DNA from: Thermoanaerobaculia bacterium
GTDB lineage: Bacteria; Acidobacteriota; Thermoanaerobaculia; Multivoradales; UBA5704
Reading direction: 5' to 3'
Length of the DNA: 64,000 nucleotides
Assembly (NCBI GenBank): GCA_036399915.1
Contig: DASWME010000219.1
Coordinates: 343-64,342 of the forward strand
Made by a program: the position numbers and the translations under genes. The notes below the pieces were generated by a model. The model saw only the letters and a program-made list of their open reading frames with translations, was not told the origin of the DNA and ran no database searches. This document shows, one piece after another, positions 1-64,000 of this stretch. Positions within the stretch are counted from its first letter, which is position 1. Each line of letters begins with the position of its first letter.

Positions 1-192
1 AGGCGGACAGGCGCGCAGGCGCGCGATCAAACCCGGCAGCCGCTGCCGCTCGCGCGAGATCTCCTGGACGCGCTCGCTCAGACGAGGGAGGAGACGATCG
101 AACGCCCGCCCATGGAACGAGAGGCGGCTCCCTTCCCAGATCTGTCCCCACTCCCTGCGACAGACCCACCAAGTGGATAACAGGTGGCGCAC
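1..192 (-). CDS. partial ORF of unknown function (first 64 codons; continues beyond the left edge)
   Basis: GTG at 190-192 lies 18 nt downstream of the anti-sigma stop (210-212). The frame stays open to position 1 (VRHLLSTWWVCRREWGQIWEGS...LIARLRACPP). No family recognised. Absent from the ORF track because it has no stop inside the window. Confidence 0.25.
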   Translation of the reverse strand, partial: MRHLLSTWWVCRREWGQIWEGSRLSFHGRAFDRLLPRLSERVQEISRERQRLPGLIARLRACPP

Positions 193-209
193 GGGAACAG
201 CCGGCAGCT

Positions 210-1589
210 TCAGGAGGGAGGCGTGAACCGCAGCTCAGGATTCTCGCGTGCCTGCTTCAGGAATCCCGAGACCTTACGGACGAGCTCGAGCTCCACCTGG
301 TCCAGGCGGGCGGCGGTGCAGAAGGCCAGGAGAGCCGCCATGGCCTCCCGATGGGTGTTGTGAGCCTGGAACACGGTGAGCGTCTCCTCGGCGACACGGC
401 GTACGTCGGCGCTCCGCCCTTGCAGGATATAGACGCCAGCCAGGTCGAGGGAAGCCAGTGCGGCGTCGTATCCGAGGCCCAGTTCGACGAAGCCCTCCCG
501 GACCTCCCGGAAGGCCGCCTCGGCCTGCTCGATCCGCTGCAGCGCGAAAGCCACGAGACCTTCCAGCCAGCGAAGCTTCAGGAGGTTCATGCGCCCGCCC
601 GCCTTCAGATAGAGAGGCCGGGTGTGGAAGAGCAGGGCGAAGGCCTCGCGCGACCGGCCGCTCTCGTTGAGCGCGTTGATCAGGTTGTGCCGGGCGGCGA
701 GGAACACCCGCGGGTCGCGCTGAGGGTCGATCAGATCGAGCGCCCGCCGCAGCAGCCTGATCGCGCCCTCAAGGTCCCCGGCCACGGTGCAGACCATCGC
801 CTTCTGGAGGAGCGTCCGCCCGAGAAGGCTCCACTGTCCCAAGGTCTTGTAGAGAACGGCGACGCGGTCGAAAAGCTGGAAGGCTTCGTCGAACCTGTGT
901 TGCTCCCTGCGCAGGGACGCCAGCAGGGCGAGCACCCGCGCCCGGTCGAGGAGGCCGATGCAACCCTCCTCCAGCAGGGATTCGGCGACGGCGAACGCCC
1001 TCTCGGCGCTGGCATGGTCTGAATTGACGCGGAAGGCGTTGCCGAGATGAGCCCAGGCCCTCGCCCGCAGGCTGTCCAGCGGCTCCTCGCCGCCGCAGTC
1101 CTCCTTCTCCAGGCGGTCCGCCACCAGCGTGCCGAGATGGGCGGCTTCGATCGACCGGCGGGGATCCTCGAACCCGGTCTCGTGGCTCTCCTCGATGAGC
1201 CGCTCGCAGAGCATCCGGTTGCGGAAGCGATGGCTGTTGCTCACCAGGAGGTGCCGGCGCTCCGCCGGGACTTGCATCAACTCCGCGAAGAGCTCGCAGC
1301 CTGCCGCCCGCTGCTCGGCCACGGCCGCTTCCGCGGATACCACCCGCGCGAAGACCCGGTCCAAGACCTCGTCGTAGCCGTCCCGGGCATTCTCCTCCCC
1401 TGCCGCTTCCAGGGCGCGGTCCAGCGGATCGTCGAGCTCGTCGCCAGGCTCCCAGAGGGTGGCCGTGGCCTCATGGCACTGTCGGCAGCCGGTCAGCAGG
1501 TGCCGTGCGATCTCCCGCATCTCCGGTGCGGAGAGCTGTCCCAGCACGAACCGCTCCAGGGCCTCTGGCGCCGGATGGATCTCAGTCAT
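210..1589 (-). CDS. soluble anti-sigma-factor-like protein: N-terminal ZAS-type zinc finger (H-x3-C-x2-C) plus long TPR-like helical-repeat domain
   Basis: 459-aa ORF with N-terminus ...IARHLLTGCRQCHE.... No hydrophobic TM segment seen. Its start overlaps the stop of the upstream sigma gene by 8 nt (1582-1589). Full-length paralog of 3247-4584. Confidence 0.7.
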   Translation of the reverse strand: MTEIHPAPEALERFVLGQLSAPEMREIARHLLTGCRQCHEATATLWEPGDELDDPLDRALEAAGEENARDGYDEVLDRVFARVVSAEAAVAEQRAAGCELFAELMQVPAERRHLLVSNSHRFRNRMLCERLIEESHETGFEDPRRSIEAAHLGTLVADRLEKEDCGGEEPLDSLRARAWAHLGNAFRVNSDHASAERAFAVAESLLEEGCIGLLDRARVLALLASLRREQHRFDEAFQLFDRVAVLYKTLGQWSLLGRTLLQKAMVCTVAGDLEGAIRLLRRALDLIDPQRDPRVFLAARHNLINALNESGRSREAFALLFHTRPLYLKAGGRMNLLKLRWLEGLVAFALQRIEQAEAAFREVREGFVELGLGYDAALASLDLAGVYILQGRSADVRRVAEETLTVFQAHNTHREAMAALLAFCTAARLDQVELELVRKVSGFLKQARENPELRFTPPS

Positions 1590-2118
1590 TGCCGGTCTTC
1601 TTCCTGCCGAACCCCGACAGCGTCAGATACCGCGTCAGGGCGTCGATACACCTCGTCGTGATCTTGCTGATGCTGGCAGGGCTGTAGCCCAGCCGCTCCG
1701 CCAGCTCCGGAGGCTCGTACCCCTGGCGATAGCGCAGCGACAGCAGAGAACGGCAGCGCTCCGGCAGGCGCTCCAGGGCGCTCGCCAGATCGCGGCGCAG
1801 AGTGGTCTCTTCCTGAGCCGGCGCGAGCGGCTCGGCCACGTCCTCAAGAACCGCGGAATCGACGGAGTCATACAGCTTGCGCCGCTGCTCTCTCCAGTAC
1901 AGCAGGCACTTGTTGCGCAGGGTCCCGAGCAGCCAGGCTTCCGGATCCCGGATCTCCTGGGATTGATACACGAGGGCGAGCAGGGCCTGCTGCAGGATGT
2001 CCTCCGTGTCCTGGGGAGGAATGCGATAGTGCGCGAACAAGGCCTTGAGACGAGGCCGGACCCTCCTCAGAAAGCCTTCGAGCGATGCCTCGACTTGCGG
2101 TTGGTCCAGTGCACTCAT
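1582..2118 (-). CDS. ECF-type RNA polymerase sigma factor (paralog 1)
   Basis: 178 aa. Region-2-like DTEDILQQALLALV...EAWLLGTLRNKCLLYWR and region-4 HTH LPERCRSLLSLRYRQGYEPPELAERLGYSPASISKITTRC. Translationally coupled to 210-1589. Confidence 0.85.
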   Translation of the reverse strand: MSALDQPQVEASLEGFLRRVRPRLKALFAHYRIPPQDTEDILQQALLALVYQSQEIRDPEAWLLGTLRNKCLLYWREQRRKLYDSVDSAVLEDVAEPLAPAQEETTLRRDLASALERLPERCRSLLSLRYRQGYEPPELAERLGYSPASISKITTRCIDALTRYLTLSGFGRKKTGND

Positions 2119-2240
2119 GGTCCCGGGGAGCGCCTCTTCTAAATTTCAGGATACACTACCACTATCCCGGAAGCGTGTCCAGTCAGGAGGGACCGGAAAA
2201 CCTGGCCGCCGCAGCCGGCCGAGGCTTGGCTCCCGAGGAG

Positions 2241-2459
2241 CTAGGAATTGCCCTCAGGATCGATCATCACGCCGGCCTTCTCGAGGACGGCGATCAGGAG
2301 CCTCCAGGGGGAGAAGGACTCAAACCTGCTGGATACGTCGCGGCCCTTCCGCCCTGAGCGGTCTCGTGGCTCCGCGCTTACGCTCCGCACGGGGAGCAGC
2401 GCGAGGACGGACACCAGTGCGGTGGAGGCGAGGGCGCGGCGAAGCTTGGGCTGGAACAT
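2241..2459 (-). CDS. small secreted peptide (72 aa, predicted signal peptide), unknown function
   Basis: MFQPKLRRALASTALVSVLALLPVRSVSA|EP... has n-h-c signal-peptide architecture. A strong SD AAGGAG lies 7 nt upstream of the ATG (reverse complement of 2460-2480 reads cgatcctgaaaggagattgcg). Sits between sigma paralogs 2 and 1. Confidence 0.5.
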   Translation of the reverse strand: MFQPKLRRALASTALVSVLALLPVRSVSAEPRDRSGRKGRDVSSRFESFSPWRLLIAVLEKAGVMIDPEGNS

Positions 2460-2621
2460 CGCAATCTCCTTTCAGGATCGTCTGCTTGGCGGAACGGCCA
2501 TAGGCCTCTTGAAGGCTCCTACAGAACAGTTACCGCAGGAGAGCCTCCGGGGGACACGAAACCTGAAGGGAGAAGCCGACTCGCTCCGCGGACGCCCAGG
2601 CCGATGGACGGCGGGACGGGC

Positions 2622-3149
2622 TCAGGGCTCAGGCTGGAATCCGGCCCCGAGAAGCTGCTCCGTCAGGGCTGCCAGGCAACGACGGGTGACTTTCCGGATG
2701 CTGGACTTGCAATAGCCTGTCCTCTCCGCCGCCTCGGCGGTGCTGCAGCCGAACCCATAGCGGAGACGGAGCACGGAACGGCAGCGGTCGGGCAGGCGCG
2801 AGAGCAGGGTGTCGAGGTCGTAGCGCAGATCCGCCTTCTCCTGCGGCGGCGCTTCCACGTCGGCCAGCAGCTCGAGGATGGCGCTGTCGACCAGGTCCCA
2901 CAGCCGGCTGCGGTGCTTGCGCCAGTAGAGGATGCAGCGGTTGGCCAGGGTCCCGAGCAGCCAGGCCTCGGGATTCCGGATGCTCCCCCACTTGGAGATC
3001 ATGATGAGAAAGGTGTCCTGTAGCAGGTCGTCCACATCCTGCGCGGGGATCCTGTAGCGGCTGAGGACCCTCTTCAGCCTGGGCTCCATCCTCTCCAGGA
3101 CGTCTTCGAGAGAAGGCTCCGCCAGATCCGGGGGGACCGAAGGTTTCAT
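2622..3149 (-). CDS. ECF-type RNA polymerase sigma factor (paralog 2, no adjacent anti-sigma gene)
   Basis: 175 aa. DVDDLLQDTFLIMI...EAWLLGTLANRCILYWRKHR and LPDRCRSVLRLRYGFGCSTAEAAERTGYCKSSIRKVTRRC. Clearly homologous to 1582-2118 and 4577-5131. Confidence 0.85.
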   Translation of the reverse strand: MKPSVPPDLAEPSLEDVLERMEPRLKRVLSRYRIPAQDVDDLLQDTFLIMISKWGSIRNPEAWLLGTLANRCILYWRKHRSRLWDLVDSAILELLADVEAPPQEKADLRYDLDTLLSRLPDRCRSVLRLRYGFGCSTAEAAERTGYCKSSIRKVTRRCLAALTEQLLGAGFQPEP

Positions 3150-3246
3150 TGCAGTAGCTAAATGTAACGAGGGCTTAATCTAGCAGCATTCCCGCCCTTT
3201 GTCCAGCAAGGACGGCTCGCGCGAGGTTTCCCGGGCCAGGAGGGCT

Positions 3247-4584
3247 TCAGCGGGGTTCCCGGAAGCGGAGCCCCAAGTCGGCGCGCGAGTCCTTGAGATA
3301 GCCGCTCACTTCCCGGATCAGGCCGAGGGTGACGCGCTCCATCTGTGCCGCTTTCTGGAACAGGAGCAGCGCGGCGATGGCCTCGCGGCGGATGTCCAGG
3401 GACTTGAAGATGGAGAGCATCTCCCCGGCCAGGCGGCGCATCTCGGCGCTCCGGCCCTGCTGGGCGTAGCTGTCGGCCAGGTCGAGGGAAAGCAGGGCGG
3501 CGTCGTACTCGAGCTCGCGCTCGATCAGCTCCTGGCGCACGTCCCGCAGGATCTCCTCGGCCTCGGCGAACCGCTTGAGGGAAATGGCGATCTTCCCCTC
3601 CAGCCAATGCAGGCGCAGCAGGCTCATCCGGTCTCCGACCTGGTGGTAGAGGGGCCGCGCGCGCTCCAGGAGGCGCATGGCCTCGTCGCTCTGCCCGCTC
3701 TCGAACAGGAAGAGGATCAGGTTGTGCTGGGCCGCGACCAGGAGGCGCGGATCGGAGGACGGGTCCAGCTTCCGGATCCCTTCCGTCAGGCAGGGGATCG
3801 CCGCCTCCTGATCGTTGGCAATCCCGAGGAGGAAGCCCCGCATGATGAGAGCCCTGCCGCAGAGCTGGGGATCGTCCAGCCTGCGGCCGATCGCGAGGGC
3901 CCGGTCGAGCAGCCGGAGGGATTCCCGGAAGCGCTGCTGATTGCCCAGCAGGGAGGACTTGAGGAGGAGGACGTGGGCCTTCTCCACCGGATCTCCAGTC
4001 CCCTTCTTGAGCAGCCGCTCGGCCCTGGCGAAGCTCTCCTCGGCGTTGCGGAAGTCCGAGCGGATGCGCTGCGCGTTGGCCAGGCCCGCCCAGGCTCGCG
4101 CGACCAGGTCGTTCACCCGCGACTCTCCATAGGCGGCGGGGTCGAGCCGCGCCGCGACCTCCACGCCCAGCTTCGCGAGCTCGAGGGCCCGCGCCGGATC
4201 CTGGAAGCCCCGCTCGCGGGCCGCCTCCAAGAGCAGCTCGCAGAAGCCCCAGGAGCGATACCGGGAGCTGCCGGTCGCCAGGATCCGCTGCTGCTCGCAC
4301 GGCTGGGCCAGCAGCTCGCGCAGCAACCCGGGCGCCGCCGTCCGCTCGGCGGCGAGGTCGGCCTGCCGGCGCTCGGTCTCCCGCCAGGCCCGCACGAAGG
4401 CCCTGCCGTAGTCGAGCCATCCCGCGTCGCCTCCCACCCGGGCCGGGGGGAGATAGCGCGAGGCGATCCGGCAGCAGTGCCCGCAACGCGCGAGGAGGTG
4501 ACGGACGATCTCGCGGTTGCGGCGACGGGAGAGCCGTCCGCGCGCGAACATCGAGAGGAGGACCGGATCGGAGTGCTTATCCAT
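3247..4584 (-). CDS. soluble anti-sigma-factor-like protein (ZAS-type zinc finger plus TPR-like domain), paralog of 210-1589
   Basis: The track ORF 3247-4797 is trimmed to the ATG at 4584 (MDKHSDPVLLSMFARGRLS...VRHLLARCGHCCR). This start reproduces the same 8-nt overlap with the upstream sigma stop (4577-4584) seen in the other pair. The C-terminus ...YLKDSRADLGLRFREPR parallels ...FLKQARENPELRFTPPS. Confidence 0.7.
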   Translation of the reverse strand: MDKHSDPVLLSMFARGRLSRRRNREIVRHLLARCGHCCRIASRYLPPARVGGDAGWLDYGRAFVRAWRETERRQADLAAERTAAPGLLRELLAQPCEQQRILATGSSRYRSWGFCELLLEAARERGFQDPARALELAKLGVEVAARLDPAAYGESRVNDLVARAWAGLANAQRIRSDFRNAEESFARAERLLKKGTGDPVEKAHVLLLKSSLLGNQQRFRESLRLLDRALAIGRRLDDPQLCGRALIMRGFLLGIANDQEAAIPCLTEGIRKLDPSSDPRLLVAAQHNLILFLFESGQSDEAMRLLERARPLYHQVGDRMSLLRLHWLEGKIAISLKRFAEAEEILRDVRQELIERELEYDAALLSLDLADSYAQQGRSAEMRRLAGEMLSIFKSLDIRREAIAALLLFQKAAQMERVTLGLIREVSGYLKDSRADLGLRFREPR

Positions 4585-5131
4585 CCTGCGGTTCGCCTTC
4601 GGGCTCGCGTTCGAAGCCGACAGCCAGGAGCTGCCGGGTGAGTGCCGCGAGACAACGGTTGGTGACTTTGCGGATGCTGGAGGTGCGGTAGCCCATCTGC
4701 TCCGCCACCTCGGTGGGCCCGTAGCCCAGGCCGTACCGCAGCTTGAGGAGCGAGCGGCAGCGGGTCGAGAGACGGGACAGCACCCGGTTGAGGTCACAGG
4801 TCAGCTCGGCCTTCTCCTGATCCGGCGCCTGCGGGGTCGCGAGCAGGTCCAGGATGGCCGTGTCGACGGATTCGCAGAGGCTGCCCCGGCGCTTGCGCCA
4901 GTACATGATGCACTTCTTCTTGACAGTGCCGACCAGCCAGCTCTCGGGGCTGCGGATCTTGTCCCACTTGTAGAGCAGGGTGAGCTGCGCATCCTGGAGG
5001 ATGTCCTCCGCATCCTCTGGAGGGATCTCGAAGTTCCTGAGCACGCGCTCCAGCCGAGGGCGCGAGTTCCTCAGCAGAAGGTTGAGTGATTCCCGCAGTT
5101 CAGGATGGTCGAGAGTTGCCATAGAAATCAT
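4577..5131 (-). CDS. ECF-type RNA polymerase sigma factor (paralog 3)
   Basis: 184 aa. DAEDILQDAQLTLLYKW...ESWLVGTVKKKCIMYWRKRR and LSTRCRSLLKLRYGLGYGPTEVAEQMGYRTSSIRKVTNRC. Confidence 0.85.
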   Translation of the reverse strand: MISMATLDHPELRESLNLLLRNSRPRLERVLRNFEIPPEDAEDILQDAQLTLLYKWDKIRSPESWLVGTVKKKCIMYWRKRRGSLCESVDTAILDLLATPQAPDQEKAELTCDLNRVLSRLSTRCRSLLKLRYGLGYGPTEVAEQMGYRTSSIRKVTNRCLAALTRQLLAVGFEREPEGEPQDG

Positions 5132-5216
5132 ATCTGCCGTCGACAGTTGCCTAGGCTAACACCCCGTACGCCCCCTGTCCAGATGAACGGGGAGTCTCTG
5201 GGTATTACCCCCTCCC

Positions 5217-5255
5217 GCGTTCATTTGGATGAACGCTGCAGGGAACGGGGTTCCC
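5217..5255. promoter_or_regulatory. two adjacent perfect palindromes in the divergent sigma-3 / membrane-protein intergenic region (candidate operator sites)
   Basis: GCGTTCAT-ttgg-ATGAACGC at 5217-5236, with a third ATGAACGG half-site at 5183-5190. GGGAAC-ggg-GTTCCC at 5241-5255. Confidence 0.3.
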
Positions 5256-5293
5256 TCGCGGCGCGGCATCGGGTCCGGTAAGATTCGCCCGCC

Positions 5294-6109
5294 ATGGGCG
5301 TTTTCTTCCTGTTCCTGCTGGCCACCTGTCTGGGGTCTCTCTCCACGCTCTACTGGATCCCCGAGTCGGACATGGGGCGCGGGTACTTCCAGATGAACGC
5401 CCTGGTGGTGCTGGGGCTTTTGGGCATCGCCGCGGCGGTGGTGGCGCTGCACCCGTTCCATCCGTTTGGCGACCAGCCCGCGGCCGGCGTTACGGCCCTG
5501 GCCGCCGCTCTCGCGGGGAGCTTCCTCTACTACGCCGCCATCTGGCGGGAGAGCTGGGACCTCTGCCGTTGGCCCCTGACCTTGGCGGCGGCCGGCAGCG
5601 CCGCGGCTCTCCTCCTCGCCGGCCCGCACGTGGTCTCCCCTCACGTCCCCCTCCCCCACCGCGGCGGCCTGCTGGCGGCGGCCCTCCTGGCCTCGGCCCT
5701 GCTCCTCGGCTGGTCGCTCATCACCATGCTCCTCGGCCACTGGTACCTGGTGGCGCCGAAGCTGACGTTCCGGCACCTGACGGTCTTCTGCTGGGTCCTG
5801 CTGGGAGTGGTCGTCCTCCGGCTGCTCTCGGTGGGCGCCACCCTGGCCATGGCCGCCGGGGTGAACGAGCTGGTGGAGCCCCACCCCCTGCGGGTGCTGA
5901 CCAGCCTCGGCGGCCAGGGGATCTTCTTCTGGTTCCGCCTGCTCTGGGGCCTCGCCATCCCGCTCGCCCTCGCGATCATGGCCTTGCACTGCGCGCGCCA
6001 ACGCTCGAACCAGTCGGCCACCGGCATCCTCTACGTGCTGGTGGTCGGCGCCTTCATCGGCGAGATCACAGGTTACTACCTCAGCGTGACCACCGGTGTG
6101 CCCGTGTAG
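5294..6109 (+). CDS. polytopic integral membrane protein, unknown function
   Basis: 271 aa with about 8 hydrophobic helices (e.g. ALVVLGLLGIAAAVVAL, LLAAALLASALLLGWSLITMLLGHWYLV, GIFFWFRLLWGLAIPLALAIMAL). No family recognised. Confidence 0.6.
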   Translation: MGVFFLFLLATCLGSLSTLYWIPESDMGRGYFQMNALVVLGLLGIAAAVVALHPFHPFGDQPAAGVTALAAALAGSFLYYAAIWRESWDLCRWPLTLAAAGSAAALLLAGPHVVSPHVPLPHRGGLLAAALLASALLLGWSLITMLLGHWYLVAPKLTFRHLTVFCWVLLGVVVLRLLSVGATLAMAAGVNELVEPHPLRVLTSLGGQGIFFWFRLLWGLAIPLALAIMALHCARQRSNQSATGILYVLVVGAFIGEITGYYLSVTTGVPV

Positions 6110-6116
6110 TTTCGAG

Positions 6117-6590
6117 ATGCGTGTCCGCACCCAGTGCCGCGACTGCGGGCTCCCCTTCCGCGCCGTCCTCTCCCCCGACACGGTAGAGCTCGCCTGCCCC
6201 AACTGCGGCAAGGCCCGCGCCGTGGCGCGCGAGGGATGGAGCGACGCGCCCGAGGCGCGCGTGGACGTCTGCCCCCTCTGCGGCTGCCGGTACCTCTACC
6301 GCCAGCGCGACTTCAACCGCGCCCTCGGCTGCGGCCTGGTCGCGGTGGGGGCGGCCCTGGTGCCCTGGACGTTCGGGCTGTCCCTCATCGCCTTCGGCCT
6401 GCTCGACCTCTGGTTGTACCGCCGCCTACGGGACGCGGTCGTCTGCTACAAATGCGATACGGCGTACCGCGACGCCCGCCCCGGCCCGCGGCAGGGGGAG
6501 TTCGACCTGCTGAAGCACGACGTGCTGAAGCACGGGAAGGCGTGGGAGCCGAAGCAGGGGCCGTCGGCGGAAACCGGCCCCCGTCCCTGA
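6117..6590 (+). CDS. zinc-ribbon protein with two C-terminal-half TM helices, unknown function
   Basis: Four CxxC pairs (CRDCG, CPNCG, CPLCGC, CYKCD) flank a hydrophobic hairpin LGCGLVAVGAALVPWTFGLSLIAFGLLDLWL. Start set at ATG 6117 (track start 6096 overlaps the upstream gene). Confidence 0.55.
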   Translation: MRVRTQCRDCGLPFRAVLSPDTVELACPNCGKARAVAREGWSDAPEARVDVCPLCGCRYLYRQRDFNRALGCGLVAVGAALVPWTFGLSLIAFGLLDLWLYRRLRDAVVCYKCDTAYRDARPGPRQGEFDLLKHDVLKHGKAWEPKQGPSAETGPRP

Positions 6591-6593
6591 CCC

Positions 6594-7868
6594 CTACGTC
6601 CCCTCTTCCCAGGTGTTCAGGTACTTCTCCTGCTCGGCCGTCAGGGTCGAGACCGGCACGCCCAGGGCGACCAGTTTGAGGCGGGCCACCTCGCGGTCGA
6701 GCTCCGCCGGCACGCGGTGCACGGCGACGGGGAGCTTCTCCGGGCTCCTCGCGATCATCTCCGCCGCCAGCGCCTGGTTGGCGAAGCTCATGTCCATCAC
6801 CACGGCCGGGTGGCCCTCGGCGGCGGCCAGGTTGATCAGCCTACCCTCGCCCAGGACGTTGATCCGCCGGCCGTCCTTCAGCCGGAACTCCTGGACGAAC
6901 GGCCGCACCCCGCGGCTGCCCGCGGACAGCTCGCGCAGGCCGGGCAGGTCCAGCTCGACGTCGAAGTGGCCGCTGTTGCAGACGATGGCGCCGTCCTTCA
7001 TGGCGGAGAACTGCGAGCGGCCGATGACGTGCTTGTTGCCGGTGACGGTGATGAACACGTCGCCTACCCGCGCCGCCTCGTCGATGTCGAGCACCCGGTA
7101 GCCGTCCATCACCGCCTCTAAAGCCCGCACCGGGTCGACCTCGACCACGATGACGTTGGCCCCCAGGCCGTCCGCCCGCGACGCCACGCCGCGGCCGCAC
7201 CAGCCGTAGCCGACCACCACCACGCTCAGGCCCGCGAAGAGCACGTTGGTGGACCGGATGATGCCGTCGATCGTGCTCTGGCCCGTGCCGTAGCGGTTGT
7301 CGAACAGGTGCTTGGTATCCGACTCGTTGACGGCGATCACCGGGATCTTAAGCGCGCCGTCGCGCGCCATGGCGCGCAGGCGGATGACGCCGGTCGTCGT
7401 CTCCTCCGTGCTCCCCATGATCCCGTCGAGCAGCTCGGTGCGGTCCTTGTGCAGCATGGAGACTAAATCCGCGCCGTCGTCCATGGTGATGTGGGGCCGC
7501 GCGTCGAGCACCGACTTCAGGTGGCTGTAGTAGGTCGCGTTGTCCTCGCCCTTGCGGGCGAACGTCGCGATCCCGTAGTCCTCGACCAGGCTCGCCGCCA
7601 CCTCGTCCTGGGTGGACAGCGGGTTGCTCGCGCAGAGGTAGGACTCGGCGCCCCCGGCCTGCAGCGTCCGCATCAGGTTCGCGGTCTCGCTGGTGACGTG
7701 GAGGCAGGCGCCGATGCGCAGGCCCTCGAGCGGCTTCTCCTGCTCGAAGCGCTTGCGGATCAGGGCGAGGACCGGCATGTGCTGGTCGGCCCACTCGATG
7801 CGCAGCTTGCCGGCGCCGGCCAGCCGCGGATCGGTGACGTCGGAGGGTACGGCGGTGGTCGTCGTCAT
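6594..7868 (-). CDS. ahcY: adenosylhomocysteinase (S-adenosyl-L-homocysteine hydrolase)
   Basis: 424 aa. ...[15 protein letters not shown]...[23 protein letters not shown]...[13 protein letters not shown]...GHFDVE... matches the SAH-hydrolase family along its full length. Confidence 0.95.
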
Positions 7869-7888
7869 CTTGGCTCCTGTGCTCTAAG

Positions 7889-7922
7889 CCCCTCTCCTTT
7901 CAGGAGAGGGGTGGGGGTGAGG
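7889..7922. repeat. REP-like palindromic unit, family A (single unit) between metK stop and ahcY start
   Basis: CCCCTCTCC-tttca-GGAGAGGGG-t-GGGGGTGAGG. The same unit occurs as inverted pairs at 14992-15164 and 53009-53094. Confidence 0.7.
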
Positions 7923-7926
7923 TCAG

Positions 7927-9096
<1,170 letters not shown>

Positions 9097-9115
9097 CGTT
9101 CGCACCTCTAGAGTA

Positions 9116-9703
9116 TCAGCGGATGGGCCGGCTCTCCATCGTACCGTAGAAGAGCGTGGCGAGGGCGTGGAAGGTGGACAGGGCGATGTTCTTGCGCCGG
9201 GTCTCGAGCCCCCCGGTGAGCGAGCTGGTGATGCCGCCGCTCCTGCGCGTGCCGGGGATCGCGAAGGGGATCTGGGCGCTGTCGAGCCCGGAGACGATGC
9301 GGTTCGGGATCTGGATGGCGCCGCTCGACCCCCAGGACTCGCCCAGCACGCTGCGCATCACCGTCCAGTTGCGGATCAGATACGCCTGCCGGCCGTCCAC
9401 CTCCAGCGACTCGATCCCTCCCTCGTTGGCGATGTAGAAGTGGTAGGTGCCCTTGAGCCGCTCCTCCAGCTCCAGCGCCCGCTTGCGGGCGTAGCGCACC
9501 ACCTCCTCGTCCGAGACCAGCAGGCCCACCGGCTCCTCCTCCACCGGCTGCGGCACCACGGCCACCGAGACCGTGCGGTCCATCCCGTCGTGGAAGAAGC
9601 GCAGGAAGCCGTCGCGCACCCCGAGGAGCTTGTCCGCGGTGTGCCCGGCCACCGCCACCTCGACTCCGGTTTGGAGCCGCTGCCAGAAGTTCTTAAGATC
9701 CAT
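9116..9703 (-). CDS. DUF84/YjjX-like putative inosine/xanthosine triphosphatase
   Basis: 195 aa. Collinear by eye with E. coli YjjX (my recollection): [22 protein letters not shown] / VSVAVVPQP / [10 protein letters not shown] / ...[30 protein letters not shown]. First gene of an apparent operon with metK and ahcY. Confidence 0.55.
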
Positions 9704-9705
9704 GC

Positions 9706-10482
9706 GTGATCACCAGCCGCCAAAATCAAAGGCTCAAGGATATTCGGCGGCTCCGGCGAAGGCAAGGCGAGCGCGCTCTGCTCGAAGGCCCCCACCTGGT
9801 GGAGGAAGCCCTCGCCGCCGGCCTCGCCCTGGAGGAGGTCCTGGCGACCCCGCCCTTCCTCGACTCGGCCGACGGGCGGCGGCTCGCCCGCTCCCTGCCG
9901 CGCCCGCCGCTCGAGGTGAGCCCGGACCTGCTCGCGGACCTCACCGACGCTGACTCCCCCCGCGGCGTCCTCGCCGTGGCCCTCCTCCCCCGCTCCGGCG
10001 TCGAGGCCCTGCCCGTCCGTCCGGGCCGACCCTACCTCTATCTGGACGGTCTCCAGGACCCGGGCAATCTCGGGGCCCTGGCCCGCGTGGCCGAGGCCGC
10101 CGGCGCCGCCGGGCTCGCCCTCTCCCCCGGCTGCGCCCACCCGAACCATCCGCGCGCCCTCCGCGCCTCGGCCGGCAGCCTCCTGCGCCTGCCCGTCGCC
10201 GTGAACGCCGACCCCGACGCCCTCGACCGCCATCTCGCCCCAACCCGCCCCCGCTGGACCGCCCTCGTGCCGCGCGACGGCGAGAACTTCTACCACGCTT
10301 CCCTCGCCGGCACCCTGATCCTCGCCGTGGGAGCCGAAGGCCCCGGCCTCTCCCCTCCTCTCCTCGCCCACGCCAGCCTGCGCCTGACCATCACCATGGA
10401 GCCGGCGGTCGAATCCCTCAACGCCACGGTGGCGGCGGCGCTGGTATTGTTCGAGGCCAGGAGACAGCGGGAAAACCCCTGA
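9706..10482 (+). CDS. TrmH/SpoU-family RNA 2'-O-methyltransferase
   Basis: GTG start. ITSRQNQRLKDIRRL... N-terminus, then LDGLQDPGNLGALARVAEAAGAAGL, LILAVGAEGPGLS and ESLNATVAAALVLFE (SpoU methylase motifs). Confidence 0.85.
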   Translation: MITSRQNQRLKDIRRLRRRQGERALLEGPHLVEEALAAGLALEEVLATPPFLDSADGRRLARSLPRPPLEVSPDLLADLTDADSPRGVLAVALLPRSGVEALPVRPGRPYLYLDGLQDPGNLGALARVAEAAGAAGLALSPGCAHPNHPRALRASAGSLLRLPVAVNADPDALDRHLAPTRPRWTALVPRDGENFYHASLAGTLILAVGAEGPGLSPPLLAHASLRLTITMEPAVESLNATVAAALVLFEARRQRENP

Positions 10483-10521
10483 AGGCGAAAGCGGGACGGT
10501 GAAAACCGCCCAAAAACTCCT

Positions 10522-10565
10522 CACACATTGTTTTTTCCCAAAAAACAATGTGTGGGTGGTTTTTT
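10522..10565 (+). terminator. candidate intrinsic terminator downstream of the TrmH-family gene (also the first element of the AT-rich repeat array)
   Basis: Perfect 15-bp inverted repeat CACACATTGTTTTTT-ccc-AAAAAACAATGTGTG (10522-10554), followed 5 nt later by TTTTTT (10560-10565). The stem is AU-rich, so the terminator role is uncertain. Confidence 0.35.
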
Positions 10566-10672
10566 ACATTGTTTTTTCCGTTCAAACAATGTTTGAGGGG
10601 AAGAAACAATGTGTTGGACCCAAAAAACAATGTTTGACGGCTTCAAATAATGTGTGACGGGAAAAACAATGT
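10522..10672. repeat. AT-rich array of 8 copies of the 9-mer AAACAATGT (6 direct, 2 inverted) phased at about 20 bp
   Basis: Inverted ACATTGTTT at 10525 and 10566. Direct AAACAATGT at 10543, 10584, 10604, 10625 and 10664, plus AAATAATGT at 10645. Spacings are 18, 23, 18, 20, 21, 20 and 19 bp. The direct copies extend to about 20-bp units (AAACAATGTKTGACGG-like). Confidence 0.9.
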
Positions 10673-10876
10673 TCTACGGGATTTCCAGTGTGAGAGGAGC
10701 CTGGAGACCGGGATTCGGCGGGATGGGGAGTTCGGCGCGGCTGCCCAGTGTTCAAGAGAATTCGAGGGCAGTAGAGCGTCCTTTCCGGCGCAAAACGGAG
10801 GGGCGGGCTTGTCCCCGCCCCCGCCCGGAGGGCGACGTTTCGCTGATAGGCTGAAGAGACTTCCAAGGAGACTCCC

Positions 10877-13272
10877 CTGGCCGACTCCTTCGACGTCTTC
10901 CTGAGCCACAACAGCAAGGACAAGCCGGCCGTCCGCCGGATCGCGGAGGCGTTGCGGGACCGGGGACTGCGCGTCTGGCTCGACGAGTGGGAGTTGATCC
11001 CGGGGCGCCGCTGGATTCCTGAGCTGGAGAAGGTCATTGAGACCACGAGGACGGCTGTGGTCCTGGTCGGAGAGAGTGGCTTCGGGCGATGGGAACAGCC
11101 CGAGTATGAGGCTTCTCTCTCGGAGTTCGTTGAGCGTGGCCTCCCTGTCATCCCCGTTCTGTTGCCCGGCGCGCCGGCCAAGCCCAAGGTCCCGCTCTTC
11201 CTGAAGGGCTTTACCTGGGTCGATCTCCGTGGCGGCATCACTGACGAAGGCTTGAGTCGCCTCGAATGGGGCATTACCGGCAGCAAACAGGATCGGGAGG
11301 CGAAGGTTCAGGTCTCCCAGGCCCCACGCCTCCACAACCTCCCTTTCCTCTCCATCCGCGACCTCCTGAAAGGACGGGACGAGGAACTCCAGCGCCTCCT
11401 CACCAACCTGGGAAGCTCGGCTCAGGCCACGGCGATCACCAGGCCATCCACGGCCTGGGGGGCATCGGCAAAACCCGGCTGGCCGTGGAGTATGCCTGGC
11501 GCTCGGGTAATCGGTACGATGCGGCCCTCTTCGTGACGGCGGACTCCCCCGAGGCGCTGCGGTCGGGTCTGGCGAGCCTAGCAGGGCCGCGCATCCTTGC
11601 CCTTCCCGAGTACCAGGCCGGAGCGGAGGCGGAGACCGTCGAGGCCGTCCTGCGCTGGCTCCGGGAGCATTCCCGGTGGCTGCTGATCCTGGACAACGTG
11701 GACACGGAAGAAGCCGTGTGGGCCGTCCGGGAGATCCTGCCGCAGCTTCAAAGCGGCCACATCCTCATCACCTCCCGTTGGACGGAATGGTCGGCCGGAA
11801 TCCAGGAACAGCCGCTCGGCGTCCTCTCGAGGGAAGAGGCTGCCCAGTTCCTCCTCCAGCGCACACAGAGAAAAAGAACGTCCGCACCGGATGACGCCGA
11901 GCAGGCGGGCCGTCTGGCGGACATCCTGGGCGGCCTTCCTCTGGCTCTGGAGCAGGCGGCAGCCTACATTCGCCGCCATCAGACTACCTTTGCCCGCTAT
12001 CTGGAGGATTGGGAGCGTGAGCGCGAGAAGGTTCTGGAGTGGCACGACAGAACCGTCATGGACTATCCCGCCTCCGTAGCGGCGACCTGGCAGACGACCT
12101 TCCGTCAGCTCAGCCCGAAAGCCGCCGCCCTTCTCCGTCTGACTGCCTTCCTCGCCCCGGAGCCTATCCCCGAAGCGATGTTTGAAGAGGGCGAGGGGAT
12201 CGTTGAGGAAGCGTCTGCGGCCCTCATAGAGGAAACTGATCAGCTGGCGATCGAGCGGACTGTCCGGGATGTCCTCGCGGAGCTGGCCGCCTACTCCATG
12301 GTGACCCGGTCGACCGGCAACTTTACCGTCCATCGCGTTGTGCAAGAGGTTCTCCGGACCCGAATCCCTGGCGACCGTCGCCGGGAGTGGATCGAACGTT
12401 CCGTACGTCTGGTAAACGCCTACGCGCCATTCGACGCTGACGATGTCCGTACCTGGCCTGTCTGGGACCTTCTCCGTCCCCACGCGTTGCGAATCGTTAA
12501 AGAGGCGGACGATGTTGGTATTCCTTATCCCACCGCCAGCCTCATGGGCCAGTTGGCGCTTCTCCTTTTCGAGAAGAGCCTCTACGCGGAGGCCGAGCCG
12601 TTGATGCAGCGGGCCTTACAGGTCGGAGAAGACACCCTCGGACCCAATCACCCAGCAGTCGCCATCCGCCTCAACAACCTGGCGTCGTTGCTTCAGGCCG
12701 CGAACCGTCTGTCGGAGGCCGAGCCGTTGATGCGGCGGGTGGTGGAATTCTTCGAAATCAATCTGGGTCCTAACCACCATAACCTCGCCACGGCTCTGAA
12801 CAACCTGGCTCAGTTGCTTCAGGCCACGAACCGTCTGTCGGAGGCCGAGCCGTTGATGTGGCGAGCTTTGCAGATCGACGAGGGCTCCTTCGGACCCCAG
12901 CACCCCAAAGTCGCTATCCGACTCAGCAACCTGGCAGCATTGCTTTACGCTACGAACCGTCTGTCAGAGGCCGAGCCGTTGATGCGGCGGGCCTTGCAGA
13001 TCGACGAGGACTCCTTCGGACCCCAGCACCCCAACGTCGCCAGAGACCTCAACAACCTGGCTCGGTTGCTTCAGGCCACGACCCGTCTGTCGGAGGCCGA
13101 GCCGTTGATGCGGCGGGCGGTGGAGATCTGCGAGGCCAGCCTAGGGCCGGACCACCCCAAGACGCGGATTGCGCGGAAGAACCTGGAAGCCCTCTTGGAG
13201 GAGATGGGGTTGGCAGGCTCGCAGGATAGCCAATCCACTGAGGACCCTCCCCCATCTCCCCGGACCGGGTAG
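10877..13272 (+). pseudogene. TIR - NB-ARC (STAND NTPase) - TPR protein; reading frame interrupted by an apparent 1-nt frameshift near 11440 and lacking an ATG/GTG/TTG start upstream of the TIR core
   Basis: Frame 2 encodes the TIR domain: (L)ADSFDVFLSHNSKDKPAVRRIAEALRDRGLRVWLDEWELIPG...VVLVGESGFGRWEQPEYE...VIPVLL, then ...NLPFLSIRDLLKGRDEELQRLLTNLGSSAQATAIT. Frame 1 continues with QAIHGLGGIGKTRLAVEYAW (P-loop), WLLILDNVD (Walker B), ILITSR, GGLPLALEQAAAYI (the GxPLA motif of NB-ARC) and five 42-aa TPR units. An in-frame TAG lies at 10847. AAGGAG (10865-10870) sits 6 nt before CTG 10877. Confidence 0.8.
12575..13204 (+). repeat. five tandem 126-bp (42-aa) repeats encoding the TPR array of the STAND gene
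   Basis: The core CGAACCGTCTGTCGGAGGCCGAGCCGTTGATG recurs at 12701, 12827, 12953 and 13079 (CGACCC variant), an exact 126-bp period. A partial first copy has GAGGCCGAGCCGTTGATG at 12589. Confidence 0.9.
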
Positions 13273-13308
13273 AATCCGCCGGACTCGATCTCGGGGGAGA
13301 CGCGGCCC

Positions 13309-13740
13309 ATGAAGATCGGCATCGGCTCGGACCACGCCGGATACCGCTACAAGGAAGAGATCAAGAACTATCTTGCCGGGCTCGGCCACGAGGTGCGGGA
13401 CTTCGGCACGGACTCGGAGGAGTCCGTCGATTATCCTGTCTTCATCCGGCCCGTGGCACTGGCCGTGGCGAGCGGCGAGGTCGAGCGCGGGATCGTGCTC
13501 GGCGGGTCGGGCAACGGCGAGGCCATGGTGGCCAACCGGGTGCGCGGCGTCCGCTGCGCTCTCTGCTGGAACGAGGAGTCGGCGCGGCTTGGCCGGCAGC
13601 ACAACGACGCCAACGCGATCTCCCTCGGCCAGCGGATGATGACCCTGGAGACCGCCCTCGCCATCGTGCGGATCTGGCTCGAGACCCCGTTCGAGGGCGG
13701 CCGGCACGTGCGCCGGATCCAGATGATCGACGAGCCGTGA
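13309..13740 (+). CDS. rpiB: ribose-5-phosphate isomerase B
   Basis: MKIGIGSDHAGYRYKEEIKNYLAGLGHEVRDFG...GIVLGGSGNGEAMVANRVRGVRCALC... (RpiB/LacA/LacB family). Confidence 0.92.
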   Translation: MKIGIGSDHAGYRYKEEIKNYLAGLGHEVRDFGTDSEESVDYPVFIRPVALAVASGEVERGIVLGGSGNGEAMVANRVRGVRCALCWNEESARLGRQHNDANAISLGQRMMTLETALAIVRIWLETPFEGGRHVRRIQMIDEP

Positions 13741-13786
13741 GCCCTCGCACCAAAGGAACACGCTCCGGCCAGGGCTGGCCCGCCCT

Positions 13787-13975
13787 GGAGGGGCGGAATT
13801 TGAATAGCCCGGGGCGGAAGCCCCGGGTACGGATGCCCAGACCAACCCGTCGAGCCCCGAAGGGGCGGCAGGCGCAGGTCCGGCCTCCTGATGTCGCCCT
13901 TTCAGGGCTCAACCGTGATTGTTGGCGCTCCGTTCCCGGGGCTTCCGCCCCGGGCTATTCAAATCCTGCCCCTCC
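13787..13975. repeat. REP/MITE-like element, family B: two 41-bp arms in inverted orientation around a 107-bp core
   Basis: Arm 1 (13787-13827) is GGAGGGGCGGAATTTGAATAGCCCGGGGCGGAAGCCCCGGG. Arm 2 (13935-13975) is its reverse complement with 2-3 mismatches. Each arm contains an 8-bp hairpin CCCGGGGC-GGAA-GCCCCGGG (a GNRA loop in one orientation). Confidence 0.8.
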
Positions 13976-14022
13976 GGGGCAGACCTTCACGGCTCTTCCC
14001 TTCTTTCCCGGCCTGCTCTGAC

Positions 14023-14961
14023 ATGCACGCTGTTGAAGCCCTCCGCCGGGCCCTAAGGCCGGACCGGGTACGGACCGGCGAGGTCCTGGCGCCCTACACC
14101 ACCTTCAAAATCGGCGGGCCGGCCGACCTCTTCTACGAGCCCGAGACGGCGGACGAGCTGGCAGCGGCGATCCTGGCCGCCCGCGAGCACGGGGTGCCGT
14201 TCTTCCTGCTCGGCATGGGGGCCAACATCCTGATCGGGGACCGGGGCTTCCGGGGCCTGGTGATCCGGAACACGGCCCGGCACGTCGAGTTCTTCCCCGG
14301 GGACGGCAGAGTCCGCGCCGAGAGCGGGGCCGTGGTCTGGCCGGACCTGATCGAGACGGCGATCGACCACGGCCTCTCCGGGCTGGAGCACTACGTGGGC
14401 ATCCCCTCGACCGTGGGCGGCGCCCTCTGGCAGAACCTCCACTTCCTCTCGCCGGCCCCGGCCCGCGAGCGGACGATGTTCATCGCCGAGGTCACCCGCG
14501 AGGCGGAGATCCTCACCGCCGAAGGCGAGCGCCGGACCGTGGACGCCGGCTACTTCGAGTTCGGCTACGACACCTCGATCCTCCACCACCGGCCGGATGT
14601 CGTGCTGACCGCCACTTTCCAGCTCGAGCCGGGAGACCCCGCGCGGATGCGGCGGATCGTGGAGGAGAACCTCGAGTGGCGGAGCGCGCGCCACCCGCCC
14701 CTCGACAGCGAGCCGAGTGTGGGCTCCATCTTCAAGAAGATCGAGGGGATCGGCGCCGGCCGCCTGATCGACGAGTGCGGCCTTAAAGGCGCCAGGATCG
14801 GCGGCGCTATGATCACCCACCGCCACGCCAACATCTTCATCAACACGGGCGGCGCCACCGCCGCCGACGTGCGCGCGCTGATCGCGCACGTCCAGGAGAC
14901 CGTCTACAAGAGGACGGGGTATTGGCTGGAGCCGGAGATCTCGTTCGTGGGGGAATTTTGA
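14023..14961 (+). CDS. murB: UDP-N-acetylenolpyruvoylglucosamine reductase
   Basis: MHAVEALRRAL...APYTTFKIGGPADLFYEPETADELAAAILAAREHGVPFFLLGMGANILIGDRGFRG...GSIFKK.... The start is trimmed to ATG 14023 because the track start 13891 would read through repeat family B. Confidence 0.9.
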   Translation: MHAVEALRRALRPDRVRTGEVLAPYTTFKIGGPADLFYEPETADELAAAILAAREHGVPFFLLGMGANILIGDRGFRGLVIRNTARHVEFFPGDGRVRAESGAVVWPDLIETAIDHGLSGLEHYVGIPSTVGGALWQNLHFLSPAPARERTMFIAEVTREAEILTAEGERRTVDAGYFEFGYDTSILHHRPDVVLTATFQLEPGDPARMRRIVEENLEWRSARHPPLDSEPSVGSIFKKIEGIGAGRLIDECGLKGARIGGAMITHRHANIFINTGGATAADVRALIAHVQETVYKRTGYWLEPEISFVGEF

Positions 14962-14991
14962 GAGAGTGCACGGCGAGGCGTTCTGCCCTTC

Positions 14992-15164
14992 GAGGCCTCA
15001 CCCCCTTGCCCCCTCTCCCTGACGGGAGAGGGGGAACGAGGCGGTTGGGGTTGCCGATAGAATGCGCTGTGCGTTCATCGAGCTTCAAGGTGCGCTACAG
15101 GCAGGTCGTCCTAGTCAGGTTCCCCCTCTCCCGTCAGGGAGAGGGGGGCAGGGGGTGAGGCCTC
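14992..15164. repeat. REP-like family A, inverted pair (two 46-bp arms around an 81-bp core) between murB and the glycosyltransferase gene
   Basis: Arm 14992-15037 is GAGGCCTCACCCCCTTGCCCCCTCTCCCTGACGGGAGAGGGGGAAC. Arm 15119-15164 is GTTCCCCCTCTCCCGTCAGGGAGAGGGGGGCAGGGGGTGAGGCCTC. Confidence 0.85.
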
Positions 15165-16344
15165 AACGGGCAGCCGCTCCCGTCACCAACGAGTACTCCC
15201 GGAGCAGCCTTTCCGCCACCACCCCCGGATCATGCCGCTCCCGGAGGGCCCTCCGGCCTGCCTCGACGAGGGACGCCGCGAGCGCGGGCTCCCGGTGGAG
15301 CCGTGCGATCGCTGCCGCGAACTCTCTCGGATCGCGGGTGACCAGGGCCTCGCGGCCGTCCTCCGTCTCCAGGCCGGCCAGGGCCGCCGGGGTCGCCACC
15401 ACCGGCACGCCCCGGGCCCAGGCTTCCAGGACCTTGATGCGGATCCCGGAGGCGATCCGCAGGGGGACGGCGAGAATCGAGCCCGGCGCGTAGACCTCGG
15501 CGCTGTCTTTGGGAGCGGGATGGCGGATCACGTCCGGTGCCTCCGGTCCGGGGGCCGCTCCGAACAGGTGCAGGATTGCGCCGGGGGCCGCGGCGCGCAC
15601 GGCGGGCCAGACTTCGCCGGCGAACCAGGTGGTGGACTCCTCGTTGGGCAACCACCCCCGGCTGCCGAAGACGACCACGGCCGGCTCGCCCGCGAGCCGC
15701 CCCGTGCCCGGTGGGAGATCGGGAAACGGCGCGCGGACGACCTCCACGCGGCCCCCATCTCCCGCCAGCTCGCGCAGGCGCAAAGCATCCTCTTCGGTCA
15801 ACGCTAGCGTCGCGGCAGCCCGGCGGACCGCCCTTCCCTCATAGGCTGCCAGGCGGTTCGCCTCTCTGCGAAGGAGGAGCCCGCGGAATCCCCTCCCCCG
15901 CCGGGCCGACTCCGCCCAGAGGTCGCTCTCCACGTTCTGGGCCCGCAGGACCACCGGAACCCCACGGGCGAAGGCCGGCTCGGCCTGCGGCAGCGCCTGG
16001 AGCTGCTCGGCGTGGACGAGATCGAAGCGCTCGGCCCCGAGAAGGCGCTCCACCTCGCGGCGCACGGCGGGCAGGGAATGCCGGGCGATCGACAGCGGCG
16101 CGCCTCCAGACCGGAGCAGCGCCACGGCCGGCGGCAAAGGAGCCGCCGGAACCAGCCGGGGCGCACACCACGCCGACAGCTCACGGGCGACCTCGCCGAG
16201 ATCGAACGCCGCGGGATCGACCGGCGCCACCAGCGTCAGCCGACATCCCGCGGCAGACAGCGCTTGGAGGGTGTTCCGCAGCAGCAGCCGGCCGCCGTCA
16301 ATGGGTGGCCAGGGAGCCTTGGTGGCGATGACCAGGACGTTCAT
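15163..16344 (-). CDS. glycosyltransferase (GT-B fold, GT4-like)
   Basis: MNVLVIATKAPWPPIDGGRLLLRNTLQALSAAGCRLTLVAP... with C-terminal ...PLRIASGIRIKVLEAWARGVPVVATPAALAGLE... (E-x7-E-type region). Start trimmed to ATG 16344. Confidence 0.8.
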   Translation of the reverse strand: MNVLVIATKAPWPPIDGGRLLLRNTLQALSAAGCRLTLVAPVDPAAFDLGEVARELSAWCAPRLVPAAPLPPAVALLRSGGAPLSIARHSLPAVRREVERLLGAERFDLVHAEQLQALPQAEPAFARGVPVVLRAQNVESDLWAESARRGRGFRGLLLRREANRLAAYEGRAVRRAAATLALTEEDALRLRELAGDGGRVEVVRAPFPDLPPGTGRLAGEPAVVVFGSRGWLPNEESTTWFAGEVWPAVRAAAPGAILHLFGAAPGPEAPDVIRHPAPKDSAEVYAPGSILAVPLRIASGIRIKVLEAWARGVPVVATPAALAGLETEDGREALVTRDPREFAAAIARLHREPALAASLVEAGRRALRERHDPGVVAERLLREYSLVTGAAAR

Positions 16345-16448
16345 GGACTGTTCTAAAACTGTCGAAAGGCGCTCGAAGGGGGCCTTCAAACCCGCATGGT
16401 TCTAGGGCTTTCAAGATCGAAGGCCGATTTTACGTCTTATGGGGGTTG

Positions 16449-17972
16449 ATGCTAGCCCGTGCCACCGCAGCAACCCCATGGGGGATCGAAGCCCGTCCCG
16501 TCCAGGTGGAGGTCGACGTCCACAACGGCCTCCCGCAGGTGCAGATCGTGGGGCTCGCCGACGCCGCGGTCCGCGAGAGCCGCGAGCGGGTGCGCGCCGC
16601 GATCTGGAACTGCGGCTTCGCCCTGGAGCCCAAGTCCATCATCATCAATCTCGCGCCGGCCGACCTGCGCAAGGAGGGCAACCACCTCGACCTCGTCATC
16701 GCCCTGGCGATGCTCGTGGCCTACGAGCAACTGCCCCAGGAGGCGCTGGACGGCCGGCTGATCTGCGGCGAGCTGGGCCTGGACGGCGCCGTCCGTTCCG
16801 TGCGCGGCGGCCTCGCCATCGCCGACCTGGGATTCCGCCTCGGGATCCGCGAGGTGCTGCTGCCGGCGGCTAACGCTCCCGAGGCGGCAGCCCTGCAGGC
16901 CGTGCCGGTGGTCGGTCTGCGCGGGCTCGCCGAGGCCATCCAGCACCTGACCGGAGCCGGACCGCTGACGCCGGTCCCCGCCCGGCCTCTCTCCGCCGAC
17001 GGGGCGTCGCCCGCGCCCGACCTCGCGGAGGTGCGCGGTCAGGAGACGGCGAAGCGGGCCCTGGAGGTGGCTGCCGCGGGCGGGCACAACCTGCTTTTCC
17101 TGGGTCCGCCGGGCTCGGGAAAGACCATGCTCGCCCGCCGCCTGCCGGGCCTGCTGCCGCCGCTCACCCTGGCGGAGTCGATCGCCGTCACCAAGATCCA
17201 CTCCCTGGTGGCCGAGGAGCCGCCGGCCGGGCTCCTCCAGCAGCGGCCGTTCCGCAGCCCGCACACCGGCACCAGCACGGCGGGGATGATCGGCGGCGGC
17301 AGCAATCCACGTCCTGGCGAGGCGAGCCTGGCCCACAACGGCGTCCTCTTCCTGGATGAGCTGCCCGAGTTCCGGCGCGACACCTTGGAAGCCCTCCGCC
17401 AGCCGCTCGAGGAGGGGAACGTCAGCGTGGTGCGCGCCCGCGCCCGGCTGGTGTTCCCGGCCCGCTTCTCGCTCCTTGCCGCCATGAATCCGTGTCCGTG
17501 CGGGCATCTGGGGGACCCCCGGTACTCGTGCAGATGTCCTCCGCCGCTCATCGAGCGCTACCGCGGCCGGGTCTCGGGGCCGTTGCTCGACCGCATCGAC
17601 CTCCACGTCGAGGTGCCGGCGGTGAGCTTGAAGGAGCTGCGCTCCTCGGCGGGCGAGAGCACGGAGACGGTGGCCCGCCGGGTGGCTGCAGCCCGCACCA
17701 TCCAGCTCGACCGCTTCGGCCCCAACACGCCCACGCCCAACAACGCCACCATGGGCCCGGAGCAGCTCCGCCGGTTCTGCGCCGTCGATCCGGCGGGCCG
17801 GTCGCTGCTCGACGCCGCCTTCGAGAAGCTCGGCCTCTCCGCCCGCGCCCTCGACCGCGTCCTCAAGGTGGCCCGCACCATCGCCGACCTCGCGGGGAGC
17901 GATTCGATCCGCGCGGCGCATCTGGCGGAGGCGATCCAGTACCGGAGCCTGGACCGGAGGGTGGCGGGGTGA
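16449..17972 (+). CDS. comM: YifB/ComM-family Mg-chelatase-like AAA+ ATPase
   Basis: MLARATAATPWGIEARPVQVEVDVHNGLPQVQIVGLADAAVRESRERV...GHNLLFLGPPGSGKTMLARRL...NGVLFLDELPEF.... Confidence 0.9.
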   Translation: MLARATAATPWGIEARPVQVEVDVHNGLPQVQIVGLADAAVRESRERVRAAIWNCGFALEPKSIIINLAPADLRKEGNHLDLVIALAMLVAYEQLPQEALDGRLICGELGLDGAVRSVRGGLAIADLGFRLGIREVLLPAANAPEAAALQAVPVVGLRGLAEAIQHLTGAGPLTPVPARPLSADGASPAPDLAEVRGQETAKRALEVAAAGGHNLLFLGPPGSGKTMLARRLPGLLPPLTLAESIAVTKIHSLVAEEPPAGLLQQRPFRSPHTGTSTAGMIGGGSNPRPGEASLAHNGVLFLDELPEFRRDTLEALRQPLEEGNVSVVRARARLVFPARFSLLAAMNPCPCGHLGDPRYSCRCPPPLIERYRGRVSGPLLDRIDLHVEVPAVSLKELRSSAGESTETVARRVAAARTIQLDRFGPNTPTPNNATMGPEQLRRFCAVDPAGRSLLDAAFEKLGLSARALDRVLKVARTIADLAGSDSIRAAHLAEAIQYRSLDRRVAG

Positions 17973-17977
17973 GGTGA

Positions 17978-18000
17978 GTCTTGAGGTCTTGGGGTCTTGA
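17978..18000. repeat. left heptamer array (3 x GGTCTTG-like) flanking the four-helix-bundle gene
   Basis: GTCTTGAGGTCTTGGGGTCTTGA. It is complementary to the array at 18375-18406. Confidence 0.75.
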
Positions 18001-18001
18001 A

Positions 18002-18366
18002 ATGAGGGATCACAGGAGATTGAAGGCGTTTGTGTTAGCAGACGAGTTGGCTGTCGAGATCTATCGCGAGACGGTGAGGTTACCGAAAAGCGAACTCTTC
18101 GGGTTGACCCGCCAGATGCGGCGCGCAGCCTTCTCGGTGGCCGCCAATCTCGTGGAGGGCTGCGCTCGCGCTGGGGAAGCGGAGTTTCTCCACTTCGTGA
18201 ACATTGCCTTTGGATCGATCCGTGAATTAGGCTATGCAATCGACTCTGCCATCGTCTGGGTTATTTCCCTGCAGATGTCTTCAGCCGTTTGCACAAGTTA
18301 CAAAGCCGTTGTGCCGCGGCCCTCGCCGGGCTGCTTCGTGCCTTCCAAGCCCGTAAATCCCTATAG
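18002..18366 (+). pseudogene. four-helix-bundle protein of the 23S-rRNA-intervening-sequence (S23p-like) family, with an apparent 1-nt frameshift near 18253
   Basis: Frame A: MRDHRRLKAFVLADELAVEIYRETVRLPKSELFGLTRQMRRAAFSVAANLVEGCARAGEAEFLHFVNIAFGSIRELGYAIDSAI. The family-typical C-terminus RLGYFPADVFSRLHKLQSRCAAALAGLLRAFQARKSL* is in the -1 frame (stop 18364-18366). Local GC is lower. Confidence 0.7.
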
Positions 18367-18374
18367 AGACGCCC

Positions 18375-18406
18375 TCAAGACCTCAAGACCTCAAGGACCC
18401 AAGACC
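18375..18406. repeat. right heptamer array (4 x CAAGACC-like), inverted relative to 17978-18000
   Basis: TCAAGACCTCAAGACCTCAAGGACCCAAGACC. Confidence 0.75.
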
Positions 18407-18448
18407 AGGAAACCTCGGCATGCTGATTCCCCATATTTTACGGACCAC

Positions 18449-18476
18449 TTGACATCGTGTTTCCAGAGACTACAAT
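18449..18476 (+). promoter_or_regulatory. near-consensus sigma-70-type promoter upstream of the M23 peptidase gene
   Basis: TTGACA (18449-18454), a 16-nt spacer, then TACAAT (18471-18476), about 80 nt upstream of ATG 18556. Confidence 0.5.
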
Positions 18477-18555
18477 ACCCGGGCGCATAGCCGCCCGGTT
18501 ATGGGTCCCTTGTTGGTTGACCAGTTCGCTGGCCCCCTGTAAGACGGCGCTTTGA

Positions 18556-19434
18556 ATGGCTAAACGGCACCACACGGTCATCCTGATCCCCCATGCGCAC
18601 GCCAAGCTGCGCAAGTGGCAGATCACCAACCTGCAGATCGGGATCGCAGCCGGTGCCTTCCTCTTCCTCACCCTCGCCGCCGCCTTCTTCACCTGGACTC
18701 ACTTCAACAGCAAGGCCAATCCCGTCGAGATCGCCCGTCTCAAGCATGAGAACGAGCGGCTCCGGCAGACGAACCTGACCTTCGAATCGAGCCTCAAGAA
18801 GCTGCAGGGCCAGCTCGCCGAGTACGAGGACCGCACGCGGCAGCTCGCCATCGTCGCCGGCGTCGAGAGCCTGGAGAGCGGGGCCGAGGCCGGCATCGGC
18901 GGCGGCACGGCCGCGGACGACGTCGAGGTGGGCGGCCTGCCGGCGGTGGAGAGCCGGGCCAGCCAGATCGCCGGCGCCCTCGACGCCGTGGAAGCCCGGC
19001 TCAACGAGCGGGTGCGCTGGATCTCCTCGACTCCGGCCATCACTCCCGTCCGGGGGATCTTCACCAGCGGCTTCGGGTTCCGCAGCGATCCTCTCACCCA
19101 TGGGCGCGGCATCCACCAGGGGGTGGACATCGCCGCCGCTCCGGGTCAGCCGGTGCGGGCGAGCGCCGACGGCGTGGTCGTGCAGGCCGGCGTGATCGGC
19201 GGCCTGGGCCAGGCGGTCTACGTCGCCCACGGCTTCGGCGTGACCACCCGCTACGGCCATATGTCGCACATCGACGTCCGGCCCGGGCAGCGGGTCAAGC
19301 GTGGGGACGCCCTCGGGCGGGTCGGCAACACCGGCCGGTCCACCGGGTACCACCTCCACTACGAGGTCCGCGTGGACGGCGACCCGGTCAACCCCCTGGC
19401 CTACATCCTCGACGACGCGGCCGGCGCCTCGTAG
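18556..19434 (+). CDS. M23-family peptidoglycan DD-metalloendopeptidase with N-terminal TM/coiled-coil
   Basis: ...GFGFRSDPLTHGRGIHQGVDIAAAPGQPVRASADGVV...TTRYGHMSHIDV...GNTGRSTGYHLHYEVRVDGDPVNP (HxxxD and HxH LytM motifs). Confidence 0.9.
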   Translation: MAKRHHTVILIPHAHAKLRKWQITNLQIGIAAGAFLFLTLAAAFFTWTHFNSKANPVEIARLKHENERLRQTNLTFESSLKKLQGQLAEYEDRTRQLAIVAGVESLESGAEAGIGGGTAADDVEVGGLPAVESRASQIAGALDAVEARLNERVRWISSTPAITPVRGIFTSGFGFRSDPLTHGRGIHQGVDIAAAPGQPVRASADGVVVQAGVIGGLGQAVYVAHGFGVTTRYGHMSHIDVRPGQRVKRGDALGRVGNTGRSTGYHLHYEVRVDGDPVNPLAYILDDAAGAS

Positions 19435-19566
19435 GGTTCCAGCTCCGGCCGTCGCCGCGAGCCCTCACCACCCCGGCCGCCTGGAATCTTTCTGATAGAC
19501 TTTCCGGTTGTAGGCGCTGCCGCTCGAACTCGGCCCCGAGCCTCCCCCGACCCTAGTGAGATCCTG

Positions 19567-22260
<2,694 letters not shown>

Positions 22261-22276
22261 TATCCTTCCCCACCTC

Positions 22277-23761
<1,485 letters not shown>

Positions 23762-23784
23762 GCCGTCCTGCTTGCACTGAAGTC

Positions 23785-23851
23785 TGCATTGCAAACTGGT
23801 TATTGACAACGACTCGGCACGGCGTATTCTTCTCTCATGGTTTGCAACGCA
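23785..23851 (+). promoter_or_regulatory. sigma-70-like promoter bracketed by a 12-bp inverted repeat (candidate operator of the downstream wHTH regulator)
   Basis: TGCATTGCAAAC (23785-23796), then TTGACA (23803-23808), a 16-nt spacer and TATTCT (23825-23830), then GTTTGCAACGCA (23840-23851; 11/12 complementary). SD GGGAGG lies before ATG 23882. Confidence 0.45.
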
Positions 23852-23881
23852 GACCAGTCCTCAAGATAAACGGGAGGCGTC

Positions 23882-24478
23882 ATGCAAGACCTGAAGCGAA
23901 TGCAAGCGGTGACCGAGAATTTCTTCCTCTGGCAGGGCCTGCGGCTGGTGCCTTTTGGGTTGATGGGGATCTTCTACGCGATCCATCTCGCGGAACCCTC
24001 CTGGTGGCCCCTCCAAGGCGTGTCCAACGAATTGATCCTCGTGGCGGTCCTGGCTCTGACCCTGGTCGCCTTCTCCTGGATCGGCCGCTATTACGACCGC
24101 AACTTCGGCAAGGTGCGCGGACTTCCGGGGAGGCACGCCCGCAGGGACGCCATCAAGTGGTGGGTCGTCTACCCCGCGATGGGAGCATCGCTTTTCGTGG
24201 ACGGTGTCCTGAAGCCGCCGGTCTTCGTCTCCGGACTGGTCTGGGGCGCGGCGGTGGTGGCCTACTGGGCCTCCACGGGCCGGGGCCGGCGGCACTACCT
24301 GGCGATTGCCGCGCTGTTCGCCGCTCTCACCTTCGTCCCCGCCCTGGGGCTGGTTTCGGCCGGCAAGGCAATGATCGGCTTGTTCATGGGAGTCCTCGGC
24401 GGGGTCTACATACTCGCTGGAATCTTCGACCACCTGGAGCTGGTCCGTATCCTGCGGCCGGTGCGGGAGGAGGAATGA
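23882..24478 (+). CDS. integral membrane protein (about 6 TM), unknown function
   Basis: 198 aa with hydrophobic helices throughout. Its TGA overlaps the ATG of the next gene (ATGA at 24475-24478). Confidence 0.6.
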   Translation: MQDLKRMQAVTENFFLWQGLRLVPFGLMGIFYAIHLAEPSWWPLQGVSNELILVAVLALTLVAFSWIGRYYDRNFGKVRGLPGRHARRDAIKWWVVYPAMGASLFVDGVLKPPVFVSGLVWGAAVVAYWASTGRGRRHYLAIAALFAALTFVPALGLVSAGKAMIGLFMGVLGGVYILAGIFDHLELVRILRPVREEE

Positions 24479-24801
24479 GCGCGCCGTTCGAGAGGCTCGC
24501 GGGGCTCGACCGGCTGGTCCACGAGCCGGCGCGCCTCGCGGTCCTGACGGTCCTCTCCTCCTGTCAGAGCGCCGAGTTCTTGTTCCTGCAGCGTTTGACG
24601 GGGCTCAGCAAGGGGAACCTCTCGAGCCATCTCGGAAAGCTCGAAGAGGCTGGGCTGGTCGCGATCGAAAAGGACTTCGTGGGCAAGCTGCCCCGGACCC
24701 GGATCTCGCTGACGCTTCAGGGACGGGAGCAGATCGAGGAGCACTGGCAGCAGCTCGACCAGATCCGGGCGGAGACGCGGAGCTGGCAGCCGCAGGAGTG
24801 A
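24475..24801 (+). CDS. winged-helix (ArsR/MarR-like) transcriptional regulator
   Basis: MSAPFERLAGLDRLVHEPARLAVLTVLSSCQSAEFLFLQRLTGLSKGNLSSHLGKLEEAGLVAIEKDFVGKLPRTRISLT. Start chosen at ATG 24475 within track ORF 23803-24801. Confidence 0.75.
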   Translation: MSAPFERLAGLDRLVHEPARLAVLTVLSSCQSAEFLFLQRLTGLSKGNLSSHLGKLEEAGLVAIEKDFVGKLPRTRISLTLQGREQIEEHWQQLDQIRAETRSWQPQE

Positions 24802-24833
24802 CGAGGGCCGGTCGGGTACACTCTGACCGGCCT

Positions 24834-25844
24834 ATGAAACCTCTCTTCCACCCCCGGCTCGTCAACGATCCCTTCGGGGACCCGGGGCTGTACGTGGACT
24901 TCCTTTTCGAGCGCCGGGCCCTACTGTTCGACTTGGGGGACCTCTCTCCCCTTTCGGCCCGGCAGCTCCTCAGGGTCAGCCACGCTTTCATCTCCCACAC
25001 CCACATGGACCACTTCGCGGGGTTCGACACGCTGCTGCGCATCCTTCTCGGCCGCGAGAAGGTCCTGCACCTGTTCGGGCCGCCCGGCTTCATCGACCGG
25101 GTGGAGCACAAGCTCGCCGCCTACACCTGGAACCTGGTAGCCAATTACGAGAGCGATCTCGGGGTGCGGGTCACGGAGGTGAGCCCGGAGGGGAGCGTCG
25201 AGTCCGCCGGGTTCCGCAGCCGCACCGGATTCCGGCGCGAAGCCGCTGCCATCCCGTCGATGCCGGAGGGAGCCCTCCTGGATGAGGACACGTTCCAGGT
25301 GCGGGCTGCCTTCCTCGACCACCAGATCCCCTGCCTGGCCTTTGCGCTGGAGGAGAAGTTTCACGTCAACGTCTGGAAGAACGGCCTCGAGGAGCTGGGC
25401 CTTCCCACCGGCCCCTGGCTGCGGGACCTCAAGTCGGCGGTGGCCCGGGGCGAGCCTGCCGAGACGCCGGTCTCCGTGCGCTGGCGCGCGGACGGAACGG
25501 TCTGCGAACGGACGGTCTCGCTCGGCGAGCTCAAGCAGAAGGCGCTGCGGATCGTCCCCGGCCAGAAGATCGCCTACGTCACCGATGCCGGCTACACGCC
25601 GGAGAACGCCGGGGCCATCGTGGACCTCGCCCGCGGCGCGGACGCGCTGTTCATCGAGGCCGCCTTCACCCACGAGGAGGAGCGGCGGGCGGCTGAGAAG
25701 TACCACCTGACGGCTCGGCAGGCGGGCGGGCTGGCGCGCGCCGCCGAGGTGAGGCGGCTGATCCCGTTCCACTTCTCCCCCAAGCACACCGAAGAGGCGG
25801 ACCGGCTGGTGCAGGAGGCCATGGAGGCGTTCGCAGGCGCCTGA
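24834..25844 (+). CDS. MBL-fold metallo-hydrolase (RNase Z-like)
   Basis: MKPLFHPRLVNDPFGDPGLYVDF...AFISHTHMDHFAGFDTLLR (HxHxDH motif) ...AYVTDAGY...IPFHFSPKH. Confidence 0.8.
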   Translation: MKPLFHPRLVNDPFGDPGLYVDFLFERRALLFDLGDLSPLSARQLLRVSHAFISHTHMDHFAGFDTLLRILLGREKVLHLFGPPGFIDRVEHKLAAYTWNLVANYESDLGVRVTEVSPEGSVESAGFRSRTGFRREAAAIPSMPEGALLDEDTFQVRAAFLDHQIPCLAFALEEKFHVNVWKNGLEELGLPTGPWLRDLKSAVARGEPAETPVSVRWRADGTVCERTVSLGELKQKALRIVPGQKIAYVTDAGYTPENAGAIVDLARGADALFIEAAFTHEEERRAAEKYHLTARQAGGLARAAEVRRLIPFHFSPKHTEEADRLVQEAMEAFAGA

Positions 25845-26750
25845 CTACCAACTGCTCGATGACCCGCCGCCGCCGAAGCTGCCACCGCCGCCGGAGAAGC
25901 CGCCGAAGCCTCCGCCCCCACCGCGGCCGCCTCCCCAACCTCCCCCGCCCCAGCCGGGGCCGATCCACCAGCCGCCCGGACCCCGGAAGCGCCCCGAGGC
26001 GCGGCGCCGCGGCAGGAGCATCCGCAGGAGCGGGAAGAGCACGAGCCACACCCCGAGCGCGATGAGCCCGACGATCGGGCTGGCGATCAAGCCCAGGAAG
26101 AAGATGACGGGAGCCAGGACGAGGTAGACGATCCAGCTTCCGCTCCGGATGGCGTTCAGGAGGAATGGACCGACCGCGAACAAGGCGAACAGGAGGAACC
26201 CGATCCAGTCGCCTCCTCCCCTTCCTCCTCCAGCCGGCGGCTCCTGGGCGGGCGCGGGCTGCACCTCTTGGCCCTGGATCGTGCTCAGGATGGCGTCCAC
26301 CCCGGCCTCGATGCCGCCGCCGAAGTCGCCCTGCTTGAAGTGGGGGATGATGACCTCGTTCTGAATGATGCTCGTCTGCAGGTCGGTCAGCACGGGCTCC
26401 AGGCCGTAGCCGACCTCGATCCGCATCTTGCGGTCCCCCTTGGAGACCAGCAGGAGGACGCCGTTGTCCTTCCCCTTCTGGCCGAGGGCCCAGGTGCTCG
26501 CCACCTTGTGGGAGTAGCTCTCGAGGTCCTCGCCATCCAGGCTGTCGATGGTGAGCACGGCCACCTGGTTGCCGGTCTGCTGCTCGAACTGCGCGAGCTT
26601 GGCCTCGATCCGCTGTCGCTGGTCGGGCGGGATCAGGTTGGCGTAGTCGTTGACGCGGCCTGTGAGGTAGGGGATGTCCTTGGCCGCGGAGACCCAGGGG
26701 ACAAGGACGAAAAAGACGGCAAGGACGAGCGAGGACGGGCGCCGGATCAT
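25845..26750 (-). CDS. TPM-domain (YgcG-like) secreted/membrane protein with Gly-rich tail
   Basis: MIRRPSSLVLAVFFVLVPWVSAAKDIPYLTGRVNDYANLIPPDQRQRIEAKLAQFEQQTGNQVAVLTIDSL...GVLLLVSKGDRKMRIEVGYGLE..., TM helices, and a ...GGGGWGGGRGGGGGFGGFSGGGGSFGGGGSSSSW tail. Start trimmed to ATG 26750. Confidence 0.8.
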   Translation of the reverse strand: MIRRPSSLVLAVFFVLVPWVSAAKDIPYLTGRVNDYANLIPPDQRQRIEAKLAQFEQQTGNQVAVLTIDSLDGEDLESYSHKVASTWALGQKGKDNGVLLLVSKGDRKMRIEVGYGLEPVLTDLQTSIIQNEVIIPHFKQGDFGGGIEAGVDAILSTIQGQEVQPAPAQEPPAGGGRGGGDWIGFLLFALFAVGPFLLNAIRSGSWIVYLVLAPVIFFLGLIASPIVGLIALGVWLVLFPLLRMLLPRRRASGRFRGPGGWWIGPGWGGGGWGGGRGGGGGFGGFSGGGGSFGGGGSSSSW

Positions 26751-26751
26751 T

Positions 26752-27408
26752 TCAGTCCCTTTCCCGGCGCAGCTCGTTGGACAGCTCGTCCTGGTCTTCG
26801 GGCCGGCGCTCGACTCCGTGCCGTTCCAGCAGCTCGCCGCAGGCGCGGATGGCCTCGACGAGCGCGGGACCGGGCCGGCCGCTCCGGATCTCCCCGGCCA
26901 AGCGGTTCGTGATCGCCGCCCACCGCTCCTCCTCCACCTTCTGGTGGATGCCCGAGTCGGCCAGCAGCACGACCCGGTGCTCGAACAGAGAGAGGAAGAG
27001 GAGGATGCCCGTGCGGTCGCGGGTGCGGAAGACCTCCTGTTCGAGGAAGGCCACCGCGGCACGCTGGCGGGCTCGGGCCTCGAGGATCTCCGCCCCCACG
27101 ATCCAGCGCTTCACTGGCCGGAGGAAGTCCGCCAGCAGGTAGCCGATCGCCCCGCCGAGCGGCGCCGGCAGCGCGATCCAATACCCGAGCGGCAGGCCCC
27201 AGAGATCGCTCCAGCGGTGGAGGGCGAGCGCCACCATCGGCCCCAGGAGGGCTCCCAAGGCGGCCCCTTTCCACGCCGCCGTCGGGTACCCGTCGCTCTG
27301 CTCCACGACGTAGGGGACGATCTCCCCGGAGGTCCGCTCCTCCGCCTCCTTGACGGCGGTCTGGATGGCGTCGAGATCGGCTTGAGTGAAGAAGCGATCA
27401 GGTCCCAT
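26752..27408 (-). CDS. TPM-domain (TLP18.3/Psb32-like phosphatase family) membrane protein
   Basis: FFTQADLDAIQTAVKEAEERTSGEIVPYVV...GILLFLSLFEHRVVLLADSGIHQKV.... Its stop lies 1 nt upstream of the next gene's start codon. Confidence 0.7.
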   Translation of the reverse strand: MGPDRFFTQADLDAIQTAVKEAEERTSGEIVPYVVEQSDGYPTAAWKGAALGALLGPMVALALHRWSDLWGLPLGYWIALPAPLGGAIGYLLADFLRPVKRWIVGAEILEARARQRAAVAFLEQEVFRTRDRTGILLFLSLFEHRVVLLADSGIHQKVEEERWAAITNRLAGEIRSGRPGPALVEAIRACGELLERHGVERRPEDQDELSNELRRERD

Positions 27409-27448
27409 CGCGCGCGTCCCGCGGGCATCCTATACCAGGGGCGCGCCG

Positions 27449-27871
27449 TCACTCCCATCCGCTCGGCGCCGACCGCTCCCGTTTGCGCTGGCCTTGGCGC
27501 CGCTTCTCCTCCAGCCGGCGGGCCCTGGCCGCCCGGGACGGCCGGGTCTTCTTGCGTGGCGGTTCCTCGCGGAGGTTCTCGCGCAGCAGCTCGGCGAAGC
27601 GCTCGACGGCCGCCTCACGGTTCGCCGCCTGGGTGCGGTGCCGCTGCGAGGTGACCTGGAGCACGCCGTCTCTGGTGATCCGGGTCGCCAGCCGCTCCCT
27701 GAGCCGGGCCTTCTGCTCCTCCGACAGGCTGGGCGACCCCGCCAGGTCGAAGCGGAGCGTCACCCGCGTCTCCAGCTTGTTGACGTTCTGCCCGCCGGGG
27801 CCGCCGCTGCGGGAGGTCGTGAAGGCGACCTCCTCGTCGGGGATGGAGAGGTCTTCGGTGATCGGGATCAT
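27449..27871 (-). CDS. arfB: alternative ribosome-rescue factor ArfB (class I release-factor-like peptidyl-tRNA hydrolase)
   Basis: 140 aa. ...FTTSRSGGPGGQNVNKLETRVTLRFD... (GGQ motif) plus a basic C-terminal tail KKTRPSRAARARRLEEKRRQGQRKRER. Confidence 0.9.
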   Translation of the reverse strand: MIPITEDLSIPDEEVAFTTSRSGGPGGQNVNKLETRVTLRFDLAGSPSLSEEQKARLRERLATRITRDGVLQVTSQRHRTQAANREAAVERFAELLRENLREEPPRKKTRPSRAARARRLEEKRRQGQRKRERSAPSGWE

Positions 27872-27920
27872 TTATGCAGCCTTGAGGATAAGATGCTCGC
27901 ACGACGGAAGGAGTCTCTGC

Positions 27921-29882
27921 ATGCATCGCCATCTTCGCCGATTTCTCAGCACCGCGCTCCTCCTCCTGATCTCGCCGCTCGCACTGTCCGCCGCCTCCGC
28001 GGCTTCCAACGCCGACCCCGAGCCCTCGAAGGGCCCCTTCACGGTCTCCGGCTCGGTGCCAGGCCTGAAGCTCGAGCAGATCGCGAGCAACCTCGGCTCG
28101 GTGACGGGAATCACCAACGCCGGGGACGGCCGGCTGTTCCTGACCTTGCGCGACGGCCGCATCCTCGTCTTCGAGAACGGGAGCGTGCGCTCCCAGCCGT
28201 TCCTCGACATCCGCGGCCAGACCACCACCGATAGCGAGCGCGGCCTGCTCTCCATGGCCTTCCACCCTCGCTACGCCCAGACCGGGTTCTTCTTCATCAA
28301 CTACACCGACACCTCGGGCGACACCGTGATCGCCCGCTACCAGGTCTCCGCGGGCGATCCCAACCGGGCCGATCCGGCGAGCGCGCGGACGCTGATGGTC
28401 ATCGACCAGCCATACTCGAACCACAACGGCGGGCAGATCCAGTTCGGCCCCGACGGCTTCCTCTACATCGGCATGGGCGACGGCGGCGCCGGCTTCGACC
28501 CGGAGTGCCGGGCGCAGAAGACGAGCACGCTTCTCGGCAAGATGCTGCGGATCGACGTGGACCAGAACGTCGCCACGCCCCCCTTCTACGGCATCCCGGC
28601 GAGCAATCCGTTCCGCGGGCCCGGCGACCCGCCGGACGAGGTCTGGGCGAGCGGCTTCCGCAACCCCTGGCGCTTCTCCTTCGACCGCGAGACCGGCGAC
28701 CTCTGGATCGGCGACGTGGGCCAGAATCACCGCGAGGAGATCGACTTCCAGCCGGCCTCCTCGCACGGCGGTGAGAACTACGGCTGGAAGGTCATGGAGG
28801 CGACCCTCTGCTCCACGGCTGACGCCTGTCCGGCCTCGACGCCCCCCTGCAACTCGTCAGCGTTCACCCCGCCCGTCCTCGAGTACGACCACAACCCTCC
28901 ATGCTCGGTAACGGGCGGTTACATCTATCGCGGCAGCCGCTTGGCGCAGCTCCGCGGCGCCTATGTCTTCGGGGATTTCTGCACCGGTGTGGTCTGGGCC
29001 GCCTTCCGCCAGGACGCGGGCTTCACCGTGCGGACGATCCAGGGGACAGCCTCGCAGCTCACGACTTTCGGCGAGGATGCGGCAGGCGAGCTCTACGCGG
29101 CCACTCTGACCGGCACGCTTCTCCGCCTCACCGGGGAATCATCGGGTGGCGGTGGCGCCAAGGCGGAGACCGTGGGGCTCTATGATCCGAAGCCTTCCCT
29201 CTTCCAGTTGAAGACCGCCAACTCGGCCGCGGGCAAGATCCTGGCCGTCCGCTTCGGCCCGCGCCGCAGCGGCTGGACCCCGCTCGCCGGCGATTGGGAC
29301 GGCGACGGCAGGACGACGATAGGCCTCTACAACCCCAAGGCGTCGGTCTTCCATCTCAAGAACTCCCTTCAGGGAGGGGCCGCTGATGTCGTGCTGGCCG
29401 TTCCGGCGCCGTCCTCCAACGTCCTCCCCGTGGCCGGGGACTGGGACGGCGACGGCAAGGACACCGTCGGGCTCTACGACGTCACGACCGGCACCTTCCA
29501 CCTCAAGAACTCGCTGAGCGGCCCCGGCTTCGACCTCACGCTCGCCTTCGGCCAACCGGGCCAGGCGCTGATCCCGCTCGCGGGCGACTGGGACGGCAAC
29601 GGCGCCGACGGCATCGGCCTCTACGATCCCACTGGGTCGGTCTTCACCCTGGCGAACTCCTTCACCGGCGGCGGTCCGGACCTCCAGGTCGCGTTTGGCG
29701 CCCGGGGCTCGCTGCCCGTCGTGGGCGATTGGGATGGCGACGGCCGGGACGGGATCGGGGTCTACGATCCCCGCTCCGCCATCTTCAGCTTGAAGAACGC
29801 CTTGAGTGCCGGGAACCCGGACCTCCGGTTCCGCTTCGGTCCCCGGCGCAACGCCTACAAACCCATCGCGGGGGCATGGTAG
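27921..29882 (+). CDS. secreted PQQ-dependent sugar (glucose/sorbosone) dehydrogenase-like beta-propeller fused to FG-GAP/VCBS-like repeats
   Basis: Signal peptide MHRHLRRFLSTALLLLISPLALSAASA. GLLSMAFHPRYAQTGFFFINYTD, QPYSNHNGGQIQFGPDGFLYIGMGDGG, FRNPWRFSFDRETGDLWIGDVGQNHREEID, GENYGWK. Four C-terminal GDWDG[DN]G...GLY[DN]P...F.LKN units. ATG 27921 follows GGAAGGAG. Confidence 0.8.
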   Translation: MHRHLRRFLSTALLLLISPLALSAASAASNADPEPSKGPFTVSGSVPGLKLEQIASNLGSVTGITNAGDGRLFLTLRDGRILVFENGSVRSQPFLDIRGQTTTDSERGLLSMAFHPRYAQTGFFFINYTDTSGDTVIARYQVSAGDPNRADPASARTLMVIDQPYSNHNGGQIQFGPDGFLYIGMGDGGAGFDPECRAQKTSTLLGKMLRIDVDQNVATPPFYGIPASNPFRGPGDPPDEVWASGFRNPWRFSFDRETGDLWIGDVGQNHREEIDFQPASSHGGENYGWKVMEATLCSTADACPASTPPCNSSAFTPPVLEYDHNPPCSVTGGYIYRGSRLAQLRGAYVFGDFCTGVVWAAFRQDAGFTVRTIQGTASQLTTFGEDAAGELYAATLTGTLLRLTGESSGGGGAKAETVGLYDPKPSLFQLKTANSAAGKILAVRFGPRRSGWTPLAGDWDGDGRTTIGLYNPKASVFHLKNSLQGGAADVVLAVPAPSSNVLPVAGDWDGDGKDTVGLYDVTTGTFHLKNSLSGPGFDLTLAFGQPGQALIPLAGDWDGNGADGIGLYDPTGSVFTLANSFTGGGPDLQVAFGARGSLPVVGDWDGDGRDGIGVYDPRSAIFSLKNALSAGNPDLRFRFGPRRNAYKPIAGAW

Positions 29883-29917
29883 CGGTATAGAATCGCGCCA
29901 CACTTCGAGGAGACCTC

Positions 29918-31636
29918 ATGAAGCCGACGACAGCCCTCGCCCTGGTGCTCCTGGCGCTCTTTCTTCTTTCCGCCCTCATCACCCGCGCCGTCCGCGCCGA
30001 GGAGACGAAGACCTACGACCTCATCCTGCGCGGCGGGACGATCTACGACGGCTCCGGAGGCAAGCCGTTCATGGGCGACGTGGCCGTGAACGGCGACCGC
30101 GTCGCGGCCGTCGGCAACCTGAGCAACGCCCGAGGGAAGACCGAGGTGGACGCGAAAGGGCTCGCGGTCTCCCCCGGCTTCGTGAACATGTTGAGCTGGG
30201 CCACCGAGTCGCTGCTGGTGGACGGGCGCGCCCAGAGCGACATCCGCCAGGGGGTCACCCTCGAGGTCATGGGCGAGGGCGGGTCCATGGGGCCGCTCAA
30301 CGAGGCGATGAAGAAGGAGATGGTCGAGCAGCAGGGCGACATCAAATTCGACGTCACCTGGACCACCCTCGGCGAGTACCTCGACCAACTCGTGGCGCGC
30401 GGCATCGCTCCCAATGTCGCCTCCTTCGTGGGCGCCACCACAATCCGCATCCACGAGGTGGGCTATGCCAACCGGCCGCCCACGCCCGAGGAGCTGGCGC
30501 GGATGCGCAAGCTGGTGGACCAGGCCATGGAAGAGGGGGCCCTGGGCGTGGGCTCCTCGCTGATCTACGCTCCCGCCTTCTACGCTGGCACCGACGAGCT
30601 GGTGGCCCTCTGCGAGGAGGCATCCAGGTACGGCGGCATGTACATCTCCCACATGCGCAGCGAGGGCAACCGCCTGCTGGAAGCCGTCGACGAGCTGCTC
30701 GAGATCTCCCGCCGGGCCAGGCTCCCGGCCGAGATCTACCACCTCAAGGCCGCCGGCCAGCAGAACTGGGGCAAGCTCGACGCCGTCATCAAGAAGGTCG
30801 AGGACGCCCGCGCCTCCGGCCTCAGGATCACCGCCGACATGTACACCTACACCGCCGGCGCCACCGGCCTCGACGCCTCCATGCCTCCCTGGGTCCAGGA
30901 GGGCGGCCTGGAAGCCTGGATCGCCCGCCTGAAAGACCCGGCCATCCGCGAGCGGGTCCAGAAGGAGATGGCGACCCCTACCGACGCCTGGGAGAACTTC
31001 TTCGTCGCCGCGGGCCCGGACAAGATCCTCCTCGTGGCCTTCAAGAACGACAAGCTGAAGCGGCTGACCGGCAAGACCCTGGCCGAGGTGGCGAAGATGC
31101 GCGGCAAGTCGCCCCAGGAGACGGCCATGGACCTGGTGATCGAGGACGACAGCCGGGTCGGCACCGTCTACTTCCTGATGTCCGAGGACAATGTCCGCCG
31201 GCAGGTCGCCCTTCCCTGGCTGAGCTTCGGCTCCGACGCCGAGGCCCCGTCCACCGAGGGCGTCTTTCTCAAGTCCAACCCCCACCCCCGGGCCTATGGC
31301 AACTTCGCTCGCCTCCTTGGCAAGTACGTGCGCGACGAGAAGGTGGTCCCCCTGGAGGAGGCCATCCGCAAGCTCACCTCGCTGCCCGCCTCGAACCTCA
31401 AGGTCCGCGACCGCGGGCTGCTCAAGGAGGGCTACTTCGCGGACGTGGTCGTCTTCGATCCGGCGAAGGTCCAGGACCACGCCACCTTCGACAAGCCGCA
31501 CCAGTACGCGACCGGCGTCAAGCACGTCTTCGTCAACGGCGTTCAGGTGCTCAAGGATAGCGAGCCCACCGGCGCTGCGGCCGGGCGGGTCGTGCGGGGG
31601 CCGGGGTGGAAGGGATGGAAGAACGAGAAGCGCTGA
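29918..31636 (+). CDS. N-acyl-D-amino-acid deacylase (D-aminoacylase) family amidohydrolase, secreted
   Basis: Signal peptide, then YDLILRGGTIYDGSGGKPFMGDVAVNGDRVAAVGNLS...VSPGFVNMLSW...GVTLEVMGEGGSMGP...YISHMRSEG...GYFADVVVFDP.... Confidence 0.8.
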   Translation: MKPTTALALVLLALFLLSALITRAVRAEETKTYDLILRGGTIYDGSGGKPFMGDVAVNGDRVAAVGNLSNARGKTEVDAKGLAVSPGFVNMLSWATESLLVDGRAQSDIRQGVTLEVMGEGGSMGPLNEAMKKEMVEQQGDIKFDVTWTTLGEYLDQLVARGIAPNVASFVGATTIRIHEVGYANRPPTPEELARMRKLVDQAMEEGALGVGSSLIYAPAFYAGTDELVALCEEASRYGGMYISHMRSEGNRLLEAVDELLEISRRARLPAEIYHLKAAGQQNWGKLDAVIKKVEDARASGLRITADMYTYTAGATGLDASMPPWVQEGGLEAWIARLKDPAIRERVQKEMATPTDAWENFFVAAGPDKILLVAFKNDKLKRLTGKTLAEVAKMRGKSPQETAMDLVIEDDSRVGTVYFLMSEDNVRRQVALPWLSFGSDAEAPSTEGVFLKSNPHPRAYGNFARLLGKYVRDEKVVPLEEAIRKLTSLPASNLKVRDRGLLKEGYFADVVVFDPAKVQDHATFDKPHQYATGVKHVFVNGVQVLKDSEPTGAAAGRVVRGPGWKGWKNEKR

Positions 31637-31665
31637 GAAATGGACAGGACATGGAGGCGCGAGAA

Positions 31666-31932
31666 ATGGCGATCCCCTGTACCCACCTGGACCAGATCCG
31701 CGACGTGGAGCCCCACACGCGGGGCTGCGAGGAGTGCCTGAAGACGGGCGACTCCTGGGTCCACCTGCGGCTCTGCCTGACCTGCGGCCACGTCGGCTGC
31801 TGCGATTCCTCGAAGAACAAGCACGCGACGAAGCACTTCCACGCGACGGATCATCCGCTGATCCAGTCCTTCGAACCGGGAGAGGACTGGATCTGGTGCT
31901 ACGTGGATGAAGTGATGATGGAGCCGGGGTGA
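31666..31932 (+). CDS. UBP-type zinc-finger protein
   Basis: MAIPCTHLDQIRDVEPHTRGCEECLKTGDSWVHLRLCLTCGHVGCCDSSKNKHATKHFHATDHPLIQSFEPGEDWIWCYVD. GGAGG lies 8 nt before ATG 31666. An alternative ATG is at 31651. Confidence 0.75.
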   Translation: MAIPCTHLDQIRDVEPHTRGCEECLKTGDSWVHLRLCLTCGHVGCCDSSKNKHATKHFHATDHPLIQSFEPGEDWIWCYVDEVMMEPG

Positions 31933-31939
31933 GGGGGCC

Positions 31940-34822
31940 CTACCGTCCTGACGGCACCCCGCTCACCGTCCGCGCCGTGAGGCCCTTCCTGCCCGCCACC
32001 TCGACCTCGATCCTCCCCCGCCCTTCCGCGGTCTCCCTGGGATAGAACGCCAGCGTGTATTGGCTGCGCAGCTCGGAGAGGATCTGCTGGTAGACGCCGG
32101 AGAGGTCCTGGTCTCGCTCGATGAAGTAGACCTGCCCGCCCCCCGCTTCGGTAAGACGCTGGAACTTGGCCGCGGAGGGCTCGGAGAGAAAGCCGCCGTC
32201 CTCGCCGCGGGCCGCTCGCGGGTTCGCCACGATCAGGTAGATCGGGATGCCGCTCCCGCGGGCGGCGGCGAGACAGGAGGAGAAGGAGAAGCGCTCCCCT
32301 TCGTCGATGCCGTCCGAGTAGACCACCAGGGCCTTGCGGCCGGAGATCCCCCGGAGCTGCGCCAGCGAGAAGGAGATGGCGTTCCAGAGCGCCGTGCCGC
32401 CGTCGGCCGTCAGGGCGCGCAGAGAGGAGGAGACGGCTGCCAGGTCGCGGGTCACGGGCTTGACCAGCCGGGGCTCGGTGTCGAAGTCGATCAGCAGGGC
32501 CCGGTCGCGGTTGGTGAGGCCGCTCTCCAGCAGCGAGGCGACGGCCTTGCGCACGTCCGGGAGCTTCAAGAACATGCTGGCCGAGGAGTCGATGGCGAGC
32601 GCCACGGTGAGCGGCAGCTCGCCGGCGTTCTCGAAGGCCGAGATCTCCTGCTCCCGGCCGTCCTGGCGGAGGCGGAACGCCTCCTTCGGCAGCCCCGGCA
32701 CCGGCTTGCCCGAGGGGTCGGTCACCACCACCGCGAGCTGGACGAGGCGCACGTCGATCCGGTCGCCGATGTCAGAGGCGTTGAGCGCCACCGCGTCCTC
32801 GGCCGTGGAGCCGTCCTCCAGCCGGGCGGCGACTTTCAGGTATCCCACCGGCTGGCCCCGGGGCACCATGACGCGGTGGCGGAAAGGCGGCGCGTAGAGG
32901 GTCCCGGCCAGCTCGTCGTTCCAGAAGAACTCCACCCGCTCGACGCGCTTGCCGGACGGAGCCCGCACGTCCGCTTCCACTTCGACCGGGCCGACGCCCT
33001 TCTTCGCGGCCGGCTCCACGATGCGCACCTGGAACGCCTCGCCCGGGTCGTTGATCCGCACCGAGTCGCGGGCCAGCTCCCTGCCGGCAGCGTCGTAGGC
33101 CACGGCCTGAACGACCTGCGGCCGGATGCGGCGGCCGAGGTCGACCTCGGTTTCGCAGGGGAGCCCCGGGCACGCGCTGGCCGCGCGGTCGCCCGCCTTG
33201 ACCTCGACGCGGGCGATCCCCTCTCCCCCACCGTTGACCTTGAGCCGGACCCTGCCGGCCAGGGCATCCCCGGACGGCGGCACGATCCGCAGTACGGGGC
33301 GGCTGACGGAGAGGGCGTCCGGCTCCGCGGCCTGCCCTGAGAGGGTCACCACCTGGCCTCCCCAGGCCCCGCCGGCGAGCGGCCCGACGAGCACGGCGAC
33401 GGCTTCGGCTTCCTCCGGCAGCGGGACGGAGATTCGATAGGCGCCGGCCTCGGGGCCCGCAAGGTCCGCGGTCAGGAGGCGGTGCGACGCGGCGGCGCTC
33501 CCCGGCCCGGCGACCGTCAGGCGGAAGGGGCCGTGGATGTCCGGGGATTCGATGCGCAGATCGAGCGTCCCCCGCCGCTCGGCGGGGGGAGCCGTGGCGT
33601 CCGGCTGGATCCGGGCCGAGATCTCCAGCCCCCCTCCGTCTTCTTCCCCTTCGAGCAGCCTGCGGGCTCGGGCCGCGGCGACCTCCTCTGGAATGCCCGC
33701 CGCGTCCCACCGCCGCGCCCGCACGCTGAGGTCCGAGCGCTGAGCGCGCACCTCCACGGCGCGGGGCCGTCCGTCCGTCTCCCGGGGCGCCTCGTAGCGT
33801 AGCCAGAAGCGGGAGCGCAGGCGCGCGAGGGCTCCGGCGAGGTTCTGGGCCTGGAGGACGACCTCGCCGCCGGTGGCTTCCGCCAGCCAGGCGAGGGGCT
33901 CATCGGGAGCCAGCAGCGCCGGGAGCGGCGGCGGCTGGTCCTTACCCGGCTCCTTGGGCTTCTTGCGGCCCAGGGGAATGGTGACGCCAATGGGCACCTG
34001 CGGCGTCGAGCTGGGCCGGATCCGCCGCAGGTCCGGGAGATTCGAGTCGCCCACGGGAAGAGGCAGGGCCGTCCAGCCGAGGGCCGCGGCCGTGCGCACC
34101 GTCTCCAGGGCGGTCTTCTCGAGGGCTCCCTCCTGGCGCTGAGAGCCCGGGGCGTAGAACGCCGCAGGGTCGCGGTCGAACCCGTCGCTCACCAGCAGCA
34201 GGGCGCGAGGGCCGTCGCCGGTCTGGGCCAGGAGCCACTCGGCGAAGGCGTCCTGCTGGCGCCGGACGAGCCGCGCCTCGGTCTCGACCGCTTCGGCGGC
34301 CCGCTCGGCCGGGCTCTCCCCCTGCGCCGCAGCCTCCTCGCGGAACCTCTGCCGCAGGACCCGCAGGTCGTCCCGGCCCTCGCCGGAGAGCCACAGGCGG
34401 GAGAGGGCTTCGTCGATCATCTTGACGTCCCGGGTCGCCGGCAGGACCTCCCGCGGCTGGGGCTCCGCCACCACCACCTCGACCGTGCCGAGGGCCGCCA
34501 GCTCGGGCGCCCGCTGGGCGAGGGCGCCAGCCGCCGTCCGCAGGGTGCGCGAGCTGGAGAGGACCCGGTCGACGTAGACGACGATGCGCCAGGGGGGCGA
34601 GACCGGAGCCAGGTCGAGGATACGGCGGGGCTGGCCGTCCTCCAGGACGACGAGGTCTTCCGATTTGATGGCCTGAGGGACCTCGCCCTTGCGGTCGAGG
34701 ATCTGGACGGGGAGCTCGATTCGGGCCAGGGCCGGAGGAGGCGCTGGGAGCGGCGCCTCCGAAGCCGGAGTCTGCGTGGCGAGGAGGACGGCGGACAGGA
34801 GGAGAACCGATGCGGAAATCAC
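31940..34822 (-). CDS. large secreted protein with a C-terminal VWA domain and a degenerate N-terminal VWFA-related module
   Basis: 960 aa with signal peptide MISASVLLLSAVLLATQTPASEA. The C-terminal part reads ...VRLVQLAVVVTDPSGKPVPGLPKEAFRLRQDGREQEISAFE...LTVALAIDSSASM (MIDAS DxSxS)...GGTALWNAI...ALVVYSDGIDE.... The N-terminal part repeats the ...LDRKGEVPQAIKSEDLVVLEDGQPRRI... pattern. Confidence 0.7.
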   Translation of the reverse strand: MISASVLLLSAVLLATQTPASEAPLPAPPPALARIELPVQILDRKGEVPQAIKSEDLVVLEDGQPRRILDLAPVSPPWRIVVYVDRVLSSSRTLRTAAGALAQRAPELAALGTVEVVVAEPQPREVLPATRDVKMIDEALSRLWLSGEGRDDLRVLRQRFREEAAAQGESPAERAAEAVETEARLVRRQQDAFAEWLLAQTGDGPRALLLVSDGFDRDPAAFYAPGSQRQEGALEKTALETVRTAAALGWTALPLPVGDSNLPDLRRIRPSSTPQVPIGVTIPLGRKKPKEPGKDQPPPLPALLAPDEPLAWLAEATGGEVVLQAQNLAGALARLRSRFWLRYEAPRETDGRPRAVEVRAQRSDLSVRARRWDAAGIPEEVAAARARRLLEGEEDGGGLEISARIQPDATAPPAERRGTLDLRIESPDIHGPFRLTVAGPGSAAASHRLLTADLAGPEAGAYRISVPLPEEAEAVAVLVGPLAGGAWGGQVVTLSGQAAEPDALSVSRPVLRIVPPSGDALAGRVRLKVNGGGEGIARVEVKAGDRAASACPGLPCETEVDLGRRIRPQVVQAVAYDAAGRELARDSVRINDPGEAFQVRIVEPAAKKGVGPVEVEADVRAPSGKRVERVEFFWNDELAGTLYAPPFRHRVMVPRGQPVGYLKVAARLEDGSTAEDAVALNASDIGDRIDVRLVQLAVVVTDPSGKPVPGLPKEAFRLRQDGREQEISAFENAGELPLTVALAIDSSASMFLKLPDVRKAVASLLESGLTNRDRALLIDFDTEPRLVKPVTRDLAAVSSSLRALTADGGTALWNAISFSLAQLRGISGRKALVVYSDGIDEGERFSFSSCLAAARGSGIPIYLIVANPRAARGEDGGFLSEPSAAKFQRLTEAGGGQVYFIERDQDLSGVYQQILSELRSQYTLAFYPRETAEGRGRIEVEVAGRKGLTARTVSGVPSGR

Positions 34823-34825
34823 GCC

Positions 34826-35146
34826 TTATTCTACGGCGGAATCGATCCCATCCTTGGCTTTGGCGGTGTCGTTCCTGGCGCTCCGTATCTGGGCATTTAC
34901 GAGTACCAAACCAACGAGAACGACCGCGATCAAGATGTGCGGCGCGAAGGAGAACCACGCTGTCTCGAAAGCCATGATGTAGAGCATCCGAAGTGACAGC
35001 GCTGAGAGAGGCAGCGTAGCCAGCGCGACGAGCAGCAGCCAGAATCTCAGAGGCGCCGGATAGGACCCCAGCTGCAGCTTCAACGTCCACACGATCGCGC
35101 CCATTGCGAGGAGGGCAGGTATCAGGAAGAGGATCGTGTCGAACAT
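34826..35146 (-). CDS. small membrane protein (3 TM), unknown function
   Basis: 106 aa. MFDTILFLIPALLAMGAIVWTL..., LRFWLLLVALATLPLSALSL..., FAPHILIAVVLVGLVLV. Stop lies 3 nt before the VWA gene start. Locally lower GC. Confidence 0.55.
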   Translation of the reverse strand: MFDTILFLIPALLAMGAIVWTLKLQLGSYPAPLRFWLLLVALATLPLSALSLRMLYIMAFETAWFSFAPHILIAVVLVGLVLVNAQIRSARNDTAKAKDGIDSAVE

Positions 35147-35167
35147 ATCGACTCCTGGCCGGTCATT

Positions 35168-35932
35168 TCAGAATCGCGGCTGCGTCGGCGGCACCGGCTC
35201 TCCCCGCAGGTCCGTCACCATCTCCAGCAGCTCCCGGAGGAACGGCCGCAGCAGCGGGAACTGGAACAGCGAGACCAGCCGCAGAACCAGCTTCACCGAG
35301 CGCTCCATCAGGCGGTAGCTCTTGGCGCGCCCTGGCGAGGTATCGTGGATCCAGTAGAGGACGATCCCCATGTGGTAGATCCAGAGGAGGTTCGGCAGCT
35401 CGGCCGCCAGCTCAGCGGTGAGGCGGGTGTCCGCGCCGGTCACCACCTCGGCGAAGAGGTCCGTGGACTGCTGCCGGACCGGCTGCGACTCCTCGCTGAA
35501 GGGATTGAGCGGGCTGGCCGGGTCTGCCGCCGTCTTGAAGAGGACGCCCGCGAACTGGTGATAGGGCATGATCGTGTCGAGCTTGGCCCTCATCACGCCG
35601 AGGAGGCGCTCGCGCAGGCCCCGCTCCCGGTCGAGCACCTCGCGGCTGGCCGCCAGGTGCTCCTCGTGCGTCCGCGCATAGAACGCCTGGATCAGATGCT
35701 CCTTGGATCTGAAGTAATAGTAGGCGTTGCCCACCGCCACCCCCGCCGCCTCGGCGATGGCGCGCATGGTCGTCTCCTCGTAGCCCCGCTCACGGAACAG
35801 CTCGAGGGCGGCCTCGAGGATCTTCGCGCGGGTCTGCTCGCTCTTGCGGGGCTTCTTCGGCGCCTCCTGGAGAGCGGCGGAGGACGTTATAGGTTCTTCC
35901 ATTGCCGCAGGAGCCCGCGGATCGAATCTCAT
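35168..35932 (-). CDS. TetR/AcrR-family transcriptional regulator
   Basis: ...SEQTRAKILEAALELFRERGYEETTMRAIAEAAGVAVGNAYYYFRSKEHLI... (TetR HTH). ATG 35932 is preceded by GAGGAGG. Confidence 0.88.
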   Translation of the reverse strand: MRFDPRAPAAMEEPITSSAALQEAPKKPRKSEQTRAKILEAALELFRERGYEETTMRAIAEAAGVAVGNAYYYFRSKEHLIQAFYARTHEEHLAASREVLDRERGLRERLLGVMRAKLDTIMPYHQFAGVLFKTAADPASPLNPFSEESQPVRQQSTDLFAEVVTGADTRLTAELAAELPNLLWIYHMGIVLYWIHDTSPGRAKSYRLMERSVKLVLRLVSLFQFPLLRPFLRELLEMVTDLRGEPVPPTQPRF

Positions 35933-35961
35933 ACCACCTCCTCGGGAGCGAACGCGTCTAT

Positions 35962-36027
35962 TTGAACGCGTTCAAGAGCAGCGTAGGCGCCGCGGGCGGT
36001 GGTGTCAAGAGGTTTTGAACGGGTTCA
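35962..36027 (-). promoter_or_regulatory. TetR-gene promoter with two palindromic operators
   Basis: Minus strand: TGAACCCGTTCA (36027-36016), TTGACA (36008-36003), a 17-nt spacer, TACGCT (35985-35980), then the perfect 14-bp palindrome TTGAACGCGTTCAA (35975-35962) over the expected transcription start. Confidence 0.55.
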
Positions 36028-36035
36028 GTTTGAGC

Positions 36036-39000
36036 CTACTGCCGCTCCACGCAATAGCTGCAGGGGCGCTTGCCCTTGGCGAGGGCATCCTTCAGGGTCA
36101 TCGCGGCGCCCCCGGCCTTGACGAACGTGCAGCGCCGCTGGTGGTAGCGGTCGCCGAATTCGGTCACGAACACGGAGTCCTCTGGCCGCAGGGCCGCGCA
36201 CGTCGCCGCCAACAGGTCGACGACGTCATCGTGGCCGGCCTCGCCGGCCAGAATCGAGGCGGTCGCCGGGTGCTCCCCTCCGGACACGGCTTCCGCGACT
36301 TTGCAGGCCCCGCGGTCGAGGAGCTGGCGGACGATCTCCAGATCGCCGGTGCGCGCTGCGCCCATCAGCGCCGTCCGGCCGTCGCGCCCCTTGCCGGTGA
36401 CGTCGGCTTGGGCGGCAAGCAGGTCGAGGACGATGCCGCGGTGGTCCCCACCGGCTCCCCCGTCGGCGGCGAAGGCGGCGAGGATCAGAGCCGAGTCGTC
36501 CCGCGAACGGCGGGCATTGACGTTGACTCCGTCGCGCAGCAGCTCGCCGACCTTCTGTCGGTCTCCCTGCTCGGCCGCACGCAGGAGCTGCGCCTCCTTC
36601 TCTCCTTCCTTGGCCCCCGCCCGCCGCAGCAGGTCTTCGACGGCCGCGTGTTCTTCCAGGATGGCCGCCATCAGCGGCGTGTTGCCGAAGGCGTCGCGCG
36701 CGTTGAAATCGGCGCCCGCCGCGAGCAGCACCTCCACCGCCGCCGCCTGGCCCCGCAAGGACGCCAGGATCAAGGCGGTGGCGCCGTTGGCGTCGCGAGC
36801 GTCGACGGGGGCTTGGCCGGCCAGCAGCGCGCGCAGGACGTCGGCGCGTCCGGCCTCGGCCGCGACCATCAGCGCCGTGCGGCCTTTCTCCCCCGTGGCC
36901 CCCACCGGGACCTGGCGCGCGATCAGGGCCTCCACCACCGCCTGGTGCCCCTCCCGCGCCGCCAGCATCATGGCCGTATCGCCCCGGCGGTCTCTGAGAT
37001 TGGGGTTCGCACTCTGGGCCAGCAGCCTCTCGACGATGCCCGCGTGGCCGGCGGTGGCGGCGGCCAGCAGCGGTGGCCGCCCTCCTTCGCCGGCCAGATC
37101 GACCGCGGCGCCCTTCGCCAGGAGCGCCTCCACCAGGCCGGCGGCGCCCAGGCTCGCCGCGACCGAGAGGGCCGTGCGCCCGTGGGGGCCGCGCAACTCG
37201 GGATCGGCGCCGGCGTCGAGCAGCGCCGCGGCCACCTGCGGGTAGCCACCCCGGCAGGCTCCTAGCAACGCCGTCCGCCGCTGCGTCCCCAGGGCGTTGA
37301 CCTCGGCACCGGCGGCGAGGAGCTGGCGGACGCGCGCGATCTGCCCCTTCTCGGCGGCGCGGATCAGGTCCGCCTCCGCCCGGCCCGCGGTGGCGCCGTA
37401 CTTCACCAGGAGATTTGAGAGAGCCGTGTGGCCCTCCAGGAGCGCGATCAGCAAGGGCGTGCGGCCGTGCTGGTCGCGGGCATCAGGGTCCGCCTTGGCC
37501 TCGAGCAGAGCGCGCGCCGTCTGCACGTGGCCCGCCAGGCAGGCGGCCATCAGCGGCGTGCGGCCGCCCTTGCCTTCCAGGTTGGGCGAGGCGCCGTGCT
37601 TGAGCAGGTGGCGGACGACCTGCAGATGGCCGCCGGCGGCGGCCCGCTCGAGGGCGGAGACGCGCTGCGACGAGCGGTCGTTGACGTTGGCGCCGAATTC
37701 GACCAGCGCCTTCACGACCTCGAGGTGGCCGCGCTCTGCGGCCGCCAGCAGCGGCGACCTGCCGTGGCTGGCTCGCGCTCCCGCCGGCACGCCCGCGGCG
37801 AGGAGCTCGCGGACGCGCTCCGCGTCGTCCCGGCGCGCGGCGAGGAAGAGCTCCGCCTCCTGCTCGCCGCGCCTCGCTCCGTGCCGGCGGAGGAGGTCCG
37901 CCATCTCTTTGCCGCCGGTCAGGACGGCCGACATCAGCGGGCTCTCGCCGTCGCGGGAGACGGCGTTGACGTCCGCTCCCGCCGCGATCAACTGGCGGAC
38001 GACGTCGAGATGACCGTTCTCGACGGCCAGCATGAGCGGCGTGCGACCGTCGCGGCGCTGAACGTCGACGCGGGCGCGAAAGGCGAGCAGCTCGGCGACG
38101 GCCTCGCCGTGGCCCTCCCGGCTGGCCTCGTGCAGAGCGGTGCCGCCGTCGCCGCGGCGGGCATCGGCCTTCGCCCCGGCCGCGAGCAGCGCGCGGACCG
38201 TCGCGTAATCGTTGTGGCGGGCCGCGAGGGCCAGCGGCGCACGCCCCTGGTCGTCCGTCTGCTCCAGGAGCGGGCGCTGGGCGGCCGGCGCCGCCAGCAG
38301 CAGACCGACCACGGCGCTGCGCCCCTGGCGGACGGCGGCCAGCAGGGCCGAGCGTCCTCCGCGGCCCGCCACGCCGGCCCGCGCGCCGGCCGCCAGGAGG
38401 GCCCGCACCTCCGCCTCGTTGCCCTGCTCGGCCGCGAGGATCAGCTTCGCCTCCGCCTCTCCGGCCCGCGCGCCTCTGGCGCGGAGCAGGCCGGCGATAT
38501 CGTCGTAGCCCTCCAGCAGCGCCGCCATTAGAGGGGTCTGGCCCCGCGCGTCGGCACGCTCGGGATTGGCGCCGGCCGCCAGCAGCCGCTCTACCACGCC
38601 CCGTTGCCCGCTCTCCACCGCGGCCAGCAGAGGCGAGGCGCCGTCCCGGCCTCCGAGGTTGACGTCCGCCTGATAACGCAGAAGCTCGTCGACGATCTCG
38701 ACGCTGCCCTCGCGGCTGGCTACATGTAGCGCGGCCTCCCCCTCCGCATCCTGGCGGTCGACGTTCACGCCGCGCGCGAGCAGCGCCCGGGTGCTGCGCA
38801 CCGCGCGCTGTCCGACGGCCACCTGGAGAGGGGCACGGCCGTCGGCGTCGGGCAAGTCGAGATCGGCGCCATGCGCGGCCAAGCCTTCCACGACCTCTGC
38901 GTGGTCCGCCTCGGCCGCCCTGCTGGCGAAGGTACGGCCGTCCGGGCCGACGGCGTTGGCGTTCAGGCGAGCCAGGAACTCCTCCAGGAGCCGTTGCGAC

Positions 39001-39923
39001 GCCGGGTCCCCCGCCCTGAATCCGGCGAGGAAGCTCTGAAACTGCGCCGCGGCCGCGTCCTCCGCGCCGCGGCGTCCGTGGGCGCCGTACTCGAGGAGCA
39101 AAGCCTCGACCGCGCGGCTGCCCGGCTGCCGGTGGGCGATGTCGTAGGTCGTGTCGCCGTTGCCGTCCACGGCGTTGATTCTGGCCTTGTAGTTGTTGAC
39201 CCTGGTCTTGTAGTGCAGGAGCAGCGCCCGGGCGCAGCCCACGTTGCCCGACTCGGCGGCGGCCATCAGCGCCGTTCGCCTCTTCAGGTTCGTGTCGTCG
39301 GGATCGGCCCCGGCGGCGAGGAGGGCTTCGACGATCGCCGGATTGCCGTCGGGCTGGCCGGCGACCTCGATCAACGCCGTGCTTCCTTCTTGAGTCCTGG
39401 CACTCAGCTTGACCCGCTTCTCGATCTCCGCGCGTACTCGGTCGAGATCGCCGTCTTGCGCCGCGAGGAGCAGGCGGGTCCCCGACGCGGGCGCCGGCCG
39501 CGCGCCGGCCGCGATCAGCTCGGTTTCGAGGTCCTCCCGCCGCACCAGGATTGCCGCGTCGAGAGGGGCGAGGCCTCCGAGCGTCGTGCGGTTCGGATCC
39601 GCAGGCTTCCTGCCGAGCCGGCGTCGGAGAAGGAGACGGACGGTCTCGAACTGCCCCTGGAGGACCGCCACCACCAGGGCCGTATCGCCTCCCTCGCTCG
39701 GCAGGTCGGGATGCATGCCCCCCCGGAGGAATCGCCGGATGATGTCGAGCTGCCGGTCGCCGTTGCGCACGCGGCCGAGGAAGGCCTCGGGAGTGAAGGA
39801 GATCCCCCGCTCGGTCAGCCAGTGGCGGTCTCGAAACGCGATGAACTGGTAGGCGCCGTACAGTCCGCCGAGCACTGGGATCAACAGCCCGATGAAGGTC
39901 AGGATCTGGAGGAGAAGCGACAT
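36036..39923 (-). CDS. giant membrane-anchored ankyrin-repeat protein (1295 aa) with C-terminal Ada-like H-x3-C-x22-C-x2-C zinc motif
   Basis: N-terminal TM MSLLLQILTFIGLLIPVLGGLYGAYQFIAF. Then about 30 or more ANK units by eye (G.TPLM.A...GH..VV..LL..GA.VN motif repeated throughout). The C-terminus is VFVTEFGDRYHQRRCTFVKAGGAAMTLKDALAKGKRPCSYCVERQ. AGGAG lies 7 nt before the ATG. Confidence 0.85.
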   Translation of the reverse strand: MSLLLQILTFIGLLIPVLGGLYGAYQFIAFRDRHWLTERGISFTPEAFLGRVRNGDRQLDIIRRFLRGGMHPDLPSEGGDTALVVAVLQGQFETVRLLLRRRLGRKPADPNRTTLGGLAPLDAAILVRREDLETELIAAGARPAPASGTRLLLAAQDGDLDRVRAEIEKRVKLSARTQEGSTALIEVAGQPDGNPAIVEALLAAGADPDDTNLKRRTALMAAAESGNVGCARALLLHYKTRVNNYKARINAVDGNGDTTYDIAHRQPGSRAVEALLLEYGAHGRRGAEDAAAAQFQSFLAGFRAGDPASQRLLEEFLARLNANAVGPDGRTFASRAAEADHAEVVEGLAAHGADLDLPDADGRAPLQVAVGQRAVRSTRALLARGVNVDRQDAEGEAALHVASREGSVEIVDELLRYQADVNLGGRDGASPLLAAVESGQRGVVERLLAAGANPERADARGQTPLMAALLEGYDDIAGLLRARGARAGEAEAKLILAAEQGNEAEVRALLAAGARAGVAGRGGRSALLAAVRQGRSAVVGLLLAAPAAQRPLLEQTDDQGRAPLALAARHNDYATVRALLAAGAKADARRGDGGTALHEASREGHGEAVAELLAFRARVDVQRRDGRTPLMLAVENGHLDVVRQLIAAGADVNAVSRDGESPLMSAVLTGGKEMADLLRRHGARRGEQEAELFLAARRDDAERVRELLAAGVPAGARASHGRSPLLAAAERGHLEVVKALVEFGANVNDRSSQRVSALERAAAGGHLQVVRHLLKHGASPNLEGKGGRTPLMAACLAGHVQTARALLEAKADPDARDQHGRTPLLIALLEGHTALSNLLVKYGATAGRAEADLIRAAEKGQIARVRQLLAAGAEVNALGTQRRTALLGACRGGYPQVAAALLDAGADPELRGPHGRTALSVAASLGAAGLVEALLAKGAAVDLAGEGGRPPLLAAATAGHAGIVERLLAQSANPNLRDRRGDTAMMLAAREGHQAVVEALIARQVPVGATGEKGRTALMVAAEAGRADVLRALLAGQAPVDARDANGATALILASLRGQAAAVEVLLAAGADFNARDAFGNTPLMAAILEEHAAVEDLLRRAGAKEGEKEAQLLRAAEQGDRQKVGELLRDGVNVNARRSRDDSALILAAFAADGGAGGDHRGIVLDLLAAQADVTGKGRDGRTALMGAARTGDLEIVRQLLDRGACKVAEAVSGGEHPATASILAGEAGHDDVVDLLAATCAALRPEDSVFVTEFGDRYHQRRCTFVKAGGAAMTLKDALAKGKRPCSYCVERQ

Positions 39924-39987
39924 CGCGATCTCCTGTCACCCCTCGCGCAGGACAGCTGCGTTTTCCTGGTGTCGGTAGGTATCCTTT

Positions 39988-39996
39988 ATTCTATCA
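39988..39996 (-). promoter_or_regulatory. candidate extended -10 promoter element for the ankyrin gene
   Basis: Minus strand reads TGATAGAAT (TGn-TAGAAT) in an AT-richer patch about 65 nt upstream of ATG 39923. It is flanked by CTATCA...TGATAG. Confidence 0.3.
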
Positions 39997-40203
39997 CCAA
40001 TGCGGAAGCATTTAGCATATGATAGCAGGAATCCCGTGAGGGCGAGACGGCTGTATCATCGGACCTCTCAGTACTCTTGCTCGAGATCCCAAGGGGAGTT
40101 CGGCTGATGTCCAAATTCATATCCTTGTAGTCAGCCTCGCCGTTTTACGTACCGGGGTTTTGCCGCTGCGGGTGATCCACGTGAGGTGGGCTCGAATCCA
40201 CAC

Positions 40204-41358
40204 CTACATCGTATCGGCGATGGATGACCTTTCTTCGATCAGTGTCCATCTCCTCCCGCGCTCGCCCACATACTCCGACTCCGGCCGGATCAGCCGTCCA
40301 TGGGCGAGTTGCTCCAAGCCATGGGCGGTCCAGCCGGCCACGCGGCCGACGGCGAAGGTGGGGGTGAACAGCGCGGTGGGCAGGCCCAGGCCGTGCAGCA
40401 GGAGCGCGGTGTAGAACTCCACATTGGTGTCGAGCCGGCGGTCGGGCTTGTACTCCCGGAGCAGTCGCAGGGCCGTCTGCTCCACCTTCAGGACCAGCTC
40501 GTAGAGATCCCGGTCGCCGCCGTGGCGGTAGAAGCGCTCGGCCGCCTCTCCCAGGACGTCGGCGCGCGGGTCGCGCACCCGGTAGACGCGGTGGCCGAAG
40601 CCCATCAGCCGCTCGCCGCGGTCCAGCTTCTCCCGTAGCACGGGCTCGGCCCGCTCCGGTGTGCCGATCTCGAAGACCATGTCCAGAGCCGGGCCAGGGG
40701 CGCCGCCGTGCAGCGGGCCCTTGAGCGCCCCCACCGCTCCCGTCACGGCCGAGATCAGGTCGGACCGGGTCGAGACGATCACCCGGGCGGTGAAGGTCGA
40801 GGCGTTGAGCCCATGGTCCGATACGGTGTTCAGATAGGTCTCGAGCCCACGGGCCCGCTCGGGCGCGGGCTCCTCGCCGGAGAGGAGATGGAGGTAGCTC
40901 GCCGCGTGGCCGAGGTCCTGCCGGGGCTCGACGGGTGCGTCACCGTGGAGAAGGCGCCAGTAGGACGCCACGATGGCAGGGAAAGCGGCGACGAGCGTCA
41001 CCGCGTCCACCCCTGGGTCCTCGCCCGCGCCTGCGGCCAGGCTGAGGGCCCCCACCGCCATGCGCAGGGCGTCCATCGCCGGGAGGCGCCGGCCGGCCGC
41101 CGCCCGCAGCAGGTCCAGGACAGCCCCGGGCAGCGCCCGCCGCAGGGCAAGGCGGCGCTTCAAGGCCTCCAGCTCCGCGGCACCTGGCAGAGCGCCAGTC
41201 CAGAGCAGATGGACCATCTCCTCGAAGGTGGCCCGGGGAGCGATCTCCTCCACCGGAAAGCCGGCAAGGAGCAGCTCGCCCGCCGCTCCATCCACGCTGC
41301 TCAAGCGGGTCGTGGCTGCCACGACCCCCTCAAGACCCTGTTTCGTCTCGGTGCTCAT
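40204..41358 (-). CDS. citrate synthase family protein (short, about 380-aa type; citrate or 2-methylcitrate synthase)
   Basis: MSTETKQGLEGVVAATTRLSSVDG...LLAGFPVEE...GFGHRVYRVRDPRADVL...NVEFYTALLLHGLG.... Confidence 0.88.
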   Translation of the reverse strand: MSTETKQGLEGVVAATTRLSSVDGAAGELLLAGFPVEEIAPRATFEEMVHLLWTGALPGAAELEALKRRLALRRALPGAVLDLLRAAAGRRLPAMDALRMAVGALSLAAGAGEDPGVDAVTLVAAFPAIVASYWRLLHGDAPVEPRQDLGHAASYLHLLSGEEPAPERARGLETYLNTVSDHGLNASTFTARVIVSTRSDLISAVTGAVGALKGPLHGGAPGPALDMVFEIGTPERAEPVLREKLDRGERLMGFGHRVYRVRDPRADVLGEAAERFYRHGGDRDLYELVLKVEQTALRLLREYKPDRRLDTNVEFYTALLLHGLGLPTALFTPTFAVGRVAGWTAHGLEQLAHGRLIRPESEYVGERGRRWTLIEERSSIADTM

Positions 41359-41445
41359 GGGATTCTTCCTTTCCGCGCCCGAAGTCCGGCCGCGTCAGTA
41401 TCCCACGATTGATTTCGGCTGGATCGGCCTTCAGAGACAGCGCGC

Positions 41446-42219
41446 CTAGGCTCCGAGACAAACCGGCTCTACAAGCTCGTGGAGCGCTGAGCCGGCCGCC
41501 AGGAGCCGCTCCCTCACCCGAACCACCTCCCCCACCACGATAGTCGCCGGCGCGCGCAGCCCGGCCCGGGCGACCTCGCCGGCGATGGTCCCCAGGGTCG
41601 CCGCCACGACCCGCTCCTGCGGCAGGGTTCCCTGGGCGATCACCGCGACCGGCGTGTCCGCCCCGCGGCCGTGGAAGAGGAGGTGGGCCGCGATCTCGGG
41701 CAGCCGGGAGAGGCCCATCAGGACGACCAGGGTGTCGGTCCGCGCCAGGGCCGCCCAGTCCTGCCGGTCCCCCTCGGCGCAGTGGCCGGTCACCACGGCG
41801 AAGCCGCCCGCGACCTCCCGGTGGGTGACGGGGATGCCGGCCCGGGCCGGGACGCCGACCGCGCTGCTCACCCCGGGGATGACCTCCCAGGGCACCCCCG
41901 CCTCGGCGCAGGCCAGGGCTTCCTCCGCGCCCCGGCCGAAGACGAACGGGTCGCCCCCCTTGAGCCGCACGACCGTGCGGCCCGCCCGGGCGTGGCGGAC
42001 CAGCAGCGCGTTGATCTCCTCCTGCCGGCAGGCGTGGTCGCCGGGCGCCTTGCCCACGAAGACCCGCTCGGCCCAGGACGGCGCCTCGTTGAGCAGCTCC
42101 GGAGAGACCAGCCGGTCGTAGACCACCACGTCCGCCCGCCGCAGGCGGTCGAGCCCCAGGACCGTGATCAGCCGGGGATCGCCGGGTCCGGCGCCGACCA
42201 GGTAGACGATCCCGCTCAC
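41446..42219 (-). CDS. cobA: uroporphyrinogen-III C-methyltransferase (SUMT)
   Basis: GTG start. VSGIVYLVGAGPGDPRLITVLGLDRLRRADVVVYDRLV...VVRLKGGDPFVFGRGAEE...EVIPGVSSAVGVPARAGIPVTHR.... GTGA overlap with the upstream gene (42216-42219). The track ORF 41446-43305 is a fused over-extension. Confidence 0.9.
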   Translation of the reverse strand: MSGIVYLVGAGPGDPRLITVLGLDRLRRADVVVYDRLVSPELLNEAPSWAERVFVGKAPGDHACRQEEINALLVRHARAGRTVVRLKGGDPFVFGRGAEEALACAEAGVPWEVIPGVSSAVGVPARAGIPVTHREVAGGFAVVTGHCAEGDRQDWAALARTDTLVVLMGLSRLPEIAAHLLFHGRGADTPVAVIAQGTLPQERVVAATLGTIAGEVARAGLRAPATIVVGEVVRVRERLLAAGSALHELVEPVCLGA

Positions 42220-42866
42220 GCGGCGCCGCTTTCCGGCCGCACGCCCAGGATCTCCTCGAACCGGGCGATCGCCGCCTCCTCCTCGCCCCGCTGCAGCAAC
42301 TGGAGGATGTCGGAGTCGATCAGCCGGTACCAGAGGTCCCGCCGGGCCGCGAGGTCCGGCAGGAGCTTGGCGAGCGGCGCGCGGACCGACCCCGCCAGCT
42401 CCAGGAACCGCGCGTGCTCCTGCCCCAGCTCCGACTCCAGCCGCTGCTTGAGGCGCACCGCCAGCGCCGGCGCCTTGCCGTTCGTCGAGATGGCCACCCC
42501 GAGGTCCCCCCTCCGGACGACGGCGGGAGCGATGAAGTCGCAGTGCAGCACGTCGTCCACCGTGTTGACCAGGACGTTGCGCTCCCGGGTCTCCTTCCAG
42601 ATCACGTCCACGATCACCGGGTCCTTCTCGACCACCACGGCGAGGAAGGCCTTGCGGAGGTCCCCCCACCGGTAGCGGCGGGCGATGACGTCGAGCCGTC
42701 CCTCCACCGCCAGGTCCGCCAGGCCCGGCGTGATGTCGGGAGACACCACGGTCACCCGGGCGCCGGCCGTGATCAGCCCTCTCGCCTTCTCCTCCGCCAG
42801 GCCGCAGCCGCCGACGACGACGCAGGGCCGGTCCTTCAGGTCCAGATAGACGGGATAGGGTTGCAC
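42216..42866 (-). CDS. precorrin-2 dehydrogenase / sirohydrochlorin ferrochelatase (SirC/Met8p/CysG-N-like)
   Basis: MQPYPVYLDLKDRPCVVVGGCGLAEEKARGLITAGARVTVVSP...NVLVNTVDDVLHCDFIAPAVVRRGDLGVAISTNGKAPALAVRLKQRLE. Confidence 0.85.
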   Translation of the reverse strand: MQPYPVYLDLKDRPCVVVGGCGLAEEKARGLITAGARVTVVSPDITPGLADLAVEGRLDVIARRYRWGDLRKAFLAVVVEKDPVIVDVIWKETRERNVLVNTVDDVLHCDFIAPAVVRRGDLGVAISTNGKAPALAVRLKQRLESELGQEHARFLELAGSVRAPLAKLLPDLAARRDLWYRLIDSDILQLLQRGEEEAAIARFEEILGVRPESGAA

Positions 42867-42868
42867 GG

Positions 42869-43345
42869 TCAGACCTCCAGGCTCTCGACCGAAACGCCGC
42901 TCCGGTCGATCTCCAGGGTGAGACGGCAGCGGTCCGTCCGCAGGCCGAGGCGGAAGACCCCGGGCCCCTGGACGGTGAAGAGCATCCCTTCGAGGGCCTG
43001 TCCCTCCAGGGTGGCGAGAGCCTCGTTGACCGCCTGGGTGGTCCGGCGGGCCGCGGCGCCTCCCGGGGTCTGGTGGAAGAGGCGCAGCAAGGCCTGCTCG
43101 CTCTCGGCCCCGTGCACGCGCCGGGTGCGGCCGGTCTCGAGCGTGATCTCGAGCACCCTTTCGAGACGCCCGAGAAGGTCCTGCCCCACCTCCCCATCCG
43201 CGACGGCGGTGGCCAGCTCGTCGTAGGGACCGCGCAGGCGCGGGTCCCGCAGCGAGCCCGCGAGGGTCTCGATCTCCTCCAAGAGAACCTCCCGCTGGGC
43301 CGCATCGAGCGACAGGGCGCCGGGCGTGGGGGCCAGCCCGTTCAC
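42869..43345 (-). CDS. uncharacterised 158-aa protein embedded in the sulfite-reduction/siroheme operon
   Basis: GTG 43345 overlaps the cysH stop (GTGA, 43342-43345). Its own stop is 2 nt before the sirC-like start. VNGLAPTPGALSLDAAQREVLLEEIETLAGSLRDPRLRGPYDELATAVADGE...LFTVQGPGVFRLGLRTDRCRLTLEIDRSGVSVESLEV. No family recognised. Confidence 0.55.
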   Translation of the reverse strand: MNGLAPTPGALSLDAAQREVLLEEIETLAGSLRDPRLRGPYDELATAVADGEVGQDLLGRLERVLEITLETGRTRRVHGAESEQALLRLFHQTPGGAAARRTTQAVNEALATLEGQALEGMLFTVQGPGVFRLGLRTDRCRLTLEIDRSGVSVESLEV

Positions 43346-44175
43346 CGGACGGTCCTCAAGGGTCCATGCCCCTGCGGTTGCAGCAGGGCTTCGAGCTCGT
43401 GCTCGAACGCGCCGGTCTCGATCGGGCAGTGGATGCCGCACTCCTTGGGCGCGTTCTTCTCCCACCACCAGCGGCCGGCGCGCGGGTCTTCGCCCGCCGC
43501 CGTGGCCCGCGTGCAAGGTGCGCAGCCGATCGAGGTGAATCCCTTGGCGTAGAGCGGGTGCTCGGGTACGTCGTGGGCCCGGTTGTACTCCTTCACCTCC
43601 TCCAGGGTCCAATCCGCGAGGGGGTTGATCTTGGCGAGCCCGCCGTGATCGTGGTCGATCTCGATCTTGCGGATGTTGGCCCGGCTCGCCCACTGGTCCC
43701 GGCGCAGACCGGTGATCCAGGCGTCGAGCCCCTCCAGCACGCCGCGGATCGGCTCCACCTTGCGCACGTTGCAGCACAGGAGGCGCGCCTGGACGCTGCG
43801 CTGGAAGAGGTTGGGCCCGAAGCGCCGCACCATCGACTCCACCTGGCGGGCGTCGGGGAAGTAGACCTCCACCTCGATGCCGTACCGCTTGCGGACCTCC
43901 TCCATCACGTCGTAGGTCTCCTGCGGCAGGCGGCCGGTGTCCACGGTGAAGAGCCGCACGCCGGGGTCGAGCCGCCACGCCATGTCGAGGATGGCCATGC
44001 CCTCGGCCTGGAAGCTGGTACAAATCGCGACCTGCGAGCCCCAGCGGTCGAGCGCCCAGGCGATGACTTCCTGCGGAGTCGCAAAGTCGAACTCCACGGC
44101 CAACTGCCCGGCCTCGAACTCGTCCAACAGATCTCTCGGGTCCATTCGGATCGCGGTCGCTTTTTCCAGAATCAT
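43342..44175 (-). CDS. cysH: assimilatory adenylylsulfate (APS)/PAPS reductase, Fe-S-cluster type
   Basis: MILEKATA...VAICTSFQAEGMAILDMA...FTVDTGRLPQETY...LLCCNVRKVEP...SIGCAPCTRA...KECGIH. The CC...CxxC cysteines are typical of APS reductases. Confidence 0.88.
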   Translation of the reverse strand: MILEKATAIRMDPRDLLDEFEAGQLAVEFDFATPQEVIAWALDRWGSQVAICTSFQAEGMAILDMAWRLDPGVRLFTVDTGRLPQETYDVMEEVRKRYGIEVEVYFPDARQVESMVRRFGPNLFQRSVQARLLCCNVRKVEPIRGVLEGLDAWITGLRRDQWASRANIRKIEIDHDHGGLAKINPLADWTLEEVKEYNRAHDVPEHPLYAKGFTSIGCAPCTRATAAGEDPRAGRWWWEKNAPKECGIHCPIETGAFEHELEALLQPQGHGPLRTVR

Positions 44176-44186
44176 CGTTCTTCCTT

Positions 44187-45815
44187 TCACGCTTGAACGG
44201 AAACGGCTTCTCCCAGACCCATCGCCACCAGCTCCTCGTCGCCCTGGCGGGCGAAGAACTGCTGGATGCGCTCCCCCTCCCGGCGCCCGTCGAGATAGGC
44301 GCGGAACAGTCGCTCGATCACCCGGTGGACCTCGGTCCCCGGCACCCGCTTCAAGACCGGCCGGCCGATGGCCGCGTCCCGCCCGAGGCCGCCGCGCAGG
44401 AAGAGGTCGTAGCCGTGCAGCCTCTCGCCCGCCGGGCCGCGCTCGCGCAGCGTCGTCCCCTGCAGGCCGATGTCGCCGATCCAGTGGTGGGCGCAGGCGT
44501 GCGGGCAGCCGTCGAGGTTGAGCCGCAGGCCCGCCGCCTGCTGGCCGAAGACTCCCTCCAGGTGCTCGACGATCTCCTGGAGCTTCCCCTTGGTCTCGGC
44601 TACCGTGTAGTTGCAGAAGGGATCGCCCGTGCAGGCGATGCTCGCTCCCCGCAGCCCCATGCCCGCCCGCGGAAAGCCGAGGCCCTCCACGGCGCGCACC
44701 GCCTCGTCCACCCTCTCCTCCGGGATCTGGCTCAGGATGAAGTTCTGCCGCCGCGTGAGGCGGATCTCGCCGCCCCACTCCTCGACGAGGTCGGCCAGGC
44801 GCAGCATGGTCTCGCCGTTCATCAATCCCAGGTGGACCGGGAAGCCGGCGTAGAAGAGCCCCGCCTGGCGCTGGGGATGGATTCCGGTGTGGTCGTGCTC
44901 CTCCACGGGCGCGGGCGGCACCGAGCCATCGTCCAGCCGCCGGTCGAGCTTTTCCTCCACCCGGGCGCGGAAGGCTCCGGCCCCGAGGTCGTGCACCATG
45001 AACTTGAGGCGCGCCTTGGCCCGCGACAGGCGGTACCTGAGGTCCTCCCGCCAGACGTCCACGATGGCCCGCAGCACCGGCAGGGCTTCCTCCGCCGGCA
45101 CCCACACCCCGAGGTCGTCCGCCAAGCGCGGCCAGCTGGCGAGCCCGCCGCCCACCCGCACGGCGAAGCCCGGCCGGCCCTCCCGCAGCATGCCGATGAG
45201 GGCGATGCAATGGATCTCCGGCGCGTTGCACTGGTGGGGGCAGGCGGCGATGGTGATCTTGTGCTTGCGCGGCAGGTCCGAGTACTCGCGGTTGCGGATG
45301 AAGAACTCCGTCGCCTGCTCGATCAGGCCCTGGACCTCGAACAGCTCGCCGCGGTCGATGCCGGCCACCGGGCAGCCGGTGATGTTGCGCACGTTGTCGC
45401 CGCAGGCGCCGGTGGTGGTCATGCCCCCCTCGTCGAGGGCGCGCAGCACCTCGGGGAGCTTCGCCAGCTCGATCCAGTGGAGCTGGATGTTCTGCCGCGT
45501 GGTCAGCTCGCCATACCCGCGGCCGAACCGCTGGGAGATGCCGCCGATGACGCGCAGCTTCGCCGGGGTGAGGACGCCGCCGGGCACCTTCACCCGCAGC
45601 ATGAAGTACCCGACCTTCGGCTTGTCGTGGTACAGGCCGTACCACTGCATGCGCACGAAGTCCTCCTCGGGCACCGCCTCGTAGCCGGCCGCGATCATGG
45701 CAGGCAGGTCGTGGATCACGTCGAGGCCGCCCTTCTCGTGCTTCAGGCGCTCCACGAAGTTGCGCTTGCGGATCAGGTCCCAGGTGATCTCCGCCTGGGG
45801 CTCTCCTACTGGCAT
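44187..45815 (-). CDS. ferredoxin-dependent sulfite (nitrite/sulfite) reductase hemoprotein
   Basis: ...VRMQWYGLYHDKPKVGYFMLRVKVPGGVLTPAKLRVIGGISQRFGRGYGELTTRQNIQLHWI...TTGACGDNVRNITGCP...ACTGDPFCNY...GCPHACAHHW. ATG 45815 is preceded by GGAGGT (the track start GTG 45827 is 4 codons upstream). Confidence 0.9.
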   Translation of the reverse strand: MPVGEPQAEITWDLIRKRNFVERLKHEKGGLDVIHDLPAMIAAGYEAVPEEDFVRMQWYGLYHDKPKVGYFMLRVKVPGGVLTPAKLRVIGGISQRFGRGYGELTTRQNIQLHWIELAKLPEVLRALDEGGMTTTGACGDNVRNITGCPVAGIDRGELFEVQGLIEQATEFFIRNREYSDLPRKHKITIAACPHQCNAPEIHCIALIGMLREGRPGFAVRVGGGLASWPRLADDLGVWVPAEEALPVLRAIVDVWREDLRYRLSRAKARLKFMVHDLGAGAFRARVEEKLDRRLDDGSVPPAPVEEHDHTGIHPQRQAGLFYAGFPVHLGLMNGETMLRLADLVEEWGGEIRLTRRQNFILSQIPEERVDEAVRAVEGLGFPRAGMGLRGASIACTGDPFCNYTVAETKGKLQEIVEHLEGVFGQQAAGLRLNLDGCPHACAHHWIGDIGLQGTTLRERGPAGERLHGYDLFLRGGLGRDAAIGRPVLKRVPGTEVHRVIERLFRAYLDGRREGERIQQFFARQGDEELVAMGLGEAVSVQA

Positions 45816-46031
45816 CGATACCTCCACGCCTCCCCCGCGGGCGAGGGAGGTGTACGGATCACGCTTGCGGCCGGGTTGCGGCCGTCAAGTCGTCAGAAGC
45901 TGGGAATGGCTTTCCGGGGAGAGGCGGATGCGGACGGCCCGGAGCCGTTCACACCCGCTTGCTACAGATGCAATGCACCTGCTGAGGCGGGAGGGTGGTG
46001 GCGTTGAGGCTGCTGGAACTCATTTGTGACT

Positions 46032-46060
46032 AGATTAGTACCTTTCTCTCACCCTGTCTA
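46032..46060 (-). promoter_or_regulatory. candidate sigma-70-like promoter for the sulfite-reductase operon
   Basis: Minus strand: TAGACA (46060-46055), a 17-nt spacer, TAATCT (46037-46032), bracketed by ACTAG/CTAGT. It would give a 5' UTR of about 210 nt. Confidence 0.3.
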
Positions 46061-46634
46061 GTGCCGCCAGTTCATCCTGGCGGGACAGCCGCCGTCACCA
46101 CCGGGGGCGCGAGCTTCGAGGTGCGGCGCCGGCGACCGGATCATCTGCTTCGGGGAATCCCCAACGCGTTGCGAGACCTCCTTCATTCGCTGCGAAGTTA
46201 CGAAGGGCAGCTTGCGCCCCCCGGAAATCTGTTGCGAATGACTACCATGGCGCTGTGACTAGAAAAGGGCGCGCTCCACGGATCTCGTCCCATGCTGCCA
46301 GACCCACCCCATGCGCTGCGAGACCTTAGAGTCCCGCTGCAAGACCCGGGGCAGCATGCTGTCAACAATTCTTGGTTCGCAGCATTCCCTGCCAGGGGAG
46401 ACGCTCCCCTCTGACGGGTGGCAACATATTTCTGGAGGGCCGTGACTGCCCTCCAGGGGCACGCCTCGCGCAAGCGGACATTCGCAGCAACAGATGGGAG
46501 GGGTTGGTGCTAATTTTTCGGGGTCCCGTACCGCAATACCACAGGGCGCTGTCGGCCCTTGTTGGCTACGTCTTGGCGCTACACTCTTGGCGGACCCGGT
46601 GCGAGGGTCCAGGACTTCGGGAGGAGGGCGCGGA

Positions 46635-46988
46635 ATGGCGGTCCCCGGTGCCAAAAGGCGGATCGAAGAGGTGGTGCTCACCTGGCCCGGTGTGGTCTCC
46701 CAGCCGCACCGGTTCGGCGGCACCGAGTTCAACCTGGGCAAGCGCGAGGTGGGGCACATCCACGGCGACCACCTGCTGGACATCGCGTTCCCCCGGCCGG
46801 TGCGGAACGAGGTGGTCGCGGCCGGCGAGGCGCAGCCGCACCACATCCTCCCGGACACCGGCTGGGTGAGCTTCTATATCAGGAAGGAAGAGGACGTCGA
46901 CCACGCGGTCGCCCTCCTCCGCCGCTCCTACGAGCTGGCCCGCGAGCAGCAGGAGAGGAAGTACGGCGGGCAGATCCCGGCTCGGTAG
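46635..46988 (+). CDS. small conserved protein (luciferase-like/DUF5519-type by recollection)
   Basis: MAVPGAKRRIEEVVLTWPGVVSQPHRFGGTEFNLGKREVGHIHGDHLLDIAFPRPVRNEVV...GWVSFYIRKEEDVDHAVALLRRSYELA. ATG 46635 chosen inside track ORF 46494-46988. Confidence 0.55.
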   Translation: MAVPGAKRRIEEVVLTWPGVVSQPHRFGGTEFNLGKREVGHIHGDHLLDIAFPRPVRNEVVAAGEAQPHHILPDTGWVSFYIRKEEDVDHAVALLRRSYELAREQQERKYGGQIPAR

Positions 46989-46989
46989 G

Positions 46990-48609
46990 ATGGAAAGACC
47001 GATCCAAGCTGACGCGAGGGTGGCGAAGGCTGACGCTCCGTCGTCCCCCTGGAGACCGCTGCGCCACCCGATCTTCCGCTGGCTGTGGATCGCCAGTGTC
47101 GCCTCCAATATCGGCACCTGGTTCCAGAACGTCGGCGCGTCATGGCTGATGACTACCCTCAGCCCGTCGCCGACCCTGGTGGCGCTCGTCCAAGCGGCTA
47201 CCAGCCTGCCGATGTTCCTGCTGTCGCTGCCGGCCGGGGCCGTCGCTGACGTGGTGGACCGACGCCGTCTGCTCTTGGTCACCCAGGGCTGGATGACCCT
47301 GGCGGCCTTTGGCCTCTGGGCCTTCACGGCGGCCGGGGCCACGACGCCCTGGACCCTCCTCACCTTCACCTTCCTCCTGGGGCTGGGCGCGGCCCTGAAC
47401 GCGCCGGCCTGGCAGGCGAGCATCCCCGAGATGGTGCCGCGGGAGGACCTCCCCGGTGCCGTCATGCTGGGAAGCGTGGGCTTCAACATCGCCCGGGCCG
47501 CGGGCCCCGCCCTGGCCGGCCTGGTCGTGGCGGCCGCCGGCCCGGCCGTCACCTTCCTGGTGAACGCCATCTCTTTCCTGGGCGTGGTGGTCGTGCTCTT
47601 CTTCTGGCGTCGGCCCGCCAGAGAAGCAGTGCTGCCGGGCGAGCGCATCCTGGGTGCCATGACCACCGGCTTGCGCTACGTCCGTCACGCTCCAGAGGTG
47701 ATCGCTCCCATCGTGCGCGGCTGCACGTTCGTCCTCTGCGGGGCTTCGCTGTGGGCCCTCCTGCCGCTGGTGGCGCGGCAGGAGCTGAAATCCGGGCCCG
47801 AGGGCTATGGCCTCCTCCTCGGCGCCCTCGGGGTCGGCGCGGTGGCTGGCGCCATGGTCCTCCCCCGCCTCAAGCGGAACAACTCGACAGGCGGGGTCGT
47901 CACCGCGGCCACGCTAGTCTTCGCCGCGGCCACGGTCGCGCTGGCCGGGGTGCGGGAGTTCTGGCTGCTGATGCTCGCCATGCTGCTCGCCGGCGGCGCG
48001 TGGCTCTCCCTGCTCTCCAGCCTCAACGTGGCGGTGCAGACGGTGGTCCCCTCCTGGGTGCGGGGCCGCGCCCTCTCGGTCTACATGCTGATCTTCTTCG
48101 GCGGGCTCGCGGGCGGCAGCGCGCTCTGGGGCGCCGTAGCCGAGCGCATCGGCATCTCCGAGGCCCTCCTCGTCTCGGCCGCCGGCATGATCGTCGGCCT
48201 TGCCGCGACGTTCCGCATCCCCCTGCGCTCCGGTGAAGGGCTCAACCTCGCCCCCTCGCGCCAGTGGCCGGCTCCCATCGTGGCGCACGACCTCGAGCCC
48301 GACCGCGGCCCGGTGCTGGTGACGGTCCAGTACCGGATCGATCCCGCCCGCGCCGCTGAGTTCGCCGCGGCCATGCGCGACGTCCGCCGCATCCGCCTGC
48401 GGGACGGCGCCATGCAGTGGGGTCTCTTCGTGGACGCGGCGGACCCCGCCCTCTACACCGAGGTCTTCCTCGTCAGCTCCTGGGTCGAGCACCTGCGCCA
48501 GCACGAGCGGGTGACGGTCGCCGACCGCGACATCGAAGAGCGCGCCCGCGCCTTCCACATCGGCCCGCAGCGGCCGGTCGTCCAGCACCTCGTCGCCGAG
48601 ACCGCGTAG
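46990..48609 (+). CDS. MFS transporter (EntS/MFS_3-like) with a soluble C-terminal extension
   Basis: ...FRWLWIASVASNIGTWFQNVGASWLMTTLSPSPTLVALVQAATSLPMFLLSLPAGAVADVVDRRRLLL.... About 12 TM helices, then a non-membrane tail of about 110 aa. Confidence 0.8.
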   Translation: MERPIQADARVAKADAPSSPWRPLRHPIFRWLWIASVASNIGTWFQNVGASWLMTTLSPSPTLVALVQAATSLPMFLLSLPAGAVADVVDRRRLLLVTQGWMTLAAFGLWAFTAAGATTPWTLLTFTFLLGLGAALNAPAWQASIPEMVPREDLPGAVMLGSVGFNIARAAGPALAGLVVAAAGPAVTFLVNAISFLGVVVVLFFWRRPAREAVLPGERILGAMTTGLRYVRHAPEVIAPIVRGCTFVLCGASLWALLPLVARQELKSGPEGYGLLLGALGVGAVAGAMVLPRLKRNNSTGGVVTAATLVFAAATVALAGVREFWLLMLAMLLAGGAWLSLLSSLNVAVQTVVPSWVRGRALSVYMLIFFGGLAGGSALWGAVAERIGISEALLVSAAGMIVGLAATFRIPLRSGEGLNLAPSRQWPAPIVAHDLEPDRGPVLVTVQYRIDPARAAEFAAAMRDVRRIRLRDGAMQWGLFVDAADPALYTEVFLVSSWVEHLRQHERVTVADRDIEERARAFHIGPQRPVVQHLVAETA

Positions 48610-48636
48610 CGGAGGCGCTGGGGGGAACTTCCCGGC

Positions 48637-50517
48637 TCACTCGAACCCGAGGACCCGCTCCCGCCCCCGCTCCAGGCCCAGGGTGCGGTCGAGGTTGAAG
48701 GCGGCGCTGATGACGGCCAGGTGGGTGAAAGCCTGGGGGAAGTTGCCCAGGGCCTCGCCCCGCAGGCCGGTCTGCTCGGCGTAGAGCCCCAGGTGGTTGG
48801 CATAGCCGAGCATGCGCTCGAAGAGGAGGCGGGCTTCCTCGAGCAGCCTGGGCTCGACGCGGCCGGCGCGGGTCAGGGCCTCGACGAGCCAGAAGGTGCA
48901 CATGTTGAAGGTCCCCTCGTCGCCGGGCAGGCCGTCCACCCCGCGGCTGGTGTTGTAGCGGTAGACGAGGCCGTCGGAGAGCAGGCCGCCCTGATCCGGC
49001 GGCCGGCGGATCGCCTCCAGGGTCTTCAGCATGCGGGGATCGTTCGGCGCCACGAAGAAGACCAGCGGCATGATCAGGTTCGAGGCGTCGAGCCACTCGC
49101 TGCCGTAGGACTGGACGAACGCCTGGCGCTGGGGGCTCCAGCCCTCTTTCATGATGCTCTCGTAGATCTCGTCGCGGACGGCGAGCCACTGCTGGCGGTT
49201 GGTGGGGAACGAGCGCTTGTCCGACAGGCGCAGGCCGCGGTCCATGGCCACCCAGCACATCAGCTTGGAGTAGACGAACTGCCGCCGGCCGCCCCTGACC
49301 TCCCAGATCCCCTCGTCCTCCCGCTGCCAATTCTCGGCGACGTAGTGCAAAAGCTCCCGCAGGTGGAGCCAGGTGTCGTGGGAGATGGGCGAGGCGTACT
49401 TGTTGTAGAGGTAGACCGAGTCCATCAGCTCGCCGTAGATGTCGAGCTGGAGCTGGTTGTAGGCGCCGTTACCGATGCGCACCGGCCGCGAGCACCGGTA
49501 GCCTTCCAGGTGGTCGAGGGTCTGCTCGGTCAGGTCCCGCCGGCCGTCGATGCCGTAGACGATCTGCAGGCCCGCGTCGCGGTCGGCCTCGGCGCAGCGG
49601 GCGTCGATCCAGCTCATGAACTGCGCCGCCTCCTCGGTGAGGCCGATCCGCAGCAGGGCGTAGACGGTGAAGGCGGCGTCGCGCAGCCAGGTGTAGCGGT
49701 AGTCCCAGTTGCGCACGCCGCCCGGATGCTCGGGCAGGCTGCAGGTGGGCGCCGCCACGATAGCTCCCGTGGGCTGGAAGGTGAGGAGCTTGAGCGCCAG
49801 GGCCGAGCGGTGGATCATCTCGCGCCAGCGGCCGTGGTAGGTGCAGGCCGAGATCCAGCGGCGCCAGAAGGCGACGGTGCGCTGGAACAGCGCCTCGGTC
49901 TCCTCGGGCGAGGGGCCCCGGCCGCAGCCGCCGCTGGGATCGACCGGGCGGAGGACGAACGTCGCGTTCTCCCCCTCCTTGAGGGTGAACTCGCAGGCGA
50001 CGCCCCGCTCGTCCTTCGTCAGCGGCACGTCCGTGGCGAGCCCGAGGCTTAAGCCCTTGGAGTGGAAGCAGGCTCCCCCCTTCTCGATCACCGTCTCGTG
50101 AGAGGCGCGCGCATAGTCGAAGGCCGGGTGGCAGCGCAGCCGGAACTTGAGGGCACCGCGCACCAGCCGCACCCGGCAGATGAGGTGGTCCCGCCAGGCC
50201 CCCTCCGCCGGCCGGCCCACCGGCATGAAGTCCTCGATCTCCCCCACCCCGTCCGCCGACAGGAAGCGGGTGACCAGGACGTTGGTCTCGGGCCAGTAGA
50301 GCTGCTTGGTGGCCGCTCCGTCGCCGACCGGCGCGATCTCGAACCGTCCGCCCTTCTCGTCGTCCAGGATGGCTCCGAAGACGCTCGGCGAATCGAAGTA
50401 CGGAAAGCAGTACCAGTCGATGGAGCCGTGCCGGCCCACCAGCGCCACCGTCCGCATGTTGCCGATGATTCCGTAGTCCTCGATGGGCTGATAGGCCACG
50501 CCGGAAGACCGGTGCAA
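48637..50517 (-). CDS. glycoside hydrolase family 15 (glucoamylase/trehalase-like)
   Basis: [44 protein letters not shown]...[16 protein letters not shown]...LGLYAEQ.... Confidence 0.88.
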
Positions 50518-50801
50518 CTTGCTTGCCGATCTCTCGCCTGCGGTCTGTTAAGCTCATCCCGTCCCCATGCGCCGAAGCATCCTCTTCCTCCTCTGCGCCC
50601 TGCTGCCGGCCCTCGCCTGCCGGAGGACCCCGACACCCGCGCCGAGGACCACCCCTCCGCCGCCGGCACCGGAGATCGCCCACGCCGGAGATCCAGCGGG
50701 TGCTGGGACAGGTGACGGGAATGTAAGACTGCCCTCTCGGGTGTGAGGCGGCGAAAAGCGTGCCGGGCCGGCGATCTACGCCGGTCCGGCGTGGTGAGAC
50801 T

Positions 50802-51581
50802 CTAGTAATAGTAGAAACCGCTGGTGCAGTGCACCCCCTCGTCCTCCTGGTGGCAAACATCGGATGCCACCTTCTGGGGGAAGGGCGACTGGCCGGCGGC
50901 GAAGTTCGAGATGCCGGGCAGGAAGGTGTCAGGCGCCCCGTCGCTGTCGGTATCGACCTTCACGAAACCCTCGGCAGGGCCGGCGGGTCGGTCAAGGGCG
51001 GACCAGTAGGCGATGGGGGCGGGCGGGAAGCGCAGGGCCTTGCGCAGCTCGAGAGCTTCCGTGGTGACCCGTCCGATGGGCGTGAAGCTGAGCTTGACGT
51101 TGACCCAGATCGGCGCCCAGAAACGGCCGCCCTTCGCGTTGTCCCGCACGATGCGCATGGTGGTGATCGGCTGCTCGCCATCGAGCGTCACGTTGAGCTT
51201 GAAGTCGCCGCAGGCGGTCTTCACCGGAGCCACGCTCTCGAACTGCATGGCGCGCATCTGGATGCGCGTCGTCGCCACCCCCCGCTTGTTGAACGCGGCG
51301 TTGTCGAGGCGCTGGATGATCGTGTCGGTGGCGCCCAGGACACCGGGCTGGCCGGTGGCGATGGGAACCCCCCTGAGCACGACCTTGCCGGTGAAGGGCG
51401 CCGACCTGGAGCAGAAGAACCCGGCCGGGATCACCTCCTTGGAGAAGTCGGCGAACGTCCTGCCGTTTCCCTTGGTAATCCAGAGATCGATCCCGTTGAC
51501 GATCGTGCGGTTGGCGGCGAAGGCCGGCACCGCGAGCAGGACTGCGAAAGCGATGATCAGAAGCGTGGAAAGCCTCTTCAT
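50802..51581 (-). CDS. secreted protein of unknown function (259 aa)
   Basis: MKRLSTLLIIAFAVLLAVPAFA|ANRT... signal peptide. SD AAGGAGAGGAG lies upstream of ATG 51581. C-terminal CHQEDEGVHCTSGFYYY. No family recognised. Confidence 0.6.
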   Translation of the reverse strand: MKRLSTLLIIAFAVLLAVPAFAANRTIVNGIDLWITKGNGRTFADFSKEVIPAGFFCSRSAPFTGKVVLRGVPIATGQPGVLGATDTIIQRLDNAAFNKRGVATTRIQMRAMQFESVAPVKTACGDFKLNVTLDGEQPITTMRIVRDNAKGGRFWAPIWVNVKLSFTPIGRVTTEALELRKALRFPPAPIAYWSALDRPAGPAEGFVKVDTDSDGAPDTFLPGISNFAAGQSPFPQKVASDVCHQEDEGVHCTSGFYYY

Positions 51582-51715
51582 GAGGTTTCTCCTCTCCTTA
51601 TTGAGATAGGGGTTGGGGATTTCGCAAAAGGATCCCACAATGAACGCGCGCCGCGGCGGAGCGCGTGCTCCAGGACGGGAGGGGATGGAAGACGGGCTAG
51701 CTTCCAAGGCAGGGT

Positions 51716-51731
51716 ATCCGAAATTTCGGAT
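51716..51731. promoter_or_regulatory. perfect 16-bp palindrome in a divergent intergenic region (candidate operator)
   Basis: ATCCGAAATTTCGGAT, located between the secreted-protein gene (start 51581, minus strand) and the S41 peptidase gene (start 51809, plus strand). Confidence 0.4.
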
Positions 51732-51808
51732 CTCCTCTAATTAAAAGGTGCTGTCTCCCCCCTCCCGCGAGCCGGGGACTTTCTACCCTCTGCTAGGCTC
51801 CGCCCAAT

Positions 51809-53005
51809 ATGAGACGGCATAGAGCTCTCGCGACGGTCCTCCTCGTCTTGACGGCGATCCGGCTCGCGGCAGAGCCGCCGTCCAAGGACTTCCGAGCCCT
51901 CGGCCATGAGGTCGTCCGACTGGTCAAGGAGCGCTTCTACGACCCCACCCGCTCCGAGCCTTGGGCGGCGGAGAACGCGGACTATGCCGCCGCGATCCGC
52001 GACGCCGAGACCTTCCGCCGCGAGACCCGGCGCCGGCTCGCGGAGCTGCGCGCCTCCCACACCGAGCACTACACGCCGGACGATCCCGGCTACCGCGACC
52101 TGCTCTCCATCTTCGAGCCGGTCCTCAAGCGGTCCGCGGCAGGCGAGAACTTGGGTCTCGCCGCTGTGGAGCGGGAGGGTGGCTGGTTCGTGTTCCGGAC
52201 CTTCGCGGGCGGTCCGGCCGAGGCCGCGGGGCTGCGCCGGGGGGATCGGATCGTCGCCGTGGACGGCGAGCCCTTCCATCCGGTGAGGTCCCTGCGAGGG
52301 CGGGCAGGGCGCCGGATCGTCCTCGAAGTCCAGAGCCGCCGGGACGGGCCGGTGCGCACGGTCTCCGTCAGGCCGTGGATCACCGATCCCAAGCGAGAAT
52401 GGCTGGATGCCCAGAAGGCCGGAAGCCACATCCTGGAGCGGCAGGGACGGCGCATCGGGTACGTGCCGATCTGGTCCTGCGCGGGAGTGGACTACCAGGA
52501 GGCGTTGAACGAGGCGCTGGCGAAGCCCCTTGCGGACGCCGACGCCCTGGTGATTGACCTACGCGGCGGCTGGGGCGGGTGCAACCCGGATTTCGTCGGC
52601 CTATTCGATCCTGCCGTGCCGGACCTCACCCGGATCGACCGCGACGGCCACCGTTCCGTCTTTCGATCAGCTTGGCGCAAACCGCTCGTTGCACTGATCG
52701 ACGGCGGCTCGCGGAGCGGCAAGGAGATGGTGGCCCGTGCGCTCCAGCGGAGCCGCAGGGCCGTCCTGGTAGGCGAGCGCACGGCGGGAGCCGTGCTCGC
52801 CGGCCGGCCGTTTCTCCTCGCGGACGGCTCGCTGCTCCTCCTAGCCGTGGAGGACATTCTTGTCGACGGCGAGCGGCTGGAGGGGATCGGAGTGACGCCG
52901 GACGTGCCCGTCCCGGCGGACCTCCCCTACGCCGAGGGACGGGATCCGCAGCTCGAGCGGGCCCTCGACGTGGCGGTGGGGCGGACCGGCGGCGCTTCGC
53001 TGTAG
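51809..53005 (+). CDS. S41-family (C-terminal processing/tail-specific-like) serine peptidase with PDZ domain
   Basis: Signal peptide. PDZ segment ...FVFRTFAGGPAEAAGLRRGDRIVAVDGEPF.... LVIDLRGGWGG...ALIDGGSRSGKEMVARAL.... Confidence 0.8.
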   Translation: MRRHRALATVLLVLTAIRLAAEPPSKDFRALGHEVVRLVKERFYDPTRSEPWAAENADYAAAIRDAETFRRETRRRLAELRASHTEHYTPDDPGYRDLLSIFEPVLKRSAAGENLGLAAVEREGGWFVFRTFAGGPAEAAGLRRGDRIVAVDGEPFHPVRSLRGRAGRRIVLEVQSRRDGPVRTVSVRPWITDPKREWLDAQKAGSHILERQGRRIGYVPIWSCAGVDYQEALNEALAKPLADADALVIDLRGGWGGCNPDFVGLFDPAVPDLTRIDRDGHRSVFRSAWRKPLVALIDGGSRSGKEMVARALQRSRRAVLVGERTAGAVLAGRPFLLADGSLLLLAVEDILVDGERLEGIGVTPDVPVPADLPYAEGRDPQLERALDVAVGRTGGASL

Positions 53006-53008
53006 CGA

Positions 53009-53094
53009 CCTCACCCCAGCCCCTCTCCTAAAGGAGAGGGGCTTCATGTTTACCGTTCCCCCTCTCCTTTAGGAGAGGGGGCCAGGGGGTGAGG
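53009..53094. repeat. REP-like family A, inverted pair
   Basis: CCTCACCCCAGCCCCTCTCCTAAAGGAGAGGGG (53009-53041) and CCCCCTCTCCTTTAGGAGAGGGGGCCAGGGGGTGAGG (53058-53094). It overlaps the last codons of the hydrolase gene (translation ...LAPSPKGEGER). Confidence 0.85.
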
Positions 53095-53937
53095 TTTCGC
53101 GGGCGAGCCAATCGACTTCAGAAAATCCCCAATCTCTTCCCAGACCTGCCGCCGACCCAGCAGGTCGTTGTGCGCCGCGCCACGGACCTCGACCCAGCGG
53201 GTGGGGCCGGCCAGCAGGGAGGCGATCTCCCGCCCCTGCCCCACCGGGATCAGGTCGTCCCGCTCGCCGTGGACGACCAGGGCGGGCACGCGGATGCTCC
53301 GCGCCACCTCGCGGGAGTCGTAGCGTTCCCGCAGCATCGCCTTGACGGCGAACGCCGGGAAGATCTCCGAGGCCACCTCGGCCAGCGTGGTCCAGGGGGA
53401 CAGGGCGATCAGGCCGCGCACCTCCCCGGGATGACGGGCGACGAGGGCGATGGCCAGCGCCGCGCCTAGCGACCAGCCGGCGACGACGACAGGCCGCTCC
53501 GGGTGCCGCTCGCGTGCCCATGCCAGAGCGGCCTCGCCGGTGGCGATCAGCCCCTCCTCGGAAGGCGTCCCCGTGCTCCGGCCGTAGCCGGGGAAGTCCG
53601 TGGCGAGGACCGCCACCCCCAACCCGTCCAGCTCCTCGAAGAAACCCGCCCAGCGCAGCGTCTCCAGGTTCTCGCCATTGCCGTGGAAGAAGAGGACGAC
53701 CGGTGCCTCAGGCCTCAGGCCGGGAGCGGCCAGGGCCCAGGCCCCGACGCGCTCGCCGGTCGCGAGATCGAGCCGCACCTCCTCCAGCGGCGCCGGCGGC
53801 GGCGAGGGCACCGGCACCGAAGGCGCGGGATAGAGCATCTGGCGGGCGAAGGCGTCGAGCATGGAAGGCAGTAGAGCCCCGGCCATGATGGCCAGTAGGA
53901 AGATGACGGCGACAAGTCTAGACCATCGGCGGGTCAT
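53050..53937 (-). CDS. alpha/beta-fold hydrolase (membrane-anchored or secreted)
   Basis: ...VVLFFHGNGENLETL...TDFPGYGRSTG...VVAGWSLGAALAIAL (GxSxG) ...VVHGERDDLIP...AAHNDL. Confidence 0.82.
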   Translation of the reverse strand: MTRRWSRLVAVIFLLAIMAGALLPSMLDAFARQMLYPAPSVPVPSPPPAPLEEVRLDLATGERVGAWALAAPGLRPEAPVVLFFHGNGENLETLRWAGFFEELDGLGVAVLATDFPGYGRSTGTPSEEGLIATGEAALAWARERHPERPVVVAGWSLGAALAIALVARHPGEVRGLIALSPWTTLAEVASEIFPAFAVKAMLRERYDSREVARSIRVPALVVHGERDDLIPVGQGREIASLLAGPTRWVEVRGAAHNDLLGRRQVWEEIGDFLKSIGSPAKPHPLAPSPKGEGER

Positions 53938-54024
53938 GATCTTGTCAGAACTCGCCCATCACCTCCCCGCAGAGCGCCTCCCAGGGCCGCAAGGTTGACG
54001 CGCCGGCCGCGCTCGCCCCTTCCG

Positions 54025-54450
54025 TCAGGGCAGCGGCTCGGGGCCGCAGGTCTCCGGCTGGTTCCGGTAGAGATAGCAGAGCTGGGACGCGATGTCGAAG
54101 TAGACGAACGGATCGTTCGGGGACGTCCGGAAGCCGGCGGTCACCTTCCTCGGCTTGAAGTGGTACTGCGAGGCGTCGGGATACCGCGTCCGTAGCTGCT
54201 TGCAGGCGCGGGCGATCTGCGTCTCCATGCAGATGCGGCAGCCCTGGTTCGTGGTCCTGTCCGGACAGCCCCGGCCGTAGAGGACGAACTGGATCGACGG
54301 GCAGCCCGGCTTCGGCTGGTTCTGACCGTCCAGGCAGTCGACGATCAGGCCGGCTTGGGGGATGCAGTTGATGTTGGGATCCACGTCGTTCGCGGATGCG
54401 AGCGCCGCGAAGCCGAGCACCAGGACGAGCGCCGACAGCATGTTCCTCAT
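54025..54450 (-). CDS. small Cys-rich secreted protein (141 aa, 9 Cys in the mature part), unknown function
   Basis: MRNMLSALVLVLGFAALASA|NDVDPNINCIPQAGLIVDCLDGQNQPKPGCPS...GCRICMETQIARAC.... SD AAGGAGGG lies upstream of ATG 54450. Confidence 0.6.
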   Translation of the reverse strand: MRNMLSALVLVLGFAALASANDVDPNINCIPQAGLIVDCLDGQNQPKPGCPSIQFVLYGRGCPDRTTNQGCRICMETQIARACKQLRTRYPDASQYHFKPRKVTAGFRTSPNDPFVYFDIASQLCYLYRNQPETCGPEPLP

Positions 54451-54501
54451 TTTCACCCTCCTTGAACACAAAAAAGAATGGCTCGGAGCACAGGATATCA
54501 C

Positions 54502-55701
54502 TCAGAACTCGCCCGTTGACCCACCGCCCCCGAACTCTCCCCCGCCGCCGGCGAAGCGCGGCTCGTCGCGCACCGGCCGCGCCTCGGGCGAGAACGACAC
54601 GACGGCGGCTCCGGCTTCGAGGAGCCTCTGGCGTCCGATGTCCTCGAAGAGCGGCTCGGCCGTGAAGCCTGCCCGTTCCCTGGCTGGACCGGAATCGAGA
54701 TAGCGGCGCAGGGCGAAGACCGCGGCCACCAGCGCGGCTCCCGAGACCGTGAGGATCGCCCAGGGCGGCCCGAGGTAGACGTAATAGCGAAGGGTGATCA
54801 GCGAGGCGATGCCCGTCCCCAGGCCGAGGAGGAGGAAGGGGTAGCGCCGGGTCCTGATCCCGACGGCGAGGTAGACCACCGGAACGAGCGCGGTCGCCGC
54901 CGCCGAGAGCCACCACAGGAGGCTGCTCGTCGAGGCTGAGCCAGGATTCCGGCCGAATCTGCCGATCTCCTCGATCAGACCGCTCTCGAAAGATCCGAGA
55001 TGCAGGGCCACGTAGAGGCCAGCCAGGGCCACCCCGAGCGCGGCCTTGCAGGAGCCGCGGTGTGCGGGCGGAAGCCGTGCCGAGTCCGAAAGGCGCACCA
55101 GCAGTGGCGCGGTCACGGCCGGTACGGCGATCCAGAGGACGCGGCCTCCGGGCAGAGCGGCGAGGCAGGCCAGCAGCGCTGCGCTCGCGGCTCCCGCGTA
55201 GAGGGCATAGCCCCAGCGCCACGCCGCCGCGCCGAGGAGCAGGGCCGCGACGAGGAGCAGGACCTTGAACGCGATCTCCTCCGGCAGGTCGAACTTCTCG
55301 AACAGGAGCCAGCCGGAGCCCGCGATCAGGTAACCCAGGGCCGCGAGCGACGTGGCCGCCTCCGTCCCGCCCTGCGACCGCCGGAGGCTCCCTAATTGGA
55401 ACTCCGTGAAAGCCGCCAGCGCGAGTCCGAAGAGGATCGTCGACCATCCTAAGGCGGCGTCCTTCTCCGAAGCCGAGTCGAGGAACAGCAGCCAGAACAG
55501 GCCGAACCCGGCGTTGACGGCGAGGAGGGTGAAGAGGAAGAGCAGGATGCGGAAGACCGGCCCGACGCGGACGCGGTCGTCGGGATAGGTGGCCTCGATC
55601 GCCGACAGGGTTGCATCGTTGATCGCGTCGGCCTTCTTCCACGAGCGGGCGGCGCTGCGGACGGCCGCGCTGCGGTCGGCGCGGGCGGCGTCGGGCTTCA
55701 C
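54502..55701 (-). CDS. polytopic membrane protein (about 400 aa) with Gly-rich C-terminal tail, unknown function
   Basis: GTG 55701 overlaps the upstream stop (GTGA, 55698-55701). About 10 hydrophobic helices. Tail ...FAGGGGEFGGGGSTGEF. The track ORF 54502-56373 is an over-extension. Confidence 0.6.
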   Translation of the reverse strand: MKPDAARADRSAAVRSAARSWKKADAINDATLSAIEATYPDDRVRVGPVFRILLFLFTLLAVNAGFGLFWLLFLDSASEKDAALGWSTILFGLALAAFTEFQLGSLRRSQGGTEAATSLAALGYLIAGSGWLLFEKFDLPEEIAFKVLLLVAALLLGAAAWRWGYALYAGAASAALLACLAALPGGRVLWIAVPAVTAPLLVRLSDSARLPPAHRGSCKAALGVALAGLYVALHLGSFESGLIEEIGRFGRNPGSASTSSLLWWLSAAATALVPVVYLAVGIRTRRYPFLLLGLGTGIASLITLRYYVYLGPPWAILTVSGAALVAAVFALRRYLDSGPARERAGFTAEPLFEDIGRQRLLEAGAAVVSFSPEARPVRDEPRFAGGGGEFGGGGSTGEF

Positions 55702-56657
55702 AAAGGCTCCCTCATCCGCCGCTGGGCGGCGATCAGGACGAACAGCAGCACGAGGGCGCTCGCGAAGAACCAGAGGCAGCCGAAGACCTCGGCACCCGCG
55801 ACCTCCAGGATCAGCCGGCTCAAGGCAGCATAGCCGGCCACCACCCCGAGAGCGAAGAGAGGAAAGCGGCGCAACGAGTACGCTCCCGCGGCCAGGCCCG
55901 CTCCGGTGAGCAGCAGTGCGAACGTCCACCCCTCCCAATTCGTCTCTCCAATCCCCGAAGCCAGACCGCCCAGGACCAGCAGCCACCCCAGGTGGACCGC
56001 CACCGGCTCGAAGTGCGCCTTCCGCCCCGTGCGGGCGAGGACGAGCCCGAGCACCGCGAAGAGGACGCCGCAGCCAACGGCGTTCCAGCGCACCGCATTC
56101 TCCGTGCTGGCCCAGAGGACCGAACCGAAGCGGGCGACCGACACGCCCCGCCAGGCCGCGAAGGTTGCGAGGGCCAGGGAGAAGACGACGCGGGAGTCGA
56201 AGCGGAACGCGGCGAGGGCCGTGAAGAGCGAGACGATCAGCAGATGCCAGGGCCAGTTCGCCCCTAGCGGCGTGAACCGCACCTCGACGTACGCGAGGTC
56301 CGCCGCGGCAAGGAGCAACCCGAGGAGGAGCATGTAGTCGAACGCCAGGTTCGGCGACGCCGCCTCCCGCCACGAGAACGGCGGCGCGACCCGCGCCACC
56401 CAGGCCAGCGCCGCGGCGGCGGCAAGGCCGAGGACGGCGGCGATGGTGACCGGTCCGATGCGTTCGAGGTTCTCCTTGACCAGCAGGCCGACGCCGGCCG
56501 TGACGAGCAGGACGCCCGCGTAGAGGAGCATCCGCAGCTCCCGGTGGACCGAGACCAGCTCGCCGCGGGACACGCGCAGGAAGAGCCGCGCCCTCTCCGG
56601 CGGCAGGGCGCCGGCCTCGACCAGCCTCGGGATCGCGTCAGCGACATCGGGATTCAT
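55698..56657 (-). CDS. polytopic membrane protein (DUF2157-like by recollection)
   Basis: MNPDVADAIPRLVEAGALPPERARLFLRVSRGELVSVHRELRMLLYAGVLLVTAGVGLLV..., then about 9 further TM helices. Confidence 0.6.
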   Translation of the reverse strand: MNPDVADAIPRLVEAGALPPERARLFLRVSRGELVSVHRELRMLLYAGVLLVTAGVGLLVKENLERIGPVTIAAVLGLAAAAALAWVARVAPPFSWREAASPNLAFDYMLLLGLLLAAADLAYVEVRFTPLGANWPWHLLIVSLFTALAAFRFDSRVVFSLALATFAAWRGVSVARFGSVLWASTENAVRWNAVGCGVLFAVLGLVLARTGRKAHFEPVAVHLGWLLVLGGLASGIGETNWEGWTFALLLTGAGLAAGAYSLRRFPLFALGVVAGYAALSRLILEVAGAEVFGCLWFFASALVLLFVLIAAQRRMREPL

Positions 56658-56719
56658 GGCAGCTCCGGTATTTTTATCCTACCCCACGCTGCGCGTATAC
56701 TTGGCGGGAGGCGCCGAAC

Positions 56720-57832
56720 ATGCCCGATCAGGTCTGGTATCTGTTCCAGGACGGTACCCAGCAGGGCCCCATGACCCTGGAGGTGTTGCGCGATCTGGCT
56801 GATCGGGGGAAACTCCGTCCGGACGGCCTCGTCACCCGGGTCGGCATGGCCGACTGGGTGCCGGCGCGCTCGGTTCCCGAACTGTTCCCTCACGAAGCGG
56901 CCGTGCGTCCACCCCTGCCCCCCGGAGTCGGCCCCAAGCGCGACGCGCTGGCGTTCGGCCGCGGCCTCGCCGAGCGGATGCGCCGCACCTTCGGAGACGA
57001 CGCCGTCCAGTCCCTGCCTCACCTACGGGCCGTGCGCGCCCTCCTGGACATCCTGCGGCGCGGCGTCACCGAGAACGGGCTGGCCACCGCCGACCGCATC
57101 GCCCGCCAAGCCGGGCACCTCGCCTACATGGCGGCGGCCGTGGTGCTCGCCCTCGCCTACATGGTCCTCGGCGTCCGGGGCGACAGCTTCAGCCTCTTCT
57201 TCGCCGGACTGCTGGTCCTTCTGCCCGCGGCCGTGATCCTCCACTTCCTCGCCGTCCTCTTCCTGGACGCGGGCCCTTCGCTGCTGCGCAGGTCACCGAG
57301 CGAGTTGTCGTCCCCCGCCGTGCTCGTCTTCTCCTCGCTGGTGTTCCTGGCCGGGGCGCTGTACTGCTTTTTGATGGGACTCTACGGTCTCATCCGGGGT
57401 GGCCCCTTCCTCCTGTTCGGTCTGTGGATGGTCGGCTTCGCCGTGCTCCTCTACGCCTGCGGCCTCGCCCTGCACCCGCAGACCGTCAACGTGACCACGG
57501 GCGTGGACCTCACGGCCGGCGAAGAGGCGCTCGGCATCGGCATGTTCCTCGTCAAGCTGCCGGTCCGGCTCGTCCCGTTCCTGTTCGGCGTGGGCTCGGT
57601 GGTGGGCCTCTGCGCCGCCATCTACCTCCTCTATCTCACCTTCGCGGAAGAGTCCTACTTCGTCAACGACGCGGCCTACCGGACCGCCCGCAACGTCCTG
57701 GGCCTCGCCCTCCTGCCCTTCCTCGCCTACCTCGGCTTCACCCTTTCCTTCCTGCTGGTCGAGGTTCTCCGCGCCATTCTGCGGACGCCGGCCCGCATCG
57801 ACGCCTTGCGGCAGGACGTGAACGGGCGCTAG
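56720..57832 (+). CDS. GYF_2 (DUF4339)-domain protein with polytopic membrane C-terminal region
   Basis: MPDQVWYLFQDGTQQGPMTLEVLRDLADRGKLRPDGLVTRVGMADWVPARSVPELF, then about 6 TM helices. GGGAGG lies before the ATG. Confidence 0.7.
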   Translation: MPDQVWYLFQDGTQQGPMTLEVLRDLADRGKLRPDGLVTRVGMADWVPARSVPELFPHEAAVRPPLPPGVGPKRDALAFGRGLAERMRRTFGDDAVQSLPHLRAVRALLDILRRGVTENGLATADRIARQAGHLAYMAAAVVLALAYMVLGVRGDSFSLFFAGLLVLLPAAVILHFLAVLFLDAGPSLLRRSPSELSSPAVLVFSSLVFLAGALYCFLMGLYGLIRGGPFLLFGLWMVGFAVLLYACGLALHPQTVNVTTGVDLTAGEEALGIGMFLVKLPVRLVPFLFGVGSVVGLCAAIYLLYLTFAEESYFVNDAAYRTARNVLGLALLPFLAYLGFTLSFLLVEVLRAILRTPARIDALRQDVNGR

Positions 57833-58758
57833 CCCCGCACCGCCGGCCGCCGGCCCACCAGCCAGACGCCCAGCAGGATCGCGACGCCGCCAGCCAGGGT
57901 GGCCAGGAGGAGCGGCTCGCCCAGCAGGACCGCCGCGACGGCGACCGCCACCAGCGGCTCGAGGTAGAGGAAGGCTCCCACCTGGGACGCCGGGAGGACG
58001 CGCAGGGCGTCGTACCAGAAGACGTAGGCCAGCCCCGAGCAGGCGATCCCCAGGAAGGCCACGGCACTCCAACCCCGCGCCGACAGGCCGACCACGTCTC
58101 CGAAGCCGGGTCCTGTCAGGAACAGGATGGTGGTGAGCAGCCAGCCGGTCGCCATCACCCAGAACATCATCCCCGCGGACGAGTGGCGCTGAAGCCCCTT
58201 GCGGGAGAGCACCGAGAAGACCGCCCAGTTCGGTGCGCTCAGCAGGATCAGGAAGTCGCCCGGCGTGCCGAACCGCCCGGCGGATACGGCCGAGAAGTCG
58301 CCCCGCGAGACCACCAGCAGCACGCCCAGGGCCGCCACCGCGATGCCGGCCGCGCCCAGCCATCCCAGCCGCTCCCGCAGCACCAGCCAGCCGAGCAGGG
58401 CCATGAAGATGGGCGTCGAGGCGACGATCCAGGCCGTGGTCCCCGCCTGCGCCGTCACCAGACCGTTCGACTGCAGCCACTGGTGGAAGGTGATGCCGAG
58501 GAACCCGAGCCCGGTGAAATAAGCGAGGTCCGAGGCCTTCGGAACGAAGAGCTGCCGGCGGAGGGCCACGATCATCCCCATCACCGCGACCCCCATGGCG
58601 AACCGCAGCCAGACCACCGTGACCGGCTGCACCTCGGGCAGAGCGATCTTGGTGGCGATGAACGAGGCGCCCCACACCACCACGGCGAACAGGGCCTTCG
58701 AAACCGGCACGGCGCGCGAGACCGGCCGGACCGCGGCCACGGCGGAGGACGTTTCCAT
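57829..58758 (-). CDS. DMT-superfamily (EamA-like) transporter
   Basis: 309 aa with 10 TM helices and two EamA-like halves (...FAVVVWGASFIATK..., ...WAVFSVLSRK...). Confidence 0.82.
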   Translation of the reverse strand: METSSAVAAVRPVSRAVPVSKALFAVVVWGASFIATKIALPEVQPVTVVWLRFAMGVAVMGMIVALRRQLFVPKASDLAYFTGLGFLGITFHQWLQSNGLVTAQAGTTAWIVASTPIFMALLGWLVLRERLGWLGAAGIAVAALGVLLVVSRGDFSAVSAGRFGTPGDFLILLSAPNWAVFSVLSRKGLQRHSSAGMMFWVMATGWLLTTILFLTGPGFGDVVGLSARGWSAVAFLGIACSGLAYVFWYDALRVLPASQVGAFLYLEPLVAVAVAAVLLGEPLLLATLAGGVAILLGVWLVGRRPAVRG

Positions 58759-58795
58759 GAGGGGTCCTTTTTAGTATGCCCCGCGACCGCGGGGT

Positions 58796-59791
58796 TCAGA
58801 GATTCAACTCGATCCCCCGCCCCACCGCCAGCGCCTTCGCGTAGACGTGCCGGCCCGCGGCGAGGTCTTCCACCGCGATGCCGAGAGACTTGAAGAGCGT
58901 GACCTCCTGCTCCGAGCAGCGGCCGGGGACCTTTCCCTCCAGCAGCTCACCCAGCTCGCCGAGGATATGATCGTCCGCGACCGCTCCCTCCTTGCGGGCG
59001 AGGAGGAAGTCCCCCGCCTCGGCGAGGGCCGACTCGCGCCGGTCCACGAACAGCCGCGAGCGCGCCACGGCCGCCGCGTCCAGCTCGCGCACGGCCGGCG
59101 TGCAGGCGCCCACGGCGTTGACGTGCGCACCCGGCGAGATCCACTCCCCCTTCAGCACCGGCTCAGTGGCGGCGGTCACGGTGCAGATCAGGTCCGCGCC
59201 CTCGACCGCCTCCTGTGACGAAGGCACGGCTTCCACGGCGAGGCCGAGCCGCCCCTCCTCCCGCTCGGCGAAGCGCCGGGCGCTCTCAGGCCGGCGGCTC
59301 CAGACCCGCACGCGGCGCAGCGGCCGGACCGCCCGCATCGCATCCAGGTGGCTCCGCGCCTGCGTGCCCGAGCCCAGGATCGCCAGGTCCCCCGCGTCCC
59401 TGCAGGCCAGCGCCCGCGTGGCGACCGCGCTGGCCGCGGCGGTGCGGATGGCGGTCACGGCGGTGGCGTCCAGGAGGCAGAGCGGCCTGCCTCGCTCCTG
59501 CTCGAACAGGAGGACCATGCCCTGGTGCGACTCCTCGCCGTGGAGGTGGTTCTCCGGCACCACCGTGAGCACCTTGACGCCCGCCACGGGAGGGCCCCCT
59601 GGAGCGTTCAACATCCCCGGCATCACGCCCAGCAAACCGTGGCGGTCCGGCATCCAGAGGGCGGAGCGCAGCGGCTGGAGAGCCTCGCCCCGGGCCAGGG
59701 CCTGCAGGGCGGCCTCGACCACGTCGACGCACTCCTCCATGGGCAGGAGGGCCTCGATGTCTTGACGGTTCAGGAACAGGAAGGACGCCAT
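58796..59791 (-). CDS. ornithine cyclodeaminase / mu-crystallin family protein
   Basis: MASFLFLNRQDIEALLPMEECVDVVEAALQALARGE...LDATAVTAIRTAAASAVATRALA...LAILGSGTQARSHL...HVNAVGA.... Start trimmed to ATG 59791. Confidence 0.82.
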   Translation of the reverse strand: MASFLFLNRQDIEALLPMEECVDVVEAALQALARGEALQPLRSALWMPDRHGLLGVMPGMLNAPGGPPVAGVKVLTVVPENHLHGEESHQGMVLLFEQERGRPLCLLDATAVTAIRTAAASAVATRALACRDAGDLAILGSGTQARSHLDAMRAVRPLRRVRVWSRRPESARRFAEREEGRLGLAVEAVPSSQEAVEGADLICTVTAATEPVLKGEWISPGAHVNAVGACTPAVRELDAAAVARSRLFVDRRESALAEAGDFLLARKEGAVADDHILGELGELLEGKVPGRCSEQEVTLFKSLGIAVEDLAAGRHVYAKALAVGRGIELNL

Positions 59792-59888
59792 GGTCCAGTC
59801 TTCCACAATGGAGGGCCAGAGTATAACCGTCCGGAGCCGGCCGGCGCCGTTATATCCTTGCTCTGACCACGGCACTCCGGGAGGTCCC

Positions 59889-61355
59889 ATGTCCTTCGTC
59901 TCCGAGTTGGAACCGCGAGCCCTCTGGAAGCACTTCGACGAGATCCTGAAGATCCCGCGCCCCTCCAAGCACGAGGAGCGGGCCCGCCGCTACGTCCTGG
60001 AAGTGGCGGAGCGCAAGGGGCTGCGCCACCGGCAGGACGCGACCGGGAACGCCGTCGTCGAGAAGCCGGCTTCCCCCGGCCGCGAGAGTGCGCCCATCGT
60101 GGTGCTCCAGGGCCACCTCGACATGGTCACGGAGAAGAACTCGGGGACCGTCCACGACTTCGAGCGCGACCCCATCATCCCCCGGCGCGAGGGCGACTGG
60201 GTGAAGGCCACCGGCACCACCCTCGGCGCGGACAACGGCATTGGCGTCTCGGCCATGCTGGCCGTCCTGGAGGCGGACGACCTCGTCCACGGCCCCCTCG
60301 AGCTGCTCTTCACCGTGGACGAGGAGACCGGCCTCAACGGCGTCCTCGCCCTCGATCCCGAGGCCATTGCGCTCCGCGGCCGCCGGCTCCTGAACCTGGA
60401 CTCCGAGGAAGAGGGGACGGTGACCATTGGCTGCGCCGGCGGCTCTGCCAGCCGCCTCACCCTGCCGCTCGAGACCGCCCCGGCGCCGGAGGGGACCGCG
60501 GCCCTGGACGTGAAGCTCTCCGGCCTCAAGGGCGGCCACTCGGGGATGGAGATCCACCTCCAGCGCGGCAACGCCGTGAAGCTGCTGGCCCGCTCCCTCT
60601 TGGCCGCGGCCCAGCAGACGCCCTTCCACCTCGCCTCCTTCGAAGGGGGCAACAAGCACAACGCCCTCCCCCGCGAGGCCGCGGCCAGGATCCTGGTCCC
60701 CGCGGACGCCCGGGACGCCTTCGCCGCCGCCGTCGAGCGCGAGGTGACCGCGATCCGCGACGAGATCCGGACTGTCGACCCCGGCCTCAAGGTCGAGATC
60801 GCCGGTGCCGCCATTCCGGATCGGGTCTGGACGGCTGCGGCGACCCGCAGGGTGCTCGACCTCCTGAACGCCCTCCCCCACGGCGTCTTGGCCATGAGCA
60901 ACGACATCCCCGGCCTCGTGGAGACCAGCCTCAACCTCGCCACCGTGGCCGCCGCCGATGGCCACCTCGCCGCTCTGACGAGCATCCGCAGCTCCGTCGC
61001 CTCCGCCATGCGGGCCACCAAGCGGGGCCTCCGCGCCATCGCCGAGCTGGCCGGCGGCGACGTGAGCGAGACCGAGGGCTACCCCGGCTGGAAGCCGAAC
61101 GTCGACTCCCCGCTCCTCTCCCTCTTCCGCCAGGTCCACCAGAGAGCCGCTGGCACCGACCCCGAGCTGAAAGCCGTCCACGCCGGCCTCGAATGCGGCG
61201 TCCTCGGAGAGAAGTTCCCGGGCATGGACATGATCTCCTTCGGACCCGTCATCGAGGGAGCCCACTCGCCGGACGAGCGGGTGAAGATCGATTCGGTGGG
61301 ACGGTTCTATGAGCTGCTGAGGGCGACGCTGGCGGAGTTGGCAGAAGAGCCCTGA
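59889..61355 (+). CDS. pepD: aminoacyl-histidine dipeptidase (M20C, PepD-like)
   Basis: MSFVSELEPRALWKHFDEILKIPRPSKHEERARRYVLEVAERKGL...VVLQGHLDMV...TTLGADNGIGVSAMLAVLE...EETGLNG...GPVIEGAHSPDERV. Confidence 0.85.
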   Translation: MSFVSELEPRALWKHFDEILKIPRPSKHEERARRYVLEVAERKGLRHRQDATGNAVVEKPASPGRESAPIVVLQGHLDMVTEKNSGTVHDFERDPIIPRREGDWVKATGTTLGADNGIGVSAMLAVLEADDLVHGPLELLFTVDEETGLNGVLALDPEAIALRGRRLLNLDSEEEGTVTIGCAGGSASRLTLPLETAPAPEGTAALDVKLSGLKGGHSGMEIHLQRGNAVKLLARSLLAAAQQTPFHLASFEGGNKHNALPREAAARILVPADARDAFAAAVEREVTAIRDEIRTVDPGLKVEIAGAAIPDRVWTAAATRRVLDLLNALPHGVLAMSNDIPGLVETSLNLATVAAADGHLAALTSIRSSVASAMRATKRGLRAIAELAGGDVSETEGYPGWKPNVDSPLLSLFRQVHQRAAGTDPELKAVHAGLECGVLGEKFPGMDMISFGPVIEGAHSPDERVKIDSVGRFYELLRATLAELAEEP

Positions 61356-61363
61356 AGGGCGCC

Positions 61364-62329
61364 TCACCCCACCCGCACCACGATCTTCCCCCGCACGTGA
61401 CCGGCCTCGCTGAGGTCGTGGGCTTTGCGGATCTCCTCCAGAGCCAAGACCTCCTGAATCTCCGGCCGGAGCCTCCCCTGCTCCGCCAGCCGCGCCAGGA
61501 CGGCGAGGTCCTCGGCCTTCGGCTTGGCCACGATCGTGCGGGCCCGCTTCTTCGGCCCCAGGAGACCGCTCAGCGTCGTAAGCGGGATAGCGATGAACAG
61601 CCGGGCGCTGGCCACCGTGGAGACGTAGATCCCGCCGTCCCGCGCGAGCACTGGCTCGCAATCGCGATAGGAGGAGTTGCCGACGGTGTCGAGGATCACG
61701 TCCCAGGTCTCGTCGCGGCCGGTGAAGTCCTCCTCCTCGTAGTCGATCACCTCATGGGCGCCCAAGCCGCGGACGAACTCGAGGTTCCTCCGGCTGGTCA
61801 CGGCGGTGACGTGCGCCCTGAGGGTGAAGGCGATCTGGACGGCGAGGTGCCCCACCCCGCCGGAGGCGCCGTTGACGAGCACCCTCTCTCCCGCGACCAG
61901 CTCGCCCTTGTCGCGCAGGGCCTGGAGGGCCGTAACCCCCGCCACCGGCAGTGCCGCCGCCTCCTCGAAGGAGAGCGCCTCGGGCGTCGCCGCCAGCGCC
62001 GACTCGCGGGCCAGGGCCAGCTCGGCGTAGGAGCCGCCCTGCGGGCGCGCGTCCACGCCGCCGAAGACCCGATCGCCCGGCTGGAAGCGGGTCACCTCGG
62101 GACCGATCGCCATCACCTCGCCGGACGCGTCGTAGCCGAGCACCCGGGGGAATTTCGCGGGCATGACGAGGCGCATCCTCCCCTTGCGGATCTTCCAGTC
62201 GACGGGGTTCACGCTCGCCGCTCGCACCCGCAGGAGCACCTGCCCGGGACCGGGTGGCCCCGGGTCCGGCAGGTCTCGCACCACCAGCCGGTCGCTGCCG
62301 CCATAGCCGTCGATCGCCGCCGCTCTCAT
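61364..62329 (-). CDS. zinc-type/quinone oxidoreductase of the medium-chain dehydrogenase/reductase (MDR) family
   Basis: MRAAAIDGYGGSDRLVVRDLPDPGPPGPGQVLLRVRAASVNPVDWKIRKG...LGYDASGEV...VLVNGASGGVGHLAVQIA...GKIVVRV. GGAGG lies before ATG 62329. Confidence 0.85.
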   Translation of the reverse strand: MRAAAIDGYGGSDRLVVRDLPDPGPPGPGQVLLRVRAASVNPVDWKIRKGRMRLVMPAKFPRVLGYDASGEVMAIGPEVTRFQPGDRVFGGVDARPQGGSYAELALARESALAATPEALSFEEAAALPVAGVTALQALRDKGELVAGERVLVNGASGGVGHLAVQIAFTLRAHVTAVTSRRNLEFVRGLGAHEVIDYEEEDFTGRDETWDVILDTVGNSSYRDCEPVLARDGGIYVSTVASARLFIAIPLTTLSGLLGPKKRARTIVAKPKAEDLAVLARLAEQGRLRPEIQEVLALEEIRKAHDLSEAGHVRGKIVVRVG

Positions 62330-62393
62330 CGCCGCTCCTCCTCTCCGACCGGCCCCCCCAATCCCTTCCCCCTCTCCTGACGTACAATAAGTC

Positions 62394-63935
62394 ATGAAGT
62401 CTCTCGCAGCTCGCAAGACCCTGTCCTGGGTTCTCGTCGGTGGTCTGCTCGTCTCCACCCTCGGAACGCCCATCGCGGCGGCCACCAGCGCCCGCGACAT
62501 CCTTGGGGTGGCCCACTCCGCCGGCCGGTACAACTTCACCGAGGAGGATTACCTCAACGAGGGGGCAGACCGCATCCTCGAGCTCGGCAGCCGGGTGATC
62601 AAGGTCTTCCTGACTCCCGAGAAGATCCAGGACTTCTACTCCTTCAACTCCGACTGGTCGCCCGCCACCACGGACGTGGTGGAGCTGGCCCAGCGGCCCT
62701 ACTTCCAGAGCCTGTTCGCGAAGCCGTTCTCGACCTTCATCCTGGTGGTCTCTCCCGTCACCGGCTCGCCGCAGTTCCTCGACGGCTTTACCCACAGCGA
62801 GGCGGAAGCGGAGCGCGACCAGATGTACCGGCTGGCGAAATACTTCCTCACCACCTACGCTAACTCGGACAAAACTTTCATCCTGCAGAACTGGGAGGGG
62901 GACCACCTGCTCCGCTACGGCCTGGGTGCGGGCGTCGATCCCAACCCCGTGCGCATCCAGGGGATGATCGACTGGTGGAACGTCCGCCAGGACGGCGTCC
63001 GCCAAGCCCGCCAGGAGGTCGGCGAGCAGGGCGTCGAGGTGCTCCACGCGGCCGAGGTGAACCTCGTCGAGGATGCCATGGCGGGCAAGGTCTCGGCGAC
63101 GAACAACGTCCTTCCGGCCACCGAGTCCGACCTCTACTCCTACTCGAGCTGGGACGTGAAGTTCACTCCCCAGGAGCTGACCCGGGCGCTCGATTACCTG
63201 GCAGCGAAGGCCCCCGACAGCCGCCGCTTCGGCGGGCGCAACATCTACCTGGGCGAGTACGGCATGGGGAAGGACAGCGGCGCGCCCGAGGGGCAGCGGT
63301 ACGAGCGGATCCGCCAGTTGATGGAAGCTGCCCTCGGCTGGGGCGTTCGCTACGCCGTGTACTGGCAGGTCTTCTGCAACGAGCCGCTGCGCCACTACAA
63401 CGGACGGCCCCGGAACAAGGATCTGCGCGGCTTCTGGCTCGTGCGGCCCGATGGCGCGACGACGCCGATGTGGGACACGCTCGGCGGGCAGCTCCGGGCC
63501 GCGCTCCACCGCGCCTCTTTCAGCAGCTTCTCGAACCAATACTTCTCGGTGTCCGCCGACCACTCCGTCAACGCCGTTCCCGGGACCCGCGGCGACGTCT
63601 GGAGGAACTTCACGCTCAAGGACTTGAACGGCGGCTCCCTCGAAGACGGCGACACGGTGACGCTGCAGGCCCACGACGGCCTGTACCTCACCGTCGAGGC
63701 CGGAGCCGGAGGGCGGGTCTTCGCCCGCTCCTCCACCGCCACCAAGCCGGAGCTGTTCACCATTCAGGCGGTCGACGGCAACGGCCACATTCTTCCCGGC
63801 GATGCGGTGGCCTTCCAATCGGTCCGCTCCAGCAAATATCTCAGCACCGAGGCGGGCGGCCGCGGCGCCATCCGCGCTCTGCGCCCGGTGGCGGGGCGGA
63901 CGGAGGTGTTCAAGTACGTGGTACCGGAGGAGTAG
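62394..63935 (+). CDS. secreted two-domain protein: putative clan GH-A-like TIM-barrel glycosidase plus C-terminal fascin-like beta-trefoil
   Basis: Signal peptide MKSLAARKTLSWVLVGGLLVSTLGTPIAAA. FILQNWEGDHLL and NIYLGEYGM resemble acid/base and nucleophile strands. C-terminal ...VTLQAHDGLYLTVEAGAGGRVFARSSTATKPELFTIQAV...VAFQSVRSSKYLSTEAGG...RTEVFKYV. Confidence 0.5.
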   Translation: MKSLAARKTLSWVLVGGLLVSTLGTPIAAATSARDILGVAHSAGRYNFTEEDYLNEGADRILELGSRVIKVFLTPEKIQDFYSFNSDWSPATTDVVELAQRPYFQSLFAKPFSTFILVVSPVTGSPQFLDGFTHSEAEAERDQMYRLAKYFLTTYANSDKTFILQNWEGDHLLRYGLGAGVDPNPVRIQGMIDWWNVRQDGVRQARQEVGEQGVEVLHAAEVNLVEDAMAGKVSATNNVLPATESDLYSYSSWDVKFTPQELTRALDYLAAKAPDSRRFGGRNIYLGEYGMGKDSGAPEGQRYERIRQLMEAALGWGVRYAVYWQVFCNEPLRHYNGRPRNKDLRGFWLVRPDGATTPMWDTLGGQLRAALHRASFSSFSNQYFSVSADHSVNAVPGTRGDVWRNFTLKDLNGGSLEDGDTVTLQAHDGLYLTVEAGAGGRVFARSSTATKPELFTIQAVDGNGHILPGDAVAFQSVRSSKYLSTEAGGRGAIRALRPVAGRTEVFKYVVPEE

Positions 63936-64000
63936 GGCGAGCCCTACCGCTGGTCACAGTCCCCCCAGCAGGCGTTTCAGCGCGTCGAGGTCCGCCGGCT

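What the first reader, a model, noticed from the sequence alone, without database searches (positions are those of the whole stretch)
210..5131. Tandem triplication of an ECF sigma module using soluble zinc-finger/TPR-like partners instead of membrane anti-sigmas
Three clearly paralogous ECF-type sigma genes (1582-2118, 2622-3149, 4577-5131) lie head-to-tail on the minus strand. Two are each followed, with an identical 8-nt start/stop overlap, by a partner of about 450 aa (210-1589 and 3247-4584). Each partner has an N-terminal H-x3-C-x2-C (ZAS-like) motif, RHLLTGCRQC and RHLLARCGHC. The rest of each partner looks like a long TPR-like helical repeat, and I see no transmembrane segment. Classical ECF anti-sigmas are usually single-pass membrane proteins, so a cytoplasmic ZAS-TPR sensor duplicated in tandem suggests intracellular, possibly redox or protein-ligand, sensing. 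The middle sigma has no such partner. In the equivalent position it is followed by a secreted micro-protein gene.
Basis: partly seen in the sequence, partly recalled or inferred. Interest (0 to 1): 0.6.

Follow-up and report, generated by a model that had tools for sequence, protein, structure and literature searches.

The report
Peptide-linked sigma/anti-sigma gene array
A soil Acidobacterium (class Thermoanaerobaculia) carries an old, conserved block of three alternative sigma-factor genes held by soluble zinc-finger anti-sigma proteins whose large TPR domain most likely senses a small secreted peptide encoded in the same block, a signalling logic so far described only in Gram-positive bacteria.

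Summary
In detail: there are three paralogous ECF sigma genes. Two are translationally coupled by 8-nt overlaps to soluble ~450-aa partners with no TM segment. A secreted 72-aa gene lies after the middle sigma.

Corrections:
- The motif is H-x4-C-x2-C, not H-x3-C-x2-C, and there is an invariant upstream His.
- A third partner-like gene with a decayed zinc site starts at window 1-192 and continues on another contig.
- The array is an ancient triplication kept in at least five genomes.

The partner N-terminus is a class I zinc anti-sigma domain; its best sequence and fold matches are DdvA, ChrR and RslA. The rest is an 8-9-repeat TPR superhelix.

The micro-protein belongs to a family of exported pro-peptides ending in xxGxxIDPxG units. 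These accompany nearly all of the ~45 TPR paralogs in this genome, whether the paralog carries a ZAS or an XRE-HTH head. The trio peptide -> sigma -> ZAS-TPR recurs in three families of the order.

Best reading (about 0.5): a peptide-gated soluble anti-sigma factor. Peptide binding, zinc binding and sigma binding are all untested. I found no description in the papers I searched. This scan had already found the same locus in other genomes (e1-1095155, e1-4548999, e1-5089895).

The parts
4577..5131 (-). sigma3: ECF-type sigma factor, 184 aa. It is the most conserved of the three across genomes.
   Evidence: Pfam Sigma70_r2 at 6e-11; the region-4 models match at 4e-4 and 7e-4 but below their cut-offs; TIGR02937 passes. 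Orthologous clade with 100/100 support and very short branches.
5153..5181 (-). Promoter-like site TGGACA-N17-TAGCCT with TG before the -10, 21 nt upstream of the sigma3 start.
   Evidence: Conserved in 5 orthologous loci. It is one of only 11 such sites in the 6.37-Mb genome.
3247..4584 (-). Partner 3 (TPR3): soluble ZAS-TPR anti-sigma factor, 445 aa. The ZAS head is encoded at about 4450-4584 (H4, H29, C34, C37).
   Evidence: 8-nt overlap ATGGATAA with the sigma3 stop. TPR_12 at 2e-14. No TM segment. Orthologous clade 100/99.
3177..3205 (-). Promoter-like site TGGACA-N17-TAGATT with TG, upstream of sigma2.
   Evidence: Found by the sigma-70 consensus scan: 9/12 matches against 0.2 expected in shuffles. 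Conserved in orthologs.
2622..3149 (-). sigma2: ECF-type sigma factor, 175 aa, with no translationally coupled partner.
   Evidence: Orthologous clade 97/94.
2529..2556 (-). Conserved element TGTC-N17-CGGTAAC about 70 nt upstream of the pro-peptide gene. It is a candidate ECF-type promoter (weak evidence).
   Evidence: Same element with 16-17 nt spacing in L013 and L021. Only 7 genome-wide hits, 2 of them in cassette loci.
2241..2459 (-). Exported pro-peptide, 72 aa: signal peptide (1-29), variable pro-region, W-x6-L-x-K amphipathic stretch, and one C-terminal unit KAGVMIDPEGNS.
   Evidence: Member of the xxGxxIDPxG family. In 8 orthologs W52, L59, K61, I66, D67, P68 and G70 are invariant, and the unit number is 1-2.
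2153..2181 (-). Promoter-like site TGGACA-N17-TAGTGT between the pro-peptide gene and sigma1.
1582..2118 (-). sigma1: ECF-type sigma factor, 178 aa.
   Evidence: Orthologous clade 97/93.
210..1589 (-). Partner 1 (TPR1): soluble ZAS-TPR anti-sigma factor, 459 aa. The ZAS three-helix head is residues 1-46 (nt ~1452-1589; H5, H30, C35, C38). A disordered linker spans 47-70 and a long helix 72-106. The TPR superhelix spans 109-448 (nt ~246-1265).
   Evidence: 8-nt overlap ATGACTGA. AF2 pLDDT 84. N-terminal profile hits DdvA, ChrR and RslA. Foldseek hits to anti-sigma domains. TPR fold hits to LGN, Rap and MalT.
1..192 (-). TPR0: start of a third TPR paralog whose ZAS site has decayed (RHLLSTWWVC). 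In this genome it lacks the first ~27 residues seen in relatives. The gene runs off the window and contig and continues on contig C270:3-698.
   Evidence: It is orthologous to L013 7447-8916 and G065 (clade 100/100). tblastn plus the NDH2 neighbour confirm the join.

Best explanation
The locus is a three-branch sigma/anti-sigma switch whose input is most likely a secreted peptide. Each of the three ECF sigma genes has its own housekeeping-type promoter, so the sigmas are probably made constitutively (inferred). Sigma1 and sigma3 are co-translated with soluble anti-sigma factors. The N-terminal three-helix zinc domain of each (His5, His30, Cys35, Cys38) sequesters the sigma, as in ChrR, RslA and DdvA (inferred from homology and gene coupling). 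The C-terminal 8-9-repeat TPR superhelix is the sensor. Its likely ligand is the product of the 72-aa gene in front of sigma1. This is a Sec-exported pro-peptide whose conserved C-terminal unit (K-A-G-V-M-I-D-P-E-G-N-S) would be cut out, accumulate outside the cell and be taken up again. Two Opp-type binding proteins exist in the genome. Binding in the TPR groove would change the hold of the zinc domain on the sigma and so switch transcription on or off. The direction, the targets and the import route are unknown. TPR0, the third paralog with a decayed zinc site, may serve sigma2. The same TPR sensor with the same kind of peptide has been copied about 45 times in this genome, with either the anti-sigma head or an XRE-type DNA-binding head. 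Only the output differs between copies.
For: Sigma identity.

Anti-sigma head:
- H5, H30, C35 and C38 are invariant in 25 orthologs/paralogs and in 15 paralog N-termini.
- The N-terminal profile's five best PDB hits are DdvA (two entries, 3.8e-4 and 3.3e-3), ChrR (two entries, 1.6e-3, aligned from residue 1 through the ligands) and RslA (6e-3).
- The AF2 model of residues 1-112 has pLDDT 86. 16 of its 22 Foldseek hits, all in the top 18 (ranks 1-16 and 18), are class I anti-sigma domains; RslA aligns at rmsd 1.4 A with probability 0.98.
- Paralogs with the canonical spacing pass Pfam zf-HC2.

Coupling to sigma:
- 8-nt overlaps in the window.
- The called gene coordinates give 8- or 4-nt start/stop overlaps at the sigma/partner junctions in relatives of five other genomes.
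- Sigma -> ZAS-TPR pairs occur in all families that hold the TPR protein, including distant ones.

Soluble.

TPR sensor:
- AF2 pLDDT >90 over residues 90-380.
- The fold resembles peptide-binding TPR superhelices: LGN/Pins at 2e-7, and RapF, RapJ and RapH at 3-5e-5.
- The polar residues N184 and R187 are invariant in 27/27 paralogs of both head types.

Peptide link:
- 23 of 55 genome-wide hits to a short C-terminal motif lie within 2.5 kb of a TPR paralog, a zone that covers 3.25% of the genome. About 1.8 would be expected.
- All such ORFs have a signal peptide, a W/F-rich stretch and 1-3 xxGxxIDPxG units.
- The trio peptide -> sigma -> ZAS-TPR is found in the window, L013, L021, L018, L016 and L017, which span three families.
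- The C-terminal unit is the most conserved part among orthologs.

Housekeeping-type promoters. Importer present.
Against: - No binding, export, processing or uptake has been shown. All ligand assignment rests on gene neighbourhood.
- The peptide gene is missing between sigma2 and sigma1 in two related genomes, G065 and G097. No peptide gene precedes sigma3.
- The window copies of the zinc domain do not hit Pfam zf-HC2 even at E <= 1, and they have a one-residue insertion in the motif.
- The G020 sigma-coupled TPR lacks the zinc head altogether.
- About 17 ZAS-TPR genes face only 7 sigmas of this clade, and most are not next to a sigma. So either many anti-sigmas share few sigmas or the head has other targets.
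- The Foldseek similarity to Rap is no better than to generic TPR proteins, and no RNPP-specific Pfam model hits.
- Cell-envelope crossing by a peptide in a diderm is unproven.
Confidence: 0.5

Rival explanations
1. Redox or thiol-stress switch of the RsrA/ChrR/RslA type. The zinc site itself is the sensor: oxidation releases zinc and frees the sigma. The TPR body is only a scaffold or binds a cytoplasmic protein. The small secreted protein is a product of the regulon, not its signal.
For: The HHCC ligand set sits at almost the same positions as in ChrR (H6, H31, C35, C38). ZAS domains of RsrA, RslA and ChrR are known redox or singlet-oxygen sensors (PMC4960319; DdvA paper PMC11506125). The peptide gene is absent from the array in two relatives.
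Against: This does not explain why the same TPR domain with an XRE-HTH head, and so no zinc site, is also always paired with the same peptide family. It also does not explain why TPR0 keeps the TPR body after losing the ligands. Many ZAS sites are purely structural.
Confidence: 0.2
2. Secretion-coupled partner switch. The TPR domain acts as a cytoplasmic chaperone-like binder of the not-yet-exported precursor, as with the TPR class II chaperones of type III secretion (IpgC-MxiE logic). Sigma activity would then report export flux or envelope stress rather than cell density.
For: The receptor is cytoplasmic and the precursor is made in the cytoplasm, so no import step is needed in a diderm. The conserved amphipathic W-x6-L-x-K stretch precedes the unit. 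TPR proteins commonly bind extended C-terminal tails, and LGN-type structures are the best fold hits.
Against: One to three repeated units are separated by Pro/Ser/Thr-rich spacers. The HTH-linked members have Cys-bracketed units (GCxIDPxGxC). Both features suit processing and disulfide formation outside the cytoplasm. The signal peptides look like ordinary Sec ones.
Confidence: 0.12
3. The small proteins are exported effectors, such as bacteriocin-like or surface peptides. The TPR proteins are their dedicated regulators and respond to some other cue. Adjacency would reflect regulator-target pairing, not receptor-ligand pairing.
For: Regulators are often encoded beside their targets. No processing protease or dedicated exporter is seen in the cassettes.
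Against: About 17 cassette copies per genome each pair one peptide with one receptor, and cassettes with different head types differ in unit sequence. This is the pattern of signal-receptor pherotypes. The peptides have no match to known toxin or bacteriocin families.
Confidence: 0.13
4. The N-terminal zinc module is not an anti-sigma domain, and the sigma adjacency is incidental operon packing.
For: Most ZAS-TPR paralogs in this genome are not next to a sigma gene. The window copies fail Pfam zf-HC2.
Against: Sigma -> ZAS-TPR pairs, most with overlapping stop/start codons, are kept across at least five families of the class. Almost all of the best sequence and fold matches are anti-sigma domains.
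Confidence: 0.05

Closest known systems
ChrR / sigma-E of Cereibacter (Rhodobacter) sphaeroides (PDB 2Q1Z, 2Z2S)
   Same: A soluble two-domain anti-sigma: an N-terminal zinc anti-sigma domain plus a C-terminal sensor domain. It has an HHCC ligand set at nearly the same residue numbers (H6, H31, C35, C38 against H5, H30, C35, C38), aligned from residue 1. Its gene is next to an ECF sigma gene.
   Different: ChrR's sensor is a cupin that responds to singlet oxygen. Here the sensor is a ~350-aa TPR superhelix, with one extra residue between His and Cys and a secreted-peptide gene in the operon.
DdvA / DdvS of Myxococcus xanthus (PDB 8RLZ, 8ROT; PMC11506125)
   Same: It is the best PDB sequence match of the N-terminal domain (3.8e-4). 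It is a ZAS head joined to a large TPR-containing sensor and controls an ECF sigma.
   Different: DdvA is a transmembrane protein. Its TPR-CHAT domain is periplasmic, and release is proposed to occur by regulated proteolysis. The proteins here have no TM segment and no CHAT domain.
RsrA / sigma-R (Streptomyces) and RslA / sigma-L (M. tuberculosis, PDB 3HUG)
   Same: They are ZAS-type class I anti-sigma domains. RslA is the best fold match (rmsd 1.4 A, 39% identity over 38 residues). RsrA is soluble.
   Different: RsrA is a single small domain that senses thiol oxidation. RslA is membrane-bound. Neither has a TPR body or a peptide partner.
RRNPP peptide quorum-sensing receptors of Bacillota (Rap-Phr, NprR-NprX, PlcR-PapR, PrgX, Rgg-SHP, ComR-ComS, AimR-AimP)
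   Same: They work alike in outline: a cytoplasmic TPR-type receptor encoded beside a small exported pro-peptide whose C-terminal part is the signal, with many paralogous receptor/peptide pairs per genome. Paralogs of this family with an XRE-HTH head have the same architecture as PlcR and NprR. Rap proteins appear among the fold hits.
   Different: The output domain here is an anti-sigma domain, not an HTH or a Rap-type three-helix bundle. The host is a diderm Acidobacteriote. No RNPP-specific sequence model hits. The fold similarity is no better than to generic TPRs. The peptides carry repeated xxGxxIDPxG units. Homology to RRNPP is not shown.
ECF42 sigma factors with a C-terminal TPR extension (Casas-Pastor et al. 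2021, PMC7826278)
   Same: A TPR domain regulates an ECF sigma without a membrane anti-sigma.
   Different: In ECF42 the TPR is fused to the sigma itself and no anti-sigma is present. Here the TPR is fused to a separate ZAS anti-sigma.

Membership tests
ECF (group IV) sigma-70 family | Only regions 2 and 4 are present, the length is about 170-200 aa, and general ECF models match. | tested here: met
   Sigma70_r2 passes for all three and Sigma70_r4_2/r4 for two (sigma3's region-4 matches are below the cut-off). TIGR02937 scores 60-70 bits against a cut-off of 42.9. Best PDB relatives are CnrH, SigJ and SigL.
ECF (group IV) sigma-70 family | Assignment to a numbered ECF group (ECF Hub classification). 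| not testable with these tools
   No ECF-Hub HMMs were on hand. All NCBIfam subfamily models scored far below their cut-offs. The supplements of PMC7826278 are not held.
Class I zinc-binding anti-sigma domain (ZAS) | H-x3-C-x2-C motif plus a fourth His/Cys ligand about 24-26 residues upstream. | tested here: inconclusive
   All four ligands are invariant (H5, H30, C35, C38), but the spacing in the window copies is H-x4-C-x2-C. Six paralogs (of which 5 of the 15 aligned) and the distant-family pairs have the canonical spacing.
Class I zinc-binding anti-sigma domain (ZAS) | Match to Pfam zf-HC2 (PF13490) above the gathering score. | tested here: not met
   The window copies have no hit at E <= 1. 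3 of 15 paralog N-termini do hit (best 3.4e-6), and the C287 paralog passes at 29.7 bits.
Class I zinc-binding anti-sigma domain (ZAS) | Three-helix bundle fold of anti-sigma domains. | tested here: met
   AF2 predicts helices 8-15, 21-32 and 36-46 with pLDDT 86. Foldseek hits 1-16 are RslA, ChrR, DdvA, RskA and RsiW (MucA follows at rank 18), though the E-values are weak (0.3-5) because the domain is small. Profile hits: DdvA, ChrR, RslA.
Class I zinc-binding anti-sigma domain (ZAS) | Encoded directly downstream of, and co-transcribed with, its ECF sigma. | tested here: met
   8-nt overlaps in the window. The same pairing occurs in relatives from at least five families. Co-transcription itself is inferred.
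Class I zinc-binding anti-sigma domain (ZAS) | Binds zinc and sequesters sigma regions 2 and 4. | not testable with these tools
   No multimer prediction or experiment was available.
RRNPP quorum-sensing receptors | Cytoplasmic receptor with a TPR-type peptide-binding domain. | tested here: inconclusive
   The protein is soluble and has a TPR superhelix. Rap proteins are fold hits at ranks 32-40, behind LGN and designed TPRs. RapF is a sequence hit at only 6e-4.
RRNPP quorum-sensing receptors | N-terminal HTH DNA-binding domain (or the Rap three-helix bundle) as output. | tested here: not met
   The window proteins carry a ZAS head. XRE-HTH heads occur only in paralogs on other contigs.
RRNPP quorum-sensing receptors | Adjacent gene for a small exported pro-peptide whose C-terminal part is the signal. 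| tested here: met
   The gene layout is met. That the peptide is the signal is not tested.
RRNPP quorum-sensing receptors | Sequence-family membership (RNPP-specific models) and occurrence in Bacillota. | tested here: not met
   No RNPP model appears among the Pfam hits at E <= 0.1. The family was found only in class Thermoanaerobaculia among 251 Acidobacteriota genomes sampled.

The most novel reading that the evidence does not exclude
Thermoanaerobaculia run a true peptide quorum-sensing system in a diderm cell. Its receptor is a soluble anti-sigma factor: an exported, processed xxGxxIDPxG peptide is re-imported, binds the TPR groove and releases an ECF sigma. This sigma-coupled form would be the ancestor from which a ~45-member family of peptide receptors arose by duplication and head-swapping. 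That family includes XRE-HTH receptors that converge on the RRNPP architecture.
Probability: 0.4. Interest if true: 0.85.

Novelty: new variant of a known kind. Interest (0 to 1): 0.66.

Why it matters
ECF sigma factors are the third great pillar of bacterial signal transduction, and almost all characterised inputs act through membrane anti-sigmas, proteolysis, redox chemistry or partner switching. A soluble anti-sigma whose sensor is a peptide-receptor-like TPR domain, encoded with its own exported pro-peptide, would add a new input class: a cell-cell or self-made peptide acting directly on sigma availability. It would also extend cytoplasmic-receptor peptide signalling, so far a hallmark of Bacillota, to a diderm soil phylum that is abundant but poorly studied. 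The parts are small, soluble and easy to express, so the hypothesis can be tested directly in E. coli and in vitro.

Tried and rejected
1. Autoregulated ECF promoter. The conserved element before each sigma gene is TGGACA-N17-TAGnnT with a TG extension. This is a sigma-70-like site also found before ordinary genes such as mraZ. I therefore dropped the idea that it is the ECF's own promoter.
2. Shared promoter upstream of about 20 peptide genes. Exact k-mer counts gave only the Shine-Dalgarno sequence and a GCCATGG loop, no better than shuffles. An automatic hairpin anchor was inconsistent. TGTC-N17-CGGTAAC is conserved in three orthologs but has only 7 genome hits, 2 of them in cassettes. I kept it as a weak lead only.
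3. Rfam scan of window 1-6000: nothing at E <= 0.1.
4. Terminator scan: nothing above the shuffle expectation.
5. ECF group look-up in the supplements of PMC7826278: the supplements are not held.
6. Homolog search with the 72-aa peptide: only 2 foreign hits. Orthologs had to be read from loci instead.
8. Neighbouring genes 5294-6109 and 6096-6590: no informative Pfam hit. I did not include them in the system.
9. Orphan sigma paralogs (C231, C266, C70, C348): none has a ZAS-TPR or peptide neighbour.
10. Recent tandem duplication: rejected by the trees.

Full report
OBSERVATION.

- Three '-' strand ORFs are 50-51% identical to each other: 1582-2118 (sigma1), 2622-3149 (sigma2) and 4577-5131 (sigma3).
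- All three pass Sigma70_r2 and the general ECF model TIGR02937; two also pass Sigma70_r4_2 (sigma3's region-4 matches fall below the cut-off). No narrower NCBIfam subfamily reaches its cut-off.
- Their closest solved relatives are only distant: CnrH at 8e-7, then SigJ and SigL.
- The partners 210-1589 (TPR1, 459 aa) and 3247-4584 (TPR3, 445 aa) are 43% identical and hit several TPR models.
- Each partner overlaps the upstream sigma by 8 nt, ATGACTGA and ATGGATAA.
- Neither partner has a hydrophobic stretch that could span a membrane; the maximum 19-residue hydropathy is 1.23 and 1.01.

One detail is wrong. RHLLTGCRQC and RHLLARCGHC are H-x4-C-x2-C, one residue longer than the canonical ZAS motif.

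WHAT THE PARTNERS ARE.

I aligned the two window proteins with 10 paralogs from the same genome and 13 orthologs. Four putative zinc ligands are invariant: H5, H30, C35 and C38.

A profile of the first 112 residues finds anti-sigma factors as its five best PDB hits:
- DdvA, two entries, 3.8e-4 and 3.3e-3
- ChrR, two entries, 1.6e-3, aligned from residue 1 through all ligands
- RslA, 6e-3

An AlphaFold2 model of this part (pLDDT 86) has three short helices, a floppy linker and one long helix. Its Foldseek hits 1-16 are all class I anti-sigma domains: RslA, ChrR, DdvA, RskA and RsiW; MucA follows at rank 18. The E-values are weak, as expected for 45 residues, but RslA aligns at rmsd 1.4 A with 39% identity.

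Pfam zf-HC2 does not hit the window copies. It does hit paralogs that lack the extra residue. I therefore read the head as a ZAS-type anti-sigma domain with a one-residue insertion.

The full-length model (pLDDT 84, above 90 for residues 90-380) shows an 8-9-repeat TPR superhelix. The best fold matches are peptide-binding TPR proteins (LGN/Pins, 2e-7). RapF, RapJ, RapH and MalT domain III follow at about 3-5e-5.

OUTSIDE THE GIVEN COORDINATES.

The window is G000:C219:343-64342. The genome is a Thermoanaerobaculia (Acidobacteriota) assembly, judging by the names on homologs.

A third TPR paralog, TPR0, starts at window 192 and runs off the contig.
- Its C-terminal half is on contig C270:3-698, followed by an NDH-2 gene exactly as in a relative.
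- Its zinc ligands have decayed: RHLLSTWWVC here, RNLLAAWRAY in L013.
- The block therefore holds three sigmas and three TPR proteins. TPR0 is a candidate partner for sigma2 (inference).

Each sigma gene is preceded by TGGACA-N17-TAGnnT with a TG extension, at window 5153-5181, 3177-3205 and 2153-2181.
- The sites before sigma3 and sigma2 are conserved in orthologs; the sigma1 site was seen in this genome only.
- Only 11 such sites exist in 6.37 Mb. The others precede ordinary genes.
- These look like housekeeping promoters, so control is probably post-translational (inference).

THE MICRO-PROTEIN IS THE KEY.

A genome census found about 45 paralogs of the TPR body. Their heads are of three kinds:
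- H-x4-C-x2-C
- canonical H-x3-C-x2-C
- an XRE-type helix-turn-helix

Clustering the neighbours of these genes revealed a recurrent small ORF. A motif search then showed that 23 of 55 genome-wide hits lie within 2.5 kb of a TPR paralog. That zone covers 3.25% of the genome, so about 1.8 hits would be expected.

All of these ORFs encode 71-116-aa proteins with:
- a signal peptide;
- a Trp/Phe-rich amphipathic stretch;
- one to three C-terminal units xxGxx[IVM]DPxG, which are Cys-bracketed (GCxIDPxGxC) in the HTH-linked cassettes.

The window ORF 2241-2459 (...LEKAGVMIDPEGNS) is a member. Among eight orthologs the invariant residues after the signal peptide are W52, L59, K61, I66, D67, P68 and G70. 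The unit number varies between 1 and 2. I found this before consulting the scan's earlier notes. Those notes describe the HTH-TPR/peptide cassette on other contigs of this genome and the same sigma array in other genomes.

COMPARATIVE GENOMICS.

The whole block, sigma3-TPR3-sigma2-peptide-sigma1-TPR1-TPR0, lies next to metK in GCA_035940855.

Sigma1, sigma2, sigma3, TPR1 and TPR3 each form a well-supported clade with one member from each of five genomes; TPR0 forms a well-supported clade seen in three of them. The triplication is therefore old.

The three-gene unit peptide -> sigma -> ZAS-TPR also occurs in G041, G020, G015 and G113, which span three families.

Distribution:
- The sigma clade and the TPR family occur in the same few families: 8 and 9 of 121 genomes of the class.
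- A profile search of 251 Acidobacteriota genomes found the family only in this class.
- More distant families keep sigma -> ZAS(H-x3-C-x2-C)-TPR pairs. In three of the six loci inspected a small secreted protein follows the TPR gene, with a different tail such as ...PAVPIPG.
- Sigma-linked TPRs sit on both sides of the midpoint root of the TPR tree, and the HTH-linked ones form one nested clade. This suggests the sigma-coupled form is ancestral. That is a parsimony inference and the root is uncertain.

MECHANISM.

- Shown by sequence: ECF sigmas; a soluble partner with a ZAS-like head and a TPR body; overlapping start and stop codons at the junctions; an exported-looking pro-peptide of a family tied to this TPR domain.
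- Inferred: the head sequesters the sigma. The TPR groove binds the processed peptide; its polar residues N184 and R187 are invariant in 27/27 paralogs. Binding then changes sigma availability.
- An uptake route is plausible. There are two Opp-type binding proteins, one of them on the contig richest in cassettes.
- Unknown: the direction of control, the regulon and the processing enzyme.

I give the full peptide-gated anti-sigma model about 0.5, and the narrower claim 'soluble ZAS-type anti-sigma for the adjacent sigma' about 0.85.

RIVALS.

- Redox sensing at the zinc site, with the peptide as a regulon product (0.2).
- A secretion-coupled chaperone-like switch (0.12).
- The peptide as an exported effector under TPR control (0.13).
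- The head not being an anti-sigma domain (0.05).

Points that weaken the main model:
- The peptide gene is absent from the array in G065 and G097.
- One sigma-coupled TPR, in G020, lacks the zinc head.
- About 17 ZAS-TPR genes face only 7 sigmas of this clade, and most are not sigma-adjacent.

KNOWN SYSTEMS AND NOVELTY.

- ChrR is the closest in design: a soluble ZAS head plus a C-terminal sensor.
- DdvA is the closest in sequence and also joins ZAS to TPR, but it is transmembrane, with a periplasmic TPR-CHAT domain.
- RRNPP systems are the closest in logic. The output domain, the phylum and sequence-family membership do not match, so I do not file this as RRNPP.
- ECF42 has the TPR fused to the sigma itself.
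- Full-text searches for combinations of ECF, anti-sigma, TPR, peptide, Acidobacteria, Thermoanaerobaculia and RRNPP found no description.

I class it as a new variant of known kinds: a ZAS anti-sigma with a peptide-receptor-type sensor.

LIMITS.

No multimer prediction and no ECF-Hub classification were available. All ligand assignment rests on conserved gene neighbourhood.

Noticed in passing
window 1-192 (-), continuing at G000:C219:1-534 and G000:C270:3-698: The third TPR paralog (TPR0) is split by an assembly break. C219's left end joins C270's start, and NDH-2 follows as in relative L013. In this genome TPR0 also lacks the first ~27 residues (helix 1 of the anti-sigma head) that relatives have.
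   Followed up: yes
5' leaders of peptide genes on other contigs, e.g. G000:C55 upstream of 13118-13600, and C13, C18, C84, C300, C338, C379; a weak version at window ~2495-2510: Most pro-peptide genes carry a GC-rich hairpin or palindrome with a CCATGG/CTATGG centre (for example GCCCTGGCGGCC-ATGGT-GGCCGCCGGGGC) 20-60 nt before the start codon. It occurs in both ZAS-linked and HTH-linked cassettes. It could be an operator or an RNA element. No Rfam family matched in the window.
   Followed up: partly
G000:C231:21239-23492 (-): An orphan sigma of the same clade has the same TGGACA-N17-TAAGTT promoter. It is followed not by a ZAS-TPR but by a 543-aa P-loop (GWPGSGKM) protein, possibly a STAND/MalT-like regulator.
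   Followed up: no
G000:C256:15514-16575 (+): One of only two Opp/Dpp-type peptide-binding protein genes in the genome lies on the contig that carries four TPR/peptide cassettes, between two groups of them.
   Followed up: no
window 5294-6109 (+) and 6096-6590 (+): A 271-aa polytopic membrane protein with no Pfam match and a 164-aa zinc-ribbon/TM protein lie between the array and ahcY/metK. Genes of similar length (271 aa and 157 aa) stand at the same place in L013, but I did not compare the sequences. A link to the array is unknown.
   Followed up: partly
L026 4062-4274, L028 4143-4605, L027 4063-4224 (distant families of the class): In distant relatives the sigma -> ZAS-TPR pair is followed, not preceded, by one or two small secreted proteins. 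These have a conserved amphipathic helix (ERVIRAVKKIV) and tails such as FDQPAVPIPG or VIDIPQGDD. They may be a diverged form of the peptide partner.
   Followed up: partly
L018 (G020:C2) 2613-3989: This TPR partner overlaps its sigma by 8 nt and is preceded by a peptide gene (...GVYIDPIGNS), but it has no zinc head. Its first ~66 residues are unrelated and low in complexity.
   Followed up: no
G000:C300:23427 (+): The element TGTC-N16-CGGTAA, shared with the window's peptide leader (both read CCTGCGGTAA), lies just upstream of the ZAS-TPR gene of another cassette. It is a possible shared promoter, but there are only 7 genome hits in all.
   Followed up: partly

What the first reader, a model, noticed from the sequence alone, without database searches (positions are those of the whole stretch)
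10522..10672. AT-rich, helically phased array of AAACAATGT motifs immediately upstream of the TIR-STAND gene
A stretch of about 150 bp (about 35-40% GC by eye, in a genome near 70% GC) carries eight copies of one 9-mer. Two are inverted (10525, 10566), five are exact direct copies (10543, 10584, 10604, 10625, 10664) and one is a one-mismatch copy (10645). Spacing is 18-23 bp, about two helical turns. The first pair forms a perfect 15-bp hairpin. The last five are really about 20-bp tandem units (AAACAATGTKTGACGG-like). Nothing in the coding annotation explains this. The geometry resembles iterons or arm-type recombinase sites, or a cooperative regulator or nucleoid-protein loading array. It marks the left edge of the lower-GC islet carrying the TIR-NB-ARC-TPR gene. 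It could therefore be the control region of that gene or the scar or att-like end of the insertion.
Basis: seen in the sequence. Interest (0 to 1): 0.7.

Follow-up and report, generated by a model that had tools for sequence, protein, structure and literature searches.

The report
Dispersed repeat made of phased palindromes
The AT-rich motif array is real, but it is one copy of a roughly 200-bp repeat scattered through the genomes of one group of soil Acidobacteria. It is not a control region built for the neighbouring immune-type gene.

Summary
Observation confirmed. Window 10517-10699 holds nine units, the ninth degenerate, with a 19-21 bp centre-to-centre period. GC is about 39% in a 69% GC window, and 10 motif matches are seen where 0.76 are expected.

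The motif is really a dyad, AAACA-W-TGTTT.

The same architecture recurs in 22 loci of 11 Thermoanaerobaculia/Acidobacteriota assemblies:
- 5-10 units per array; 113 of 132 core-to-core intervals are 20 or 21 bp.
- Up to six copies per genome.
- Copies at unrelated loci are 76-91% identical, spacers included.
- Arrays lie 17-90 bp after stop codons: 10 between convergent genes, 6 between co-directional genes, 0 between divergent genes.
- No recurrent neighbouring gene.

One copy is a clean roughly 230-bp insertion between a response-regulator gene and a kinase gene that abut in three close relatives.

At this locus the array and the TIR/NB-ARC-TPR gene are present together or absent together. 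They form a roughly 2.8-kb insertion into an ancestral trmH-rpiB junction.

Best reading: a clade-specific, non-autonomous, foldback/MITE-like or BIME-like repeat built from phased protein-binding-type dyads. It is slowly decaying here, and its first hairpin looks like a bidirectional terminator. The binding protein, the mobilising enzyme and any host function remain unknown.

The parts
10517..10699 (.). Whole repeat element: nine 20/21-bp units with overall foldback (dyad) symmetry centred on unit 5
   Evidence: A profile built from 16 family members hits 10500-10703 on + (E 5e-43) and 10561-10712 on - (E 5.5e-24), and nowhere else in the window.
10523..10533 (.). Unit 1 core ACACATTGTTT (centre T, 10528)
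10543..10553 (.). Unit 2 core AAACAATGTGT (centre 10548)
10564..10574 (.). Unit 3 core TTACATTGTTT (centre 10569)
10584..10594 (.). Unit 4 core AAACAATGTTT (centre 10589), full consensus dyad
10604..10614 (.). Unit 5 core AAACAATGTGT (centre 10609), centre of symmetry of the element
10625..10635 (.). Unit 6 core AAACAATGTTT (centre 10630)
10645..10655 (.). Unit 7 core AAATAATGTGT (centre 10650), one mismatch. The orthologous copy in L120 is intact (ACAATGT).
10664..10674 (.). Unit 8 core AAACAATGTTC (centre 10669)
10684..10694 (.). Unit 9, degenerate core TTCCAGTGTGA (centre 10689), in phase. L120 has TTTCATTGTAG here.
10520..10566 (.). Hairpin formed by units 1 and 2 (17 pairs, 15 of them perfect, CCC loop) followed by a T-run on either strand. 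It is terminator-like in both directions and starts 38 nt after the trmH stop codon.
10517..10524 (.). Left terminal segment CTCCTCAC, inverted copy of 10690-10699
   Evidence: read; compare (I3)
10690..10699 (.). Right terminal segment GTGAGAGGAG, reverse complement of CTCCTC(T)CAC
   Evidence: read
9706..10482 (+). SpoU/TrmH methyltransferase gene. The array begins about 35-40 bp after its stop codon.
10465..13268 (+). Approximate extent of the insertion relative to the ancestral trmH-rpiB junction: array element, then a spacer of about 180 bp, then the TIR/NB-ARC-TPR gene
   Evidence: The empty sites are L125, L128, L129, L130, L132, L135, L136, L141 and L146.
10877..11536 (+). TIR-domain ORF. 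It probably starts at CTG 10877, after the ribosome-binding sequence AAGGAG at 10865-10870.
11266..13272 (+). NB-ARC/TPR (STAND) ORF, in a different frame from the TIR ORF. Homology to the single ORF of L120 switches frame at about 11440-11473.

Best explanation
Window 10517-10699 is one copy of a clade-specific interspersed repeat of Thermoanaerobaculia (Acidobacteriota). The repeat is non-coding and about 200 bp long.

Shown by the analysis:
- The element consists of 5-10 units with a 20/21-bp period.
- Each unit carries the dyad AAACA-W-TGTTT. Spacers have a G/C triplet at their midpoint and usually A-runs or T-runs at their edges.
- The spacers on the left half of the element are often the inverse of those on the right, so the whole element folds back on itself.
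- Copies arise by insertion into very short spaces behind genes, and they gain or lose units.

Inferred:
- Each dyad is a binding site for a dimeric sequence-specific DNA-binding protein. Two-turn phasing would put all dimers on one face of an intrinsically curved stretch of DNA.
- That protein is either the transposase or recombinase that moves the element in trans, or a host protein that uses the element in the way gyrase and IHF use REP/BIME.

At this locus:
- The copy lies at the upstream end of a roughly 2.8-kb insertion that also brought the TIR/NB-ARC-TPR gene.
- It is diverging from its ortholog in L120 at the same rate in cores and spacers.
- Its only locally plausible role is incidental: the unit 1-2 hairpin with flanking T-runs can terminate trmH transcripts and insulate the TIR gene.
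For: Family and copy number:
- The genome scan, followed by inspection, gives 22 high-GC Acidobacteriota/Thermoanaerobaculia loci in 11 assemblies. Several genomes hold more than one copy: CAVWOZ01 has 6, DASVEF01 has 3, and OY970373, JBKPTH01 and JBIOVX01 have 2 each.
- Of 132 intervals between the 155 exact cores, 91 are 20 bp and 22 are 21 bp. Most others are 39-42 bp, where one unit has decayed. The position matrix is symmetric, with S-S-S at +/-9 to 11.

Common descent of copies:
- Copies at different loci are 76-91% identical over about 130-290 bp, spacers included. Homology stops about 35 bp outside the array.
- Copies share idiosyncratic internal units.
- Unit number varies between copies: L081 against L089, and L097 against L100.

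Insertion:
- L042 has 237 bp, array included, between the stop codon of a sigma-54 response-regulator gene and the start codon of its kinase gene.
- In L208, L209 and L210 (90-93% identical regulator) the same two genes are 7 bp, overlapping (TGATG) and 7 bp apart.

Position relative to genes:
- 10 arrays lie between convergent genes, 6 between co-directional genes and 0 between divergent genes. P = 0.0016 for the convergent excess and 0.010 for the lack of divergent sites.
- Neighbouring genes are unrelated, and no protein family recurs within +/-3 kb.

Foldback symmetry:
- The element profile matches both strands. Inverted arms and ends appear.

Curvature (wedge model):
- The array is the most curved 180-bp segment of the window. 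End-to-end/contour is 0.67 against a median of 0.98, and 0 of 300 shuffles reach it.
- It is also the most curved segment in 17 of 22 family loci.

Decay: cores 10/99 and spacers 10/86 differences between the window and L120.

Terminator-like hairpin.
Against: - No transposase or recombinase with matching ends was found. One IS1-like ORF next to L074 has no second array.
- No convincing target-site duplication. The only candidate is a possible 5-bp GCGGG at L042.
- Terminal inverted repeats are short and differ between subfamilies.
- Arrays of nine phased dyads are not a normal MITE anatomy.
- The dyad core is kept even in a subfamily whose spacers are GC-rich and not predicted to be curved (L076, L097, L100). 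That hints at selection for a binding function rather than pure selfishness.
Copy numbers are therefore lower bounds, and chromosome-wide positions are unknown.
- Gene orientation calls rest on a GC3-based ORF heuristic.
- The curvature parameters were recalled from memory and checked only with A4T4/T4A4 controls.
Confidence: 0.7

Rival explanations
1. The arrays are domesticated host sites in the manner of BIME/REP, not merely selfish DNA. A nucleoid-associated protein, gyrase or a roadblock/termination factor loads cooperatively on the phased dyads at gene 3' ends. There it relaxes supercoils between convergent genes or stops read-through. This overlaps with the best explanation: the same DNA could be both mobile and used by the host.
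For: - Strict 20/21-bp phasing and a symmetric core are kept across subfamilies with different spacers.
- There is a strong bias to convergent and 3'-end positions.
- Predicted curvature is present in 17 of 22 arrays.
- A bidirectional terminator-like hairpin sits 38 nt after trmH.
- L042 tolerates the array inside an operon.
Against: - Orthologous copies lose cores as fast as spacers. The window has lost units 7 and 9. L120 has lost units 1, 3 and 9.
- Most relatives lack any array at the same junctions, so no locus needs one.
- Density is low: one copy in this 64 kb and none in the other relatives' loci.
- A position bias towards 3' ends is also expected from selection against insertions into promoters.
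Confidence: 0.3
2. The array is the dedicated cis-regulatory region of the TIR/NB-ARC-TPR gene. In this reading a repressor or silencer polymerises on it to keep a toxic effector off.
For: - It lies 178-350 bp upstream of the TIR start on the same strand.
- It is present only where the gene is present at this locus.
- It is AT-rich and predicted to be curved, like silencer nucleation sites.
Against: - The same arrays occur at 21 other loci without any TIR or STAND gene, mostly downstream of genes and in either orientation.
- No regulator gene lies in the islet.
- Cores are decaying.
- A GC-rich hairpin and about 180 bp separate the array from the gene.
Confidence: 0.07
3. The array is transcribed as a repetitive non-coding RNA. 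It could be a protein sponge, or a type III antitoxin-like repeat RNA that neutralises the downstream effector.
For: - Tandem repeats are followed by a GC-rich hairpin (10800-10821) and then a toxic-type gene, which superficially resembles the ToxI-ToxN layout.
- The predicted fold is very stable, with z = -7.1.
- Some other copies lie near PIN, HTH_37 or Uma2 genes.
Against: - No Rfam family reaches threshold. The best score is 30 bits against a gathering score of 43.
- Units are 20/21 nt palindromes, not oriented repeats of 34-45 nt.
- Orientation relative to neighbours is mixed, and most neighbours are housekeeping genes.
- Fold stability follows trivially from self-complementary units.
- There is no ToxN/AbiQ-like gene.
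Confidence: 0.05
4. The array is a set of iterons or a partition centromere, or the arm-type att sites, of an integrated plasmid, phage or island.
For: - The period of about 20 bp, the 8-9 units and the dyad units resemble the lambda ori iterons and the 20-bp parC repeats of pSK41 (from my own knowledge, not tested here).
- It lies at the edge of an insertion.
Against: - No rep, par, integrase or partner array lies in the islet or the window.
- There are several copies per chromosome.
- There is no match in the plasmid or phage collections. Viral contigs gave only unrelated iteron or tandem repeats.
- One copy lies inside an operon.
Confidence: 0.03

Closest known systems
REP/BIME elements of Enterobacteria and pseudomonads (repetitive extragenic palindromes clustered into mosaic arrays)
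   Same: Extragenic and dispersed. They are found after stop codons, between convergent genes and inside operons. They occur as clusters of palindromic units in both orientations, vary in unit number, are lineage-specific and act as protein-binding platforms.
   Different: REP units are GC-rich 20-40-bp hairpins with GTAG/CGTC tags, and RAYT transposases move them. Here the unit is an AT-rich 11-bp dyad with no loop, held at a strict 20/21-bp period. There is no GTAG tag, and no RAYT was seen nearby.
MITEs and foldback-type non-autonomous transposons (for example Correia, RUP and ERIC; eukaryotic Foldback elements whose arms are tandem subrepeats)
   Same: Small (about 200-430 bp), non-coding and multi-copy, with overall inverted-repeat symmetry and insertion polymorphism between close relatives. 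Copies are 76-91% identical at unrelated loci.
   Different: No clear target-site duplication and no autonomous partner were identified. The body is almost entirely phased subrepeats, which is unusual for bacterial MITEs.
Multi-site transposon ends (Tn7 TnsB sites, Mu MuA sites)
   Same: Several binding sites of about 20-22 bp are packed in 100-200 bp, with opposite orientation in the two halves.
   Different: Those sites are asymmetric, they flank a gene-carrying body, and the elements end in TGT...ACA with 5-bp duplications. None of this is shown here.
Iteron arrays and type II/III plasmid centromeres (lambda ori, pSK41 parC, tubC)
   Same: Tandem units of about 20 bp, some of them dyad-symmetric, phased on one face of the helix, with cooperative protein filaments on bent DNA.
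   Different: Those arrays are single-copy per replicon and adjacent to their rep or par gene. These are multi-copy, chromosomal and orphan.
Tandem ARG boxes (ArgR/AhrC operators)
   Same: AT-rich dyads with a centre-to-centre distance of about 21 bp, bound by an oligomer on one face of the helix.
   Different: ARG boxes come as 2-4 boxes in the promoters of one regulon, with a different sequence. These arrays avoid promoter regions.

Membership tests
Iterons of a replication origin | Array adjacent to (or inside) the gene of its initiator protein, with an AT-rich unwinding element and DnaA boxes | tested here: not met
   The neighbours are trmH and a TIR/NB-ARC-TPR gene, and no Rep-like domain is present. 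The other 21 arrays have unrelated neighbours.
Iterons of a replication origin | One array set per replicon | tested here: not met
   At least 6 arrays in one MAG and 2 on the complete chromosome OY970373.1.
att site with arm-type recombinase sites | Integrase gene in the element, and a matching site or duplication at the other end | tested here: not met
   There is no integrase between 10465 and 13268. There is no second array or core cluster in the window. The right junction lies in the rpiB TAGAAT box and has no repeat.
MITE (non-autonomous transposable element) | Small, non-coding, multiple dispersed copies of common descent | tested here: met
   22 loci. Pairs within one genome are 82-91% identical over 129-293 bp.
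MITE (non-autonomous transposable element) | Presence/absence polymorphism at orthologous sites | tested here: met
   L042 is filled, and L208, L209 and L210 are empty. The window and L120 are filled, and nine relatives have empty trmH-rpiB junctions.
MITE (non-autonomous transposable element) | Terminal inverted repeats | tested here: inconclusive
   The window has CTCCTCAC / GTGAGAGGAG. L097 and L100 have TGGGAGCGCC / GGCGCTCCCA. These repeats are short, differ between subfamilies, and are hard to separate from the internal dyads.
MITE (non-autonomous transposable element) | Target-site duplication | tested here: inconclusive
   The only candidate is a 5-bp GCGGG on both sides in L042. None is visible at L097 or L100.
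MITE (non-autonomous transposable element) | Autonomous partner with the same ends encoding a transposase | tested here: not met
   None lies within +/-3 kb of any array. The IS1-like ORF by L074 has no second array. Whole genomes could not be searched.
REP/BIME | Unit is a 20-40-bp imperfect palindrome that forms its own hairpin, with a GTAG or CGTC tag | tested here: not met
   The core AAACAWTGTTT has a 1-nt centre and no tag. Hairpins form only between neighbouring units.
REP/BIME | Extragenic, 3' of genes, clustered units in both orientations | tested here: met
REP/BIME | Associated RAYT (IS200/IS605-like) transposase in the genome | not testable with these tools
   Only 8-kb loci of the MAGs were available.
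Type III toxin-antitoxin (ToxIN-like) | Oriented tandem repeats of about 34-45 nt, then a terminator, then a ToxN/AbiQ-family endoribonuclease gene | tested here: not met
   The units are 20/21-nt dyads. The downstream gene is TIR plus NB-ARC/TPR. Most copies have no toxin neighbour.
CRISPR array | Repeats of 23-50 bp separated by unique spacers of similar length | tested here: not met
   The cores are 11 bp, and the 9-10-bp spacers are stereotyped.
Known RNA families (Rfam 15) | Score at or above the family gathering threshold | tested here: not met
   Nothing reaches threshold at 10400-10950. The best score is 30.2 bits against a threshold of 43.

The most novel reading that the evidence does not exclude
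The AAACA-W-TGTTT arrays are loading platforms for an unidentified, Thermoanaerobaculia-specific dimeric DNA-binding protein. On each array that protein would form a filament of about 8-10 dimers on one face of curved DNA, behind genes. This would be a new kind of chromosomal organising, insulating or termination site. It would spread as a foldback element made only of its own binding sites, and might nucleate the acquisition of accessory 'islets' such as the TIR-STAND gene here.
Probability: 0.2. Interest if true: 0.65.

Novelty: new variant of a known kind. Interest (0 to 1): 0.4.

Why it matters
For this locus, the result removes a tempting story of a bespoke switch or att site for an immune gene. 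It replaces that story with a testable one.

More generally, it defines what appears to be an undescribed interspersed repeat family in an uncultured, abundant soil lineage. No hit came from Rfam, the phage or plasmid collections, or the two literature searches.

The family's anatomy is unusual: a precise two-turn array of AT-rich dyads in about 70% GC genomes. That anatomy predicts a specific binding protein that could be fished out.

Such repeats are also useful as markers for MAG strain typing. They are a source of assembly breaks, and they may act as terminators or insulators next to horizontally acquired genes.

Tried and rejected
- Plasmid and phage BLAST of 10480-10880: no match.
- Rfam at gathering and at permissive thresholds: nothing relevant.
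- tRNA scan, looking for an integration target: none in the window.
- Viral-contig scan with a family-specific pattern: only two unrelated arrays, a phage iteron-like array (L126) and a low-GC tandem repeat (L127).
- About 95 low-GC hits of the genome scan (cyanobacteria, Bacteroidota, archaea and others) are exact simple tandem repeats with other periods or flanks. I set them aside as unrelated.
- Search for a recurrent neighbouring protein, or a transposase with a second array: none.
- A conserved 'right-hand module' beyond the array (CTGTTCGAG ... TTTCCGG-AAA) looked possible in MAFFT alignments. It is weak and may be only decayed units in phase, so I did not rely on it.
- A sigma-54 promoter in the left flank: the GG/GC spacing does not fit (by eye).
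- A sigma-70 promoter: only one weak consensus hit inside the array.
- Literature search for the motif, and for Acidobacteria repeats: nothing pertinent.
- One alignment was run with the wrong relative orientation. It was redone.

Full report
**1. The observation**

The sequence at 10522-10672 is as described. It has seven exact AAACAATGT and one AAATAATGT. That is 10 matches at up to one mismatch against 0.76 expected, and 0 of 100 shuffles reach 10. The 7-mer core occurs only once more in the 64 kb.

GC falls to 0.39 over 200 bp and 0.36 over 120 bp. This is the deepest trough of a 0.693-GC window. TRF finds period 20. The 15-bp perfect hairpin (10522-10536 / 10540-10554) is real.

Three refinements follow.
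- The motif is a near-palindrome, AAACA-W-TGTTT. The 'inverted' copies are mostly centre-base variants. Centre-to-centre spacing is 20, 21, 20, 20, 21, 20, 19 bp, not 18-23 bp.
- A ninth, degenerate unit (CCAGTGT, 10686-10692) continues the phase. It is TCATTGT in the closest relative.
- The element ends in short inverted segments (CTCCTCAC at 10517-10524, GTGAGAGGAG at 10690-10699). Its centre of symmetry is unit 5.

**2. It is a member of a dispersed family**

I scanned one genome per GTDB species for three AACAATGT copies 8-16 bp apart.

About 95 of these lie in low-GC genomes. They are exact simple tandem repeats of other design.

Twenty-two lie in high-GC Acidobacteriota/Thermoanaerobaculia MAGs from 11 assemblies, and all show the window's architecture.
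- Each array has 5-10 units.
- Across 23 arrays there are 155 exact cores. Of the 132 intervals between them, 91 are 20 bp and 22 are 21 bp. Most of the rest are 39-42 bp, where one unit has decayed.
- The position matrix is symmetric: AA-ACA-W-TGT-TT with an S-S-S clamp at +/-9 to 11.
- Spacers come in two mirror forms, TTGAnnSSAAAAA and TTTTTSSnnTCAA. These are often segregated into the right and left halves of the array, which gives a foldback.

Several genomes hold several copies: 6 in CAVWOZ01, 3 in DASVEF01, and 2 each in OY970373.1, JBKPTH01 and JBIOVX01.

Copies at different loci, in the same or different species, are 76-91% identical with spacers included. Homology ends about 35 bp outside the array. 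They share idiosyncratic irregular units and differ in unit number. They therefore descend from common elements and are not independently evolved operators.

A profile built from 16 members finds exactly one copy in the window, and it matches on both strands.

**3. Where the copies sit**

I called genes with a GC3-based ORF heuristic. Sixteen independent arrays have both neighbours called. Ten lie between convergent genes, 6 between co-directional genes and none between divergent genes. The probabilities are P = 0.0016 and 0.010.

Arrays start 17-90 bp after a stop codon. In the six co-directional cases their orientation relative to the genes is mixed.

Neighbours are unrelated: a DUF6930/TPR protein, a Rieske oxidoreductase, HSP20, an HTH_37 protein, PIN, Uma2 (twice), a sigma-54 regulator with its kinase, HflX, an FGGY kinase, PhoD, cytochromes and an IS1-like ORF. 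No protein family recurs within +/-3 kb.

**4. Insertion**

L042 carries an array in a 237-bp spacer between a sigma-54 response-regulator gene and its histidine-kinase gene. In three contigs whose regulator is 90-93% identical, the two genes are 7 bp apart, overlapping (TGATG), and 7 bp apart. The element is therefore a clean insertion of about 230 bp into a tiny spacer. A 5-bp GCGGG on both sides might be a target duplication, but in GC-rich DNA this is not conclusive.

**5. This locus**

The window's source is a Thermoanaerobaculia-like metagenome organism. An Acido-Lenti-1 RNA lies nearby.

In nine relatives (TrmH 71-85% identical) trmH is followed by rpiB within about 35-95 bp, or overlaps it. 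None has an array or a TIR/STAND gene.

Only the window (with L001 and L002) and L120/L121 (TrmH 91%) have the array. Both also have the TIR/NB-ARC-TPR gene.

The insertion spans about 10465-13268. At its right edge the STAND stop codon is the TAG of the conserved rpiB TAGAAT box. The same box holds the trmH stop codon in empty sites.

But the junction is a general hotspot.
- L124 carries a different 2.4-kb islet with vapBC.
- L123 carries a 286-bp GC-rich periodic repeat.
- L120 has an extra Transposase_31 gene.

Between the window and L120 the array differs at 10 of 99 core positions and 10 of 86 spacer positions (Fisher P = 0.81). Different units have decayed in each lineage. So there is no sign of extra constraint on the binding-type cores here.

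**6. Physical properties**

The unit 1-2 hairpin is followed by T-runs on both strands and begins 38 nt after the trmH stop. It is a bidirectional terminator-like structure.

Both strands fold far better than shuffles, with z = -5.7 for DNA and -7.1 for RNA. This follows trivially from self-complementary units.

I also ran a wedge-model curvature calculation. I recalled the Bolshoy/Trifonov parameters from memory, and the A4T4/T4A4 controls behaved correctly.
- The array is the most curved 180-bp segment of the whole window. End-to-end/contour is 0.67 against a median of 0.98, and 0 of 300 shuffles reach it.
- The same holds in 17 of 22 family loci.
- It does not hold in the DASVEF01 subfamily, whose spacers are GC-rich.

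What is conserved across the family is therefore the dyad and the 20/21-bp period, not curvature as such.

**7. Interpretation**

Shown:
- A clade-specific, multi-copy, insertional, non-coding element.
- It is built of phased dyads.
- It is located behind genes.
- It has no fixed partner gene.

Inferred: each dyad binds a dimeric protein, and two-turn phasing aligns the dimers on one face of the helix. That protein is either the enzyme that mobilises the element in trans (foldback/MITE logic), or a host factor that uses it (REP/BIME logic), or both.

For the TIR gene, the most the array plausibly does is terminate or insulate transcription coming from trmH.

Dedicated operator, iteron, centromere, att-arm and type III antitoxin readings each fail defining features that I tested (see the membership table). 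No Rfam family, phage or plasmid match, or paper was found for the motif.

**8. Verdict**

I rate it a new variant of a known kind (interspersed extragenic repeats). Interest is moderate: the anatomy is unusual and predicts a specific unknown binding protein, but at this locus it looks like a decaying passenger.

Limits:
- The genome scan was truncated.
- Only 8-kb pieces of MAGs were available, so genome-wide copy number, chromosomal distribution and an autonomous partner could not be assessed.

Noticed in passing
window 10877-13272: The TIR and NB-ARC/TPR parts lie in two overlapping frames, with a frame switch at about 11440-11473. The relative L120 has a single 757-aa ORF. The window's gene is therefore either frameshifted (a pseudogene) or split. 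The TIR part is only 49% identical to L120, against 80% for the STAND part, which suggests exchange or fast evolution of the effector domain. PADLOC gives only generic TIR hits.
   Followed up: partly
window 10865-10879: The conserved TIR beta-strand (FDVFLSH) lies upstream of the first ATG/GTG/TTG in its frame. A CTG at 10877, 6 nt after AAGGAG, is conserved in L120, so a CTG start codon is likely. Automatic gene calls in L001 and L120 truncate the N-terminus.
   Followed up: partly
window 13268-13275; L128, L129, L125 and other empty-site loci: The STAND stop codon is the TAG of a conserved TAGAAT box upstream of rpiB. In relatives without the islet, the trmH stop codon sits in the same box. 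The trmH-rpiB junction is an insertion hotspot: a TIR-STAND gene, a vapBC islet, a Transposase_31 gene and repeat arrays have landed there in different lineages.
   Followed up: partly
L123 10790-11075 (OY970373.1): The trmH-rpiB spacer of this relative consists of about 11 units of a GC-rich repeat of about 20 bp (consensus CATCCTGGCTTCCCGGTCCGG). It has the same period as the AAACAWTGTTT array but a different sequence. It may be a sister family.
   Followed up: no
L124 about 8150-8520: In the islet at the same hotspot, about 11 copies of an AT-rich CTATATAG-like motif at irregular 25-50-bp spacing lie upstream of a vapB/PIN pair, in a roughly 68% GC genome.
   Followed up: no
window 13781-13827 (-): An Acido-Lenti-1 sRNA (Rfam RF01687, 39.6 bits against a gathering score of 37) lies between rpiB and murB. 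This is consistent with an acidobacterial origin for the window.
   Followed up: no
window 10800-10821: A GC-rich hairpin (GGGGCGGG-CTTGT-CCCCGCCCC) lies between the array and the TIR gene. A related GC-rich stretch is present in L120. It could be an attenuator or terminator ahead of the TIR gene.
   Followed up: no
L053, L014, L018 and other heterocystous cyanobacteria: Long, nearly exact 21-bp tandem arrays (for example CGCCTTACATTGTTAATGTAA, 12-16 copies) recur in Nostoc, Calothrix, Fischerella and Chlorogloeopsis genomes, several per genome. They are unrelated in sequence context to the acidobacterial family but share the 21-bp period and an ACATTGT core.
   Followed up: no
L126 about 1200-1400 (IMG/VR contig, GC 0.49): An iteron-like run of roughly 21-bp GTTTTCGAAAATCGAAA units, three of them preceded by ACAATGT. 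It looks like a phage origin-type array and is unrelated to the family studied.
   Followed up: no
L120 9347-10318: A Transposase_31 (PDDEXK, Rpn/YhgA-like) gene is inserted between the STAND gene and rpiB in the closest relative. It is absent from the window.
   Followed up: no

What the first reader, a model, noticed from the sequence alone, without database searches (positions are those of the whole stretch)
10877..13272. Stand-alone TIR-NB-ARC-TPR (NLR-like STAND) gene inserted between housekeeping genes: candidate single-gene defence or abortive-infection module
The domain order is directly readable. A TIR domain (FDVFLSHNSKDK...W...E) is followed by NB-ARC motifs: P-loop GLGGIGKT, Walker B LLILDNVD, ILITSR and GGLPLAL. 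Five 42-aa TPR units then form the putative sensor. Bacterial TIR domains are established NAD+-consuming or signal-producing immune effectors, and STAND NTPases with repeat sensors (for example the Avs systems) are established phage sensors. A TIR effector fused to an NB-ARC/TPR sensor is therefore a plausible immune protein. It sits alone, with lower GC than its neighbours, between trmH-like and rpiB/murB genes and behind an odd AT-rich repeat array. Two peculiarities stand out. First, no ATG, GTG or TTG lies between the in-frame TAG (10847) and the conserved TIR beta-A strand, so translation would have to start at CTG 10877, which has a perfect AAGGAG 6 nt upstream. Second, the frame breaks just before the P-loop.
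Basis: partly seen in the sequence, partly recalled or inferred. Interest (0 to 1): 0.75.

Follow-up and report, generated by a model that had tools for sequence, protein, structure and literature searches.

The report
Frameshifted bacterial TIR–NB-ARC–TPR immune-receptor-like gene
This is a recently broken copy of a bacterial relative of plant and animal NLR immune receptors, from a very large, already described family, sitting in a variable insertion spot between two housekeeping genes; the gene itself is ordinary, and its CTG start codon, shared with relatives, is the most unusual feature.

Summary
Window 10877-13272 encodes TIR (Pfam 1.4e-24), NB-ARC, DUF7779 and five 42-aa TPR units. One C is missing from a CCC run at 11439-11441, 11 nt before the P-loop.

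The host is a Thermoanaerobaculia (Acidobacteriota) bacterium. In 12 related genomes the trmH-like gene and rpiB are only 17-230 nt apart. This gene is therefore an insertion in a spot that holds other accessory genes in other genomes.

An orthologous locus (L164) carries the gene intact (ATCACCCAGG versus ATCACCAGG here). Two other assemblies share the deletion, so it is probably a real and recent inactivation. All catalytic motifs survive, and dN/dS against the ortholog is 0.30.

The CTG start is not a lesion. In 20 related loci the same position, 5-9 nt after a conserved AGGAG, is CTG (12) or TTG (8). Eight loci, this one included, have no canonical start before the conserved first TIR strand.

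The architecture is already described (Kaur et al. 2020; NCBI names it fxsT) and is very common: 4,224 50%-identity clusters at E<=1e-30. Defence by ligand-triggered oligomerisation and TIR NADase activity is inferred, not shown.

Verdict: a new, currently broken member of a known kind.

The parts
10483..13269 (+). Inserted segment between the trmH-like stop codon (10480-10482) and the conserved rpiB-proximal TAGAAT box. It holds the AT-rich array, a 160-bp spacer and the NLR-like gene.
   Evidence: In 12 related Thermoanaerobaculia genomes the trmH stop and the rpiB ATG are 17-230 nt apart. The box GTAGAATCC(G)CCG directly follows trmH there; in the window it sits at 13269-13281.
10512..10682 (.). 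AT-rich array of eight ~20.5-bp units (AAAAACAATGTKTG...), the first three in alternating orientation. The first palindrome followed by a T-run looks like a terminator for the trmH-like gene. The array is associated with this locus, not with the gene family.
   Evidence: It is conserved at about 90% in the orthologous locus L164. It is absent from empty-site relatives and from all other NLR loci. No Rfam, plasmid or phage match.
10800..10821 (.). GC-rich hairpin GGGGCGGG-cttgt-CCCCGCCCC in the spacer; function unknown.
   Evidence: Read directly from the sequence. A similar hairpin is present in L164.
10844..10852 (+). TGATAGGCT, an extended -10-like element. Relatives have CTGATAAACT. Homology with paralogous loci begins here.
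   Evidence: Conserved in 20 loci at a variable distance from the TIR anchor that does not keep the reading frame. The blastn alignment to L002 starts at 10842. The alignment with L088 is conserved only from this point on.
10865..10870 (+). Shine-Dalgarno sequence AAGGAG.
   Evidence: An AGGAG/GGAGG motif is conserved 5-9 nt upstream of the CTG/TTG codon in all 20 clade loci.
10877..10879 (+). Predicted CTG initiation codon.
   Evidence: The homologous codon is CTG in 12 loci and TTG in 8; more distant relatives have ATG or GTG there. Eight loci, this one included, have an upstream in-frame stop and no canonical start before the first TIR strand. The 21 codons downstream evolve as coding sequence, pN/pS 0.39.
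10877..11440 (+). 5' part of the coding sequence (frame 2): TIR domain (Pfam TIR_2, 10895-11260) plus the linker up to ...SSAQATAIT.
11102..11104 (+). Codon for the catalytic TIR glutamate (E76 in the motif W-E-Q-P-E).
   Evidence: It aligns with the Glu of the plant WCLDEL motif (PDB 3jrn) and with the Glu of PdTIR (3h16). It is invariant in 42 aligned relatives.
11439..11441 (+). Frameshift site. One C of an ancestral CCC run is missing (ATCACC-AGG versus ATCACCCAGG).
   Evidence: The ortholog L164 and 12 other loci read A-I-T-Q in one frame. The deletion is also present in the JGI contig L001 and the ENA contig L169.
11440..13272 (+). 3' part of the coding sequence (frame 1). NB-ARC runs from 11387 to 11991, with P-loop 11452-11475, Walker B 11680-11703, TSR 11761-11778 and GLPL 11929-11949. 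DUF7779/winged-helix region is 12097-12375, with the conserved VHR at 12325-12342. TPR units span 12532-13158. The stop codon TAG is at 13270-13272.
13270..13277 (+). TAGAATCC: the gene's stop codon overlaps the conserved -10-like box upstream of rpiB. This marks the right-hand junction.

Best explanation
Window 10877-13272 is a single-gene, NLR-like STAND receptor with the domain order TIR, NB-ARC (AP-ATPase), winged-helix/DUF7779, then five kinesin-light-chain-type TPR units. It belongs to a very large paralogous family that is expanded in Thermoanaerobaculia (Acidobacteriota). It was inserted into an accessory-gene hotspot between a trmH-like methyltransferase gene and rpiB.

Inferred mechanism of an intact copy, by analogy with plant TIR-NLRs, Apaf-1 and bacterial Avs/bNACHT proteins: the variable faces of the TPR units bind a foreign or danger-associated protein. 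This releases ADP-locked autoinhibition of the NB-ARC module, and ATP-dependent oligomerisation follows. The N-terminal TIR domains are then brought together into composite NADase sites around Glu76. NAD+ is depleted, or a nucleotide signal is made, and the infected cell stops growing or dies.

Expression appears to be kept deliberately low. The gene has an extended -10-like promoter, a short leader with a strong AGGAG, and a weak CTG initiation codon (TTG in sister genes).

In this genome the gene has very recently lost one C just upstream of the P-loop. The expected products are a 219-aa TIR fragment and no properly initiated NB-ARC-TPR part, so this copy is a young pseudogene.

Shown: domain architecture, motif integrity, insertion, the intact ortholog, the reproducible frameshift, and the conserved CTG/TTG position. 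Inferred: ligand sensing, oligomerisation, NADase activity, immune role, and use of CTG by the ribosome.
For: - Architecture: Pfam TIR_2, NB-ARC, DUF7779 and TPR_10/12. AlphaFold pLDDT 84.5. Foldseek matches to RPP1 (548 aligned columns), Apaf-1, NRC2 and CED-4, KLC TPR domains, and the Podospora NLR-type nearly identical TPRs. The nearest PDB sequences for the NB-ARC part are plant NRC4 and NRC2.
- Catalytic and nucleotide-binding residues are intact: E76, K199, D273, R301, GLPL and H486 are invariant across 42 relatives, and the window carries them all.
- No excess decay: the repaired protein departs from >=90%-conserved columns at 11 of 290 positions, against a median of 12 for intact relatives. 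dN/dS against the ortholog is 0.30 over NB-ARC-TPR.
- Insertion: 12 empty sites. The same site holds another TIR-NLR, a PemK toxin, an HTH protein, sulfatases, a Uma2 nuclease and an Rpn-like transposase in other genomes.
- Frameshift: the ortholog L164 reads ATCACCCAGG. The deletion is present in three assemblies: the window, the JGI contig (100% identical over 21.7 kb), and an ENA MEGAHIT contig that differs by 2 SNPs elsewhere.
- Start codon. In E. coli, CUG initiates at 1-2% of AUG (bioRxiv 10.1101/063800).
- Sensor-like repeats: the 42-aa units are nearly identical apart from about 10 variable positions, and copy number ranges from 2 to 13 among relatives.
- Single-gene system: neighbours differ at every homologous locus examined.
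Against: - No member of this exact family has been tested for phage defence or NADase activity, as far as the library searches showed. PADLOC has no model for the NB-ARC-TPR part and gives only weak TIR-only hits.
- The three assemblies that share the frameshift may derive from the same or closely related read sets, so a systematic sequencing error is not fully excluded.
- CTG initiation is inferred from comparative genomics only.
- The TPR ligand is unknown. Family members in Actinobacteria are linked to a peptide-processing system (FxSxx-COOH) rather than being shown to act in antiviral defence (PMC7159879).
Confidence: 0.72

Rival explanations
1. The frameshift is a sequencing or assembly artefact. 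The organism carries an intact, functional TIR-NB-ARC-TPR gene.
For: Apart from the missing base the gene is flawless. All motifs are intact and there is no excess of substitutions at conserved positions. The missing base lies in a short homopolymer (CCC to CC). The JGI and ENA contigs could be re-assemblies of the same reads.
Against: Three assemblies of different length share the deletion, and one of them differs from the window by two SNPs elsewhere. The k141 contig name suggests a short-read MEGAHIT assembly (my inference from the name), and such data rarely lose a base in a 3-base run. The large housekeeping ORFs nearby (AdoHcyase, MetK, SecA, ComM) are unbroken, so the assembly is not error-prone.
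Confidence: 0.15
2. The split gene still works. Either it acts as two polypeptides (a TIR-only protein plus an NB-ARC-TPR protein started at ATG 11266), or a programmed -1 ribosomal frameshift restores the fusion.
For: Both reading frames overlap over 11266-11536, and ATG 11266 would give a 668-aa product that keeps the P-loop. This idea rests otherwise on general knowledge: TIR-only proteins are active in plants and in some bacterial systems.
Against: There is no X XXY YYZ slippery heptamer at the only place where the frames can be joined without destroying conserved residues (GCG ATC ACC AGG). No Shine-Dalgarno sequence precedes ATG 11266. No intact relative shows a split arrangement: all 13 loci examined at this site are in one frame. 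The lesion is too young for a compensating adaptation.
Confidence: 0.04
3. The family is not an antiviral sensor. It may be a component of another conflict, signalling or self-recognition process, for example coupling to FxSxx-COOH-type modified peptides, kin discrimination or programmed cell death in aggregating bacteria. This locus would be a stray, decaying paralogue.
For: The NCBIfam equivalog FxSxx_TPR (fxsT) scores 354.5 bits against a cut-off of 300. PGAP gives that name to homologues on Streptomyces, Prosthecochloris and Acaryochloris plasmids. Kaur et al. 2020 describe the TIR-AP-ATPase-TPR protein as the effector encoded downstream of the FxSxx peptide-processing system (PMC7159879). 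Several paralogues can sit on one contig or genome, as in fungal allorecognition NLR repertoires.
Against: No radical-SAM/SPASM, metallopeptidase, vWA or MoxR gene lies within 10 kb on either side here or at the other loci examined. The hotspot and other loci carry toxin, nuclease and transposase genes of the kind found in defence islets. TPR-sensor STAND proteins are repeatedly shown to sense phage proteins (PMC13581612).
Confidence: 0.18

Closest known systems
Bacterial TIR-AP-ATPase(NB-ARC)-TPR proteins, annotated by NCBI as fxsT / 'FxSxx-COOH system tetratricopeptide repeat protein' (NF040586); described by Kaur, Burroughs, Iyer and Aravind 2020 (PMC7159879). Bacterial NB-ARC/TPR NLR-like architectures are credited to Koonin and Aravind 2002 in a bioRxiv preprint (10.1101/2020.01.06.895854).
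   Same: The domain order is the same and the HMM score is above the curated cut-off (354.5 versus 300). Homologues at 30-47% identity on plasmids carry that name.
   Different: No FxSxx precursor, radical-SAM/SPASM maturase, metallopeptidase or vWA-MoxR genes are nearby. This gene stands alone, in Acidobacteriota rather than Actinobacteria, and this copy is frameshifted.
Plant TIR-NLR resistosomes (RPP1, ROQ1)
   Same: The TIR plus NB-ARC module is shared, with Foldseek E 2.7e-11 to RPP1 7crc_B over 548 columns. The catalytic Glu sits in the same motif position. P-loop, Walker B, GLPL and a His equivalent to the MHD motif are present.
   Different: The sensor is made of TPR units rather than LRR plus C-JID. 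There is no EDS1-type downstream pathway in bacteria. Sequence identity is only about 15%.
Antiviral STAND (Avs) and bNACHT bacterial NLR-related defence proteins
   Same: All are single-gene tripartite receptors built as effector, STAND NTPase and TPR-like sensor. For Avs families, direct sensing of phage proteins and oligomerisation have been demonstrated (PMC13581612; bioRxiv 10.1101/2022.07.19.500537).
   Different: The NTPase here belongs to the NB-ARC/AP-ATPase clade, not the Avs or NACHT clades. No PADLOC Avs or NLR model matches. No experimental evidence exists for this family.
Fungal NB-ARC/TPR NLRs with nearly identical internal repeats (Podospora type; PMC4986451)
   Same: The 42-aa TPR_10/12 units are highly conserved internally, a few positions are hypervariable, and copy number varies. 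Foldseek matches the Podospora 'nearly identical TPR-like repeats' structure 4y6w.
   Different: This is a bacterial host. The N-terminal effector is a TIR domain rather than a HET, HeLo or amyloid motif.

Membership tests
NB-ARC/AP-ATPase STAND NTPase with repeat sensor (bacterial NLR-like) | NB-ARC domain with P-loop (GxGGxGKT), Walker B (LLILDNVD), sensor-1 Arg (TSR) and the GLPL motif | tested here: met
   Pfam NB-ARC E 8.8e-11. The motifs lie at 11452-11949. K199, D273, R301 and L354-L358 are invariant in 42 relatives.
NB-ARC/AP-ATPase STAND NTPase with repeat sensor (bacterial NLR-like) | Winged-helix/ARC2 region with a conserved His (MHD equivalent) that holds ADP in the resting state | tested here: inconclusive
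   DUF7779 E 2e-12. H486 in 'TVHR' is invariant. The fold superposes on Apaf-1 and NRC2. The residue-level equivalence to MHD was not checked on the superposition.
NB-ARC/AP-ATPase STAND NTPase with repeat sensor (bacterial NLR-like) | C-terminal superstructure-forming repeats | tested here: met
   TPR_12 E 1.9e-54 and TPR_10 E 9.1e-50, in five stretches. KLC-type TPR fold.
NB-ARC/AP-ATPase STAND NTPase with repeat sensor (bacterial NLR-like) | One uninterrupted reading frame joining effector, NTPase and sensor | tested here: not met
   A 1-nt deletion at 11439-11441 splits the frame. It is reproduced in two other assemblies.
Catalytic (NADase-type) TIR domain | TIR fold with the conserved catalytic glutamate after strand C (W-x-x-x-E) | tested here: met
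   TIR_2 E 1.4e-24. E76 aligns with the Glu of plant WCLDEL (3jrn) and of PdTIR (3h16). It is invariant in relatives.
Catalytic (NADase-type) TIR domain | NAD+ cleavage or signal-nucleotide production | not testable with these tools
   This needs a biochemical assay.
FxSxx-COOH system (fxsT) | Score above the curated NCBIfam equivalog cut-off | tested here: met
   NF040586 scores 354.5 bits against a cut-off of 300.
FxSxx-COOH system (fxsT) | Genomic linkage to the FxSxx precursor peptide, a radical-SAM/SPASM maturase, a zincin metallopeptidase and vWA-MoxR (VMAP) genes (PMC7159879) | tested here: not met
   The precomputed Pfam calls for all genes in window 1533-23272 show none of these. None appears at six other homologous loci.
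Avs (antiviral STAND) families in PADLOC | Match to an Avs NTPase or sensor model | tested here: not met
   PADLOC gives only TIR-region hits (PDC-S66, SAVED_TIR, ThsB; E 1e-10 to 8e-3) and nothing over residues 150-798.
Thoeris | A ThsB-type TIR protein next to a ThsA (SIR2/Macro-SLOG) effector | tested here: not met
   ThsB hits are weak (E 5e-5). No ThsA-like neighbour is present.
bNACHT / NACHT NLR-related | NACHT-clade NTPase domain | tested here: not met
   Pfam assigns NB-ARC. No NACHT hit appears at E<=0.01.

The most novel reading that the evidence does not exclude
In this Thermoanaerobaculia NLR clade the initiation codon is systematically weak: CTG in 12 and TTG in 8 of 20 loci. It always follows a strong, conserved AGGAG and an extended -10-like box. 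If ribosomes really start at CTG, this would be a rare family-wide natural use of CUG initiation in bacteria, plausibly a built-in dosage limiter for an auto-toxic immune receptor. It would also mean that standard gene callers systematically truncate these genes. Five database proteins were truncated in exactly this way.
Probability: 0.6. Interest if true: 0.45.

Novelty: new member of a known kind. Interest (0 to 1): 0.3.

Why it matters
The gene adds nothing fundamentally new. TIR-NB-ARC-TPR proteins are already described in bacteria, and the NB-ARC module alone defines more than 4,000 50%-identity clusters.

Three modest points are useful.

- Acidobacteriota of the class Thermoanaerobaculia carry a large, recombining NLR-like repertoire. 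TIR subtypes are swapped between genes and TPR copy number varies. No defence-system database model covers this family.
- The trmH-rpiB junction is a small accessory and defence hotspot, with clean empty-site controls.
- The family gives comparative evidence for CTG/TTG initiation codons. This affects annotation and hints at dosage control of toxic receptors.

The pair formed by this frameshifted copy and its intact ortholog shows how quickly such genes are lost.

Tried and rejected
- Programmed frameshifting: rejected. No slippery heptamer lies at the only permissible junction, and all 13 relatives examined at this site are in one frame.
- An N-terminal extension upstream of the CTG (some database proteins were called with long N-termini): rejected. 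The distance between the conserved TGATA box and the TIR anchor varies by non-multiples of three, and in-frame stops occur in many loci.
- The CTG as a start-codon lesion specific to this pseudogene: rejected. The intact ortholog L164 and ten other intact genes have CTG at the same position.
- Rfam scan of 10300-13500: only sub-threshold chance hits.
- Search for the AT-rich array elsewhere: no array was found in any of these.
  - Not in 1.7 Mb of fetched loci, other than copies of this same locus (L001) and its ortholog L164.
  - The viral-contig scan gave only scattered one- or two-match chance hits.
  - blastn against plasmids and phages gave no match.
- An exact-sequence look-up of the TrmH-like protein found no record.
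- PADLOC gave no system-level assignment.
- FxSxx-COOH membership was considered because of the NCBIfam hit, and rejected on genomic context.
Full report
**What is there.** The plus strand of window 10877-13272 carries one gene in two reading frames. Frame 2 runs from CTG 10877 through a TIR domain to ...SSAQATAIT. Frame 1 continues with QAIHGLGGIGKT... to TAG 13270-13272. Restoring a single C gives a 798-aa protein.

Pfam on the repaired protein finds four modules:
- TIR_2, residues 7-128, E 1.4e-24
- NB-ARC, residues 171-372, E 8.8e-11
- DUF7779, residues 408-500, E 2e-12
- TPR_12/TPR_10 in five stretches, residues 553-761, E 1.9e-54 and 9.1e-50

An AlphaFold model built on 42 sequences is confident, with mean pLDDT 84.5. 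Foldseek against the PDB returns the plant TIR-NLR RPP1 (548 aligned columns), Apaf-1, NRC2/3/4 and CED-4 for the N-terminal two thirds. For the C-terminus it returns kinesin-light-chain TPR domains and the Podospora 'nearly identical TPR-like repeats'. By sequence, the nearest solved NB-ARC modules are plant NRC4 and NRC2.

**Catalytic residues.** The TIR motif W-E-Q-P-E puts Glu76 (codon 11102-11104) opposite the glutamate of the plant WCLDEL motif (3jrn) and of PdTIR (3h16). Glu76, the P-loop Lys199, Walker-B Asp273, the TSR arginine, GLPLAL and His486 in 'TVHR' are invariant in 42 relatives and present in the window.

**The frameshift.** Thirteen related loci read A-(T/S)-A-I-T-Q...G-L-G-G-I-G-K-T in one frame. 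The orthologous locus L164 has GCGATCACCCAGGCCATC where the window has GCGATCACC-AGGCCATC, so one C of a CCC run has been lost.

The same deletion is seen in two other assemblies:
- A JGI contig (3300034402, 38.9 kb) that is 100% identical to the window over 21.7 kb.
- An ENA 'k141' contig (ERZ27253115, 37.6 kb) that differs from the window by two SNPs, at 16678 and 16694.

The window extends well beyond both contigs, which makes three assemblies in all. Nearby long housekeeping ORFs are intact. The junction has no slippery heptamer, so programmed frameshifting is unlikely.

The lesion must be very young. The repaired protein deviates from >=90%-conserved columns at 11 of 290 positions, against a median of 12 for intact relatives. 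dN/dS against the ortholog is 0.30 over NB-ARC-TPR. I conclude with about 80% confidence that this is a real, recent inactivation. An undetected systematic sequencing error remains the main alternative.

**The start codon.** Upstream of the first TIR strand the frame is closed by TAG 10847. The only NTG codon is CTG 10877, 6 nt after AAGGAG. This is a family trait, not decay.

In 20 loci of the closest clade the layout is CTGATAAACT (an extended -10-like box), about 20 nt, AGGAG/GGAGG, 5-9 nt, then CTG (12 loci) or TTG (8 loci). Three to seven codons later comes (T)FDVFLSH. More distant relatives have ATG or GTG at the same position.

Four observations support initiation at this codon:
- The distance from the TGATA box to the TIR anchor varies from 45 to 57 nt in non-multiples of three. 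In-frame stops, often inside the box itself, occur in many loci. The upstream stretch is therefore not coding.
- Eight loci, including the window and the intact ortholog L164, have no ATG, GTG or TTG between the upstream stop and the TIR strand.
- Gene callers truncated exactly these genes (P0023, P0036, P0067, P0084, P0099).
- The 21 codons after the anchor evolve as coding sequence, with pN/pS 0.39.

In E. coli, CUG initiates at 1-2% of AUG, and only two non-canonical starts are confirmed (bioRxiv 10.1101/063800). A weak start behind a strong Shine-Dalgarno sequence would keep a potentially self-toxic receptor scarce. That reading is an inference.

**Genomic setting.** The TrmH-like protein is 73-83% identical to proteins of Thermoanaerobaculia/Acidobacteriota MAGs. 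In 12 of these genomes the trmH stop and the rpiB ATG are 17-230 nt apart. A conserved -10-like box (GTAGAATCC..., CTAATAC...) lies just before rpiB. In the window 2.8 kb lie between them, and the gene's stop codon is the TAG of that very box (13270-13275).

The same junction holds other genes in other genomes:
- another TIR-NLR plus a Uma2 nuclease-like gene (L088)
- a PemK/MazF toxin (L085)
- an HTH protein (L086)
- sulfatases (L102, L106)
- in the ortholog L164, the NLR plus a Transposase_31/Rpn-like gene

So 'inserted between housekeeping genes' is correct, and the site is a small accessory and defence hotspot. The gene's GC and GC3 are lower than its neighbours'. Homologous genes elsewhere have unrelated neighbours, twice including transposases, so no conserved partner exists.

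**Family size and prior knowledge.** The word-indexed search returned more than 3,288 hits at E<=1e-20, the best intact one at 75% identity. The exhaustive search with the NB-ARC-DUF7779 part alone found 4,224 50%-identity clusters at E<=1e-30 and 15,422 at 1e-10.

NCBIfam's equivalog FxSxx_TPR (fxsT) scores above its cut-off, and PGAP gives this name to homologues on plasmids of several phyla. Kaur et al. 2020 describe the 'AP-ATPase with an N-terminal TIR domain' and C-terminal TPRs as the effector gene downstream of the FxSxx peptide-processing system (PMC7159879). A bioRxiv preprint (10.1101/2020.01.06.895854) notes bacterial NB-ARC/TPR NLR-like proteins and cites Koonin and Aravind 2002 and Urbach and Ausubel 2017.

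Here none of the FxSxx partners (radical-SAM/SPASM, metallopeptidase, vWA-MoxR) lies within 10 kb. The name therefore over-reaches for this stand-alone gene. PADLOC has no model beyond weak TIR hits.

**How it most likely works (inferred).** STAND receptors with TPR-like sensors bind a single phage protein, which relieves autoinhibition and drives oligomerisation (PMC13581612). From established knowledge of plant TNL resistosomes, oligomerisation brings the TIR domains together into NADase sites.

The TPR units here are nearly identical apart from about ten variable positions (11, 15, 19, 20, 23, 26, 27, 33, 42...). Their number ranges from 2 to 13 among relatives, which is the signature of a fast-evolving ligand-binding surface. 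With no partner gene, NAD+ depletion and growth arrest is the most economical output. None of this has been tested for this family.

**Modular evolution.** Between the window and its ortholog the flanks and the NB-ARC-TPR part are 85-92% identical at the DNA level. The TIR core (10996-11316) does not align at all, with dS 1.13 against 0.27-0.53 elsewhere. At least three TIR subtypes are combined with near-identical NB-ARC modules among close relatives.

**The AT-rich array.** Eight ~20.5-bp units at 10512-10682 contain seven exact AACAATGT copies. This 8-mer occurs nowhere else in the 64 kb. The first palindrome plus a T-run resembles a bidirectional terminator for the trmH-like gene.

The array is conserved in the orthologous locus L164. 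It is absent from empty sites, from L088 and from every other NLR locus, whose homology starts only at the CTGATA box. It has no Rfam, plasmid or phage counterpart, and a viral scan for spaced copies gave only chance hits. Its regular two-helical-turn spacing and A-tracts recall iterons or curved DNA. Its function remains unexplained, and it is not part of the gene family.

**Verdict.** The object is a new, recently broken member of a known and very common kind. The comparative evidence for CTG/TTG initiation and the clean hotspot are the only mildly novel by-products.

Noticed in passing
window 10512-10682 (also L164 1040-1200): An iteron-like AT-rich array of eight ~20.5-bp units (AAAAACAATGTKTG) with phased A-tracts, 36% GC in a 69% GC genome. 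It is conserved in the orthologous locus but found nowhere else searched. Its function is unknown; possibilities are a terminator, curved DNA, a regulator-binding array or a relic of a mobile element.
   Followed up: partly
window 10480-13310; loci L083-L106, L164: The trmH-rpiB junction is an accessory and defence gene hotspot in Thermoanaerobaculia. It is empty in 12 genomes. Elsewhere it is occupied by TIR-NLRs, a PemK toxin, an HTH protein, sulfatases, a Uma2 nuclease-like gene or a Transposase_31/Rpn-like gene.
   Followed up: yes
window 10996-11316 versus L164 1545-1859: The TIR core has been exchanged between orthologous loci whose flanks and NB-ARC-TPR parts are 85-92% identical. At least three TIR subtypes are shuffled among close relatives.
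   Followed up: partly
L164 3850-4821: The intact ortholog carries a 323-aa Transposase_31 (YhgA/Rpn-like) gene between the NLR and rpiB. The window lacks it. A remnant of the window-type NLR 3' tail lies downstream of that gene in L164.
   Followed up: partly
window 13777-13833 and 13929-13985: Two 57-nt arms form an inverted repeat (89% complementary, 95 nt apart) between rpiB and murB. It may be a MITE/REP-like palindromic element. There are only these two copies in the window.
   Followed up: partly
loci L027-L066 (for example L027 at about 640-672): More distant TIR-domain genes have a conserved GCGCTAGAAT box only about 12 nt upstream of their ATG. This suggests leaderless or near-leaderless mRNAs.
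   Followed up: no
window 210-5131 (L001 1-3599): A tandem cluster of three ECF-type sigma-70 genes, two of them each followed by a TPR_12 protein gene, lies upstream of the AdoHcyase/MetK genes.
   Followed up: no
database proteins P0023, P0036, P0067, P0084, P0099: Public gene calls for CTG-start members of this family are truncated at the N-terminus and lose the first TIR strand. This is a systematic annotation error for the clade.
   Followed up: yes
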